Below, in pieces: positions 1 to 64,000 of a stretch of 64,000 nucleotides of DNA. The notes beneath the pieces were generated by a model, which worked only from the letters and a program-made list of their open reading frames with translations, had not been told where the DNA came from and did no database searches. The stretch comes from Scyliorhinus canicula (lineage: Eukaryota), in assembly GCF_902713615.1 (NCBI RefSeq), contig NC_052160.1, forward strand, positions 25,862,083 to 25,926,082. The letters are read 5' to 3'. The position numbers were made by a program, and so were the translations under genes. Position 1 is the stretch's first letter, and the number at the start of each line of letters is the position of its first letter.

Positions 1-206
1 CCTATCGAACACTCCCAGCAATATGATTGCTCCTTTATGGCTTCATTTGACCTATTTGACTTAATTTGAAGAGCTTTTTAACATGTCGCCCCCTCCTTAC
101 TACTTTTGTAACAAAAAGTAATTGTGTTTGCTACATTGAAATGAATTAATTTGAACATCGTGTAGTAAATCTGGATTGATGGTGACCATGAGGAATGGAG
201 CACAAT

Positions 207-390
207 TGAAATGAAAAATGAAATGAAAATCGGTTATTGTCACGAGTAGGCTTCAATGAAGTTACTGTGAAAAGCCCCTAGTCACCACATTCCGGCACCT
301 GTTCAGGGAGGCTGGTACGGGAAATGAACCGAGCTGCTGGCCTGCTTGGTCTGCTTGAAAAGCCAGCGATTTAGCCCAGTGAGCTAAACG
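207..390 (-). mobile_element. tRNA-derived SINE, head type 2 with Rex-like tail
   Basis: Same family as 4515-4693, 8525-8715, 28527-28707. Confidence 0.85.
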
Positions 391-460
391 GTTTATGAAA
401 GTGCAGTAGTTAAGTCAAGGTGGGTGGGGTGGGGAGCTATTGATAATAATTGGAGTAACG

Positions 461-489
461 TCTCGGCCTTCTGACTAAGTAAGATCAAG
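461..489 (+). pseudogene. Degenerate U2 snRNA 5' fragment
   Basis: TCTCGGCCTTcTGaCTAAG(taag)ATCAAG versus U2 UCUCGGCCUUUUGGCUAAGAUCAAG. Confidence 0.6.
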
Positions 490-566
490 CATCACATCAA
501 GCCCATGATGAGGTGGAATGCCTTTTCTTGTCAGCTTGGATCTTGTATATCTCTTGTGGAGGCAAT

Positions 567-920
567 GGGTGAATTCTCTGCCTCCCTAGCCACGTGTTCC
601 TCAGCGGCGCACTGTCCCAGCAGCGGGATTCTCCATTCCCGCCAGCGTCCAATGGGGGCCGGGATTCTACGACCTGGCATCGGTCGGAGTAACCCTGGGG
701 AGACGCGAGAATCATGCCCCGACGCCGGCTTCCCCATTCTCCGGCACCGATTCTCGGGCGCCCGCGGGATTCCCACCACGCCGGTCGGGGCCGTTGACAG
801 CAGCCCCCCACCCCCAGCAATTCTCCGGACCCCAATGGGCCGATGAGTTTGGCCGAGTCCGGCTGGCGTGGGTCACTCATGTCCCAGACAGCGGGACCTG
901 GAAGGTGAGTCTGCGGGAGG
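567..920. mobile_element. Nested MITE fragments of the same GGG..ATTCTC family
   Basis: gggtgaattctc and gggccgggattct termini; similar to 7736-7910. Confidence 0.6.
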
Positions 921-1305
921 GGGGATTTGAATTGGCTTTGGGACCAAGCAATGGAGTGAAGAGCTTGCTCCGTCCATTCTGCGCGTCGGCTTTGTAATTT
1001 GAAGAATGGAGTAAAAACATTTTTTTTTAAACTGCGGGTAGTTGTCGAACTCCACACTATCTGTAACTGCCTGGAGCTGTTTATTTACCCAGCCAATCTG
1101 GAAGCATTGGATTTGCAACATTCCAGTGATTATAATCGCAGAATTTGAAAGGTTGTTCTGTGTTGCCACGGGGGATCTGGGGGTTTTTGTTCGAATGGTT
1201 AGAGCGCTTCTCGGGGGTCAAGTGAAGGACGCACCGCCCTCAATATGAAACTATCGCCATGTGTCTGCGGTTGTTAAAACCTCTCATCCAGGCTCTCCTG
1301 CGACC

Positions 1306-1342
1306 ATGATAGCCGAAGATTGGAATGTCCGCCCCACCAAAG
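1306..1342 (+). CDS. PDZD9: PDZD9 candidate coding exon 1 (MIAEDWNVRPTK-G)
   Basis: gaccATG Kozak context; 37 nt ending AAG|gtggtt, phase 1 matching exon 2 (G|AA = Glu); lies in unique sequence. The donor is weak and there is no recognisable homology. Confidence 0.4.
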
Positions 1343-1811
1343 GTGGTTTTGATGGGGGAGCGAGTCTAGGTTGATCAGGCGATTTTGAAGTGCGGTTTTT
1401 CTTTGGTTTCCAACATGTGGTACATTACATTCAGGGTGTACAATGGACGGTGCAGTATGGACAACAACAACTTACATGTACATAGCGCCTTTAACGTACT
1501 TAAACGTCACAAGGCTCTGTGCAGGAGCTTAATCAAGTCAATGCTGACACTAAGTCACATAAGGAGATATTAGGGCAGATGGCCAAACGCTGAGTCAAAG
1601 AGGTAGGTGAGCGCCTTAAAGTTAGCACTCCCATTAACCCTGAGAGGACCTCCCTAATCCTCTCCATCAGTCTGACCATCCACTTCCATCTCTCTGACAG
1701 TCGTACTCTAAATGCTAGCTCAGTCCTCAGATGCTGCCAGATCTACTGAGATTGTCCAGTACTTTCTGTTTTTGTTTCAGATTCCAGCATCCGCAGTAAT
1801 TTGCTTTTATC

Positions 1812-2272
1812 AAGGATTGTCCATCCTCGCTCACTTGCCTCAGATCATCTGCTGCTGAAACTCTCATTAATGTTTTTGTTACCTCTAGACTTGACTATGG
1901 CAATACTCTCCTGGATGGTCTCCCAGCTCCTATTGTCTGTATACCTAAGGTCATCCAAAACTCTGCACTTACTTGCACCAAGACCTGTACACCGATCATC
2001 ACCCCTGTGCACTCCAACCTACATTAACTCCCAGTCCAGCAACGGCTCATTTTAACCTGTTCCGAGCCCTCTTGCCCTCACCTCACAATCCTCCTCTAAT
2101 TCTGGCCTCTTGTACATCCTGATTTTCTTTATTTCACTGTATGTGGTCCATGCCTTCCACCCAAGCTCTGCAAATTCTTTCCCTGACTGCCTTTGCTTCT
2201 CAATCTCACTTTGCTAATTTAAGATGCTCTTTAAAATTTACCTCGTTGACCAAGCGATTGGTCACCTGTCCT
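1812..2272 (+). mobile_element. Old L2-type LINE 3' fragment
   Basis: AETLINVFVTSRLDYGNTLLDGLP-like remnant. Confidence 0.7.
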
Positions 2273-4514
2273 ATTATTTATATGTACACATAGATATTAA
2301 TAATCTCCAAAACTTTTTTTTTGATAAACAATTTTAATGAGGTATTTTTTGACATTGTAAACAGTAGAATTACAGAATAAGAAAACAAAAGGGACTGTAC
2401 AATAAACCAAGTACACAGTGCAATTGCCGTAACCCGCCCTACCCAAATCTGCCTAATTGACCCCCTATACTACATTTCCCCCCCCCTGCTGACGATTAAT
2501 TCTCCGCAAAGAAGTTAATGAATGGTTGCCTCCTCCGGGCGAACCCTGACACCGACCCTCTCAAAGCGAACTTGATTTTCTCCAAGCCCAGGAAACTCGC
2601 CATGTCTGACAGCCAGGCTTCCGACTTCGGGGCTTTGACTCCCTCCAAGCTAGAAGTATCCGTCTCCAGGCTACCAGGGAAGCAAAGGCCAAAACATCGG
2701 CCTCTCCCCCCCCCCCCCGCCCCCCCCCGGACTTCCGGGGCCTCTGAAACCCCAAAAGCGCCACCCCCGGACCCATTGCCACCCTTATGTTCAATACTCT
2801 AGACATGACGTCCTCGAACCCCTGCCAGTATCTCCTAAATTTTGGACACACCCAAAACATGTGGACATGGTCTGCCGGTCCTCTCAGACACTTTACACAC
2901 CTGTCCTCTACACCGAAGAATCTACTAATCGGGGACACTGTCATGTGGGCCCGGTGGACGACCTTAAATTGAATCAGGCTGAGCCTGGCACATGTTGCAG
3001 TCCCATTAACCCTGCTCAGCGCGTCCGCCCACAGGCCCTCCCCAATCTCCCCTCCCAACTCCTCCTCCCATTTATGCCTCAGCTCCTTGGTCTGCGTCTC
3101 CTCCGCCCCCATGAGCTCCTTGTAAATATCTGAGACACTTCCCTCCCCCACCCATCCTCTGGACACTACCCTATCTTGGATTGCCCTTAGTGGCAAGAGT
3201 GGAAAAGATGGCGCCTGCCTGCGCAAAATGTCCCGCACCTGAATATACCGGAATTCATTCACCCTTGTCAACCCAAACTTAGGCTCCAGCGCCCTCAAGC
3301 CAGGGAAGCTCCCTTCCAAGAACAAATCTCCCATCCGCTCAATCCCCGCCCTCCGCCATACCCGATAACCACCATCTAACCTTCCTGGAGCAAACCGATG
3401 GTTGTCACATATTGGGGATCAGACCGATGCTCCCCGTGTGTGCGTGGGTTTCCTCCGGGTGCTCCGGTTTCCTCCCACAGTCCAAAGATGTGCAGGTTAG
3501 GTGGATTGGCCATGATAAATTGCCCTTCGTGTCCAAAATTGCCCTTAGTGTTGGGTGGGGTTACTGGGTTATGGGGATAGGGTGGAAGCGTTGACCTTGC
3601 GTAGGGTGCTCTTTCCAGGAGCCGGTGCGGACTCGATGGGCCGAATGGCCTCCTTCTGCACTGTAAATTCTGTTAGCTGCCCAATAATAGTTGCTGAAAT
3701 TCAGCAGCGCAGGATTCCCGTTCCCCCTTCCCCCCAGTTCTGCTCGAGCATCACCCTCTTTATTCGTGAGGACTTGCCTACCCATACAAAGCCCAAAATG
3801 ATCTTGCTTACCCTCTTAAAAAAAGAACTTGGAATGAAAATGGGGAGACACTGAAACACGAATAAGAACCTTGGGAGGATCGTCATTTTAACTGTCTGAA
3901 CTCTCCCAGCTAATGACAGCAGGAGCACATCCCACCTCCGGAACTCCCGTTGCATTTGATCTACCAGCTAGGACAGGTTCAGCTTGTGCTGTCGACCCCA
4001 TTCCCGCGCCACTTGTATTCCCAGGTACCTGAAACTGTCCCCAACTAACCGGAACAGCATCTCCCTCAGCCAGTCCCCTTGGCCCCTCTCCTGAACTACA
4101 AACATTTCACTTTTTGTCATATTCAATTTGTACCCTGAAAACCGGCCGAATTCCCCCAGGGTCGCCATGATTCCGTCCATCCCCGCCATCGAGTCCGAAA
4201 CATACAAAAGCAGATCATCTGCATACAATGAAACCCTATGCTCCACACCCCCCCCCCAAAAACCAGCCCCTTCCAACCCCCTGACGCCCTCAGAGCAATT
4301 GCCAGTGGCTCTATAGCTAGCGCAAACAGCAGTGGGGAGACACCTGTCTCGTCCCACGGTGCAGTCTAAAATAGTCGGAAGTCATCCTGTTTGTCCTCAC
4401 ACTCGCCTCCGGGGCCTAATACAGCAGCCTGACACACCCCAAATCCAAACTGTCCCAGCACCTCCCATAAGTAGTCCCACTCTACCCGGTCAAATGCCTT
4501 CTCTGCGTCCATAG

Positions 4515-4693
4515 CCACCGGGCTAAATCGCTGGCTTTTAAAGCAGACCAAGCAGGCCAGCAGCACGGTTCGATTCCCGTACCAGCCTCCCCGGACAGGC
4601 GCCGGAATGTGGCGACTAGGGGCTTTTCACAGTAACTTCATTTGAAGCCTACTCGTGACAATAAGCGATTTTCATTTTCATTTCATTTTTCAT
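4515..4693 (+). mobile_element. tRNA-derived SINE, head type 2 with Rex-like tail
   Basis: B box GGTTCGATTCC; tail GTGACAATAAGCGATTTTCATTTTCA. Confidence 0.85.
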
Positions 4694-4835
4694 TTTTCTG
4701 GGGGCATCATGATTACATTGAGCAATCTTCTTATATTCGCCACCAGTTGCCTACCTTTAACAAACCCTCCCTAATAACACTCGGCACACAATCCTCAATC
4801 CAGCAGTTTGGCATCCACGTTAAGAAGGGAGATCG

Positions 4836-5049
4836 GGGCAGCACAGTGGTTAGCATTGCTGCCTACGGCGCTGAGGACCCGGGTTCCAATCCCGGCCCTG
4901 GGTCACTGTCTGTGTGGAGTTTGCACATACTCCCCGTGTTTGCGTGGGTTTCACCCCCACAACCCAAAAGATGTGCAGGATAGGTGGATTGGCCATGCTA
5001 AATTGCCCCTTAATTGGAAAAAATTGGGCACTCTAAATTTATTTTTAAA
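4836..5049 (+). mobile_element. Short A-tailed HE1/V-SINE-like element
   Basis: A/B boxes, shortened V core; 15-bp TSD AAGAAGGGAGATCGG (4822-4836, 5050-5064). Confidence 0.9.
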
Positions 5050-6044
5050 AAGAAGGGAGATCGGCCTATAAGACCCACACGACTCCGGGTTCTTGTCCCG
5101 TTTTAAAATCAAAGAGATGGTAGCCTGCAACATCATCTGGGGAAGCACCCCTCTGTCCCTTACCTCATTAAAAACCTTGACCAGCAGCGGCCCCAATATC
5201 CGCATGCGCGGCTGATGTCATCGTTTGCGTCAGCCGCCGTTAACCTTGGCGCGTGGGCTTAGCGAACTTCGCTAAGCCTGCGATGCTGAGGTTCACGGGG
5301 CCCCGCTGCTAGCCCCGACCGGGGAGCAGAATCGGTTCCCGGGAGGGGGCGCGGAGGCTGCCGTGAAACACGGCCAGTTTCACGGCAGCCGTCACGACTC
5401 TCCGCATTTGCGGAGAATCGCGCCCATAACTGTGTTGAAATCCCCTCCCATAACCATCTGAAAATACTTTTGTCTTACATAGAATCACATTGAGCCTACA
5501 CCATAGAAACCAGCCATTTGGCCCATCTAATCTATGTTGATATTTATGCACCGTAAAAGCTTCCTCCCACACTTCTTTATCTCAACTTGTCAACATACCC
5601 ATATTTTCCTTTCTCCCTCTTGTGTGTATCTGGCTTTCCCTTGTACGTATCTATGCTATTCGCCTCAATCACTTCCTGTGGTAGCGAGTTTCATATTCAC
5701 ACAACTATCTGGGTGAATACATTTCTCCTGAATTCTTCATTGGATTTATTAGTGACTTTCTTATGTTGATGACCCTAAATTTTAGTCTTCCAACATTTTC
5801 TCTCTGTCCAGTCTCTAATTTTTAAAGACCTCTATCAGATCACCACTCAGCCTTCTTTTTTTATGTGAATAGACCCTCCGTTGCAGCATTTCTGATAGTT
5901 AGAACCTCTCAGTTCTGGTATTATCCTTGTGAATCTATTTTTGCATTTTCTTCAGTATCTATTTCACAGGTGCACAACACACAATACGAATAATACATAA
6001 CAGACATACCCCTATGAGTTAAACAAGACTCTTGTGTATTGCAG

Positions 6045-6227
6045 AACTGGGAAGAGATATGAAAGAAAATCCAGAGCATAACTTAGGGCCTAGCCTAAAA
6101 ACGTTCATCACAAAGGATGACCACGGTCTGGGTTTAGTCCTGATTGAACATGGATCCTTTCTGCAGATTCTACGTATTGTTGGGGACAGTTCCGGAGACA
6201 ACAAAAGAGCAGCTAATCTAAAGCCAG
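6045..6227 (+). CDS. PDZD9: PDZD9 exon 2 (N-terminal half of PDZ domain)
   Basis: ttgcag|AACTG...AAGCCAG|gtattt, 183 nt, GLGL carboxylate-binding loop. Confidence 0.85.
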
Positions 6228-6560
6228 GTATTTTATTAAAAGGGTATTGCCTGCGAATGAATCATCTAGTGAAACGTGACTACACTTTAAAAAATAATCA
6301 GCCAAGGGAGCAGGGTGGGATGGGGACGGTGACTGCGGGTGGGGGGGCGTATTGGGGATGGTGGCGGCAGAATTAACTAAAGCTGCAGGTATCATTTGTT
6401 TGTTTAGAATTTAATTTAAGGGGCAGCACGGTGGTGCATTGGTTAGCACTGCTGCCTCACAGCGCCGAGGTCCTAGATTCGATCCCGGCTTTGGGTCACT
6501 GTGTGGAGTTTGCACATTCTCCCTGTATTTGTGTGGGTTTCACCTCCACAACCCAAAGAT

Positions 6561-6978
6561 TTGATTTGATTTATTATTGTCACATGTATTAGTATACAGT
6601 GAAAAGTATTGTTTCTTACATGCTGTACAAACAATGCATGCCGTATATAGAGAAGGAAGGAGAGACTGCAGAATATAATGTTACAGTTATAGCAAGGTGT
6701 AGAGAAAAGATCAACTTAATATGTGGTAGGTCCATTCAAAAGTCTGATGGCAGCAGGGAAGAAGCTGTTCTTGAGTCGGTTGGTACGTGACCTCAAACTT
6801 TGGTATCTTTTTCCTGACGGAAGAAGTGGAAGAGAGTATGTCCGGGGTGCGTGGGGTCCTTAATTATGCTAGGCTGCCTTTCCAAGGCAGCGGGAATTGT
6901 AGATAGAGGCAATGGATAGGAGGCTGGTTTGCGTGATGGACTGGGCTACATTCATGACCTTTTGTAATTTCCTATGGC
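6561..6978 (-). mobile_element. Rex/Babar-type LINE 3' end inserted in a SINE
   Basis: Frame-corrected IIKDPTHPGHTLF..LPSGKRYQSLRSRTNRLKNSFFPAAIRLLN; tail TGTGACAATAATAAATCAAATCAAA. Confidence 0.8.
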
Positions 6979-7735
6979 CAATGAGATGTGTGGGGTAGGT
7001 GGATTGGTCACACTATAATTGCCCCTTAGTTGGAAAAGATTAATTGGGTAAAAAATTTTTTATTTATTTAATTTAAAAATAATCTAACATAATGACTGTG
7101 TTACTAGTAACAGTTTTGGTGACCATCATCCTACCGGATTGTATTAAAAATCCAACTGGTTCTCTTATGTCCTTTAGGGAAGGAAATCTGCCACCAGGTC
7201 TGGTCCAACTGTGTCTCCAGACGCACAGCAGTGTTTGACTTTTAATTGCCCTCCTGAAGTCACCTTGTAAGCCACTCAGTTGCATCACCATCACCTCCTG
7301 CAAGGCAATTAGGGATGGGCAATTAACGCTGGCTTTGCCAGTGGCACCAGCAGCCTATGAAGGAATCTAAAGGAAATGAGAAGTAGGTCTGCCTTTCCGC
7401 TTTTGTAACTCAGAGGAAACATCTTTGGTGTGAATAGGGAACTTGTGATCACAGGCAGTGGCTGAGATGACCAGGATAGATGCATGTGAGGAGAAGCTAA
7501 ATAAACATCGTGGCCATGAGGGGAAAAAAGGAATAGAAGATGCCTTTTCTAGTTCTGGTGCAAAGTAATTGACGCTGTTTCTTCACAGATTCCGCCAGCC
7601 CTACTGTGTACTTCCAGCATTTTCTGTTTCTCATTTTAGAAGAATATGCTGTTGGGGCTCAGCCTCAATACCGACCCAAATGAAGAGAGGTACGAGGAAG
7701 CTTTTGTGGCAGGAATCAGATAGGTCAAATATCAT

Positions 7736-7910
7736 GGGCGAGATTCTCCGGTCCGCCAGCTGTGTTTTTTGGCGCGGCACTCCCCCTGCTGGCAGTGGGA
7801 TTCTCTGTCCAGCAGCTGGCCAATGGGGCCACCTCACGCCATTGGGAAACCCGTGAGCGTGGGTGCGCTGCCGGCGGACAAGAGGGTCCCACCCATGGAG
7901 AATTCTGCTC
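7736..7910. mobile_element. MITE with GGGCG..ATTCTCC-type TIRs and 3-bp TSD CAT (Harbinger-like)
   Basis: cat|gggcgagattctcc...ggagaattctgctc|cat; related pieces at 567-920 and 5200-5426. Confidence 0.7.
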
Positions 7911-8524
7911 CATGTTTCTGCACCAAAAATTCTATATTCTGTCTGTATGATCAATTAAATTGAAAAGAAAATGCTGGGAACCCTCAGCTGATCAGGCAGT
8001 ACTTAGAGAGAGAAACCCAATGATTGTTTCATCAGAACTGGAATAAGTTAGAGATTTTGCAGCTTGTAAACAAAGGGAAGGACTGTGTTAAGTTCGGGGA
8101 CATGAATTAGATAACTAAAGGGATGATAATGCAAGACAAAAGACGAGAGTAATGAGATAAATAGACAATAGGTGGGTGCGTATCAGAGTTGTAAATGGTT
8201 AATGATAAACCAGTGGGAAATTGTTTTGAGATTTCCAGTATCTGCCGCAATTTACTTTTGTTTTTAGGTTTGTTCCTTGAATCATTTAATCCCCAGCCTT
8301 TGTTTAAATTCAGAAATTAAGGTAAAAGGATCACAGCCCACATTTCAGCTCTCAATACTCCACTGGTGTTGGTCTTTTGGAGAAACTGCACACATTGAAG
8401 CCTCAGCAAGCTTCCTTAAGAATGACAATTTTAAGATGTCTCTAGGTTAGACAATTTTTAAAAACTTGCATTTATATAAATTTTCACAATTTCAGGACAC
8501 CCCAAAGTTATTGACAGCCAATTA

Positions 8525-8715
8525 GGGGCTGTTTAGCACAGGGCTAATTCGCTGGCTTTGAAAGCAGACCAAGCAGGCCAGCAGCACGGTTTGATTTCCG
8601 TAACAGCCTCCCCGAACAGGCGCCGGAATGTGGCGACTAGGGGCTTTTCACAGTAACTTCATTTGAAGCCTACTCGTGACAATAAGCGCTTTTCATTTCA
8701 TTTTTTTCATTTCAT
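8525..8715 (+). mobile_element. tRNA-derived SINE, head type 2 with Rex-like tail
   Basis: Full copy GGGGCTGTTTAGCACAGGG...CATTTCATT. Confidence 0.85.
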
Positions 8716-8880
8716 TAAATATTTTCAAAGTGTAGTCACTGTTGAAATGTAGCAGCTTGTTTGTGCACAGCAAGTTCCCACAAATGGCAATTGGATAGTG
8801 ATCGGGCGATCTCTTTAAGCTGAAGAATAATTATGGGCATGGCAGAGCAGGGAAAAATCATTCAAATGGTGGGATCTCTG

Positions 8881-9366
8881 GGCGGCACTGTGGCACAGTG
8901 GGCAGCACTGCTGCCTACAGCGCTGAGGACCCGGGTTCAATCCCAGCCCCGGGTCACTGTCTGTATGGAGTCTGCACATTCTCTCCGTGTCTGCGTGGGT
9001 TTCACCCCCACAACCCAAAGATGTGCAGGGTAGGTGGATTGGCCGCGCTAAATTGCCCCTTAATTGGAAAAAAAAATACGGTACTCTAAATTTATTTTAG
9101 GAAATGGTGGGATGTTTTACATTTGTTTGCAATGACAGACAACATTTTGTTTTTCTTTGATAAATTTAGAGTACCCATTTCATTTTTTCCAATTAAGGGG
9201 CAATTTAGTGTGACCAATCCACCTACCCTGCACATCTTTGGGTTTGTGGAGGCGAAACACTGGGAGAATGTGCAAACTCTACACAGACAGTGACCCAGAG
9301 CTGGGATCAAACCTGGGACCTCACGCTGTGAGACACCAGTGCTAACCACTGCGCCACCGTGTTGCA
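8881..9366. mobile_element. Inverted pair of short V-SINE-like elements (8881-9097 +, 9155-9366 -)
   Basis: Tail-to-tail copies about 60 bp apart. Confidence 0.88.
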
Positions 9367-9611
9367 CCAACATCTTGTTTTAACGTCTGATCTGAAAGCT
9401 GGCACTTCCAACAATACTGCACAGGGAGTGTCAGCCTGGAATTTGTGCTCAAATCTCTAGAGTGGGGCTTGAATCCACAACTTCTGACTTGGATGTGAGA
9501 CAGCTGGCGACTGAGCCAAGGTTGGACAATCTGAATGGCTTCCATGCTTTGAGTGGGTCCTTACAAAATTAAGAATGAAAATGCTCATTACCCATGAAGT
9601 AAAAGATTTAA

Positions 9612-9921
9612 GGCGGCAAGGTAGAACTGTGGTTAGCACTGTTGCTTCACAGCGCCAGGGACCCAGGTTCGATTCCCGGCTTGGGGCACTGTCTGTGCGG
9701 AGTCTGAGCCTTCTCCCCATGTCTGCGTGAGTTTCCTCCGGGTGCTCCGGTTTCCTCCCACAAGTCTCGAAAGACGAGCTTGTTAGGTGAATTGGACATT
9801 CTGAATTCTCCCTCTGTGTACCCGAACAGGTGCCGGAATGTGGCGACTAGGGGACTTTCACAATAACGTCATTGCAATGTTAATGTAAGCCTACTTGTGA
9901 CACCAATAAAGATTATTATTA
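9612..9921 (+). mobile_element. V-SINE-like element with Rex-like tail
   Basis: V core followed by GCCGGAATGTGGCGACTAGGG...CTTGTGACACCAATAAAGATTATTATT; also at 49843-50140 (-) and 60911-61160 (+). Confidence 0.85.
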
Positions 9922-10347
9922 AAGCGTTTTGCTTGGAAAATACTTAATTAAAATGATTTCTCTCTACATTTAGCTTATTGTTAATATCCAAAGTACCATC
10001 TTTAAAAGTGTGGGTAAAATCAATGTACTGTTTGGGATAACATGATTCAATTATGCTAATGCATTCAATTTACACATGAAATTAAATTAGAAAATGGCAA
10101 AGCTGCATAATTCATATCTGAATGCATGTTACAGCACTTGAAGCAATCCTATCTTTAACTACTTAAGGGGATTAATTATACAAATTACAAACATAGCTCC
10201 AGCAAGTGTCTGAACATAAATTCAAGCTTTGATCCAAAGTTAAAGATTAAAGTATCGCCTCTAGGATAAGTCCATCAATGACAGAGTAATTTAGGATACC
10301 ATCAACTGGAGGGAAACAGTAATGGAACAAACCAATCGAAATGCCCC

Positions 10348-13300
10348 AGTTATACCGTCAATCCACTGTGAGACCGAGAGAACGAGTGAGTATATGGCTT
10401 TATTATCCAAGAACTCGCCTGCCAGTGTCTGCTGTACAATGAGTGCCACCCACAGGCGGCCGCTCTATATATCGCCCCGGTGAGGGCGGAGCCAGAGGCG
10501 GAGCCCATCGGGGTTCCAGTACAGTAGCTGGAAGGAGACCGTATTATCATTTCCAGGTCATAGGTCACAGCACTACACAGACAGTTCATACTTAGGTGAA
10601 TACATTCATCACATTCACCCACTGTTAAAAAAAACAAGTCCAGCGGGGGTGACGTGGGGTCATCAAATATTCAGTCTGTCTGGAGGCCGGATCATTCTTT
10701 TAGACCTCCTCAGCTCTGGCGATGCAGTGGGCACGGTTGTTGCAGGTGGTGACTCCGGGGCTGTGTTGTCTGGAGCTTGGATTTCAGTCCAGCGTGTCAG
10801 AGACGGTTAAGGGGTGGTGGGTGGCGGCAGTGCAGGCGTGGGACAATACAGGAGACCCAGGGGGTCATAAGGGGCGGTGCGGGAGGCGGTAGGCAGCGGG
10901 GAGGGGGGCGCATTGGCAGGGGAACCAGCTGGTGCCAGGTCCAGAACGTATTTTGCTGTCCGTCTTGGTGCGCGACGTAGGTGTACTGGGGGTTGGGCGT
11001 GCAGCAGCTGGACCCACTCGACTAGGGGGTCGGTCTTATGGCTCCTCGCATGCTTCCGGAGAAGGACAGATCCCGGAGCCATCAGCCAGGATGGAAGCGA
11101 GACCCCGGAGATGGACTTCCGAGGAAAGACAAACAAGCGGGCGTGAGGGGTCTCGTTCGTGGCTGTGCAGAGGAACGATCTAATGGAGTGGTGTGCGTCG
11201 GGGAGGACCTCCTGCCAGCGGGGGGTCGGGAGACTTCTAGACCGGAGGGCCAGAAGGACGGCCTTCCATACTGTCACATTCTCCCTCTCCACCTGCCCGT
11301 TTCCCTGTGGGTTATAGCTCGTAGTCCTGCTCGAGGTGATGCCCTTACTGAGCAGGTACTGATGCAGCTCATCGCTCATGAACGATGTGCCCCGGTCGCT
11401 GTGGACGTACGCAGGGAAACCGAACAGTGTGAAGATGCTGTGCAGTGCCTTTATAATCGTGGCCGAGGTCATGTCAGGGCAGGGGACAGCGAAGGGGAAG
11501 CGGGAGTACTCATCAATGACGGTGAGAAAGTATATATTACGGTTGGTGGAGGGGAGGGGCCCTTTGAAGTCAATACTGAGGTGCTCAAAGGGCCGGGAGG
11601 CCTTTACCAGGTGAGCCTTGTCTGGCCGGTAGAAGTCCGGTTTGCACTCTGCGCAGACTTGGCAGTCCCTGGTCATGGCCTTGACCTCCTCAGTGGAGTA
11701 GGGCAGATTGCGGGCCTTAATAAAGTGGGTAAGCCGGGTGACCCCCGGGTGACAGATGTCATCGTGGATAGCCCGAAGTCGGCTATCTTGCACGCTGGCG
11801 CATGTGCTGCGGGACAGGGCATCTGGGGGCTCATTGAGCTTCCCAGGACGATACTTGATATCGTAATTGTAGGTGGAGAGTTCGATCCTCCACCTCAAGA
11901 TTTTGTCATTCTTAGTTTTGCCCCGTTGTGCGTTGTCAAACATAAAGGCTACCGACCGTTGGTCGGTGACGAGGGTGAACCTCCTACCGGCTAGGTAGTG
12001 CCTCCAGTGCCGCACAGCTTCCACTATGGCTTGTGCTTCCTTCTCGACTGAGGAGTGTCAGATTTCGGAAGCGTGGAGGGTTCTAGAGAAGAAGGCTTGC
12101 CCGCCTGGTTGAGTGTGGCGGCAAGGGCGACATTTGACGCATCGCTCTCTACCTGGAAGGGGACGGACTCGTCCACCACGTGTATTGCGGCCTTGTGCTG
12201 CGCATGTGCTGCGGGATGTCGGCCTTGATGCGGCTGAAGGTCGAGTGGGCCTCAGCCGTAGGGGGAATGTGGTGGTTTTAATAAGTGGGCAGGCTTTGTC
12301 CGCATAGTTGGGGACCCACTGGGCGTAGTAGGAGAACAGTCCCAGGGATCGTTTGAGGGCCTTGAGGCTGTGGGGAGGGGGAGTTCCGTGAGGGGGCGCA
12401 TACGGTCGGGGTCGGGCCCCAGGACTCTGTTCTCCACGACGTAGCCGAGGACGGCCAGTCGGGTATTGCGGAAAACGCACTTCTCTTTGTTATATGTGAG
12501 GTTGAGGGATCGGGCGGTCTGGAGGAACCTCTGGAGGTTGGCGTCATAGTCCTGCTGATCGTGGCCGCAGATGGTAACATTGCCCAAGTACGGGTATGTA
12601 GCCCGCAACCCGTACTGGTCCACCTTTCGGTCCATCGTTCTCTGAAAAACCGAGACCCCATTAGTGACGCGGAAAGGGACCCTGAGGAAGTGGAAGAGTC
12701 GGCCGGCTGCTTCGAAGGCAGTGTAGTGGGGCTCTTCCGGGTGGATTGGGAGCTGGTGGTAGGCTGACTTCAGATCGACCATTGATAACATCCGATACTG
12801 TGCGATCTGGTTGACCATCTCCGCTATGCGGGGAGGGGGTACGCATCCAGTTGCGTGAACCGGTTAATTGTCTGGCTGTAGTCCACAACCATCTGATCCT
12901 TTTCCCCGGTCCGGACGACCACCACTTGAGCTCTCCCAGGGGCTGTTGCCGGCCTCAATGATCCCTTCACTCAACGGTCGCTGGACCTCCGTCAGTTCCG
13001 AATGCTTGGGAACTGTACCGCCTGCTCCTGGTGGCAACGGGATTACAGTCAGGAGTGAGGTTCGCAAAGAGGGAAGGAGAGGCAACCTTGAGGGTCACGA
13101 GGCTGCATACCGTGAGGGGGGTAAGGGTCCATCGAACTGTAGGGTCAGGCTCCGGTGACTGCAGTGGAAGTCTAATCCAAGCAGTAGGGGGGGCGCAGAG
13201 GTGGGGGAGGATGTACAGCTTAAAACGAGCGTACTCGCCGCTCTGCATCACGATGTTAGCGAGTCAGTACCCCCGGATCTGTATCGAATGGGATCCGGAG

Positions 13301-15030
13301 GCAAGGGAGATTGTTTGGAATGTGGGGTAGATGTGAAGGGAGCAGTGCCTTACCGTGTCAGGGTGAACAAAGCTCTCCGTGCTCCGGGAGTCAAAAGACA
13401 GGGGTCTCGTGCCCGTTGACCCGGACGACCATCATGGAATTTTTCAGGTGCTTTGGCTGCGACTGGTCGAGGGTGACTGCGCCAAGCTGAGGGTAGTATG
13501 TGTGGCCGGCGGCATCGGGGTCACAAAATGGCGGCCCCCATGAGTCACACGTGTTGGGCTGGGTCGAAGATGGCAACCAAGATGGCCGCCCCATGAGTCG
13601 CACGAGGCTGATGACGCGTCTGAAGGGGACGTTCCCGGCTGGCACGCAGCCACATTGCGGGGCCTGTGGGTCCATGGGTCGGGCCTGGTGAGTTTTTGAT
13701 TTCTGGGCTTTAGGTCGGCCCAGACAGACTCTGGCGAAGTGTCCCTTTTTGCCACAGTCGCTGTGCGGGCTGGGCAACGCTGCCGGGGGTGTTGACGCTG
13801 GCCGCAGAAGTAACACTGCGGTTCCCCGGTCTGGACGGGCAGCCTCGCGGCACAGGCCTGTGATGTAGGCGGGTCCGGTGGGGGCCGCGACGGTGGCATT
13901 CACGAGGGGTTCGCCGGGTCTGCAGTCAACGCACTGAGGCTTTGGTAGGCCACCTCTAACGAGGTGGCTAGTTTTACTGTGTCCCGCAGGTCAGTGGTCC
14001 CGTTTTCCAGCAGGCGCTGCCAGATGTAGTTAAATCGGACCCCAGCCACGTAGGTGTCCCGGATCTGTAGCTTCATGTGTTCCTCTGCACATCCCGATAG
14101 TTGCAGTCCCTCGCGAGTAGGGTCAGGTTTTCCAGATACTCGTCCAGCGATTCCCCGGCACGTTGACGGCGAGTAGTGAGGAGGTGTCACGTAAACACCT
14201 CGTTTACGGGCTTCGCGAAATGCGCCTTGAGGATCGCGACCGCCGCCTCGTACGTGGCTGCTTTCTCGATCATCATGGAGATTCGATGGCTCACCCGAGC
14301 GTGGAGGAGTCGCAGCTTGAGGGTTTCAGAGGGAGGCGTTGCGGAGGAATCGAGGTAGGCCTCGAAACAGAGAAGCCAGTGTTCAAAGACTTTCTCGGCC
14401 TCTGTCGCTCGCGCGTCGAGTTCGAACTTATCTGGCTTTAGAGTGGCTTCCATGGTGCTGTCGCTGGATAATAAATTGTTATACCATCAATTCACTGTGA
14501 AACCGAGAGAACAAGTGAATATATTGCTTTATTATCCAGGAACACGCCTGCCAGTGTCTGCTGTACAATGAGTGCCACCACAGGTGGCCGGTTGTATATC
14601 GCCCCGGTGAGGGCGGAGCCAGAGGCGGAGCCCACACTTCCAAGGAAAGGTTGAGGGTGCTCGGCCTTTTCTCATTAGAACAGAGAAGGATGAGGGGCAA
14701 CTTGATAGAGGTTTATAAGATGATCAGGGGAAATAGATAGAGTAGACAGTCAGAGACTTTTTCCTCGGGTGGAACAAACCATTACAAGGGGACCTTTAAG
14801 CGGCTATTGGAGAGGTACATGGATTACGGTAGAATGACGGGGTGTAGATTAATTTGTTCTTAATCTAGGACAAAAGTTCGGCACAACATCATGGGCCGAA
14901 AGGCCTGTTCTGTGTTGTATGTTCTATATTCTATGTTCTAGTACCTGTAAGTAGACCGTATTATAATTTCCAGGTCATAGGTCACAGCACTTTACAGACA
15001 GTTCGTACTTAGGTGAATACATTCACCACA
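10348..15030 (-). mobile_element. Full-length degenerate Gypsy/Ty3 LTR retrotransposon (gag-PR-RT-RH-IN)
   Basis: LTRs 10348-10613 and 14477-15030 (roughly 90 percent alike); 5-bp TSD GCCCC (10343-10347, 15031-15035); gag ATG at 14453 with CCHC knuckles; RT (DLKSAYHQ, YPYLGN); RNase H (TDQRS); integrase (IDFKGP, SDRG, GNGQVERE); frameshifted. Confidence 0.93.
14635..14940 (+). mobile_element. CR1-type LINE 3' fragment inserted in the Gypsy 5' LTR
   Basis: LRVLGLFSLEQRRMRGNLIEVYK-type coding remnant and (GTTCTAT)n tail; absent from the other LTR. Confidence 0.85.
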
Positions 15031-15319
15031 GCCCCCATTTGAAATCACTGACTAGCCAGAGGTGCTACTATGATGACACAACTAATTCTAGTCAAAAACA
15101 TTTCACAAATAATTGCAGTAAATATACTTAACCTGCCACCACTCAATTTGTAACTTTGCAGACTTTCTTTTTCACCAAAGTTTGGAATTCCAGCATGTAT
15201 TAATAGGACACCAAATACCTCAGCATACAGCATTTAATCTTTTTGTCTAGCAATTGCAAAGCAAACTTGGATTCCATCAGAGTGATTGCCGAGAATGTTG
15301 ACTTACACAATGAAATTCA

Positions 15320-15962
15320 CCAGATCCAACTCCTGCTCTCCATCCTGACCTGCCCCACTGTCCCACAGATGCTGCTCTCCATTCAGACCCCGATGTCCAT
15401 GATGGAACCATCAATTCAGCGAACACGTGTAGTTGAATCTGAACAGAGGCTTTAATACACTTACAACAGAGCCAGCCTATTTGTCGTTGAACTCCAGATG
15501 ACTGCAGGCTGGCTCCAAGGCACTGATCTTTATACATTGGTCCCAGGGGGAGGAGTCCTGGGCGGAGCCAAGGGAGGAGCCCAGTACAAACTCTTGCGTA
15601 CTCCCAGAGCGACTCCCCCTGGTGGTCGGATAGTGCAACTGCACTTATAATGGTGGATAGTGAACACATATACACGGAGTTATATTGGCAACTATGTACA
15701 GCATTGATCTTACAACGGGTAGATAACGAACATATATACATGGAGTGATATTGGCAACTATATATAGTGTGAATCACATTCACCACAGTCCATTCAGATC
15801 CTGATGTCCATTCAGATCCCAATGTCCATTCAGACCCCGATGTCCATGGAATTTATCCAGACCCACCCCACTTTCTCACAGACACTGGTTTTCATCCTGA
15901 CCCTGAACTCCCATCCAGACCCACCCCATTCTCCCCAGATGCTGCTCTCCATTCAGATCCTA
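15320..15962. repeat. Degenerate tandem repeat (about 18-bp CCATTCAGACCCCGATGT and longer units) interrupted by the solo LTR
   Basis: Repeated ccattcagatcc / cagatgctgctctccattcaga units on both sides of the LTR. Confidence 0.7.
15400..15787 (-). mobile_element. Solo Gypsy LTR
   Basis: TG...CA termini; 5-bp TSD GTCCA (15395-15399, 15788-15792); shares ACCATCAATT and CACCACA ends with the neighbouring Gypsy LTRs. Confidence 0.88.
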
Positions 15963-16262
15963 CTGTCCGTCCAGTTGCTGCCCTTTAGGACAACCCCACT
16001 GAGACATAAGGAGGCCATAAATGGATCATAGATAAGTTGAGCGGCAACGATCTGAAAAAATGGACTATAATGTGGGACAATGTAAAACTTTGACAGGAAG
16101 AATAAAAAAAGAAACCTATTATCTAAGTGGGGAGAGATTGCAGAGCTCCAAGCTTCTGAGGGATCTGGGTGCCCTAGTACATGAATCACAAAAGTATTTA
16201 GGTAGAGCAGGTAATTAGGAAAACTAAGAGAATGTTATTGTTTATTGTGAGGGGAATTGAAT

Positions 16263-17867
16263 CCAAAAAGATGAGGTTTTGGGTGTCTTGAAAAATATTA
16301 AGGTAGATAAGTCCCCAGGGCCTGATGGGATCTACCCCAGAATAGTGAAGGAGGCTAGAAAGGAAATTGCTGAGGCCTTGACAGAAATCTTTGGATCCTC
16401 ACTGTCTTCAGGTGATGTCCCGGCGGACTGGAGAATAACCAATGTTGTTCCTTTGTTTAAGAAGAGTAGCAAGGATAATCCAGGGAACTACAGGCCGGTG
16501 AGCCTTACGTCAGTGGTAGGGAAATTACTGGAGAGAATTCTTCGAGACAGGATCTACTCCCATTTGGAAGCAAATGGACGTATTAGCGAGAGGCAGCATG
16601 GTTTTGTGAAGGGAGGTCATGTCTCACTAACCTGATAGAGTTTTTCGAGGAGGTCACAAAGATGATTGATGCAGGTAGGGCAGTGGATGTTGTCTATATG
16701 GACTTCAGTAAGGCCTTTGACAAGGTCCCTCATGGCAGACTGGTACAGAAGGTGAAGTCACACGGGATCGGGGTGAGCTGGCAAGATGGATACAGAACTG
16801 GCTCGGTCATAAAAGGCAGAGAGTAACAATGGAAGGGTGCTTTTCTCATAAGAGGGCTGTGACTAGTGGTGTTCCGCAGGGATCAGTGCCGGGACCGTTG
16901 CTGTTTGTAGTATTTATAAATGATTTGGAGGAAAATGTAACTGGTCTGATTACTAAGTTTGCAGGCGACACAAAGGTTGGTGGAATTCTGGATAGCGATG
17001 AGGACTGTCAGAGGACAGAGCAGGATTTAGATCGTTTGGAGACTTGGGCGGAGAGATGGCAGATGGAGTTTAATCCAGACAAATGTGAGGTAATGCATTT
17101 TGGAAGGTCTAATGCAGGTAGGGAATATACAGTGAATGGTAGAACTTTCAAGAGTATTGACAGTCAGAGAGATCTAGGTGTACAGGTCCACAGGTCACTT
17201 AAAGGGGCAACACAGGCAGAGAAGGTAGTCAAGAAGGCATACGGCATGCTTGCCTTCATTGGCTGGGGCATTGAGTATAAAAATTGGCAAGTCATGTTGC
17301 AGCTGTATAGAACCTTAGATAGGCCACACTTGGAGTATAGTGTTCAATTCTGGTCGCCACACTACCAGAAGGATGTGGAGGCTTTAGAGAGAGTGCAGAT
17401 TTACCAGGATGTTGCCTGGTATGGAGGGCATTAGCTATGAAGAGAGGTTGAATAAACTCGGTTTGTTCTCACTGGAACGACGGGGGTTGAGGGGTGACCT
17501 GATAGAGGTCTACAAAATTATGAGGGCATAGACAGAGGGGATAGTCAGAGGCTTTTTCCCAGGGTAGAGAGGTCAATTACTAGGGGGCATAGGTTTAAGG
17601 TGCGAGGGGCAAGGTTTAGAGGAGATGTACGAGGCAAGTTTTTCACACAGAGGGTAGTGGGTGTCTGGAACTCGCTGCCGGAGGAGGTGGTGGAAGCAGG
17701 GACGATAGTGACGTTTAAGGGGCATCTTGACAAATACATGAATAGGATGGGAATAGAGGGATACGGACCCCGGAAGTGCAGAAGATTTTAGTTTAGATGG
17801 GCAGCATGGTCGGCACAGGCTTGGAGGGTCGAAGGGCCTGTTCCTGTGCTGTACTTTTCATTGTTCT
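16263..17867 (+). mobile_element. Younger CR1 (HER1-like) LINE, 5'-truncated RT region
   Basis: KSPGPDGIYPR, NYRPVSLTSVVGK, SGVPQGSV, KFAGDTK; CR1 3' tail; candidate TSD TTGAAT. Confidence 0.93.
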
Positions 17868-17891
17868 TTGAATACAAGAGTAGGAAGGTTA

Positions 17892-20800
17892 ACCTTCCGG
17901 TTGCGACGATGCAGTGCTAAGCCGCACGTTCGGTGGCTCCCGCTATTTTTGGACTTTCGGGCTCTTTTAAGGGCCCGCAACGGCGCTGTTTTGACTTTTC
18001 TCCGGGTGGGAACGCAGCCTCTGTGCTTGGCGGCCGGTGGATGGGCTGGACTAGAAGTGGAGCGACCAGAAAATCAACTTTGCAGCAGAAGAAGGTGCGA
18101 GGCAGAAAGGACAAGATGGCGGCAGGCGGGGAACCGGCAGCGTGGCAGCAGTGGGCGAGGGAGCAGCAGGAGCTGCTGCTGCGCTCCTTCCAGGAACTAA
18201 AGGCTGAGATCCTGGAGCCGTTGAGGGCATCGCTGGACAGGCTCGGGGCGACTCAGACGGCTCAGGCTGCGGAGATTCGGGAGCTGCAGCAGAAGGCTTC
18301 GGAGAACGAGGACGAACTCCTGGGCCTGGCGGTGAAGGTGGCGTCACACAAGGAGCTTCATAAGAAATGGTTGGCAAGGATGGAGGAGATGGAGAATTGC
18401 TCCCGCCGGATGAATCTGCGGATTTTGGGCCTCCCGGAGGGGCTGGAAGGTTCGGATTTGGGGGCCTACGTGGTCCTGATGCTGAACTCGCTGATGGGCG
18501 CGGGATCGTTCTGGGGACCCCTGTAGCTGGAGAGTTCCCATCGGGTGATGCTGCGGAAGCTCAGGCCGAACGAGCCGCCCAGGGCGGTGCTGGTCCGCTT
18601 TCAACGCTTGGTCAACCGTGAGTGTGTGCTTCGTTGGGCGAAGAGAGAGAGGAGTAGCAAGTGGGAGAATACAGAGATCAGGATTTACCAGGACTGGAGT
18701 GCGGAGGTGGTGAAGAGAAGGGCTGGGTTTAACCAGGAGAAGGCAGTGCTCCACAAGAAGGGGGGTCAAGTTTGGCCTGTTACAGCCGGCACGCCTGTGG
18801 GTCACTTATAAAGACCGCCAACTTTTGACTCCCCGGAGGAGGCCTGGACTTTTGTCCAGGCAGAGAAGCTGGACTTGAACTGAAGACTGGGGGCTGGGGA
18901 GCGTTGTTTGCAGCCCGGAGGCTTTGTCCTCCTTGATATCCTTTTGCTTTTTTCTTTTTGGTTCTATTGGATGATGTTTGTTTTGCTGTTCTGTTTTTTC
19001 TTGTCTGCTTTTCGGGACTGTTATCTGTTTACTTGGGTGTTTTATCATATCACGTTGGGATTTTTATTATTTCACTGGTTGCGGGTTTGGGTGGGGTTTG
19101 CGGCCCTGTTGGGTCATGTGCCTGTCTGCCTGTGTTTTGGGTCGGGGGCGGGGCTTGGAATGGGGGCGGGGCTTTTCTCCCGCGCTGGAGACGCAGGGGG
19201 CGGGGTCGGCATTGGGGGAATGGATGTGTGTCACTGGGGAGGGTAATTGGGGTGGCGGCAGCAGCCGGGGTCAGCAGGAGTCGGCTGACTTACGGAAGTA
19301 CAATGACTGGAGTTCGCAGCTAGGGGGGCCCTAGCTGGGGGTGGGGGGGGTGGGGGGAGGGGGTTGCTGCTGGAATGGCCAAGAAGGAGCTGGAGCGTGC
19401 AGAGGGGGTCGGGATGGGGGTCTGTCGCTGTGGGGAACGGGCTGAGCGGGGGACGTGGGCATGTGGCGGATTACGGAAGGGTGATGGCTAGTCGACGGGG
19501 GAGGGGGGCAGGTGGCCCTCCAATCCGGCTGATCACCTGGAATGTGAGGGGACTGAATGGGCCGGATAAACGGTACCGCGTGTTCGCGCACCTGAGGGGC
19601 TGAAGGCGGACGAGGCTAGGCTTCAGGAGACGCACCTGAAGGTGGCGGATCAGGTCAGGTTGAGGAAGGGGTGGGTGGGCCAGGTGTTTCATTCGGGGCT
19701 GGATGCAAAAAACCGGGGGTTGGCGATCCTGGTGGGGAAGAGGGTGCCGTTTGAGGCGTCGAGTGTGGTGGCAGACAGCGGCGGGAGATACGTGATGGTG
19801 AGCGGCAAGCTGCAAGGGGAGCGGGTGGTGCTGGTCAATGTATACGCCCCAATCGGGATGATGCAGGTTTCATGCGGCACATGTTGGGCCGGATTCCAGA
19901 TTTGGAGGCAGGGGCCTGGTAATGGGGGGGGATTTCAACACGGTCCTGGATCTGCCACTGGACCGATCCAGTTCCAGGACGGGTAGGAGGCCTGCGGCGG
20001 CTAAGGTGCTGAGGGGGTTTATGGACCAGATGGGAGTGGTGGATCCATGGAGGTTTGCGAGGCCGAGGGCCAGGGAATTTTCATACTTCTCCCATGTGCA
20101 TAAGGCCTACTCCCGGATCGATTTTTTCATTTTGAGTAGGGCGCTGATTGCGAGGGTAGTAGATGCTGAGTACTCGGCGATAGCCATTTCGGACCATGCC
20201 CCGTATTGGGTGGACCTCAAGCTGGGGGAGGAGAGGGACCAGCGCCCGTTGTGACGCTTAGAGGTGGGGCTGCTGGCGGACGAGGTGGTGAGGGGGCGGG
20301 TTCGAGGATGTATCGAGAGGTATCTGGAGGCCAACGATAATGGGGAGGTCCGAGTGGGGACGGTCTGGGAGGCGCTGAAGGCAGTGGTTCGGGGAGAGTT
20401 GATCTCCATTCAGGCCCACAGGGAGAGAGGGGAGCAGAGAGAAAGGGAGAGATTGGTGGGGGAGATGGTGAGGGTGGACAGGAGGTACGCGGAGGCCCCG
20501 GAGGAGGGATTGCTGAGGGAGCGGCGCAGCCTTCGGGCTGAGTTCGATTTGTTGATAACCAGAAAGACGGAGGCTCAATGGAAAAAGGCTCAGGGTGTGG
20601 TGTACGAGCATGGGGAGAAGGCGAGCAGGATGCTGGCACACCAGCTCCGTAAGCGGGATGCGGCCAGAGAGATTGGTAGTGTTAAGGATCAGGGAGGAAT
20701 TGTGGTGCGGAGGGGGGTAGACATTAATGGGGTCTTCAGGGACTTTTATGAGAGACTATATCGGTCCGAACCTCCGGCGGAGGAGGGGGGGATGGGGCGC

Positions 20801-21736
20801 TTTTCAGACCGGCTGAGATTTCCGAGGGTGGAGGAGGGACGGGTGGAGGGTCTGGGGGCACCAGTTGAGCTGGAGGAGCTGGTCAAAGGGATAGGGAACA
20901 TGCAGTCGGGGAAGGCACCGGGGCCAGATGGGTTCCGGGTTGAATTTTACAAGACATATGCAGACCTGCTGGGCCCCCTGTTAGTTAGGACCTTTAGCGA
21001 GGCAAGGGGGGGGGGGGGGGGGGGGCTTTTCCCCCGACGATGTCTCGGGCGCTGATCTCCTTGATTCTTAAGCGGGACAAGGATCCCCTGCAATGTGGGT
21101 CATAAAGGCCGATCTCACTCTTGAATGTGGACGCCAAGTTGTTGGCAAAGATCTTAGCCACGAGGATTGAGGACTGTGTGCCGCAGGTTATTCACGAGGA
21201 TCACACGGGGTTTGTGAAGGGGAGGCAGCTGAACACTAATATACGGAGGCTCTTGAACGTTATAATGATGCCGGCGGTGGAAGGGGGGGGGGGCGCGGAG
21301 ATAGTGGTGGCGCTAGATGCGGAGAAGGCCTGCGGAGGGGGCTGGTCCGGGGTGGGGAGGAGCACCGAGTGTCGCTCTACGCGGATGACCTTTTGTTGTA
21401 TGTGGCGGACCCAGTGGAGGGAATGCCGGTGGTGATGGGGATTCTCTGGGAATTTGGGGAATTCTCAGGGTATAATTTGCCCTAAGGGGGTCAGTGCAGG
21501 GGTTTTTCAGGAGATGGCAACCTTTCCTAGATCTCCTGGCAGAACGGTAAAATCAAAAGGTCAGCAGCAGCAGCAACCTGTTTTTGTTTTGGGTTGAATC
21601 TTTGCCAACGACAGCCGTTTATTTATTGTTTCTCTTTTGTATATATGGGGGGGGGGCTTTTTGTTCTTTGAATTTTCTGTTACTGCTTTCTTTTTTGTAA
21701 AATGTGAAAATTTGAATAAAAATTATTTTTTAAAAA
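17892..21736 (+). mobile_element. L1-clade LINE with both ends (5' UTR, ORF1, APE-RT ORF2), internally deleted and mutated
   Basis: ORF1 from ATG 18116 (coiled coil, ENCSRRMNLRILGLPEG); ORF2 from 19484 (ITWNVRGLN, GGDFN, SDH); AATAAA and A tail; 16-bp TSD AAGARTAGGAAGGTTA (17876-17891, 21737-21752). Confidence 0.93.
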
Positions 21737-22611
21737 AAGAATAGGAAGGTTATGCATCAGTTATACAGGGCATCGGAAGACCACTTCCGCAGTACCATGT
21801 TTAGTATTGGTCTCCTTATTTAAGGAAGGAACTAAATGTATTTGGATGCAATTCAGAGAAGGTTTACTGGACTAACACCCGGAGTGTGCGGGTTGGTTTA
21901 TGAGTAAAAGTTGGACAGGCGCGGCTTATAATCGCTGGAGTTTAGAAGAGTAAAAGGCCACTTGTTAAAACATATAAGGCCCTGAGGGGTCTTGACAGGG
22001 TGGATGTGGAGAGGATGTTTCCTCTTGTGGGAGAATCTAGAACTAGGGGAGATCACTGGAGAAATATTTTCTCTTTGAGGGTCTCGAGTCTTTGGAACAC
22101 CCTTCAGGAGTCTTTGAATTTTTTAAATGTAAAGATGGATAATAAGCAAGGGTTGGGGGTAGTCGGGAACGTGGAGATGAGGTTACAGTCCAATCAACCA
22201 TGATTTTATTGCATGGTGGACCAGGTTTGAGGGGCCGAATGGTCTACCTAATTTGTATGTTGCCTACTCTTGTGATCGGTTTGCCTGTGTTTTTTTCTGC
22301 TATGTTTCATTGCAACAAACATAAGCATCTCCCAAAAACACCGCCCTACTATCTAGAAGCCCCGGGCAACAGACGCACAGGAGTCCCATCACCTCCAAGT
22401 CACTCACCATCCTGACTTGGAACTATATCGCCTTTCCTTCACTGTCACTGGTTCAAAATCCTGGAACTCTCTCCTAACAGCACTGTGGGTGTACCTACAC
22501 CACACAGACTGCAGCAGTTCAAGGTGGCTCACCACCATTTTCTCAACGCTAGTTAGGGGGATGGGCAATAATTGTTGCCTTGCCAGTGACACCCACTCAC
22601 CTCTGCAACAT

Positions 22612-22837
22612 TAAAAAAAATAAATTTAGAGTACCCAATTATTTTTCTCCAATTAAGGGGCAATTTAGCGTGGTCAATCCACCTAACCTGCACATCTTTG
22701 GGTTGTGGGGGTGAAACCCACGCAGCCACGGGGAGAATGTGCAAACTCCACACGGACAATGACCCAGGGCCGGGATTGAACCTGGATCCTCAGCACCATA
22801 GGAAGTTGTGCTGACCACAGCACCACCGTGCTGCCCT
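22612..22837 (-). mobile_element. Short A-tailed V-SINE-like element
   Basis: Family consensus; further copies at about 24070-24240, 25030-25246, 32320-32540, 33325-33542, 50800-51020, 54378-54573, 55283-55505, 58350-58580, 61172-61400. Confidence 0.85.
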
Positions 22838-23006
22838 GATTCTATGCAACATTAATCAGAACAACAATGGCACAAATCCCATTTAAGTATCTCTTACACA
22901 GACCTGATATTGCTATATTTGGTACAGCAGTCCACAGTGCATTAATTCCTGTCAGTCTGCCGAATTGTCCCTTCCGTTTACTTGATGTGTTTGTTTTTAC
23001 ATACAG

Positions 23007-23184
23007 GAGACATCCTGGTTAAAGTTGGCACCAAAAATGTCCTGGGCCACAATCTGCGGGAACTGCGCCACCTCGTGGGTGAAATTCCAAAGGGAACTCA
23101 ACTCCAGCTGACCGTGTACAGGAATTATAAGGACCTCCCAGACAACTGGGACGCACAAGCAGAAACTATACATTCAAATGTGAG
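23007..23184 (+). CDS. PDZD9: PDZD9 exon 3 (C-terminal half of PDZ domain)
   Basis: atacag|GAGACATC...GTGAG|gtactg, 178 nt, GDILVKVGTKNVLG motif. Confidence 0.88.
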
Positions 23185-24829
23185 GTACTGCTTAAAGGTT
23201 TGATGGTTCAACCTCTGGGCTGAACGACATTCAATTTTGGTGACTTGAATACAGAGCAAGAGGCAAATTCATTGTTTCCATAGAATCCCGACAGTGGAGG
23301 AGGCCATTCGGCCCATTGAGTTTGCACCAACTCCCTGATAGAGCACCCCAGCTAGGCCCACTCCCCAACCTATCCCCTTAACCCTGCGCATTGATCATGG
23401 CCAATCCACCGAACCTGCCCACTTCTGCACTGTAGGGATTCTATGATTCTATCTTTGGACTGTGGGAGGAAACTGGAGCACCCGCAGGAAACCCACACAG
23501 ACACACGGAGGATTTTCAAACTCCACTCAAGACAATCCCAAGATCAGAATTGAATCCTGGTCCCTGGCGCTGTGAGGGAGCAGTGCTAACCACTCTGCCA
23601 CCCATATTAGGCTTCTCCCATAAGAGCAGGAGAAGGCTGCTCGGCCTATCGAGCCCACTCCACCATTGGATAAGATTATCACTGATATGAATGTGGCCTT
23701 AACACCGCGTTCCTGCAGGTCTTCAATCACCCTTATTTAAGGAAGGATGTAAATGTATTTGGGTGCAGTTCTGAGATGGTTTACTAGTCTAAAACCTGGA
23801 GTGCGCAAGTTGTGTAACGAGGAAAGGTTGGACAGGCTCAGTGTGTATCTGCTGGAGTTTAGAAGAATAAGAGGCTACTTGAAAGCAAATAAGATCCTGA
23901 GGGGATGGATGTGGAGAGGATGTTTCCTTTTGTGGGAAAATCTGGCACTAGACTTGGAGGGGGGGGGGGGTGGGGGGGGGGGGGGTCACTGGAGAAATAC
24001 TTTGTCTCAGAGGGTCGAGGGTGTTTTGAATACTGTCTCAAAAGGCAGTGGAAGTAGAATCTTTGAATTAAAAAAAAGTCCAATTAAGGGGCAATTTAGC
24101 ATGGCCAATCACCTACCTTGCACATCTTTGGGTTGTGGGGGTGAGACCAACGCAGACACTGGAAGAATGTGCAAACTCCCCACGAACAGAAACTCAGGGC
24201 CGTGATTGAACCCGGGTCCTCAGCACAGTGAGGCAACAGTGCGAAATGAATCTTTGAATATTTTTAAGGCAATGATAGATAGATTCTTGACAATCAAGGG
24301 TCGGGGGCTAGTCGGGAATGTGATGAGGTTACAGTCTGAGCAGCCAGCATCCTATTGCAGGATGGTGTAGGTTTGAGGGGCCGAGTGGCCTACTCTTCTT
24401 AGTTCATATGTTTGCCTCGTGACCGATATGCCTGCTTTTTTTCTTAAGTTTCATTGTACCAAACATAAGCATCTCCCAAATACACCACCCCACTACCTAG
24501 AAGCTGCAGGCAACAGGACAGGAGTCCCATCACCTCATAAAATCCCGACAGTGCAGAAGGAAGCTATTCGTCACAATAAGCCTGCACCAACCCTCTAACC
24601 CTTGTGAATCAAAAATCCGTCTAACTTGAGTCATTGAATAGATTCAATGACCCAACCTCCACTGCTCTCTATGGAAGAGTTCTAAAGACTAATGACCCCG
24701 AGAAGAAATTCCTCACCCCCATCTTAAATGGGAGAGCCCTAGTTTGAAACTGGAACTCCCTAGTTCTAGATTCCCATGAGAAGAAACATCCTCCCATTTG
24801 GCACCACTCCTGCCTCTGAAACAGCCCCA

Positions 24830-25020
24830 CTCCAGAGACTTGAACACTTAATCCCAGGCTGTCTCTCCCAGTGCCACACATTATTGAGGGAGTGCTGCAT
24901 TTTTGGAGGTGCTGTCATTTGGATGAGATTCTTGACTGTCCGTCTCAGGTAAATATAATAGATGCCGTGCCACTATTTTGAAGAGGAGGAGACTGATCAT
25001 TGATGTCCCAGCCAATCATT
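24830..25020 (+). mobile_element. Deu-domain (SacSINE/AmnSINE-like) SINE remnant
   Basis: GGAGGTGCTGTC..GGATGAGA...CTCAGGT...CACTATTTTGAAGAGGAG Deu-type core; related pieces at 9368-9520 (-) and 44950-45290 (-). Confidence 0.6.
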
Positions 25021-25868
25021 TACTTATTTATTTTTTAAATTTAGAGTACCCAATTCATTTTTTCCAATTAAGGGGCAATTTAGCATGGCCAATACACCTA
25101 CCCTGTTGCACATCTTTGGGTTGTGGGGGCGAAACCCACGCAAACACGGAGAATGTGCAAACTCCACCCGGACATGACCCGGGGTCGGATCGAACCTGGG
25201 ACCTCGACGCGTGAGGCAGCAGTGCTAACCACTGTGCCACCGTGCCACACAGGGGAGGGATCTATGATTCCAAACCAACATAATGTTTCCAGGCTGTTAA
25301 AAGATGAAGCAAAATGCTGGAAAGCATAGCAAGGGGTCAATTTGGGATGTTTTACTGTTAGAACATAGAACATACAGTGCAGGAGGCCATTTGGCCCATC
25401 GAGTCTGCACCGACCCACTTAAGCCCTCACCGACCCACTTAAGCCCTCACTTCCACTCTATCCCCGTAACCCAATAATCCCTCCACATCCACCTACCCTG
25501 TACATTTTGGTTGTTAAAGGCACTATATGAATGCAAGTTGTTGTTTTTGTAACTGGCCTTGGAGTTCTGCGTGAACTTTTGCCCCCCAATTTCAGAAAGT
25601 GATCAAGTTTTTTCAGTGGTTGCAGGAAAGGGCTGCACTGTTGATTGCAGCCGTCTGAGCTTTTCCTTAAACAGTTATGACAATTCAGAACTGCTTCATG
25701 ATCCTTAAAACACTCTTAAAAGACTAATTTAAAGGATCGAACCTGGGTCCTCGGTGCCGTGAGGCAGCAGTGCTAACCACTGCATCGCCATGCCGCCCTA
25801 AAACTCTCTGGTTCAAAATAAGTTTCTGAAAGGTGCTGTATAAATGCAACTCTTTCTTTTCTCTCTAG

Positions 25869-26598
25869 CATTCAGTTCGGTGAGGAAGGAGAGGCTGCCA
25901 GGTCAAGCAGTAGCGATGAGGAAGACAAAGGTGAACAAGTAAAGTTCAAAAACTTTAGGCCCCTTTCTTTATTTTGGCATGATATGGGTACATATATCCC
26001 ACCAATCTCCAGAGCATGGCATGCACCAAAGAAGAACCAGACCGTGCTCCTTATTGGCCCACATATTGAGTGCGACATTGTGTTCCACCAAGCCTTTGAA
26101 GATGATGCGACTTCTAATCACGAAGGAGTGCCAGCTCTTAACTCCATGTTGTCTGTGCAGTTGGATAGCGCAAGCTCCACATCGTCCTCCTCATCGCCCA
26201 TAGAGCCTCAGTGGATTCATCGGCTGTATTCCCCAAGCTCCAGTGGTGGTGGGAGTCCTTTGCGCAAGTCATCCCAACAGCATCCCAGCCCACATTTAAA
26301 ACAGCCTATTAAAATGGAAAGACTACAGATTCAGAAGTACCACGGGGAGGAGGTAGAAACTACTGAATCTACAACCGAGGCAAGCACCCTAGAGAGTTCC
26401 ACAAGTTCTAGCACTGAATCCCTATTGCAGAATTCCCAGAGTACTTCTTTGACCAGTTCCACACAATCCAATGACACAGACTCAGGAACTTCTACCTCAA
26501 CAGAGCAGACGACAAAATCTTCCAGTTCAGACAGAATTGTTGGCACAACTCAACGCACACCTGGGAAGAGAAAGATTCTGTACCATACAGGCAGATAG
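25869..26598 (+). CDS. PDZD9: PDZD9 terminal coding exon with Ser/Thr-rich tail
   Basis: Polypyrimidine tract ctctctag|C; open frame through ORF 25984-26598 to TAG; SSSSDEED and ISRAWH..KK motifs. Confidence 0.82.
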
Positions 26599-27516
26599 CT
26601 GGTTTTCTAAACATAGAATTTACAGCATAGAAACTGGCCATTTGGTCTGTCTGGTCAATGCTGACATTAATGCTCCATATGAATCTTCCCCCATTCCTTT
26701 TTATCTAATCCTATTGCATATCCTTCTATTTCTTTCCTTCTGGCTTCTCCTTAAATGCCCCATCGCTACTTGACGCAGCCATTCCAGTAGAGTTCCAAAT
26801 TCTCACCATTCCCTGGCTAAAGAGGTTTTTCCCTAAATTCCTTATGGATTTATTAATAACTTATATTTATGATCTTTAGTTCTTGTCTCCCACACAAGAT
26901 GGAACATTTTATTTCTGTCCACCCTCATGAGCCCTTTCAATAGTTTGACCACTTGTGTTACACTCGGCCTACAGAAAACCAAGCCTGTTCAATATTTTTC
27001 TGATCGTTCGAACCTTTCAGTATCATTTTTTTGCATCTTCTGTATATCCTTTGTGTAATTTGGGAGGCAAGAACTGTGCAAAATGTGGTCTAATCATAGT
27101 TCTATATTAGTATAAAATAACTTCTCCGTATTTGAATTCTATTTCTCTAGAAATGATTCCCACTGCTTTGTTGCATTTTTATGTCTTGTTTTGTTGACCT
27201 TCCCATTTGCTTCCCAGCAAGGATTTCAAGATCAGTTTTCCATTTGGTGCTGGGTGGATTTTTAGCAGTGTGCAAATGATTGCACCAAGCAGATAAGAAA
27301 CCTGCCCATCTGAAGCTTACCCTTTTCACCAGTATGTGGTGCTGATTCTTGTATCAAGGTTGAAGAATGAGTTATATTCAACAGAAAGCAAGGGAATTCT
27401 CGGTTTGCCAACAAAAACAGACATGTAATAGTTACACAAGGAAGTGTCAGGATTATGATGATTCTTCAGATATTGGAACTTAGATGTTTGTTTCCTCAGT
27501 GAACCATTAGCGCGGG

Positions 27517-27522
27517 AATAAA
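27517..27522 (+). terminator. Candidate PDZD9 poly(A) signal AATAAA
   Basis: First canonical AATAAA I find on + after the PDZD9 stop at 26598. Confidence 0.4.
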
Positions 27523-27559
27523 GAATAATGCACGTATTTCCTGGAACCATGATATATAT

Positions 27560-27565
27560 TTTATT
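27560..27565 (-). terminator. UQCRC2 poly(A) signal AATAAA
   Basis: First AATAAA on the - strand after the stop codon (52 nt downstream). Confidence 0.6.
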
Positions 27566-27617
27566 TGCATTGAGTGTGCCAATACAGCTCTACAGTTGTA
27601 TCGGTGAAAGAATAAAT

Positions 27618-27701
27618 TTACAATTCATCAAGGAAAGGTGTGTTGGCCAAATTGCCGCTGGCCGCCATGGACTTCTTACTAGACACAAACTTCTTTGCAG
27701 C
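27618..27701 (-). CDS. UQCRC2: UQCRC2 exon 14 (coding part)
   Basis: [27 protein letters not shown]; 84 nt. Confidence 0.97.
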
Positions 27702-28526
27702 CTGAAAAGCAAATAAAATATATCAGTACTTGGAGATATGGCATCACAAGTCCGCTCAAAAGGCTTGTTTGCCCCTACCTGGAAAAAACATCTTAAATAG
27801 CAATTTCAAAATCTGAAGTCAACCCTGTTTCTGAATTTGAGTACCAGCTGGACAGTTGAGTATATTTTACTATGTTTAATGACACAATACAAGTGCAAGC
27901 TGTTGTAGTCCTCTCCCTTGCCTGCGATCATAGTGACGACCTGTGCTGAGTCCGTGAAAGGCAACAGCAGTCTCCAGAGCCTAAAATGGCCCTTCTCCCA
28001 AATACCTGTTGTTCTAACTATGGAATGAAGTGGACAAAGTTTGAACTACAATCGCTGCAATATAAAAGCATCTGTGGACACTGCTATGATCCCAGTGGAG
28101 ACTGATGATTTTTAAAAGAAAGGAATCCTCATAATGCCAACAGAAAGAAAACTAGTGGGAGCACGATTTCACATTTTAAACCATTTACTGTAACAAACCA
28201 ACTAAAGCCAACATAATTCAAACATTAACAAGTGAAAAATATTTTACAACGGCAAGTTTCACTTTAAATAGTCAAGCACTCGCATTACTTCCCACACAAA
28301 TGTGGCGATACATGCAATCTCGTCTTTCTAGCTCAGCCTTGATACTGCAGGGTTATGTCACCTCTCACTCAATTAATTTGGCCCTCAAGAGGCATTCACC
28401 AGCAGCTGTATTCCAACCGAAGTCCCTGGACATGGTTAACAAGGCCCACATCCAAACTCTCTCATGAAGGTCCTGATAGTACAGAATCTTCAGAGACCTC
28501 CTTCTCCTATCCCTTCAGTCAGGTAG

Positions 28527-28707
28527 GCTCTGGCTGGTTTAGCACAAGTGGGCTAAACAGCTGGCTTGTGATGCAGAACAATGCTAGCAGCGCAGGTTCA
28601 ATTCCCGTTCCAGCCTCCCAGAACAGGCGCCAGAATATGGAGACTAGGGGCTTTTCACGGTAACTTCATTGAAGCCTACTTGTGACAATAAGCGATTATT
28701 ATTATTA
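28527..28707 (+). mobile_element. tRNA-derived SINE, head type 2 variant
   Basis: Same tail ending GATTATTATTATTA. Confidence 0.8.
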
Positions 28708-29269
28708 AAACTGAAACTGCAGCAGAGAGTCTTGTCAAATTCACAATCCATTGTTCTTACTGTCTTTGGTGCTCTATCCTTTCCACAGTTTAAAACACAC
28801 AGTAATATGATCTCTGCTCTATTATCAGAGATCTACTTCAACGCGAGGATCTGTTCTCAACTGTCAAACAGAAACTGATTCATTCATGGAGAACCTTGCT
28901 TGCTTCCTCGCACCAATTCTGTGCCTTTTAGTGTGCAAAGACAGGCTGAAATCTAACACCTATGAAATTAGCTTTCTATTTACTCTTAACTTCGCAAACT
29001 TGTGGCAGCCTGAAGTTGCATGTAACTGTCTTGGAACCTGATGATATCATAACCAATAAACCCCTTTCAGAAAACCCCCCCAATTCACCTTGGTATCGAA
29101 AAGAGACATGGCATACAAATAAACTACAGGCTTTCTCAAAGATACATGGGTTATCACAGTACACACCACCCCAGTATTCTCGAAGCACAGGCTGAGGCAC
29201 ATAAAGTAAAACGGATAGTTGAGTGATCCTGCCAACTCAAAGCGGAGTGGAACAGTCAGATGTGGCTTT

Positions 29270-31789
29270 TTAAAAAAAAAAATTTTTTTTATTGGAATTT
29301 TTTACAGAAAATATAAATCATAACGACAAACAATGAAATGCAACAAAATAACCCATAATAACTGTAACACCCCCCAGACCGTATCGACACATGTATCACA
29401 TCCCCCCAACCCCAATGAACAACAAAAGAACTTAAAAATAAATTTAAATTAAATAAACAAACATAGTCATCGTCCCCCCCCTTTTCCCTCCCCCTTCCCC
29501 CCCCGGGTTGCTGCTGCTACTGTCCCCGTACCCTATCGTTGAGCCAGAAAGTCGAGGAAAGGCTGCCACCGCCTAAAGAACCCTTGTACCGACCCTCTCA
29601 GGGCGAATTTGACCTTCTCTAGCTTAATGAAACCCGCCATGTCATTGATCCAGGTCTCCACGCTTGGGGGCCTCGCATCCTTCCATTGTAGCAAGATCCT
29701 TCGCCGGCCTACTAGGGACGCAAAGGCCAGCACACCGGCCTCTTTCGCCTCCTGCACTCCCGGCTCCACCCCAACCCCAAAAATCGCTAGTCCCCATCCT
29801 GGCTTGACCCTGGATCCCACCACCCTCGACACCGTCCTCGCCACCCCCTTCCAGAACTCCTCCAGTGCCGGGCATGCCCAGAACATATGGGCATGGTTCG
29901 CTGGACTCCCCGAGCACCTGACACACCTGTCTTCACCCCCAAAGAACCTACTCATCCTCGTCCCAATCATGTGGGCCCGGTGCAGCACCTTGAATTGGAT
30001 GAGGCTAAGCCGCGCACACGAGGAGGAAGAATTAACCCTCTCCAGGGCATCAGCCCATGTCCCGTCTTCGATCTGTTCCCCCAGTTCCCCCTCCCACTTA
30101 GCTTTCAGCTCCTCTACTGACGCCTCCTCCGCCTCCTGCATAACCTTGTAGATATCAGATATCTTCCCCTCTCCAACCCAGACCCCCGAAAGCACACTGT
30201 CACTCACCCCCCTCGCGGGAAGCGAAGGGAATCCCTCCACCTGCCGTCTAGCAAATGCCTTTACCTGCAGATACCTGAACATGTTTCCCGGGGGAAGCCC
30301 AAATTTCTCCTCCAACTCCCCCAGGCTCGCAAACCTCCCATCAATAAACAGGTCCCTCAGCTGTCTGATGCCCGCTCTGTGCCAACCCTGAAATCCCCCA
30401 TCAATGTTCCCCGGGACGAACCTATGGTTCCCCCTTAACGGAGCCTCCATCGAGCCCCCCACCTCTCCCCTATGTCGCCTCCACTGCCCCCAAATCTTGA
30501 GGTTAGCCGCCACCACCAGACTCGTGGTATACCTCGTAGGAGGGAGCGGCCACGGCGCCGTTACCAGGGCCCCCAGGCTTGTATCTCCACAGGACGCCCT
30601 CTCCATCTGTTTCCATGCTGCCCCCTCCCCCTCCATTACCCACTTGCGCACCATCGACACATTGGCCGCCCAATAATACCCCGAGAGATTGGGTAACGCC
30701 AGCCCCCCCCCATCTCTACCCCGCTCCAAGAAGACCCTCTTCACCCTCGGGGTCCCATGCGCCCAAACAAAGCTCATGATGCTGCTAGTCACCCTTCTAA
30801 AAAAGGCCGTAGGGATAAAGATGGGCAAACACTGAAAAAGGAACAAGAACCTCGGGAGAACCGTCATTTTGACAGACTGCACTCTACCCGGCAACGATAG
30901 CGGCACCATGTCCCACCTTTTAAATTCCTCCTCCATCTGCTCCACCAGCCTGGTAAAATTAAGCTTATGGAGAGGCCCCCAACTCCTGGCCACCTGCACC
31001 CCCAGGTATCTGAATCTCTTCACTGCCCTCTTAAATGGGAGTCTCCCAATTCCCTCCTCCTGATCACCCGGGTGTACTACAAATACCTCGCTCTTGCCTA
31101 AATTTAACTTATAGCCCGAGAAGCCCCCAAATTCCGCTAACAGCTCCATCACCCCCGGCATTCCCCCTTCTGGATCCGCCACATACAACAGCAGGTCGTC
31201 CGCATACAGCGATACCCGATGTTCCTCCCCACCCCGCACCAGACCCCTCCATCTCCCTGACTCCCTCAACGCCATAGCCAAAGGTTCAATCGCCAGTGCA
31301 AAGAGCAAGGGGGACAGGGGGCACCCTGCCTGGTCCCACGGTAGAGCCTAAAGTACTCCGATCTCCTTCCATTGGTAACTACACTTGCCATCGGAGCCGC
31401 GTAGAGCAGCCTCACCCATTTGATGAACCCCTCCCCGAATCCGAACCACTCCAGCACCTCCCACAGGTACCCCCACTCAACTCTATCAAACGCCTTCTCT
31501 GCATCCAGCGCCACCACTATCTCCGCCTCCCCCTCCACTGCCGGCATCATAATAACATTTAGCAGTCTCCGCACATTCGTGTTGAGCTGCCGTCCCTTGA
31601 CAAATCCTGTCTGATCCTCGTGTATCACCCCTGGCATACAGTCCTCTATCCTGGTGGCCAGGATCTTCGCCAGCAACTTAGCGTCAACATTGAGGAGCGA
31701 GATAGGCCTGTATGATCCACACTGCAAGGGGTCCTTATCCCGCTTCAGGATCAGAGAGATCAGTGCCCGCGACATTGTCGGGGGCAAAG

Positions 31790-31833
<44 letters not shown>

Positions 31834-32060
31834 CATGCCTCATTGAAGGTTCGCACCAACAGGGGGCCCACCAGATCCGCATACTTTTTATAAAATTCCA
31901 CCGACAACCTGTCCGGCCCCGGCGCCTTACCTGACTGCATTACCAATCCCCCTGACTAGCTCCTCCAACTCTATCGGCGCCCCCAGCCCCTCTACCAGCT
32001 CCTCTTGAACCCTTGGGAAACATAGCCTGTTCATGAAGCTCTCCATCCCCCCTCTCCCCA
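29270..32060 (-). mobile_element. Young 5'-truncated L1-clade LINE in UQCRC2 intron 13
   Basis: 226-aa plus 591-aa ORF2 pieces separated by one frameshift (YADDLLLY RT motif); perfect 16-bp TSD AGTCAGATGTGGCTTT (29254-29269, 32061-32076). Confidence 0.96.
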
Positions 32061-32774
32061 AGTCAGATGTGGCTTTACGTATCTAGTCTGTGCTGAGTCC
32101 TACCCCCCCCCCCCCCATACCTGGAAACACCATTGCAATCCTGCAGAAAGCTCTATATTCGCGGCTTAACAAGGTATGGTCAATAAACATCAGTGTTACC
32201 CAGCATCCCACAAATTAGTGAAATATTTTGGCTCAAGCAATGGTGGCTGGCCCCTGGATCCTTGTACTCTGGCCTTGATCTACTGGGAGATGTGCCTGGA
32301 CATGGGATGAAAGTGTTTTTTTTCAATAAATTTAAGTACCCAATTCATTTTTTCCAATTAAGGGGCAATTGAACGTGCCCAATTCACCTACCCTGCACAT
32401 CTTTGGGTTGTGGGGGTGAAACCCATGCAAACACGGGGAGAATGTGCAAACTCCACACGGACAGTGTCCCAGAGCCAGGATCGAACTTGGGACCTCGGCG
32501 CCATGAGACAGCAGGGCTAACCCACTGCGCCACCGTACTGTCCGAAAGTGGGAGTTTAAGGCCAAGCTGCAATGCACTCCCAACACATGCCCAGCATCCC
32601 CACCATGCAGAGCTGTATCTACTAACACAACATTTACACACAATGTACAAAAAGGTACACACCAGCATTCAGTGTTATCATTTGGGGAGAGACAATGGGA
32701 ATAGGGAAGTGGAATGATTTCAGCAATAATGCAATATGTCAATGCTGTAGATGGTTAGTCAAAATATCACTTAC

Positions 32775-32928
32775 ATTCACCACATCATTGACGGACACAG
32801 AGTCAACTTGCTGAATCAGGTCAGGTGTGGGCACATATGCACCAGTCAGCAGTACCTGAGAACCAATCTCATCCAGCAGTCCATCAGACTGTTCAACTGC
32901 CATCAGGCACTTGGCTTTCAATTGGTTC
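32775..32928 (-). CDS. UQCRC2: UQCRC2 exon 13
   Basis: NQLKAKCLMAVEQSDGLLDEIGSQ...QQVDSVSVNDVVN; 154 nt. Confidence 0.97.
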
Positions 32929-33880
32929 CTGTAAAATAATCCAGTGTCCATCAAAACTGCACCAGGACAGGAAGCAATAAAACTTTCAAACTGAATAATT
33001 TTCCTTTAGCAGTTTGGATGATCACTAAAAATAGTTACTTGTTTACAGCCCTACTCTGTAATGATTTGAAGTGGCAACAGAAATCAAACCTGAAGTTCCA
33101 AGGGCCAAGTAGACAAGAGACACACAGGGAGGTAATTGGCAATAGGAGCAGAGGGAGTAGTGAGTTTTTTTTAAAATGCGAATTATGATGATCTGGAATT
33201 CACTGCCTGAAACAGGCTGGGAGCAGATTCAATCGTAACTTACAACCGGGAATCGAATAAAGACTTGGAGGAAAATCTGAAGGGTTATAGGGGAGGAGGA
33301 AGAGTGGAAATAATCTCACATCTTTTTTTTAATATAAATTTAGAATATCCAATTATATTTTTCCCATTAAGGGGCAATTTAGTGTGGCCAATTCACCTAA
33401 CCTGCACATTTTTGGGTTGTAGGGGTGAAACCCACGCAGACACGGGGAGAATGTGCAAACTCCACACGGGCAGTGACCCAGGGCCGGGATTGAACCTGGG
33501 TCCTTAGCACCATAGGCAGCAATGCTAACCACTGTGCCGCCCCCTCACAGCCTTTTTAGGGTCCTGGCAAGCGCACAATGAGCCAAATGACCTCCTTCGG
33601 TGCTGTACAATTCTATGACCTGAACTTTGTTTTCAATTTATTTCTTTTATCTCTAATCTGCCAATTCTCTCCTGCTGGTATGTCTTCACTGGCACTCACT
33701 GCTCTCCAGAGAAAGATCATTGAATTGAAATATTAACTGTTTCCCGTTACACTGATGCTGCCTGATTTACTAAATATTTCCAGTATTTTCTGCTTCTATT
33801 TCTAGCCCATACCATAGGATTTACTCTCAATGCTCCTGAATGTAACTTAAAACATTTTATTTGTACAGTCGGCAGCTTAC

Positions 33881-33957
33881 TTGGCCCGTGTGATATCAGC
33901 CTCAGTGACATTGCCTTGAGCGACGCTCTTGACTTCAGACATTGCAGTCTTGATTAC
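33881..33957 (-). CDS. UQCRC2: UQCRC2 exon 12
   Basis: VIKTAMSEVKSVAQGNVTEADITRA; 77 nt. Confidence 0.96.
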
Positions 33958-35548
33958 CTGCGATTAAAAGTTTACATTTTTCAACAATAAAACTCAAACC
34001 AAAGCCAAAAATACTTTTGATTGTTTTTAATTTATTTCAAGGAATGTGGGCGTCATTGGCAGGGCCAGCATTTTTTACCCATCCCTCTTTGCCTTGGGTG
34101 GAGTGGCCTGCTAGGTCATTTCAGAGGGCCATTATGAGTCAAGCTTTACTGTGGATTGAGTCACATGTAGACCAGACCGGGTAAGGGTGGCAGATTATTG
34201 AACATCCTATTATAATACAGTCCTAGTTTTATCAACTGTTAATCATACTGCTGGATTAAAAGGTTAAAGACACCTGTCAAACTGCTGAAACTTGACAAGG
34301 AGAACAAGGAAATTAATATTGATGCTAGTTATAATATAGACTTTCCCATAAACTAAGGATCATGCACTTTTACTAGTGCATTTATCTAATACAAACAGCC
34401 TATGTAAACATGTTACAGGGTAATTACACCCTCTCAATGGTGCCACTGGAGCAGCTTAGTTTCGAATGTTTTAGTCCCTCAGTCTGCTCTACAGGGAAAT
34501 CTGTGCTCCAACCAGCTCTTCCTCTGCTGCCTGAATTGGCAAACATGTCACTGCATAAAGAAAGAAAGATCGACCTGCATTTATAAGGAACCATTCACAA
34601 CCATGGTATGGACCTTTGACGTGTAGACACTGTTGTAATGTAGAGAACAGAGCAGCCAATTTCCACACAAGCTCGCACAAAAAGTAATGTGACAATAGAT
34701 TAGATCATTGTGTGATGCTCAATTAAAAACAGTATTATAAAATTGAATAATTGTACAAGATAAGGACAGAATGTATTACTTTAAAATAAGGATGGAATTA
34801 CATCCGCGTTCTTTGACCCAATTATTCTCTGGTCCATCCTTCACCCAAAAACTACTTTTGATCTTGACTGTGTGCAATGCCACAAGACATTGACTAATAA
34901 GTCAAGATTATAATCACCTGTGACACCTGAAAATGTAGTTGTGCTGAGTACATTAAAAAGCTACTTTGAATTTGAAATACAGACACAGCTATTGAGCCAA
35001 GTAGGTTAACGTTCCATATGAACCTTCTCCCCCTCTCTACGTCTCCCCCTATCAGCGTATCCTTCTATTCCTTGCTCCTTCATGTATTTACCTAGCTTCC
35101 CTTAAAATATATCCATGCTATTTTGTCTCAAACACCCACTATTGTATTGAGTTCTGCATTCCCACCACTCTGAGTAAAGTAGTCATAGAATCATAAAATC
35201 CTCAGTGATTTCTCTTGAATTCCCTATTAGATTTACTTGTGACTATCTTATACTTACGACCCATAGCTTTGAATCCTCTCCATCAATTGGAAACATCTCT
35301 ACATCTATTCTATCAAATCCTTTATTATTTTAAAGACCTCTATCAATAGAGTCATCCTCGACTTTGTTTTGTAGATAAAACCGACTGTTCAGCCCAACAT
35401 GATTTCCCCTTCTATTTCCCCATATTGCAAACACTGTAAATGTCAGTTACAGATCATTATGACATAGCTGTAAACTGAGGAATAGCAGATGAGCAATCAT
35501 CTGAGAGCTGACAGATTTTAGTGAAAAGCTTGCAGTGTTGATACATAC

Positions 35549-35629
35549 GTCACTTGCTGAATCCACCTGTGAGATGGTGTAAACGCCAAACAGCCCAGAG
35601 TCTGAGTAACCTGCACTGAATGCAGAAAC
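35549..35629 (-). CDS. UQCRC2: UQCRC2 exon 11
   Basis: VSAFSAGYSDSGLFGVYTISQ; 81 nt. Confidence 0.97.
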
Positions 35630-35736
35630 CTGTTTACAGGAATACATTTTAATCAAAGTCAGTCTAGAAAGTGCCAATTAAAAACAAAAATGGGTTCAAA
35701 ATGTCAGATATAATTTAGTGCAGTAGCAAAACTCAC

Positions 35737-35936
35737 ATCAAACAGCTCTGCATTTTTCTTCATCACTGCCTGATGCAACCTGCTGGTCACATTACTTCCC
35801 CTCTTGATATATGGACCAGCAGCAAGAACGTGCTGCAGGACACTGTACACACGGGCCTCAGGTCTACCAGAGGCTGCACTCTCAGCTACCACAGCAGCAT
35901 GAACCAGATGGTCATTATTCTGATCGCGAATCTCAC
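35737..35936 (-). CDS. UQCRC2: UQCRC2 exon 10
   Basis: [19 protein letters not shown]...[14 protein letters not shown]...FD; 200 nt. Confidence 0.97.
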
Positions 35937-36087
35937 CTGCAGAAAGACAAAGATCACAGGTTATAGAAGATGAACTTTTCCCAATTAGTTTCCATTTCAG
36001 CTAACAATGATCAATTTTCTTTACAAATTATATTTTATGATATATATACACTAACAGCAAGATATTTCTGTTGTACAACCCTCCAAT

Positions 36088-36437
36088 GGGCAGCACGGTA
36101 GCATAGTGGTTAGCACAATTGCTTCACAGCTCCAGGGTCCCAGGTTCGATTCCCGGCTTGGGTCACTGTCTGTGCGGAGTCTGCACATCCTCCCCGTGTG
36201 TGCGTGGGTTTCCTCCGGGTGCTCCGGTTTCCTCCCACAGTCCAAAGATGTGCAGGTTAGGTGGATTGGCCATGATAAATTGCCCTTAGTATCAAAAATT
36301 GCCCTTAGTGTTGGGTGGGGTTACTGGGTTATGGGGATAGGGTGGGGGTGTGGGCTTGGGTAGGGTGCTCTTTCCAAGAGCCGGTGCAGACGCGATGAGC
36401 CGAATGGCCTCCTTCTCCACTGTAAATTCTATGGTTC
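36088..36437 (+). mobile_element. Full-length HE1/V-SINE-like element with CR1-type tail
   Basis: tRNA head, V core TCCCCGTG..GGGTTTCCTCCGGGTGCTCCGGTTTCCTCCCAC, tail CCGAATGGCCTCCTTCT..CTGTAAATTCTATG; similar copies at 3431-3672, 23280-23605, 39845-40165, 51846-52150, 58866-59172. Confidence 0.9.
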
Positions 36438-36576
36438 AAATTATACATGGAACGTAGATCAAAACTTAGTTTCTGAATAAGGTCAACCTTGGTGAGTGTT
36501 TGCTTGTTTAACCTGTACTCTTTTGGCTGAACTTTATTTTGGCCATACAACGTCAACATTACACAGCAAATTTACT

Positions 36577-39383
36577 AAAGCGAGCAGAATGCTGGTGCAC
36601 CAGCTTCGCAAGAGTGAGGCGGCCAGGGAAATTGGGGAAGTACGGGATAAGGAGGGCAACACGGTCATAGACCCAGAGTAGGCGAACAAAGTATTTAGGG
36701 TGTTCTACGGTAAATTGTAGGAGTCCGAGCCCCCGCCGGGCGGGGAGGGGATGAGGCAATTCATGGACCAACTGAGGTTTCCAGAAGTGGAAGAGGATCT
36801 GGTGGAGGGACTGGGGGCCCCGATAGAGCTGGAGGAGATGGTAAAGGGGCTGGGAACATGCAGTCGGGCAAGGCCCCAGGGCCGGATGGCTACCCTGTAG
36901 AATTCTGCAAGAAATTTTCAGAGCTGCCGAGGCCACTCCTGCTAAGGACCTTTAATGAGGCCAAAGAGAGAGGGCCCCTCCCCCCAACAATGTCACAGGC
37001 TTCGATTTCACTCATCCTCAAACGAGAGAAAGACCCGCTACAGTGTGGATCTTATAGACCGATATCGCTCCTGAACGTAGATACCAAACTGCTGGCCAAG
37101 ATCTTGACTGCTAGAATTGAGGACTGTGTCCCTGGGGTGATAGGGGAGGATCAGACAGGCTTGTCAAGGGCAGGCAATTGAACTCCAATGTACTGAGGTT
37201 CCTAAACATCATCATGATGCCCTCAGTGGGAGGGGAGGCAGAAGTAGTGACAGTGATGGATGCAGAGAAAGCCTTTTGATCGGTTGGAATGGGAGTACCT
37301 GTGGGAGGCGCTAAGAAGGTTCGGGTTCAGTGAGGGGTTCATAGGCTGGGTCCAGCTACTTTATCAGGCCCCCGTGGCAAGTGTGTGCACGAACAGGGTG
37401 AGGTCGGAATACTTTAGGCTCCACCAGGGAATGAGGCAGGGGTGCCCCCTCTCCCCGTAATTATTCGCCCTTGTGATAGAGCCGCTGGCTATAGCGCTGC
37501 GGACTTCAAAGAACTGGCAGGGGTTGGTTTGGGTGGGGGGGGGGGGGGGGGAGAGCAGCATCGGGTCTCACTTTACACGGATGATCTGCTCCTATACATC
37601 TTGGACCCACTAGAGGGGATGGGGGAGGTCATGCAGATTCTGAGCGACTTTGGCAATTTCTCAGGGTACAAGCTAAATGAGAAGAAAAGCGAGATGTTTG
37701 TGATCCAAGCTAAGGGGCAGGAAAAGAGACTGAGAGAGCTTCCGCTGAAGATGGTCGAGAAGAATTTTCGGTACCTAGGGATACAGGTGGCTCGAAATTG
37801 GGATGCCCTCCACAAGCTTAATCTATCTCGGCTGGTAGAACAGATGGAGGGGGACTTCAAAAGGAGGGACATGCTCCCGCTATCTTTAGCGGGGAGGGTG
37901 CAGACTATTAAGATGACGGTTCTCCCCAGATTCCTGTTCGTCTTCCGGTGCCTTCCCATCTTCATCCCCAAGTCCTTCTTTAAGCGGGTGAACAAGATCA
38001 TCTTGGGATTCGTTTGGCCAAATATGACCCTGCGAGTAAAGAGACTGTATCTGGAGCGCAGTCGGGGGGTGGGAGGGGGGCTGGTGCTGCTGAACTTTTG
38101 CAGCTACTACTGGGCGGCTAACATAGCCATGATTAGGAAATGGGTGTTGTGGGAGGGGTTGACGTGGGAGAGGTTAGAGGCGGCCTCATGCAAATGTACC
38201 AGCCGAGGGGCACTTGTAACGGCACCTCTGCCGTTCTCGCTGGCCCACTACTCCTCCAGTCTGGTGGTGGTGGCAGCATTAAAGATCTGTGGTCAGTGGA
38301 GAAGGCACAGGAGGGCGGAGGGAGCCTCAGTTTGGTCCCGGGCAAGATAGACGGAGGGTTTCAAAGCTGGCATAGGGCAGGCACTAAAAGGATAGGGGAC
38401 CTGTTCATAGATGGGACCTTTCCCAGCCTGAAAGCGCTGGAGGAGAAATTTAGTTTGCCCCCTGGAAATGCTTTCAGATACCTTCAGGTACATGCCTTTC
38501 TCAAAAACAGGTGGTATCATTTCCGCTGCTACCCCCTCGCAGGATACAGGATAAGGTGGTCTCCAGCACCTGGGTAGCGGAGGGGAAGGTGTCCATCTAC
38601 CAGGAACTTCAGGAGGCGGAGGAAGCCCCAGTCGAGGAACTCAAGGGCAAATGGGAGGAGGAGCTAGGCGGGGACCTGGATGCGGGCCTGTGAGCCGATG
38701 CCCTAAACAGGGTCAATTCCGCTTCATCATATGCCAAGCTTAGCTTAATCCAGTTTAAGGTGGTCCACCAGGCACACTTGACGGCAACCAGGATGAGCAA
38801 GCTCTTTGGGGTTGAGGATAAATGGGCAAGGTGTGCGGAAAGCCCTGCAAATCATGTCCATATGTTCTGGGCATGCCCGGCTCTTAAGGGATTCTGGCAG
38901 AGATTTGCTAAGGCAATGTCCAAGATCTTAGACACGCAGGTGGTGCCTAGTACATAGATAGCGATCTTTGGTGTGTCAGACGATCCGGGAGTTCAGGAAG
39001 CAAAAGAGGCCGACGTCTGGCCGTTGCCTCCCTGGTAGCCCGGAGATGGATCCTTTTAATGTGGAGGGACTCGAAGCCCCCGAGTGTAGAGACCTGGATT
39101 AGTGACATGGCTGGGTTTCTCAGTCTCGAGAAAATAAAGTTTGCCTTGAGAGGGTGCATGGCAGGGTTCTCTCTGAGGTGGCAGCCGTTCCTCGACTTTC
39201 TAGGAGAGCAGTAAAGGTCAGCAGCAGCAGCATCCCGGGGGGTAGGGGGGTTGTTACATAGTACTGTTCTTTTCTCTGTATATATGGTTAACATTAATTT
39301 TGTTATGTTAATTGTTGCGTACTGTTATGCAAAAAAAATTATGTTTTTGACAAAAAGTTGAATAAAAATAATTTTTTAAAAAG
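36577..39383 (+). mobile_element. 5'-truncated L1-clade LINE in UQCRC2 intron 9 (antisense to gene)
   Basis: KASRMLVHQLRK, SGKAPGPDG, YTDDLLLY, C-terminal zinc-knuckle-like motif; AATAAA and A tail. Confidence 0.93.
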
Positions 39384-39389
39384 AACAGA

Positions 39390-40382
39390 AGATAGATTAT
39401 TTTGTAATAAGGTAGAGAGGGCCAGAGACACAAATAGGCCAGGACCTCACAACTGAATCTGCTTGAGAGCTTCTCAGGGGAGCCCACGGCAAGGCAAAGC
39501 AGTGCTGGTGTGACCTGTATACAGAGCCCCAGGGCTTCTGCTGAACAACTGATTAAGAAGAAACTGAAATAAAGAACAAAGCAGTATAAAGATCATTTCC
39601 TGAGGTATGGCTTTATTGTGCCAATGCAAATCAGGATGCAAAACCAATGAGTGTTATATGCAGATAAGTACTGGCAAATGAAAGTTTAAAACTCTCAAAA
39701 CTTCAAAGGCATTTTGAAGTTTGAGGACAAACCTCTTGATTTCTTTCAAAGGAAGCAGCGAGAACTTAAATCGTCAGCCGAAGTCACGAGCAGAAATGTA
39801 GCAGTGAATGACGAAGCAAGTGAGATCGTGAGGACCAAGCGAGTCACGGCACAGTAGCACAGTGACTAGCACTGTTGCTTCACATCTCCAGGGTCCCAGG
39901 TTCGATTCCCGGCTTGGGTCACTGCGCGGAGTCTGCACGTTCTCTATGTGGGTTTCCTCCGGATGCTCCGGTTTCCTCCCACAGTCCAAAGATGCGCAGG
40001 TTAGGTGGATTGGCCATGTTAATTTCACTTAGTGTCCAAAAAGGTTAGGTGAGGTTACGGGGAAAGGGTTGAGATGTGGGCTGAAGTAGGGAACTCTTTC
40101 CAAGGGTTGGTGCAGACTTAATGGGCTGAATGGCCTCCTTCTGCACTGTAAATTCTATGATTCTATAAAGTGAGATTGTGAGAACCAAGCAAGTGAGATC
40201 ATCAGGACCAAGCAGGCTCACCTGTCGCATTAAAGGTAAGCAATAATGGTGTGCCGCAAAGGTCGGCAGGCATGGGTCGCTAACGTAAGCCGGCATGAGT
40301 CACAAGCGTTGGCCATCATGGGGCCCATAGTTCCGCAGGTTGGTAAAAGTGGGTCCCAGGAAAAAAAGTTTGAAGAACAAGG
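39390..40382 (+). mobile_element. Non-autonomous hAT (Charlie/Buster-like) DNA transposon remnant with a SINE inserted at 39845-40165
   Basis: Degenerate transposase N-terminus QYKDHFLRYGF...KPMSVIC..VLANESLKLSKLQRHF...DKPLDFFQRK; internal 22-24-bp repeats caagtgagatc..gaggaccaagc. Confidence 0.65.
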
Positions 40383-40507
40383 AACTAAACCCTAGACCTT
40401 TATGGAGAGCAGTTCAGAGTCAATCACATTTCTCAGGGTCTGGAGTCGCGTGTAGGCCAGACCAGGTAAGGATGTGTTCACCTGTACACATTGATCACAA
40501 TGCTCAC

Positions 40508-40603
40508 CTCCACGGAACTTAGCCGCAGTACCAGCTGCACCAGTACCACTCCTCATGTTTAAGTAGTGTTCACCCACTTGCTTCAATACTGTATGGTTAA
40601 CAC
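40508..40603 (-). CDS. UQCRC2: UQCRC2 exon 9
   Basis: GVNHTVLKQVGEHYLNMRSG...KFRG; 96 nt. Confidence 0.97.
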
Positions 40604-40777
40604 CTGTGGATGGGAAGAGAAACAACAGTGTCAATATGCTGATTGTGCAATCCTACATTACCATTACCCTCCAATACCACTTCAATATTAAAATATCTTT
40701 GAACCAAAATAAAATCTGGAGACGACAGGAATTATTTTTCCCTTCTTCCTTCATAGGATGTGGGCATTGATGACAAG

Positions 40778-41345
40778 TGTTATGGGCCAGGGTTTAGAGA
40801 ACCCTAAAGTGAATCATGGAGTTCACCTGACCCACAGCTTTTAATGGATTGTGGTTATGGGGAGCACAAGGGCTTACTTTCCAGGTGTAATGCCACAGAT
40901 ATCTAAAGCACTTTTAAAACAAAACAATGTTTATTTATGAATCCAGTTAACACTTTATAAACCCACAGTAAACATCTCAACAACTCTCAACACCAATAAT
41001 CCCCACAGATACAATATTCTATAAGTAACCCTTCATACTTTCCTAACAGCATCCATATATTAAAAACTTTTCAAAGAAAGACAGCAGGTTTAAATTCTCT
41101 ACAGAAACAGGTATTACTTTGAAATCCTCAAATGAGCTGGACAGTCTGTAGCTTGTAGAGAGAGATCATTCTACAGCTGCTTGCTTTGCCTGCAGCTATC
41201 CAGCTCTGAAAACAAAACTAAAACACACTGTAGCTACCTGCTCAAAACCAAAAGTGAAAGACAGACAGCCCAGTTTCACCCACACTCTACCATTACTGCA
41301 GCTATTTGATAAACACCCAGTTCTTAAAGGTACTCTCACATGGCA
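40778..41345. mobile_element. Solo LTR (Gypsy-like, 4-bp TSD) in UQCRC2 intron 8
   Basis: TGTTATG...CATGGCA termini; TSD CAAG (40774-40777, 41346-41349); splits an older SINE. Confidence 0.8.
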
Positions 41346-42049
41346 CAAGGCCAGCATTTGTTGCCCCAGTCCTAGTTGTTTTTGAATGGCATACCAGGCC
41401 TTTATGGAGAGCAGTTCAGAATCAATCACATTTCTCTGGGTCTGGAGTCACGTGTAGGCCAGACCAGGTAAGGATGGCAGATATCCTTCCCTAAAGGACA
41501 TCAGTGAACCAGATGGGTTTTTACAACAATCAGCAACGGTCTCATGGTCACCACTGCGGAGACTAGTTTATTATATTCCAGATTTATTGAATTCAAATTC
41601 CACCAGCTGCCACAGTGGGATTTGAACCCATGTCCTTTGATGAATTTGGTTACTGTTAATCTGACTGAATAATTACAACATAGCGCATCAATATTTTAAT
41701 TCTGAATACTCATAAAAACACAATCGGATTGTATATCCGTTACATTTTCTGAGTGTGACAGTGTGAGATACCTCATTACAGAGCTTATTGTAAACAATTG
41801 GGTGTTTTATTTGAAAATCATACCATGCTAAATTCAGATTTGAAAAATACACAAGTTTGTTTCTCAAAGACAGTTTAAAAAGCAGAAACTGAAGAGCTGC
41901 ATTTCTGTAGCTTCTTTCACAACCTCAGGGCGTCCCAACAAAGTATCTTTGAAGTGTCATCGCTGTTTTGTAATGGAAAAAAGTTGCTAAGAAACAAATA
42001 CACAAAAAGGAACACTGAAAACCATAACTTATGCTCATGTGACACTTAC

Positions 42050-42107
42050 CCAGCCCTACGAGAGCCATCCTTCCACTTGTAAAATTGTTTTGCACAAACT
42101 CATGCAG
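42050..42107 (-). CDS. UQCRC2: UQCRC2 exon 8
   Basis: LHEFVQNNFTSGRMALVGL; 58 nt. Confidence 0.97.
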
Positions 42108-42212
42108 CTATGGAGACATTAAGGGTCAAGCACATATTAGGGGAGAATCATCAACGTTTTGTTTCTTTTAAAAGATTTTCTTTGCGGAGATTCTTTTGTG
42201 TTTTATTCTTAC

Positions 42213-42310
42213 CTGGTCTGCTGTGTGCTGACCAATCATAAATCTGGGGCAGTAGAGGGGGTTGCTCAGGGCATTACGGTAAGCAGCTGAATGCAGATTC
42301 TCCAGAACAT
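42213..42310 (-). CDS. UQCRC2: UQCRC2 exon 7
   Basis: [21 protein letters not shown]; 98 nt. Confidence 0.97.
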
Positions 42311-43432
42311 CTACAAAAGAAAAATCAAATGCACTTGCTTACCACAACTGACTGCTCTCCGAGAAATCACGACAGCAAGAATATGGAATTATTCACGAGG
42401 CATACACAGAACATGCAGCACAGGCCATTCTGCCCAACTGGTCCATGCTATGTTTATATTCCACAGTGTCCTTCCCACATTTCATCTTTCCCTATCGACA
42501 TACCCTTCTATTCCTTTCTCCCTCATGTACTCATCCAGCTTCTCTTTGCATGCATCCATTTTTGTTCACCTCAACTACTCAATGTACGAGTTCTACATTC
42601 CAAAAACAGGTGTCTGACAAAATATAGTATAAAAAAAGAGCAGCCTTTTCTAACCATACCAGATTGTGTATATTGCACATGTATAGTACAAATCACTGTC
42701 CTTGACCTGTGCTTCATTTTTGTAGCATTCTGGCTAAACATCAAATTCCATCATTCTTCCATCGTTGCTGGGTCAAAATCCTGGCATTGCCTGCCTGTGG
42801 GCATATCTCCATCGCAAAGACAGCAGCGGTTCAAGTAAGTGACTCCACATAGCCATTCCAAGGGCAACTGGGGGTTGGGCAACAACTGCTGGTGTTGCCA
42901 GCAACTCCCACATCCCAGGAATGGCACAGGAGGAGGCCATTCAGCCCATTGTGCATGTGCCAGCAAAACAAAATTATGTAAAACCAGCCTCGGAGAGAAA
43001 TCAGTGCAGTGCAAAAGGGTTCTTCGACTGCTTAGCTCTCGTTCTTGTTTGGCTAAGTGGTAACACCTTAGTAGTGTTGACTGAAAAGGACTCCCTGTTA
43101 TAATTGCGGGGGAAATCGCTATGCACTTAGATACTGAAGCAGCTTAGGGAGGTGACTGCAATAAAATTGTTGATAAGGGCTGTGGTAGAGTTGTGCACTG
43201 GAAAGATCAGCTACCTCGACCTTCACAAAATCAAGTTTAATGCTTCAGTCTTCAAGGATCCTAGCCTAAGCTTGGTGGCAGTGTCCTGACTCGACAGCTC
43301 AACCAGCTGCAAATAAACACCTGGTTAAGTCATGGTCTAGAAGCAGTGTTACAATGGGACTTTATTTTATTTGCGAATCATCGGAGACCAGTTGTTTTAA
43401 TGTCTGCCCAACAGATGTCTTTCAAATCTCAC

Positions 43433-43557
43433 CTATTTGTGGATTCTGAAAGGCGATTGCTCTGTCCAGTTCCAGTTTTGGCGCGAGTTCCGATAGTTCC
43501 CACCGCCTGAATTCCTGGGCAGCAGTAACGTTGATCAAATACTCCATTACTGTGTCA
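43433..43557 (-). CDS. UQCRC2: UQCRC2 exon 6
   Basis: [24 protein letters not shown]...AFQNPQI; 125 nt. Confidence 0.97.
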
Positions 43558-44162
43558 CTGAGAGGAAGTATTCAGGAGTTAGATACCCACAACAACTTTT
43601 ATTCATATTGTGCAGAAAATAATGTGGAAAATGTCCTAGGAGTCAGCCGGAAGAGGGGGGAGTGGGGATTGAAAAACAAAATGAAGTATGAATCGCGAGC
43701 CAGGGCGAGAGGTTAGAGTTACGGTAGTTTGATACAGGTTTACAGTGTGTATTACCTACAGACCATCATCTACTACTGGTGAGTGACAGAAAGCTCTTGT
43801 ACCAGTTGTTACTGAACAGTCAACTCAACATAAAGAAGATGGCTATGTAGCACGAATTGAGGATTTTGTTAACATTTGCAAGAACATAAGAAAATCAAAT
43901 GAATAGATGCTAGTTCAATTAATAATTTTAAACCGGAGGTGGAAAGGTTTTGCAGAATAAGGGTGGAAAAGGGTAATGGAGCCACAGCAAGTAGATGGGA
44001 GTTAGGATACAGTTCAGTCAAGATCTCATTGATTTGTGGAACAAACTTTAGGCTGAATGACCTCCTCCTGTAACTATGCTTTAACAACTGTGTTTATAAA
44101 ATCCCAACTTTTACAATGGTGTAAAAAGCAGAGGTTGCCTGTGGAATGGGTCCAACACTCAC

Positions 44163-44219
44163 ACATAGTCTCGCATACATTCCACTGCGTAGATCATGTT
44201 TTCCCTCGTAGATGTCACA
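44163..44219 (-). CDS. UQCRC2: UQCRC2 exon 5
   Basis: VTSTRENMIYAVECMRDY; 57 nt. Confidence 0.96.
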
Positions 44220-45390
44220 CTGCAAAATCAGAAATGGCCAGTAATTACTGGATTAAATAGAGTCGGCTGTAGATCAGAGATGTCTTTGTAAATACTCTTT
44301 TAAATGTTTCTAGCAATTAACCATTCACGTATCAACACAGGGAAATTAAACACTTAGAGTACAGAGAAACCGTTTCAGGGTTACAACAGACAAGGGTTTG
44401 TTTTCAGTAACTGTGACCAGACAGGTCGAACATTGAAATCTAAGTTTCAACGTGCTGCAAATTCAATTCAGGGGTATTAAACCTGTCCTGTAATAGGATT
44501 TCAAGGAATGAAATATTCACATCAAACTGAGTGGAACTAGGACTATCTTTATTAATTGCATGCAATCTATTTAAACGAAAAGCTAGGAGACTGGGCAGCA
44601 GGTATGTTGTTGAAATTTAGGTTTGCTGCCTGTAAGGGTCCAGTGCGAGATGACTTTGGCCAGTCGGAGCCAGTTCCCAATGGGTACCGATCCAAAGCAG
44701 TAGAGATTTGTCACTGGCAAGTTCACTCAGACAGGCAATAATAGCCGGTGCAAGGAAGAATTCGGCAAAATGTAGTGCACCGCTGGCAGTTGCAGCGTCA
44801 CGGTTGTTTTTGTTCTGCTTCTGGGCTCTGCAATATCTGACCTAGAGCCTTGAAAGTAGAATTTTCATTGATATGGTATCTTTCACAACCTCATTATAAT
44901 CCCAAAGTGCTTTACAGCCAATTAAGAATGTTTTGAAGTATAGTCATTTGACAGAAATGGGGCAACCATTTTCTGTACAGCACAGTCCCACAAATTGAAA
45001 TGGAATAATGACCAAGAGAGCATTTTTTTTTTTAAAGTGATGGTGGTTGAGGGATAAATATTGAGAACTTGCCTGCTCTTCTTTGAACAGTGTCACAGTA
45101 TCTTTACTGTCCTCGAGAGAGCAGATGGTGCTTCGATTTAACATTTCACCAAAAGACGGCAACTATGACCAGCAAGCATTGCCTCAGTATTGTACCTGGG
45201 AGTGTCAGCCTGCAGCCTGTGTTCAAGATTCTGGATTGGGACTTTGGGGCTGGGAGCTGAGAGACAAGAATGCTACCCACTGGGCTGGGACTACTTGATT
45301 CCAGCCCAGCTAGGAAAGTGGCACAATCCTGATATTGATATTTCTCACCCTGACAAATACAGAAATTGAGAAGAAAAGATGTTTGCCTAC

Positions 45391-45455
45391 CTCAGACTGC
45401 CTCCTACAGCTTCTACGCCACGGGTTATTTTGAACGACGAAGCTCCCTTTGTTGT
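45391..45455 (-). CDS. UQCRC2: UQCRC2 exon 4
   Basis: TTKGASSFKITRGVEAVGGSL; 65 nt. Confidence 0.97.
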
Positions 45456-46304
45456 CTGTAAAACAGACCACGCTTTGGTTAAAACTGAAAGATTAAGTTG
45501 CTAATGGAATTCTGTTACCCAAGTTTGACATAAAAAATGACATATTTTATAATGTTAGAAATTAATCTTTATTAGAAGTACACCAAAGGATGCAAGGATG
45601 GAAACTATCAGTGTGTGCGCCGAGGTCACACTTTACCAAGAGATAATGATAGTGTGTTATGTAGAGGCTAATGCGTAGCCAGGACAATGCTTCAAGGCAG
45701 TAATACTGCAAAACAAACTGCAAAGTTAACTGATGGATCCTGATTCCAAATTATATTGTTGTCTCTGTATTTTGATGTACAGAAACTTAATTTCACATTA
45801 TTAATACTATTGGTAAAAATCAGCTGGGATCAAACCCGGGTCCACTGTACCATCTTGCCGTCCTTAACATCCTGATCAATAACCAGTGATTCCCGCTGGA
45901 AAGTTTGCATGCATAGAGATCAAGTGAAGTCCTGATCAGACTTTGTTGTGATGCCCAACAGAGTTGAATAGTCTGGTAACCTTCCCTCTCCAAAATCTCA
46001 CACAAGAAATGGCTAAGCAGACGATGAGCCAGAGAACAGTGGAATTGTTTCCTCACAAGTATAAAGTGTGGTCAGGGGACAGGGGAGGCCAGGTGAGTAA
46101 GCGCAGGGCTGGCGTAAATGCAACCAGGTGATGTCAAGTAACAGGCATTGCCCAGACAACCATAACTGAGAACCATCAACCCCACTCAGGATGGTGCGAG
46201 CAAACGCCGTGTATCACGCTGATTTAAAACAGATGGCATAGCAAAAAAGAAATATTGAAAGTGTTGCAAATGTGAACAGTTGTTTTCATTAAAACTTTAC
46301 TTAC

Positions 46305-46454
46305 CAGGTTTGCTGCCAGGCGAAGGGCATGAGTGATGCCCAAGTTACTGGCACTCTCATACCTGCTGCCTGCCTTTATAAAGACGCCAATCTTTGAGGT
46401 TGGCGAATAATTTTCTAGAGAGGCAATTATCAACCCATTTGGCAATTTGGACAC
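46305..46454 (-). CDS. UQCRC2: UQCRC2 exon 3
   Basis: [33 protein letters not shown]...LRLAANL; 150 nt. Confidence 0.97.
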
Positions 46455-46556
46455 CTGTAGGAGACAAATTGTAAATACTTGATTATCCATATAAAATTGA
46501 ACATCCAGAGTCTTTTGTAAATAAAAATTAGAGTACCCAATTCTTTTTTCCCACTT

Positions 46557-48367
46557 TTTTTAAAAATAAGTTTTATTGGAATTTTTTACAGAAAATATAA
46601 AAATACAAGTATAGCAACAAGCAGTAATATGCAACTAACAGCCCCATAACACCCACAATTCCCCCCAAACCGTAACATCACATGCATCACACTCCCCCCC
46701 CTCCCCCCCCCCCCCCCCCCCCCCAACAAGAGAACTTAACCATAAATTAAAATTAAATAAATCAAATTTAAATAAAATAAGCAAACATAATCAACCCCCC
46801 CCCCCCCCCCCCCCCCCTCCCCGGGGGTTGCTGCTGCTACTGTCCCAGTACCCTATCGTTGAGCCAGAAAGTCGAGGAAAGGTTGCCACCGTTTAAAGAA
46901 CCCTTGCACCGATCCTCTCAGGGCGAATTTGACATTCTCAAGCTTAATGAAGCCCGCCATGTCATTGATCCAGGTCTCCACGCTTGGGGGCCTCGCGTCC
47001 TTCCATTGTAGCAAAATCCTTCGCTGGGCTACTAGGGACGCAAAGGCCAGCACACCGGCCTCTTTCGCCTCCTGCACTCCCGGCTCTGCCCCAACCCCAA
47101 AGATCGCAAGTCGCCATCCTGGCTTGACCCTGGATCCCACCACCCTTGACACCGTCCTCGCCACCCCCTTCCAGCACTCCTCCAATGCCGGGCATGCCCA
47201 GAACATATGGGCATGGTTCGCTGGACTCCCCGAGCACCTGGCACACCTATCTTCACCCCCAAAGAACCTACTCATCCTCGTCCCAGTCATGTGGGCCCTA
47301 TGCAGCACCTTGAATTGAATGAGGCTAAGCCGCGCACACGAGGAGGAAGAATTTACCCTCTCCAGGGCATCAGCCCATGTCCCGTCTTCGATCTGTTCCC
47401 CCAGTTCCCCCTCCCACTTCGTTTTCAGCTCCTCTACTGACGCCTCTTCCACCTCCTGCATAAGCTTGTAGATATCGGATATCTTCCCCTCCCCAAACCC
47501 CCGAGAGCACCCTGTCACTCACCCCCCTCACGGGGAGCGCAGGGAATCCCTCCACCTGCCGTCTAGCAAATGCCTTTACCTGCAGATATCTAAACATGTT
47601 CACCGGCGGGAGCCCAAATTTCTCCTCCAACTCCCCCAGGCTCGCAAACCTTCCGTCGATAAACAGGTCCCTCAGCTGTCTAATGCCCGCTCTATACCAT
47701 CCCTGAACTCCCCCATCCATATTCCCCGGGACGAACCTAAGGTTCCCCCTTAACGGAGCCTCCATCGAGCCCCCCACTTCTCCCGTATGTCGCCTCCACT
47801 GCCCCCAAATCTTGAGGGTAGCCGCCACCACCGGACTCGTGGTATGCCTCGTGGGAGGGAGCGGCCACGGCGCCGTTACCAGGGCCCCCAGGCTTGTATC
47901 CCCACAGGACGCTCTCTCCATCCGTTTCCATGCTGCCCCCTCCCCCTCCATCACCCACTTACGCACCATCGACACGTTGGCCGCCCAGTAGTACCCCGAG
48001 AGGTTGGGCAACGCCAGCCACCCCCCCCATCTCTACTCCACTCCAAGAAGACCCTCTTCACCCTCGGGGTGCCATGCGCCCAAACAAATCCCATGATGCT
48101 GCTGGTCACCCTTTTAAAAAAGGCCCTAGGGATAAAGATGGGCAAGCACTGGAAGAGGAACAAGAACCTCGGGAGAACCGTCATTTTGACGGATTGCACT
48201 CTGCCCGCCAGCGATAGCGGCACCATGTCCCACCTTTTAAATTCCTCCTCCATCTGTTCCACTATTCTGGTGAAGTTAAGCTTATGAAGAGCCCCCCAAC
48301 TCCTGGCCACCTGCACCCCCAGGTACCTGAAACTCTTCACTGCCCTCCTGAAGGGGAGCCTCCCAAT
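46557..48367 (-). mobile_element. 5'-truncated L1-clade LINE inserted into a SINE in UQCRC2 intron 2
   Basis: Close relative of the 29.3-32.1 kb copy; TSD TTCTTTTTTCCCACTT (46541-46556, 48368-48383). Confidence 0.94.
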
Positions 48368-49174
48368 TTCTTTTTTCCCACTTAAGGGGTAATTTAGCGT
48401 GGCCAATTCACCTACCCTGCACATCTTTTTGGGTTGGGGGGGTGAGACCCACGCAGACACGGGGAGAATGTGCAAACTCCATACGGACAGTGACCCAGGG
48501 CCGGGATCAAACCCGGGTCCACTGTACCACCTTGCCGTCCTTAACATCCTGAGTCTACAAGAGTTTTCAACTTAATGTCCTGTCATGATTTGGGTCACAC
48601 TTTTATCTCAACATTGAAATTATCTGTTTAATAAGCTAATTGGCTCTTATATTTTGCTACATTACAATGATAATTACAGTTCAAAGGAAATTCACTAGAT
48701 GTGAAGCACTTTGGATCATCTTGAGAAAAGGTGCATTTAAATCATCAGGGCATGCAATGTCTTAGTTCACTCAGTGCAAAGTATTTCTAATATTCTATTC
48801 CAACTGCTTTCCTCCATGACTTGTCTCCTTCCATTCCTCTTAAAGTACCAACGCTTCGCTGAGTAGTTCCACGGGGTCTATGTTTCCTCTGGTATCTTGC
48901 CCTAGTGGTCAATCATCACACGCAGGCCTAAACAGTGAGGAAGCTGAAAAGCCACAATTACGTCCCTACTCCGTCCGGATTTCATACCGACAAAAAACCA
49001 AACCTATGACCTTCTAGTCTGCAGACTGAGCGATTGACTGGATCAATGAACCGAGCCCCAATCATCTTGAATTAAGATTTTTTTTTCTGAATCCTGTGTA
49101 CAATAATCAAGAGGTACAAATGCTCAGGCCCCACAAATATTTTTAAACATGTGATTAGAATTGCAGTAACACAT

Positions 49175-49668
49175 GGGCAGCACGGTGGCCTAGTGGTTAG
49201 CACAGCTGCCTCACGGCGCTGAGGTCCCAGGTTCGATCCCGGCTCTGGGTCACTGTCCGTGTGGAGTTTGCACATTCTCCCCGTGTCTACGTGGGTTTCG
49301 CCCCCACAACCCAAAAATTTTTTTTTTTTTTTTTTTTTAAATAAATTTAGATTAGCCAATTATTTTTTCCAATTAAGGGGCAATTTAGCGCGGCCAATCC
49401 ACCTACTCTGCACATTTTTGGGTTGTGGGGGCGAAACCCACGCAGACACGGGGAGAACGTGCAAACTCCACACGGACAGTGACCCAGAGCCGGGATCGAA
49501 CCTGGGACCTCAGCGCCGTGAGGCGGTTATGCTAACCACTAGGCCACCGTGCTGCCCCCCACAACCCAAAAATGTGCAGAGTAGGTGGATTGGCTACACT
49601 AAATTGCCCCTTTAATTGGAAAAAATAATTGGATAATATAAATTTATTTTTAAAAAAAAGAAAAAAAA
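49175..49668. mobile_element. SINE nested antisense inside a same-family SINE
   Basis: Outer TSD AGAATTGCAGTAACACA (49157-49173, 49669-49685); inner - copy 49319-49557 with TSD CCCACAACCCAAAAAT. Confidence 0.92.
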
Positions 49669-50191
49669 AGAATTGCAGTAACACAAAGTGCAGGCCACAA
49701 GCAAGCTCAGTGGCATGCAGTGCACTATTACAATATACACTAAGGCATCTCCATACACATCATTTGAGGGCAATCTGCTTAAAATGGCACAAGGCCTTGA
49801 TGCCATTCATGGGTTCGCTCAAATACAATGGGCAAGGTAATCTTTTATTATTATTGTCACAAGTAGGCTTACATTAACACTGCAATGAAGTTACTGTGAA
49901 AATCCCCTAGTCGCCACATTCCTGCGCATGTTCAGGAACACTGAAGGAGAATTCAGAATGTCCAAATTACCTAACAACATGTCTTTCAGGACTTGTGGGA
50001 GGAAACCGAAGCACCCGGAGGAAACCCACGTAGACACGGGAAGAACGTATAGACTCCGCACAGACAGTGACCCAAGCTGGGAATCGAACCTGGGACCGTG
50101 GGGCTGTGAAGCAACGGTGCTAACCACTGTGGTGTGTCGCAAGGTGGAATCATACCTCTGAAATAGAAGCCGTGACTAGTTGTTCACTGAC

Positions 50192-50281
50192 CTGCAGTTC
50201 CTGAGGTGGAAGGTGTGGTTTCTCTGAAGCTGCCGTAAACTCATGCTTAGGTGCAGCTTTGGGCGAATAAAGCCTCTTCGT
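50192..50281 (-). CDS. UQCRC2: UQCRC2 exon 2
   Basis: TKRLYSPKAAPK...LPPQELQ; ttcag/gtcagt. Confidence 0.92.
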
Positions 50282-52170
50282 CTGAAATCAAAAATTCACA
50301 CGTGTATCAACAAATTGAATGGTATCAATCAGAAAGGCCAGGGTACCTCTCCTGGATACCTCAGTGCAGGTTTTTGCTCCATTAGGTTTGAATATGTATT
50401 TAAATAATAGAAGAAACTAAAGCTCCATTTCACAACTCATGGTTATCAGAAAATGCCTAGCACAAAATCTGGTACAAGCTGTTCGTTTGCTGATTATAAT
50501 CCATAATAAACTTTTACGGAATCAAAATATTGCATATGCTGGGATCCTGAAATAAAAGCAGAAAATGCTGCAAATACTCAGAAGGCCTGTCAGCAGCTGT
50601 GGACAGAGTGTGTTAATATTTTACACCATCATTCTTTTGTCATCTCCTCCCTTCTGCCTTCCACTTTATCATGGACCCTCTCTTTTGTTCTTCACACCCC
50701 TTTCATGGCTCTGTGCTTGTTTAAAATCTGTTGCACCAATAATTCTTTCCAGTTCCGTTGAAAGGTTATTGACCTGAAACCGTAACTCTGTTCCTCTCAG
50801 GGCAACATGGTGGCACAGTGGTTAGCCCTGCTGCCTTGCGTGCCGAGGCCCCAGGTTCGATCCCAGCTCTGGGTCATTGTCCGTGTGGAGTTTGCACATT
50901 CTCCCCGTGTTTGCGTGGGTTTCGCCCCCACAACCCAAAAATATGCAGGCTAGGTAGATTGGCCATGCTAAATTGCCCCTTAATTGGAAAAATGAATTGG
51001 GTACTCTAATTTTTTTTTTTAACTGTTCCTCTCTCTACAGATGCTGTCTGACCCTCTCAATTGAGGGAGGTTTCCTCCCTCAGCTCCTAGTTACAATGCA
51101 GACCTCAGCACAGGAACTCAATGTAGTGCACACCATCACTCCATGGTACAACTTTGTGCTACACCACAATGAGGAGTTTGTTTAACTGAGCAGCTTGCTA
51201 AGCTATTTCAGTGGGGGACAATCGGCAATGGTTTTATGTCATCATTAGACTTTTAATTCCAGATTTTTATTGTATTCAAATTTCACCTGTCATGGTGGGA
51301 TTTGAACCCGGAATCCAAGAGCATTACCTTGGATCTCTGGATTACCACAATGCTACCACCTCCCCTAATATTTACTATTCGAACAATCCAGTTATTGAAA
51401 TCAACCCACTTTGATTTAACCCTTGTAGGCTTAGTGTCCAAAAAAGTTAAGTGGGGTTATTGGGATAGGGTGGAGGCGTGGGCTTAAGTAGGGTGCTCTT
51501 TCCAAGGGCCGATGGAGAATCCATGGGCCAAATGGCCTCCTTCTGCACTGTAAATTCTATGATTCTTCGGTGTAAAATAATTTCCAACTTCCCTCCTTCT
51601 AACAATAACTGAGTCTATCTATGTTCATTCAGACTGACTTGACAACCAGAAACAAGCAGTCACCATTAACCCTCTTGATGCCTTTTAATTGTTGCAATTT
51701 GATGATTCTTTACTGTCCCCTTTCCATGGATCTAATATCATTCCTATAAGAAGGTACCTAGAACTTTGTGCAATATTCCAAAGTGACCCAAGCAACGCCT
51801 TGGGTAAATCGAACAAAAATTCCTTGATTTTCTATTTGATGTCGAGGGCGGCACGGTGGTTAGCATTGCTGCCTCACAGCTCCAGGGACCTGGGTTCAAT
51901 TCCTGCCTTGGCTGACTGTGAAGTTTGCACATTCTCGCCATGTGTGCGTCAGTTTCCTCCAGGTGCTCTGGTTTCCTCCCACAGTCTAACGGGCTGCAGC
52001 TTAGGTGGATTGGTCATACTAGATTGTCCCTTAATGTCCAAAGATGTGTAGGTTAGGTTAAGGGGTTATTGAGATAGGGAGGTGGAGTGCTCTTTCAGAG
52101 GGTCGGTACAGACTCAAAGGGCCTCATTCTGCACTATAGGGATTCTATGGTGTTACTCACCATTCTATAG

Positions 52171-52502
52171 GGGCCTCACGGTAGCATGGTGGTTAGCATC
52201 AATGCTTCACAGCTCCAGGGTCCCAGGTTCGATTCCCGGCTGGGTCACTGTCTGTGTGGAGTCTGCACGTCCTCCCCGTGTGTGCGTGGGTTTCCTCCGG
52301 GTGCTCCGGTTTCCTCCCACAGTCCAAAGATGTGCGGGTTAGGTGGATTGGCCATGCTAAATTGCCCGTAGTGTAAGGTTAATGGGGGGATTGTTGGGTT
52401 ACGGGGTTACGTGGGTTTAAGTGGGGTGATCATGGCTCGGCACAACATTGAGGGCTGAAGGGCCTGTTCTGTGCTGTACTGTTCTATGTTCTATGTTCTA
52501 TG
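52171..52502 (+). mobile_element. HE1/V-SINE-like element with CR1 3' tail (GTTCTAT)n
   Basis: Tail matches the CR1 ends at 14878-14940 and 17810-17867. Confidence 0.9.
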
Positions 52503-53546
52503 TACTCTACATAAAACCTAATTCTTAATTTTTGTGCCAGAAATAGTGACGGTGGAGTTGGGCAGGATTCTCAGCATCCTTATGGAAACATATATAATCC
52601 TAAGGGGACTTGACAAGGTGGATGCTAAAAGGATGTTCCCCCTTGTGGGAGAGACTAGAACTAGGGGACGTAGTTAAAAAATATAGGGTCTCTCATTTAA
52701 GAAAGAGAGGAGGAAATTATCTTTCCCTCAGAAGGTCAAGAGTCTTTGGAGCTCAGAGAGCAGTGGAGGAAGAGTCAATGAACATTTTTAAAACAGAGGT
52801 AGACACATTATTGAATAACAAGGGAGTAAAAGGTTATTGGGGGGGGGGGGGGGGGGGTAGGTTGGAATGTGTTGGGACCACAATCAGGTCATCAGTGATC
52901 CTATTGAATGGCGGAACAGGATTTGAGGGGCAAAATGGCCTACTCCTGTTCCTAATTCGTATGTTTGTGTGTTGTTGATGCAAAGCAAAACCTAGATCTG
53001 AAGATTAAATTACAATCTAACTACATTTATTGACGAATTATCAGTGAGACAAATACTGTAAAGATAAAGTGCCTAACATTTTTGGTGAAAGCAGAATCCC
53101 CTCGCCACCCCAAAAGAATCACTGAAGTAGGGTGCTCTTTCCAAGGGTCGGTGCAGACTCGATGGGACGAATTACTTCCTACTGTACTGTAAATTCCGGT
53201 TCTATGTTTAGAAATATAAAAAATGAGGCCCTGTCAGTGGAAGAATTGTGCAGCTGGTGTTTTAGCAAAATAACCTTTGCAATGTCAAACCCCTCCATAG
53301 GTATTCGCTCCATTTAGTGATTGCAGAGACACAGTAATGCATTTAAAATATATCATTCTGTGGAAGCGGAGGAGGAGGATTTGGGCTTTCTGATGCTTTA
53401 ACTGAACACGGAGGTTGGAGCCTCTCAGTCCCCTGGTGGGAATGACCTTCAGTAACCCTCATAACACCAACCCGGGACCGCAGCTCTGCCAGGGACCGGC
53501 CTTCCACCCGCACTGCACTGGGTTCAGGACCCAGCCCCAGCCGGGA

Positions 53547-53620
53547 GGGCGGTGGGCGCCGAGGGCCCGGGCGGTGGGCGCCGAGGCCCCGGGCGGAGGG
53601 CGCCGAGGCCCCGGGCGGCC
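53547..53620. repeat. 22-bp GC-rich tandem repeat x3 (GGCGGTGGGCGCCGAGGSCCCG) in UQCRC2 intron 1
   Basis: Directly visible triplication containing GC-box-like GGGCGG. Confidence 0.85.
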
Positions 53621-53767
53621 GCTCCTGCTCGGGCAGCGCCTCAGGCCGCAGCGGCCGACATCTCATTGGCAATTTCCCGTTTGCGCCTCGACACACACAG
53701 GCCCGAGCACTTTTTGTCCCGAGTCAGTAACCTGTGCCTTGGCGCGGATACAGATCGAGATACTTAC

Positions 53768-53812
53768 AACGAGATTCGCGAGGGCAGAATTCACTCCCTT
53801 CACCGACCTCAT
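53768..53812 (-). CDS. UQCRC2: UQCRC2 exon 1 (MRSVKGVNSALANLV, presequence)
   Basis: ATG in CpG island, donor gtaagt, phase 0 into exon 2. Confidence 0.85.
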
Positions 53813-53828
53813 CGTTTCAGCGGCAACC

Positions 53829-54226
53829 CACCGGCGGCCCGATTGTGACACACACAATATGGCGGCTCACCGGCGACCAGATCCTTGACACACACAATAT
53901 GGCGGCTCACCGGCGACCAGATCCGTGACACACACAATATGGCGGCTCATGGCGACCCCATCTGTGACACACACAACATGGCGGCTCACCGGCGGCCCCA
54001 TCTGTGACACACACAATATGGCGGCTCACCGGCGGCCCCATCTGTGACACACACAATATGGCGGCTCACCGGCGGCCCCATCTGTGACACACACAATATG
54101 GCGGCTCACCGGCGACCCGATCTGTGACACACACAATATGGCGGCTCACCGGCCACCTGATCTCGTGACACACACAATACGGCGGCTCACCAGTGACCAA
54201 ATCAGTGACCCACACAATATGGTGGT
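53829..54226. repeat. 40-bp minisatellite, about 10 copies (GTGACACACACAATATGGCGGCTCACCGGCGGCCCCATCT)
   Basis: Units start at about 53845, 53885, 53925, 53964, 54004, 54044, 54084, 54124, 54165, 54205. Confidence 0.95.
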
Positions 54227-55109
54227 CCCCAAGGACTGGCTTTGGAAAATATCCAATATGACGTCCAAATGTTCAGGACAAAGCAAAGAAGCAACTGTCC
54301 TACTCAGAACTTGTTCACAGGAGACTCCCAGGAGGCAGTGAAAACACTTAAGGAAACTCAAAGCATCTCTCACATTCTCTTTTTTTTTTCCAATTATGAG
54401 CAATTTAGCGTGGCCTATCCACGTATCCTGCACATCTTTGGGTTGTGGGCGTGAGAACCAAGCAGACACGGGAAGAATGTGCAAACTCCACACAGACAGT
54501 GACCCAGTGCCAAGATCGAACCCGGGTTCTCAGCGCCTTGAGGCAGCAGTGCTAACCACTGCACCACCGTGCTCATCACTCACAGTCTCATGGACTCACA
54601 GGAGCCTCTAGCTTGTGACCAATCAAAAATGCAGGAGAAAGTTATTTGGGAAGACACATTGAGTGACTTAGTCAGCCGGATGCAGAGGCAAAGTTGGGGA
54701 CTCAATCGTTATGGGTGACAGACAAGAAAGTGGAGCTGAGCCCACAATCAGATCAGTCATGATCTCATCGAATGATGGAAAAGGCTCGAGGGGCTGAATG
54801 GCCAACACATATTCCAATCTTTGTGTGATAATATTGAATTATACTTTGCATACATCACACCAGACACAAAGTTGCAGATGTTAGATATCTAAAACAAAAA
54901 AAGGAACTACTGGAAACATTCAATAGTTCTGTCAACATCTGCGAATAAAAGAGATTTGTTAAGATTTTAAGTATATACACTTGGTTAGAACTGGTTATTG
55001 GCCAACAGGGGTAGCACAGCTGCCTCACAGTGCCAAGGACCCAAGTTCGATCCTGGCCCTGGGTCACTACCCATGTGGAGTTTGCACATTCTCCCCTTGT
55101 CTGCGTGGG

Positions 55110-55282
55110 GTCCAACAGGTTTGTTTCAAACACGAGCTTTCGGAGTGCAGCTCCTTCCTCAGGTGAATGGCGAGGTATGTTCCAGAAACATTTATATAGA
55201 CAAAGTCAGAGATGCTGGACAATGCTTGGAATGCGAGCATTTGCAGGTAATCAAATCATTACAGATCCAGGGAGAGGGATAA
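55110..55282 (-). mobile_element. Penelope-like element terminal fragment
   Basis: CACCTGAGGAAGGAGC..CTCCGAAAGCTCGTG..AAACCTGTTGGAC signature of Penelope pseudo-LTRs. Confidence 0.7.
55131..55165 (-). ncRNA. Minimal type I hammerhead ribozyme motif (Penelope-associated)
   Basis: CAC-CUGAGGA-A-GGAG-cugca-CUCC-GAAAGCUC^GUG: core boxes, helix II, palindromic helix III and 3-bp helix I. Confidence 0.65.
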
Positions 55283-55599
55283 ATTTTTTTTTTTTTAAAT
55301 TTAGAGTACCCAATTATTTTTTCCAATTAAGGGGCAATTTAACGTGGCCAATCCACCTACCCTGCACATCTTTGGGTTGTGGGGGCGAAACCCACACAGA
55401 CACGGGGAGAATGTGCAAACTCCTCACAGACAGTGACCCAGGGCCGGGATTCGAACCCAGGTCCTCAGCGCCGTAGGCAGCAATGCTAACCACTGTGCCA
55501 CCGTGAGGAGAGGGATAATCTTTAACGATTATTTATCAGAGCCACGTCTCTGTTCATTGTCCTACGTTGCACTACCTTTTTGGTTTCTTGACAACATTG

Positions 55600-56365
55600 T
55601 TGTTAACATTTTGTTTGCACTTCAGCCCCACGCTCCTGATCTATGGGCATCTGGTGCGGTGGGGGTGGGGGGTGCGGGGGGGGGGGGGCGGGGGAGGCAG
55701 AGGACCTCCTCATGAATGATGTACCATCAATTGAACGCGAGATGAGTTGCTGAACAAAAGTATGGCTTTAATCTACTACATGTTAGCCCTGCGGTTGATT
55801 ACAGTAGGACGACCGCCGGGCGTACTGGGTATTTATACCCCGCCCTGGAGGTGGGGTTAACTCAGCCTCTTGACCAATCAGGGAGCCATCACATGACTGG
55901 TCTCAACCAACCGGTCGAGAGGCACATGACTGACCAGGGCCAATGGTAAGCCGGTGTTCTGCCCCAACGGCAGGCAGCTATGCTAATCATACCACCACAA
56001 TGAACCTGCTCCTGGGCCTGGCCAAACTTGCCATAAACAGGTCCAGGCAGTGGGCGGCTGAGGGGGTCATCCGACCGGACTGTCTGGCCGTCTTTCGCGG
56101 CTTTATTCGCAACTGGGTATCCCTGGAGAAAGAGAGAGCGGTGTCCATAGGCACACTCAAGGCCTCCCATGCTCGGTGGGCACTGCAAGGGCTGGACTAT
56201 ATTACATACCCTGATTCTCACATTTTGGTTTGATGGGTTTTTAAGTTTCTGTTTCCTCTTCATTCCTTTTGGACTGTGCTCCGATTGTTCTTTGGGAGCG
56301 GCCCCTTTTGATTTGTCCACCAGTTAATTTTTGTTCTTCTGTTCAGTTGATGGGCCTTATTAAAA
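55600..56365 (+). mobile_element. Tx1-type LINE ORF2 3' fragment (split by the solo LTR)
   Basis: EDLL(M)NLLLGLAKLAINRSRQ...FRGFIRNWVSLEKERAVS...RW C-terminal motif. Confidence 0.7.
55717..55999 (-). mobile_element. Solo Gypsy LTR between UQCRC2 and SNU13
   Basis: TG...CA termini; TSD ATGAA (55712-55716, 56000-56004); TATAAA on the - strand; CCAAT boxes. Confidence 0.88.
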
Positions 56366-56369
56366 CCCT

Positions 56370-56590
56370 GAGGCTGCAGACGGGCCGAGTGGCCGTCACG
56401 TGTAATGAATACATCTCAGCGGAGGTGGCGCTGTGCCTCCCGATGAGGAGTAGGTGCTCTCTTGCCCACTGGCGTGTCTTTGGTGGCGGCTGGTTGGAGT
56501 GAAGTCGGCCTCGGTCCTCAGTGAAGCGGCAGCTGAGGGGACAGCGGGAAAAAGCCACCAACCAGGCTGGGAGTATCGCACGAGGATGGT
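56370..56590 (+). promoter_or_regulatory. SNU13 proximal promoter / 5' UTR with E-box GTCACGTG (56395-56402)
   Basis: GC-rich unique sequence upstream of the ATG exon. Confidence 0.5.
56586..56588 (+). CDS. SNU13: SNU13 exon 1 (ATG only)
   Basis: gaggATG|gtaagg in GC-rich region; phase 0 to exon 2. Confidence 0.8.
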
Positions 56591-56979
56591 AAGGGAGGCC
56601 GCAGGCTCCGGCCCTGCTTTCACAGCCCAGGCTGCCTGCTCTCAGCGCGGCTCCTGGAGCTGAACCACCCCCCCCATACACGCACACACTTACAGAACAG
56701 CCGCATGTAGGCCGCTCTGCCCATCGTGTTCGTGTCAGCCCAAAGAGTTATCCAGCCTCATCCCACTCTCGGTCTGGGCCCTGGGAGGGGGGCTCAGTCA
56801 GTCAGTCAGTCCACATTCCCCCGCCACAGGCCAGGGAATTGAACCCGGCGGTGACACGCTTGTTTTTAAACCGGATGTGGTTTTGTACTTCCTTAATCTG
56901 CATTTGGTGCTGGGCTACGTTAAGTACCGGGCTCCCTTCTAATAAATGCAACTGTATATTGTGTTTTTTATTATTGCAG

Positions 56980-57100
56980 ACAGAACAAGACGTTAACCCA
57001 AAAGCCTATCCTCTCGCGGATGCCCAGCTAACAAAGACAATTCTGGATCTTGTGCAGCAAGCGGGGAACTATAAGCAACTGCGAAAGGGAGCTAATGAAG
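56980..57100 (+). CDS. SNU13: SNU13 exon 2
   Basis: ttgcag|ACAGAA...GAAG|gtactt; 121 nt. Confidence 0.97.
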
Positions 57101-57653
57101 GTACTTTATGTTGGGCTTCCCGGATACAGTTTTGGATATTAAATTGGAGCAGTCAGGTCAATTGTAATCTCCAGGTGAAGGCCTATTTGATATCACCAAC
57201 TCTGCATATTCTAAGTGACTGCATTTCTATCTCAACTTATCACATCTGTTCCAAAATGCTATCTATGCAACCAATTCCTTGTGAAGTTTGAGCACTGCAA
57301 GATCTCGCAAATGGTCACCTGAGCTCAGTTTGGGTTTATTGCTTCAGGGTAGATTAAACCGGATATGGGAAACCCAGCAACTTTAACAGATTGATTCCAT
57401 TCTGTTCCAATCGGCAGTGGGAATAAGATAATAATGAAAATAGTGGGAGGTGATATTGTGGAGCAAGAACTTTCCTCTTTGGGAGTAGGATTGCCTGACC
57501 ATATAGGGGCACTGTTGCTGCGTGGGAGGGTGACCATGCAGGGATCACCCCCCCCCCCCCCCCTTGAGATGGATGGACCAGAGTGTTCCCCTACTTCATG
57601 CTTTCCTTTCTAAAACCAGAGGTCAGAATTAATAGACCTGTTTTTCTTTACAG

Positions 57654-57916
57654 CCACCAAGACCTTGAACAGAGGAATTGCTGAGTTGATAGTGATGGCT
57701 GCAGACGCTGAACCATTGGAGATTATTCTTCATTTGCCTCTTCTTTGTGAAGACAAAAATGTCCCTTACGTTTTTGTAAGGTCTAAGCAGGCTCTGGGCC
57801 GTGCCTGTGGGGTGTGTCGGCCAGTTATTGCATGCTCCGTTACAATAAAGGAAGGCTCTCAGCTGAAGCCACAGATTCAGTCTGTTCAACAGGCAGTTGA
57901 GCGTTTACTGGTTTGA
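57654..57916 (+). CDS. SNU13: SNU13 exon 3
   Basis: ttacag|CCACC...GTTTGA; AATAAA at 58059-58064. Confidence 0.97.
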
Positions 57917-60900
57917 ATTGTGACAGTGCAGGAATGTTCAGCGGCTGAACAGGAAAGGCTTCCAACCATCAGTCGTGTATATTTTTTTTTCCGAAACTGC
58001 TTTTGAACATTGTGATAATTGTTCAAAGAACACATTTGTAATGTACTTTAATTTCTTGAATAAAAAGTGCTTCTCCTGAACACTGCCTAAGGAATATGCC
58101 CTTGAAATTTGCCTTTTTAAATGCTGGAGTGGCACTTCAGATGGTGGTACTGGTTACTGGAGGTCAGTAACCTCTGATCGAAAAAGGTTAACCTCATCCT
58201 TCCCTCTAAGCTTTTCTTACTCTGCCTTTGACTTATTTAACACAAACCTCTGTCTAAAACAGAATTTATTTATTGTGGAACGTGGCTACTGCTGGTAGGG
58301 CAGTAAAATTACTCATTTTTAATTTCCAAGATGCTGGTGAACCATCTTTTTAAAAAAAATAAAAAAATTGGAGTATCCAATTCATTTTTTTCCAATTAAG
58401 GAGCAATTTAGTGTTGCCAATCCACCTACTCTGCACATCTTTGGGTTGTGGGGGCAAAACCCACACAAACACAGGGAGAATGTGCAAATTCTACACAGAC
58501 AGTGACCCAGAGCCAGGATTGAACCTGGGACCTCGGCATCGTGAGGCAACAATGCTAACCACTATGATACCGTGCTGCCCATGAACTATCTTCTTGACTA
58601 AACCTGTGGGTTTTGTCCCACTGTCCAAAGATGTGCAGGTTGGGTGGATTGTCCATGCTAAAATTGCCTCTTAGTGTCTAAAGTTGTGATAAGTTGGGGT
58701 TGCGGGGAAAGAGGGTGGGGGAGTGGACCTGGGTTAGGGTGCTCTTTCAATGGGTTGCTGAGGACTCTATGGGCCAAATGCCTCCTGCACTAGGAATTCT
58801 ATGGTTTGATGGGTCATTTCAGGGTTCTGCATAAGGGAAACCCAAACCCCCTTTTTTTTCAGGTCTGCACAGTGGTTAGAACAGTTGCTTAGCTCCAGGG
58901 TCCCAGGTTTGATTCCTGGCTTGGTTCACTCTCTGTCTGGAGTCTGCACGTTCTCCCCATGTCTGTGTGGGTTTCCTCCGGGTGTTCCGGTTTCCTCCCA
59001 CAGTCCAAAGATCTGCAGGTGAGGTGGATTGGCCATGATAAATTATCCTTCGTGTCCAAAAAAAAAGTTAGGTTGGGTTACTGGGATGGGGCGGGCTTTA
59101 GTGGGGTGCTCTTTCCATCCAAGGGCTGGTGCAGACTCGATGGGCCAAATGGCCTCCTGCACTGTAAATTCTCTAAAGGACATTAGTGGAATTTTGGAGT
59201 ACCTAATTTTTTTAAGGGACAATTTTCGCACACTTTGGGTTGCAAGGGTGAGACCCACACAGACATGGAATGTGCAAACTCCACGTGGACAGTGACCCGG
59301 GGCTGGGATCGAACCCAGGTCCTCGGTGCTGTGTGGCAGCTGTGATAACCACTGCGTAACTGCTGCCCCATTAGTGGGATTTTATGACCATCTTTTAGTT
59401 TCATGGTTACCAATATTGATTCTAGCTTTATCATTCCATTTTATTTAGCTGAATTTATTCCCCCAGCTTCCACAATGGGGTTTGAATTTGGGTCCAGAGC
59501 ATTAGTCCAGCAAAATTGCAATGCCACCATGCACTACGTGTTCAGAATGGAATTTTAACGGCACCAAAATGTATTTTGCATACCAACCATTAACTGGCAT
59601 CATTTAGTTTGAGGAGACTATCAGTAAAGTATTTTACACTTGCTTATCCAACAGTGAAGGTTCATTTGATTGGACAACCTTCTTATCCCAGGTTCCGATG
59701 ATAGGAGGCTGGGGAAATTGGACCTATATTCTTGATATTTAGAAGACAGAGGAAATGATCTCATTGAAACATTCAAGATTATGAAAGGCTTTGACAAAGT
59801 CATCCAGACCACGAAACGTCAGCTCCCTTTTCTCTCCACAGATGCTGTCAGACCAGCTGAGAATGGAGAGTATTTTCTGTTTTTGTTTGAGATTCTAGGG
59901 GGCTTGACAGGGTAGGCAGGTTGCTACTGCTGGCTGCAAAAGTGGAGTTGAGGTGGAAGATCAGCCATGATCATGTTGAATGACAGGGCAGCAGAAGGGA
60001 CCATAGAGCCCAGGACCAGAAGTGAAGTACTTGGCATCTTTAAAAGTCAAAAGATGGATCAAACTGCATGTATATAGTGTTCGTATCTACCAGATTTCCT
60101 AGCTTGCTTTACAAGTGGAAGTACTATTTGATAGAGTCATGTGTGCACAACAAGATCCCCCAACCACGTCACCAGTGTCCTAAGAGAGCATAACCGGATA
60201 ATGGGAATGATATTTACATCTACATTGAGGTGTTGAGGATAAAAGCCAGGTGGTAAAGATCATTTATATAGAAATACATCCAGCTGTTCAGAATCACCAA
60301 CAGTTCTGCCAAAAGTAGGTTTTTTAAAAAAAGTAAAGCGCCCAATCCTTTTTTGTTTCAAACTAAGGGGCAAGTTAGCATAGCCAATTCACCTACCCTG
60401 CACATCTTTGGGTTTGAGGGGGCGAAACCCACACAGACACGGCTAAGTAGAAGGCAGAAAGGAGCTTTGAGGATCTTAACAGAACTAAAATTTTAGCCAC
60501 GTGGAATGTTTGACGTTATTTGTTTCGGGAATGTTGGAGGAGAAGGACCCATTTCCCTTCAATAACCACACAGCACAATTTAAAATAATTGGCAGCAAGA
60601 TTACAGGAGTTGAAATATTTTCATTCTACAGGTGTTGTGGTCTGGCAGTCATTGCCTGAAAAGGATAGGAGTGACAATACATTTAAAACAATACTTGAAT
60701 ATGCAGTGGAAATTCCACAATCTACAGGACTGTGGGCCAAGATCTAGAAACAGGGATTCAGCTAATTGACAAGGTAAACACATAGGCCATTTGTACATAA
60801 ATTTAACAATTTCAAAATGATGAAGCCGAGGGGGAAATAACAAAGCAAATTCCAGACTATGATCCAGGCAGTAGAAAGCACAGCAACACAAGGCAACAGT

Positions 60901-63587
60901 CAATCTACATGGCACGGTAGCACAGTGGTTAGCACTTGCTTCAGAGTGCCAGGGACCGGGTTTGATTCCCTGACTTGGGTCAGTGTGTGTGTGTGTGTAG
61001 TCCACATGTTCTTCCTGTGTCTGCATGGGTTTCCTCCCACATGTCCCAAAATATATACTTATTGGGTGAATTGGACATTGAATTCTTCCTCAGTGCACCC
61101 AAACAGGTGCTGTAGCGTGGCGATTGGGGATTTTCACAGATCATTATTACCACAATTATTACCTCAAGAGAAGCAGTACGGTGGTGCAATGGTTAGCACT
61201 GCTGCCTCACAGCCCCAAAGTCCGAGGTTCGATCCTGGCTCTGGGTCACTGTCCATGTGGAGTTTGAACATTCTCTCCGTGTTTGCTTGTGTTTTGCCCC
61301 CACCTTCCAAAGATGTGCAGAGTAGGTGGATTGGCCACGCTAAAGTGCCCCTTATTGGAAAAAATTAATTGGGTATTCTAAATAAAAAATAAATTTAAAA
61401 AATTTTACCTTTAGGGGTGCTTAGGGATTGACGACCTTTGTCCGGGAAGAGAGTGAGCTTGCCAAGTGACAGTGAAGGAATGGTGGTGATGGGTGTGTTT
61501 TGGGGAACAGTTACTGTTCCTATGCCCCAAATTCTTAGGTAGTGGAGATGACGGATGTGGAAGGTGCTGTAGAAGGAGCCTTAGAGAGTTGCTGTAGTAG
61601 AAAACTACACCCTGCTGCCAGTGGTGGAAGACGTGCCCTTCAAGCAGGTTACTTTGTTTTGGATGGTGTTGAGCTAAGTTTTGTTGAAGCTGCATTCACC
61701 CAGGTAAGTAGAGTATTCCATCACACTCCAGCTTGTTCCTTTGCCTTGTAGGTGGTAGCAAAAGTATGCTGCCAGTTCAAATGTCTTATGGTTGAATTAG
61801 CAATGGAATTGTTTTAATTCAACATTTTATTATACATTGATATTACATTAAATGATTTAACAGCTTTAGTTACATACTGGAAATACATAATGCATTCATG
61901 CACATTTGAACAGATTTTTAAAAAACCCATAGGGTTATACACGTTACAGCTACAATATCTTTATTGCATAGTTTGTGATTATTGTTCCAAGTTCAATAAT
62001 ACCTGTGAAGCTTTGAAAATATATTTGGAAGGTTAAATCTGGGCAAGTGTCAGAATCCCGGTCAAATCATCAACACATCCGGGGTTCGAGAACGATGCAT
62101 TGTTTTTCAGTTAGCTGACATAAGCACATTTCAACATCAAGAAACAGCACTACTAAATTGGTTGGGTGGGTGGAAGAAAAGAGAGCTTCTAAAGTGCATT
62201 CCCCAACTCTTCCTCCTCTTCCCCCGAAGGTGTCGGTTTCCTTCTAGTGGTATAGTTTGAGAGTAGCAGCAAACGGTGTACGAGTAGGCAATCAATCCTC
62301 TGATCAATTGCCAAATAATCTGGTCAATACTCATCAAGTGGGCACCCCAGCCTCCAGCAGGGACAGCTGTAGATAAAACCAAGCGCAGGAAACCCTTTTT
62401 AAACCCAAAGGCATGATGAACAATTGAGGCATTCCCAACCAGTATCCCAGGGATCAGCTAATTTGGTTCAAAAATTAAACCTTGACATTATGACCCATCA
62501 GGGTCCCCACCTTCCTTCGCGTGACTTTACCTTTGTCCCATCTCTCAAAAGTAGAAGTCACTATAAATTTTAGTGATCAAAAGGATGAGACAATCGGGAT
62601 CAAGATATCCAGGGAGAATGTATTTGCAACGAGTACTTACTGCAAACAGTTAGCAATGGATATATTTATAGCATGAGAAACCAAAGCCCAGCTTCTTTAA
62701 TGTTGAACTGAACCCAAGTATGGGATACCAAAGCTTTATAATTTTGGACCTGTGCAAGTGAAGCCTCTCTCGGACAATTTAAACTGTAAACTTATAGCAG
62801 GCTGGTTCAACTTCATTGAAACAACCAGACGTGGAGTGTGTACAGCATTTGCAAGGAGCAGAAAGATGCAGGAAAGTACAATGTACAGAAATGTAATATT
62901 CTGTATCTGCTAAGTCTGCTCATTGTAAATGCTTAACTCATCTCCAGCCTCAGTCAATCTATTAGTTACTTTGAAGTTTCAGTCATGGTTCCCATTAGAG
63001 TTTGATTTGAGGAGGACCGAAACAAAAATCAATCTCAAAGCATGAGGGTAATCAGCAGAAACACCACCAAAATTTGAGGTTTGTGGGAAGAGCCGCAATT
63101 GGGAAAAGAACAGCTACTGCAGCAAAAACAATAATTTTGACTTCATGAGAAAAGTATTATTTGCAAAGCAAGAGTACCCAAACAAGAGAGTTGGTACCAT
63201 TGGTCAGCTCATCTCAATGGAGGCCAAATCATTTCAGAGATGTGTTGAAATAATCAAACTTGCCACCTGGGCAGTATTTTGGAGAGTTCCTCCTCCACCA
63301 AAGTCCCATTGTCAAACTGACCCACCCGGTTTTCAACATCGAAACAGACGTTACAAATTCCAGGCAGTTCTATAAAAGGGGCCATGACTCACTCGACCAG
63401 CGCTCGACCCGGGCTGCAATGTTAAAAGTTAAGTCTCCGTGTGCTTCGGAGTTATCACCTGGTTTAACGGAGAGTCCCTTTTCGGATTCCACACATTCTT
63501 AATTCTGCAAATTGCAGTCAACAGCCTTGACACAAAGCTGCTGAAAATGGCACATGTTCACGGTACAAGAGATGGGAGATTTTCACT

Positions 63588-63747
63588 TCAATTCGCACAA
63601 TGTTCTTGATCATCTGTGTGGCTGGGCCATGCCCCTTTCTGCATCTTCACGGAGACACAACTTAACCAACTGCGGCTGGTAAGCATCTCCCCAAATATCT
63701 CCCATTTTCCTGTTTCTTCACTGTACTGCTCAATGGTGTCGTGATAT
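63588..63747 (-). CDS. Terminal coding exon of a kelch-repeat (KLHL-like) gene extending beyond the window
   Basis: tctctcctttttattgtctacag|A TAT CAC...; translates YHDTIEQYSEETGKWEIFGEMLTSRSWLSCVSVKMQKGAWPSHTDDQEHCAN*, a typical last kelch blade; - strand AATAAA at 61960-61965 and 61826-61831. Confidence 0.75.
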
Positions 63748-64000
63748 CTGTAGACAATAAAAAGGAGAGATTACTGAACTTTGCACACTATAAAAACAGA
63801 ATTAAAAATTAGCCCTTAGGAATTCTGCAGCTAATTAGAACATCCAGAGAAACAATATAGCGTTGCAGACTTGCCAGTGATCACAGTTGCTAAAAGGGTT
63901 TGTGCAGTGAACAGGTTTGATCAATATTCCCCTTCACTCCGAATACAAATTTGAATTTCCATGTACAGTACCAATTAAACCTCAAACTGGAGGGAAATAA

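Follow-up and report, generated by a model that had tools for sequence, protein, structure and literature searches.

A Gypsy lineage of Scyliorhinus canicula with a primer-binding site complementary to its own LTR, which very probably primes reverse transcription with its own RNA

How does an LTR retrotransposon start reverse transcription when the sequence after its long terminal repeat (LTR) is not a primer-binding site (PBS) of the tRNA type? The question is raised by a decayed Ty3/Gypsy element on the minus strand of a 64,000-nucleotide stretch of the genome of Scyliorhinus canicula (contig NC_052160.1 of assembly GCF_902713615.1, positions 25,862,083 to 25,926,082 of the forward strand). 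We call the whole of this stretch the window and give positions in its coordinates (Table 1). The original prediction for this locus was that the PBS of the element pairs with its own LTR over the poly(A) signal, and that this one helix could provide priming without tRNA, silence the 5' poly(A) signal, or both.

The element has the two LTRs, the target duplication and the PR-RT-RH-IN order of Ty3/Gypsy, and its best match among solved structures is the Gag-Pol of Ty3. Its nearest named homologs are found in rays and sharks, followed by crustaceans and moths. Full-length relatives encode a single Gag-Pol of about 1,200 amino acids with two Cys-His arrays, which are still partly recognisable in the gag of the window element, and most of them carry the reverse transcriptase motif YLD(N/D)(V/I)T. 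Of 258 aligned bases, 239 are the same in the 5' and 3' LTRs. The U3 insertion, which only the 5' LTR carries, ends in a short tandem repeat and resembles what we take to be the 3' tail of a LINE. Elsewhere, the window holds a tandem array of about ten 40-nt units (53804-54225), remnants of LINE-type reverse transcriptases (16721-17434, 29533-31347, 37418-38350 and 46853-48571), two segments that are about 92% alike (29475-31003 and 46795-48320), and numerous SINEs with tRNA-like heads, which belong to one or two families (3427-61400).

Table 1. Coordinates of the window element, of the solo LTRs of its sister families and of three palindromic mini-elements elsewhere in the genome.
Feature	Position	Strand	Remarks
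Decayed Ty3/Gypsy element	within the window	-	PBS-LTR pairing at its 5' end
5' LTR	15030-14477	-	about 265 nt without insertion; TG...CA ends
U3 insertion	14645-14940 (edges approximate)		about 290 nt; later than the LTR; in 5' LTR only
TATA-like box	14592-14598	-	decayed in 5' LTR; intact in 3' LTR and sister copies
Predicted transcription start	14569	-	initiator-like A, 30th base from TATA T; inferred
Self-primer segment	14528-14539	-	3' end is the AATAAA hexamer; predicted cut at 3' edge
R/U5 loop	14478-14527	-	short GCC/GGU helix, U5 stem-loop, 7-nt bulge with LTR-terminal CA
PBS	14464-14475	-	exact complement of 14539-14528, 1 nt past the LTR
gag	13440-14453	-	broken: stop at codon 89, frameshifts; 3' limit approximate
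pol	10660-13440	-	PR-RT-RH-IN order, no chromodomain; split over several frames by stops and frameshifts; limits approximate
Polypurine tract	10614-10625	-	decayed; intact form in copy L266
3' LTR	10613-10348	-	terminal CA now CT
Target duplication GGGGC	10347-10343 and 15035-15031
Solo LTR, sister family	15400-15787	-	target duplication TGGAC; full-length relatives have a 13-nt self-complementary PBS
Solo LTR, second sister family	55717-55999	-	target duplication ATGAA; full-length relatives have a 14-nt self-complementary PBS
Palindromic mini-elements L337, L317, L356	G000 C12:29085546, C2:142956501, C9:108691614		412-483 bp

After the end of the 5' LTR (14477) comes a single A (14476) and then the 12-mer TTTATTATCCAG (14475-14464), which is the exact complement, on the minus strand, of CTGGATAATAAA (14539-14528), the LTR segment with AATAAA at its 3' end. 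A complement of at least 12 nt was obtained in 1 of 20,000 dinucleotide shuffles of the 3' 169 nt of the LTR. No TGG follows the 5' LTR and the gag ATG (14453) stands 24 nt past it, both as originally described, and the TATA-like box, placed then about 55 nt ahead of the paired segment, was found to start at 14598, i.e., 59 nt ahead. In folding predictions of the 136-nt region the PBS-LTR helix is present in both the minimum free energy (MFE) and the centroid structures, and the stability of the region is ordinary (z = -1.03). The third base of the neighbouring GCC/GGU helix is altered in this copy.

A smaller AATTG/CAATT inverted repeat, which had also been noted across the U5 boundary, is present as well. 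It is invariant in 26 aligned copies from the S. canicula genome and therefore provides no evidence from covariation; it was not seen at the LTR ends of distant relatives. In the window the repeat spans the LTR end (14492-14474), and in many families it is lengthened to an 8-bp hairpin. This hairpin stands in competition with the initial bases of the PBS, was seen in 4 of 21 folds, and might conceivably act as a switch.

The check proposed for the pairing was covariation in sister families, and there the pairing is kept through changes on both sides. A gag search of the genome gave 33,497 candidates, of which 150 were scored and 30 fetched; among the 30 fetched loci, subfamilies differ on both sides of the helix. 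The pairing is also kept in the families of both solo LTRs in the window, in which the PBS is the complement of the family's own segment ending in ATTAAA. A pattern composed of the LTR end and the start codon, with the PBS left unspecified, has at least 3,106 matches in the genome, against 6 for the reversed control. We took the first 100 listed matches and left out 10, of which six had no gag (five are L309-L313 and one is apparently the 3' LTR of L280), one was the junction of a neighbour, and three had lost the hexamer by deletion. In the remaining 90 copies, each of PBS positions 1-13 pairs with the copy's own LTR in 76-90 copies, and pairing falls sharply past position 13 (76 copies at position 13, 41 at 14, 17 at 16). 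At the variable positions 7, 8 and 9, pairing with the own LTR holds in 84, 83 and 80 copies, respectively, compared with cross-element rates of 0.30, 0.37 and 0.43. These copies contain 21 distinct types of perfect 12-mer, and each type follows its own LTR. In an alignment of 26 representatives (A2), picked mainly for their intactness, 8 of the 13 pairs change on both sides, with a covariation of 0.378 against 0.085 for shuffles and at most 0.055 for slid controls; this alignment consists mostly of copies already known to pair, which inflates its percentage of paired cells, and the unbiased counts are those of the 90 copies. As judged from these sequences, the self-complementary PBS characterises the lineage as a whole. 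A double change in L080, considered as a private one, was rejected as such: it is common to L277 and marks a minor sub-lineage. In tandem arrays (L275/L276, at G000 C1:74204470-74215993, and L137), a second or 3' LTR again precedes a PBS.

How exact was the pairing when the elements inserted? Both LTRs are available for 60 copies, and in these, 22 of 691 PBS sites depart from the base on which the LTRs agree. Seven of these departures come from one copy with a deletion, and without it they number 15 of 679 (2.2%). The LTRs themselves differ from each other at 29 of 708 sites, a decay of 2.0% per copy. Because the mismatch of the PBS equals this decay after insertion, newly inserted copies had an effectively perfect complement as their PBS. 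The helix is present in the MFE fold of 20 of the 21 sequence types. Beside the duplex, the GCC/GGU helix and the 7-nt bulge are nearly invariant (97% of cells paired in A2, the biased set), the U5 stem varies across folds, and no conserved helix was seen 3' of the PBS.

These data bear directly on the explanation that a tRNA or a tRNA half is the primer and the match to the LTR is incidental. Such priming is the rule for mosquito elements of the Mag lineage, with PBSs for tRNAs of Leu, Ser and Arg according to the accessible text of PMC3286476. Here, however, none of 93 PBSs has TGG within its first 6 nt, 39 distinct PBS 13-mers match at most 5 nt of 17 tRNA sequences (an incomplete set of 5 isotypes, and a partial test for tRNA halves), and the 21 PBS types each track their own LTR. 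The tRNA explanation is thus largely refuted, and we give it next to no weight. In a control Gypsy lineage of the same genome, the LTR end could be resolved at 7 of 20 loci, all with a PBS of the TGG type, and the self-complement at these seven ends is only 4-6 nt long. This control lineage (L437, L441, L443, L449, L453-L455) is abundant and has LTRs of about 630 nt; its PBS is presumably of the tRNA-Pro type. The sushi-like profile PF16297 had no match in the S. canicula genome, several matches of profile PF24626 adjoin loci of the tRNA-primed lineage, and a scan of viral contigs gave one weak match. The proposal that the helix serves as a tRNA-independent primer is well supported by the covariation and by the lack of a tRNA-type PBS, and we consider it very likely that the lineage primes reverse transcription with its own RNA.

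The pairing is found far beyond this genome. Of 73 metagenome loci, 28 had enough sequence ahead of gag, and 25 of these have a helix of 11-19 nt that starts 1 nt past the CA of the LTR, in 16 types. Pairing amounts to 7.9 of 8 within elements and 4.6 of 8 across them. The other three loci have no helix (two of them with little or misplaced upstream sequence). Directly past the helix stands ACC or GCC in 23 of the 25 relatives, and GCG or TTC in the others. In one distant type (L151, 39% identity) the end of the helix does not resemble a hexamer. In L092, L098, L113 and L121, also distant, the helix reaches or covers the start codon of gag.

Might the helix only mask the 5' poly(A) signal, or regulate the translation of gag, while something else primes? 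It is true that in the S. canicula genome the whole A(A/T)TAAA lies inside a helix that can form only at the 5' LTR, and that in several distant families the helix extends to the gag AUG. Yet there is no other primer site, since the helix fills the PBS position 1 nt past the LTR, and the near absence of mismatches at insertion is more exact than masking needs. Moreover, in 6 of the 16 distant types the helix ends in a non-canonical hexamer, and two of these have A(A/T)TAAA in the loop, outside the helix. Because of these six types, masking is not the general reason for the helix and is unlikely to be sufficient on its own; a role of the helix without priming seems to us very improbable. Masking would more likely be a side benefit of a priming helix in the families that have A(A/T)TAAA within it, and the helices over the gag AUG could tie priming to translation control. 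In HIV-1, which is primed by a tRNA, a local R/U5 poly(A) hairpin encloses the 5' hexamer, whereas the partner strand of the hexamer in the focal lineage is the PBS itself.

If the primer is the element's own RNA, its length depends on where the transcript begins. Only 36 of the 90 copies have a strict TATA spaced 72-77 nt ahead of the hexamer's end, and the commonest position of an initiator is +32/+33 from the first T of the TATA (17 copies). Such a start would put the helix about 30 nt inside R and give a 5' fragment of 42-46 nt. In three runs of raw RNA reads, chosen by species label, the largest family shows a pile of read starts at +9/+10 from the TATA (22 and 5 molecules, in two runs of one study), which is 22 nt upstream of the predicted start, with no pile at +32 and none at the edge of the helix. 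The pile may result from the clipping of reads of sister subfamilies or mark a real upstream start; with either start, the paired segment is still internal. Reads of family B, at low depth, have neither a start pile nor an end pile.

The original prediction had proposed pairing with an internal segment of R as a variant of the mechanism of Tf1, in which the primer is the RNA's first 11 bases and RNase H cuts between bases 11 and 12 (PMC7175516, accessible text). The plain Tf1 arrangement would have the transcript start at the 5' edge of the helix and its first 12-14 nt serve as the primer. The sharp fall of pairing past position 13 would agree with this, and a 5'-terminal primer is the arrangement of all self-primers studied in the accessible literature. 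But upstream of the hexamer end there are 72-77 nt to the TATA, the initiator stands at +32/+33, read starts do not pile up at the helix edge, and the aberrant copies described below cluster at 37-46 nt, so that we consider a plain Tf1 arrangement quite improbable. The variant has fared better: the spacing of TATA and initiator and the end points of the aberrant copies support it, with the start itself being predicted. Promoter spacing, aberrant ends and read starts all point to a start at least 30 nt upstream, and the helix probably involves an internal part of R rather than the 5' end of the transcript.

Aberrant copies probably preserve traces of the primer. In L266, a short copy with two LTRs and a 5-bp target duplication, the PBS passes into 63 nt of LTR sequence in inverted orientation. 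A search with three patterns for junctions of this kind gave 49 places in the genome, and 44 of them were fetched. The length of the inverted stretch is 16-21 nt in 8 of these, 31 nt in 1, 37-46 nt in 9, and 54-68 nt in 3 (of one family), and it runs into U3 in 23, with L327 reassigned by eye from the short to the long aberrant class. The nine copies of 37-46 nt end at +31 to +40 from the TATA, beside the commonest initiator, and 9 of the 13 end points in the range of 22-76 nt fall within a single stretch of 10 nt (scan-corrected p = 0.002 under a uniform null). In seven of the nine a 5' LTR stands upstream, in one case internally deleted, and the same seven rejoin their own gag or pol at seven different places. 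The three copies of 54-68 nt end at +8, +13 and +22 from the TATA, past the predicted start.

The longest class includes five two-ended palindromic LTR copies, of which three (L337, L317 and L356) are flanked by exact 5-bp target duplications. Their layout is LTR, PBS, and inverted R and U3, with the tip of U3 at both ends. As for the other two, L346 occupies the 3' side of an element, and one end of L348 is damaged. Because the target duplications are exact, L337, L317 and L356 must have formed before integration, and since the palindromes integrated as such, it was during reverse transcription that the PBS end snapped back onto its own R. To judge from their sequences, these three are apparently integrated snap-back products. 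The class of 37-46 nt would correspond to plus-strand synthesis up to the end of a capped RNA primer, followed by a wrong jump. The class that reaches U3 needs a DNA template, and thus snap-back, because an RNA primer cannot template U3; snap-back alone could also make all the aberrant classes, including that of 37-46 nt. In a test for a late origin from the copy's own 5' LTR, over 422 sites in nine copies, we counted 9 differences in the aberrant copy, 5 in the 5' LTR and 5 in the 3' LTR, small numbers that fit an origin of the aberrant copies at insertion. A look-up of the literature for such copies found nothing. In L316 (1200-1500), L345, L348 and L330, the U5 loop between the arms of the helix seems to be in inverted orientation, with the rest of the element on the opposite strand. 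Such an outcome would be expected if the template switched from one helix arm to the other.

The aberrant copies fit priming in cis and in trans equally well. In trans, the same LTR segment would be supplied by another molecule, for instance a short RNA made from a solo or 5' LTR, terminated at the poly(A) signal and then trimmed, or else a second genome in the same particle, through its 3' R. The exact coincidence of the primer end with the poly(A) hexamer would suit such a source, as would the prevalence of solo LTRs (47 of 60 LTR matches, two of the 60 being the window queries, have no PBS after them). Against it, the near-invariant GCC/GGU helix and the 7-nt bulge only make sense in a cis fold, although this argument is a weak one as their columns do not covary, and the cis helix forms in 20 of the 21 folds. 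All in all, we regard priming in trans as unlikely. From the sequences, we think it probable that the lineage uses an internal LTR segment and that its primer is a capped 5' RNA fragment of about 44 nt, cut in cis.

We observed the pairing, its covariation across families and hosts, the lack of a tRNA-type PBS, and the integrated aberrant copies. In the cis mechanism that we infer around them, transcription would begin about 31-33 nt past the TATA and the leader would fold into a helix of 12-14 bp, stacked on the 3-bp GCC/GGU helix across the 7-nt bulge that holds the terminal CA. A cut would then fall at the hexamer's 3' edge, made probably by the RNase H of the element; Tf1 and the constant position of the helix edge both suggest it. 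This would yield a capped fragment of about 44 nt with its last 12-14 nt paired. Reverse transcriptase would extend this primer by about 51 nt to give the minus strong-stop DNA, and the first jump would use only the stretch between the hexamer and the poly(A) site. Plus-strand strong-stop synthesis would then copy the primer, so that the PBS would be rewritten from the LTR in every cycle, which would explain why PBS and LTR change in lock-step. The aberrant copies would result from over-copying at this step, or from that DNA snapping back onto its own R.

How does this compare with known self-primers? Tf1 and Tf2 of Schizosaccharomyces pombe, Tj1, Tosmo1-3 and the Tf1/sushi group likewise have, right after the 5' LTR, a PBS complementary to their own LTR-encoded RNA. 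The central duplex and the predicted cut at its edge are alike, as may be the adjacent U5 helix, and for Tf1 a 'pretzel' of three duplexes is described in the accessible text of bioRxiv 2022.12.06.519325. In the focal lineage, however, the poly(A) hexamer forms the end of the paired segment, which is probably internal (about 30 nt past the predicted start); the primer would have a length of about 44 nt and an unpaired 5' part, the effective R would shrink to the stretch past the hexamer, and there is no chromodomain. Neither 4 full-length relatives nor the precomputed domain annotations of 120 listed homologs gave a Chromo match. Because it lacks a chromodomain and probably does not use the very start of its RNA as the primer, we place the lineage outside Tf1/sushi.

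The Mag lineage is characterised by two Cys-His arrays in Gag, a short LTR and a 5-bp target duplication, and all three features are found in the focal lineage. It further shares with Mag (clades A, B and C, with SURL, CFG1 and Jule; Cigr-1 is listed with Mag) a Gag-Pol of about 1,200 amino acids and hosts across animals. The tips of its LTRs match the motifs of Mag C (PMC3601003, accessible text, Table 3) at 7 of 8 positions each, at the start of the 3' LTR and at the end of the 5' LTR. The difference lies in the PBS, which is not of the tRNA type found in the mosquito Mag elements. This is thus probably a lineage outside the chromoviruses and related to Mag, a placement made by the LTR tips, the knuckles of Gag and the target duplication rather than by a tree with named references. 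Searches of the Atlas, representative and PDB sets returned no clade name, and the reverse transcriptase motif had no match in four of the five supplements of PMC6238403, those searched.

Self-priming has also been predicted for plant TAR elements (Ty1/Copia) and Tcn1, from complements of the post-LTR sequence of at least 10 nt in the 5' LTR (PMC6317226, accessible text), which implies that the mechanism arose more than once. Those elements belong to another superfamily or to the chromoviruses and have plant hosts, and the accessible text of that study describes no link to a poly(A) signal. In the accessible literature (including PMC4600332, PMC6934838, PMC8220671, PMC8556966, PMC2774666 and bioRxiv 2023.10.26.564294; subscription papers, Repbase, GyDB and bioRxiv supplements fall outside this scope), self-priming was found only for Tf1/sushi-related elements and plant TAR/Tcn1. 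Self-priming as the rule in an abundant animal lineage that is not a chromovirus, with an internal primer ending at the poly(A) signal, therefore appears to be new.

The broadest account, in which the balance tips slightly in favour, is that of an old, animal-wide Gypsy lineage whose tRNA-free priming would be independent of Tf1/sushi. Its capped 44-nt primer would be cut after the poly(A) signal, a single helix would mask the signal, set the cut and be rewritten into the PBS, and mis-copies would record the 5' end of the primer. The lineage is abundant in S. canicula, as the LTR-end matches (at least 3,106) indicate, and it implies a further origin of priming without tRNA. Such priming would likely allow escape from control by tRNA fragments. 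The self-complementary PBS also explains why finders that rely on tRNA-based PBSs would return nothing for these elements. Finally, thanks to the aberrant copies, genome sequence by itself is enough to test the length of the primer and the strong-stop step.
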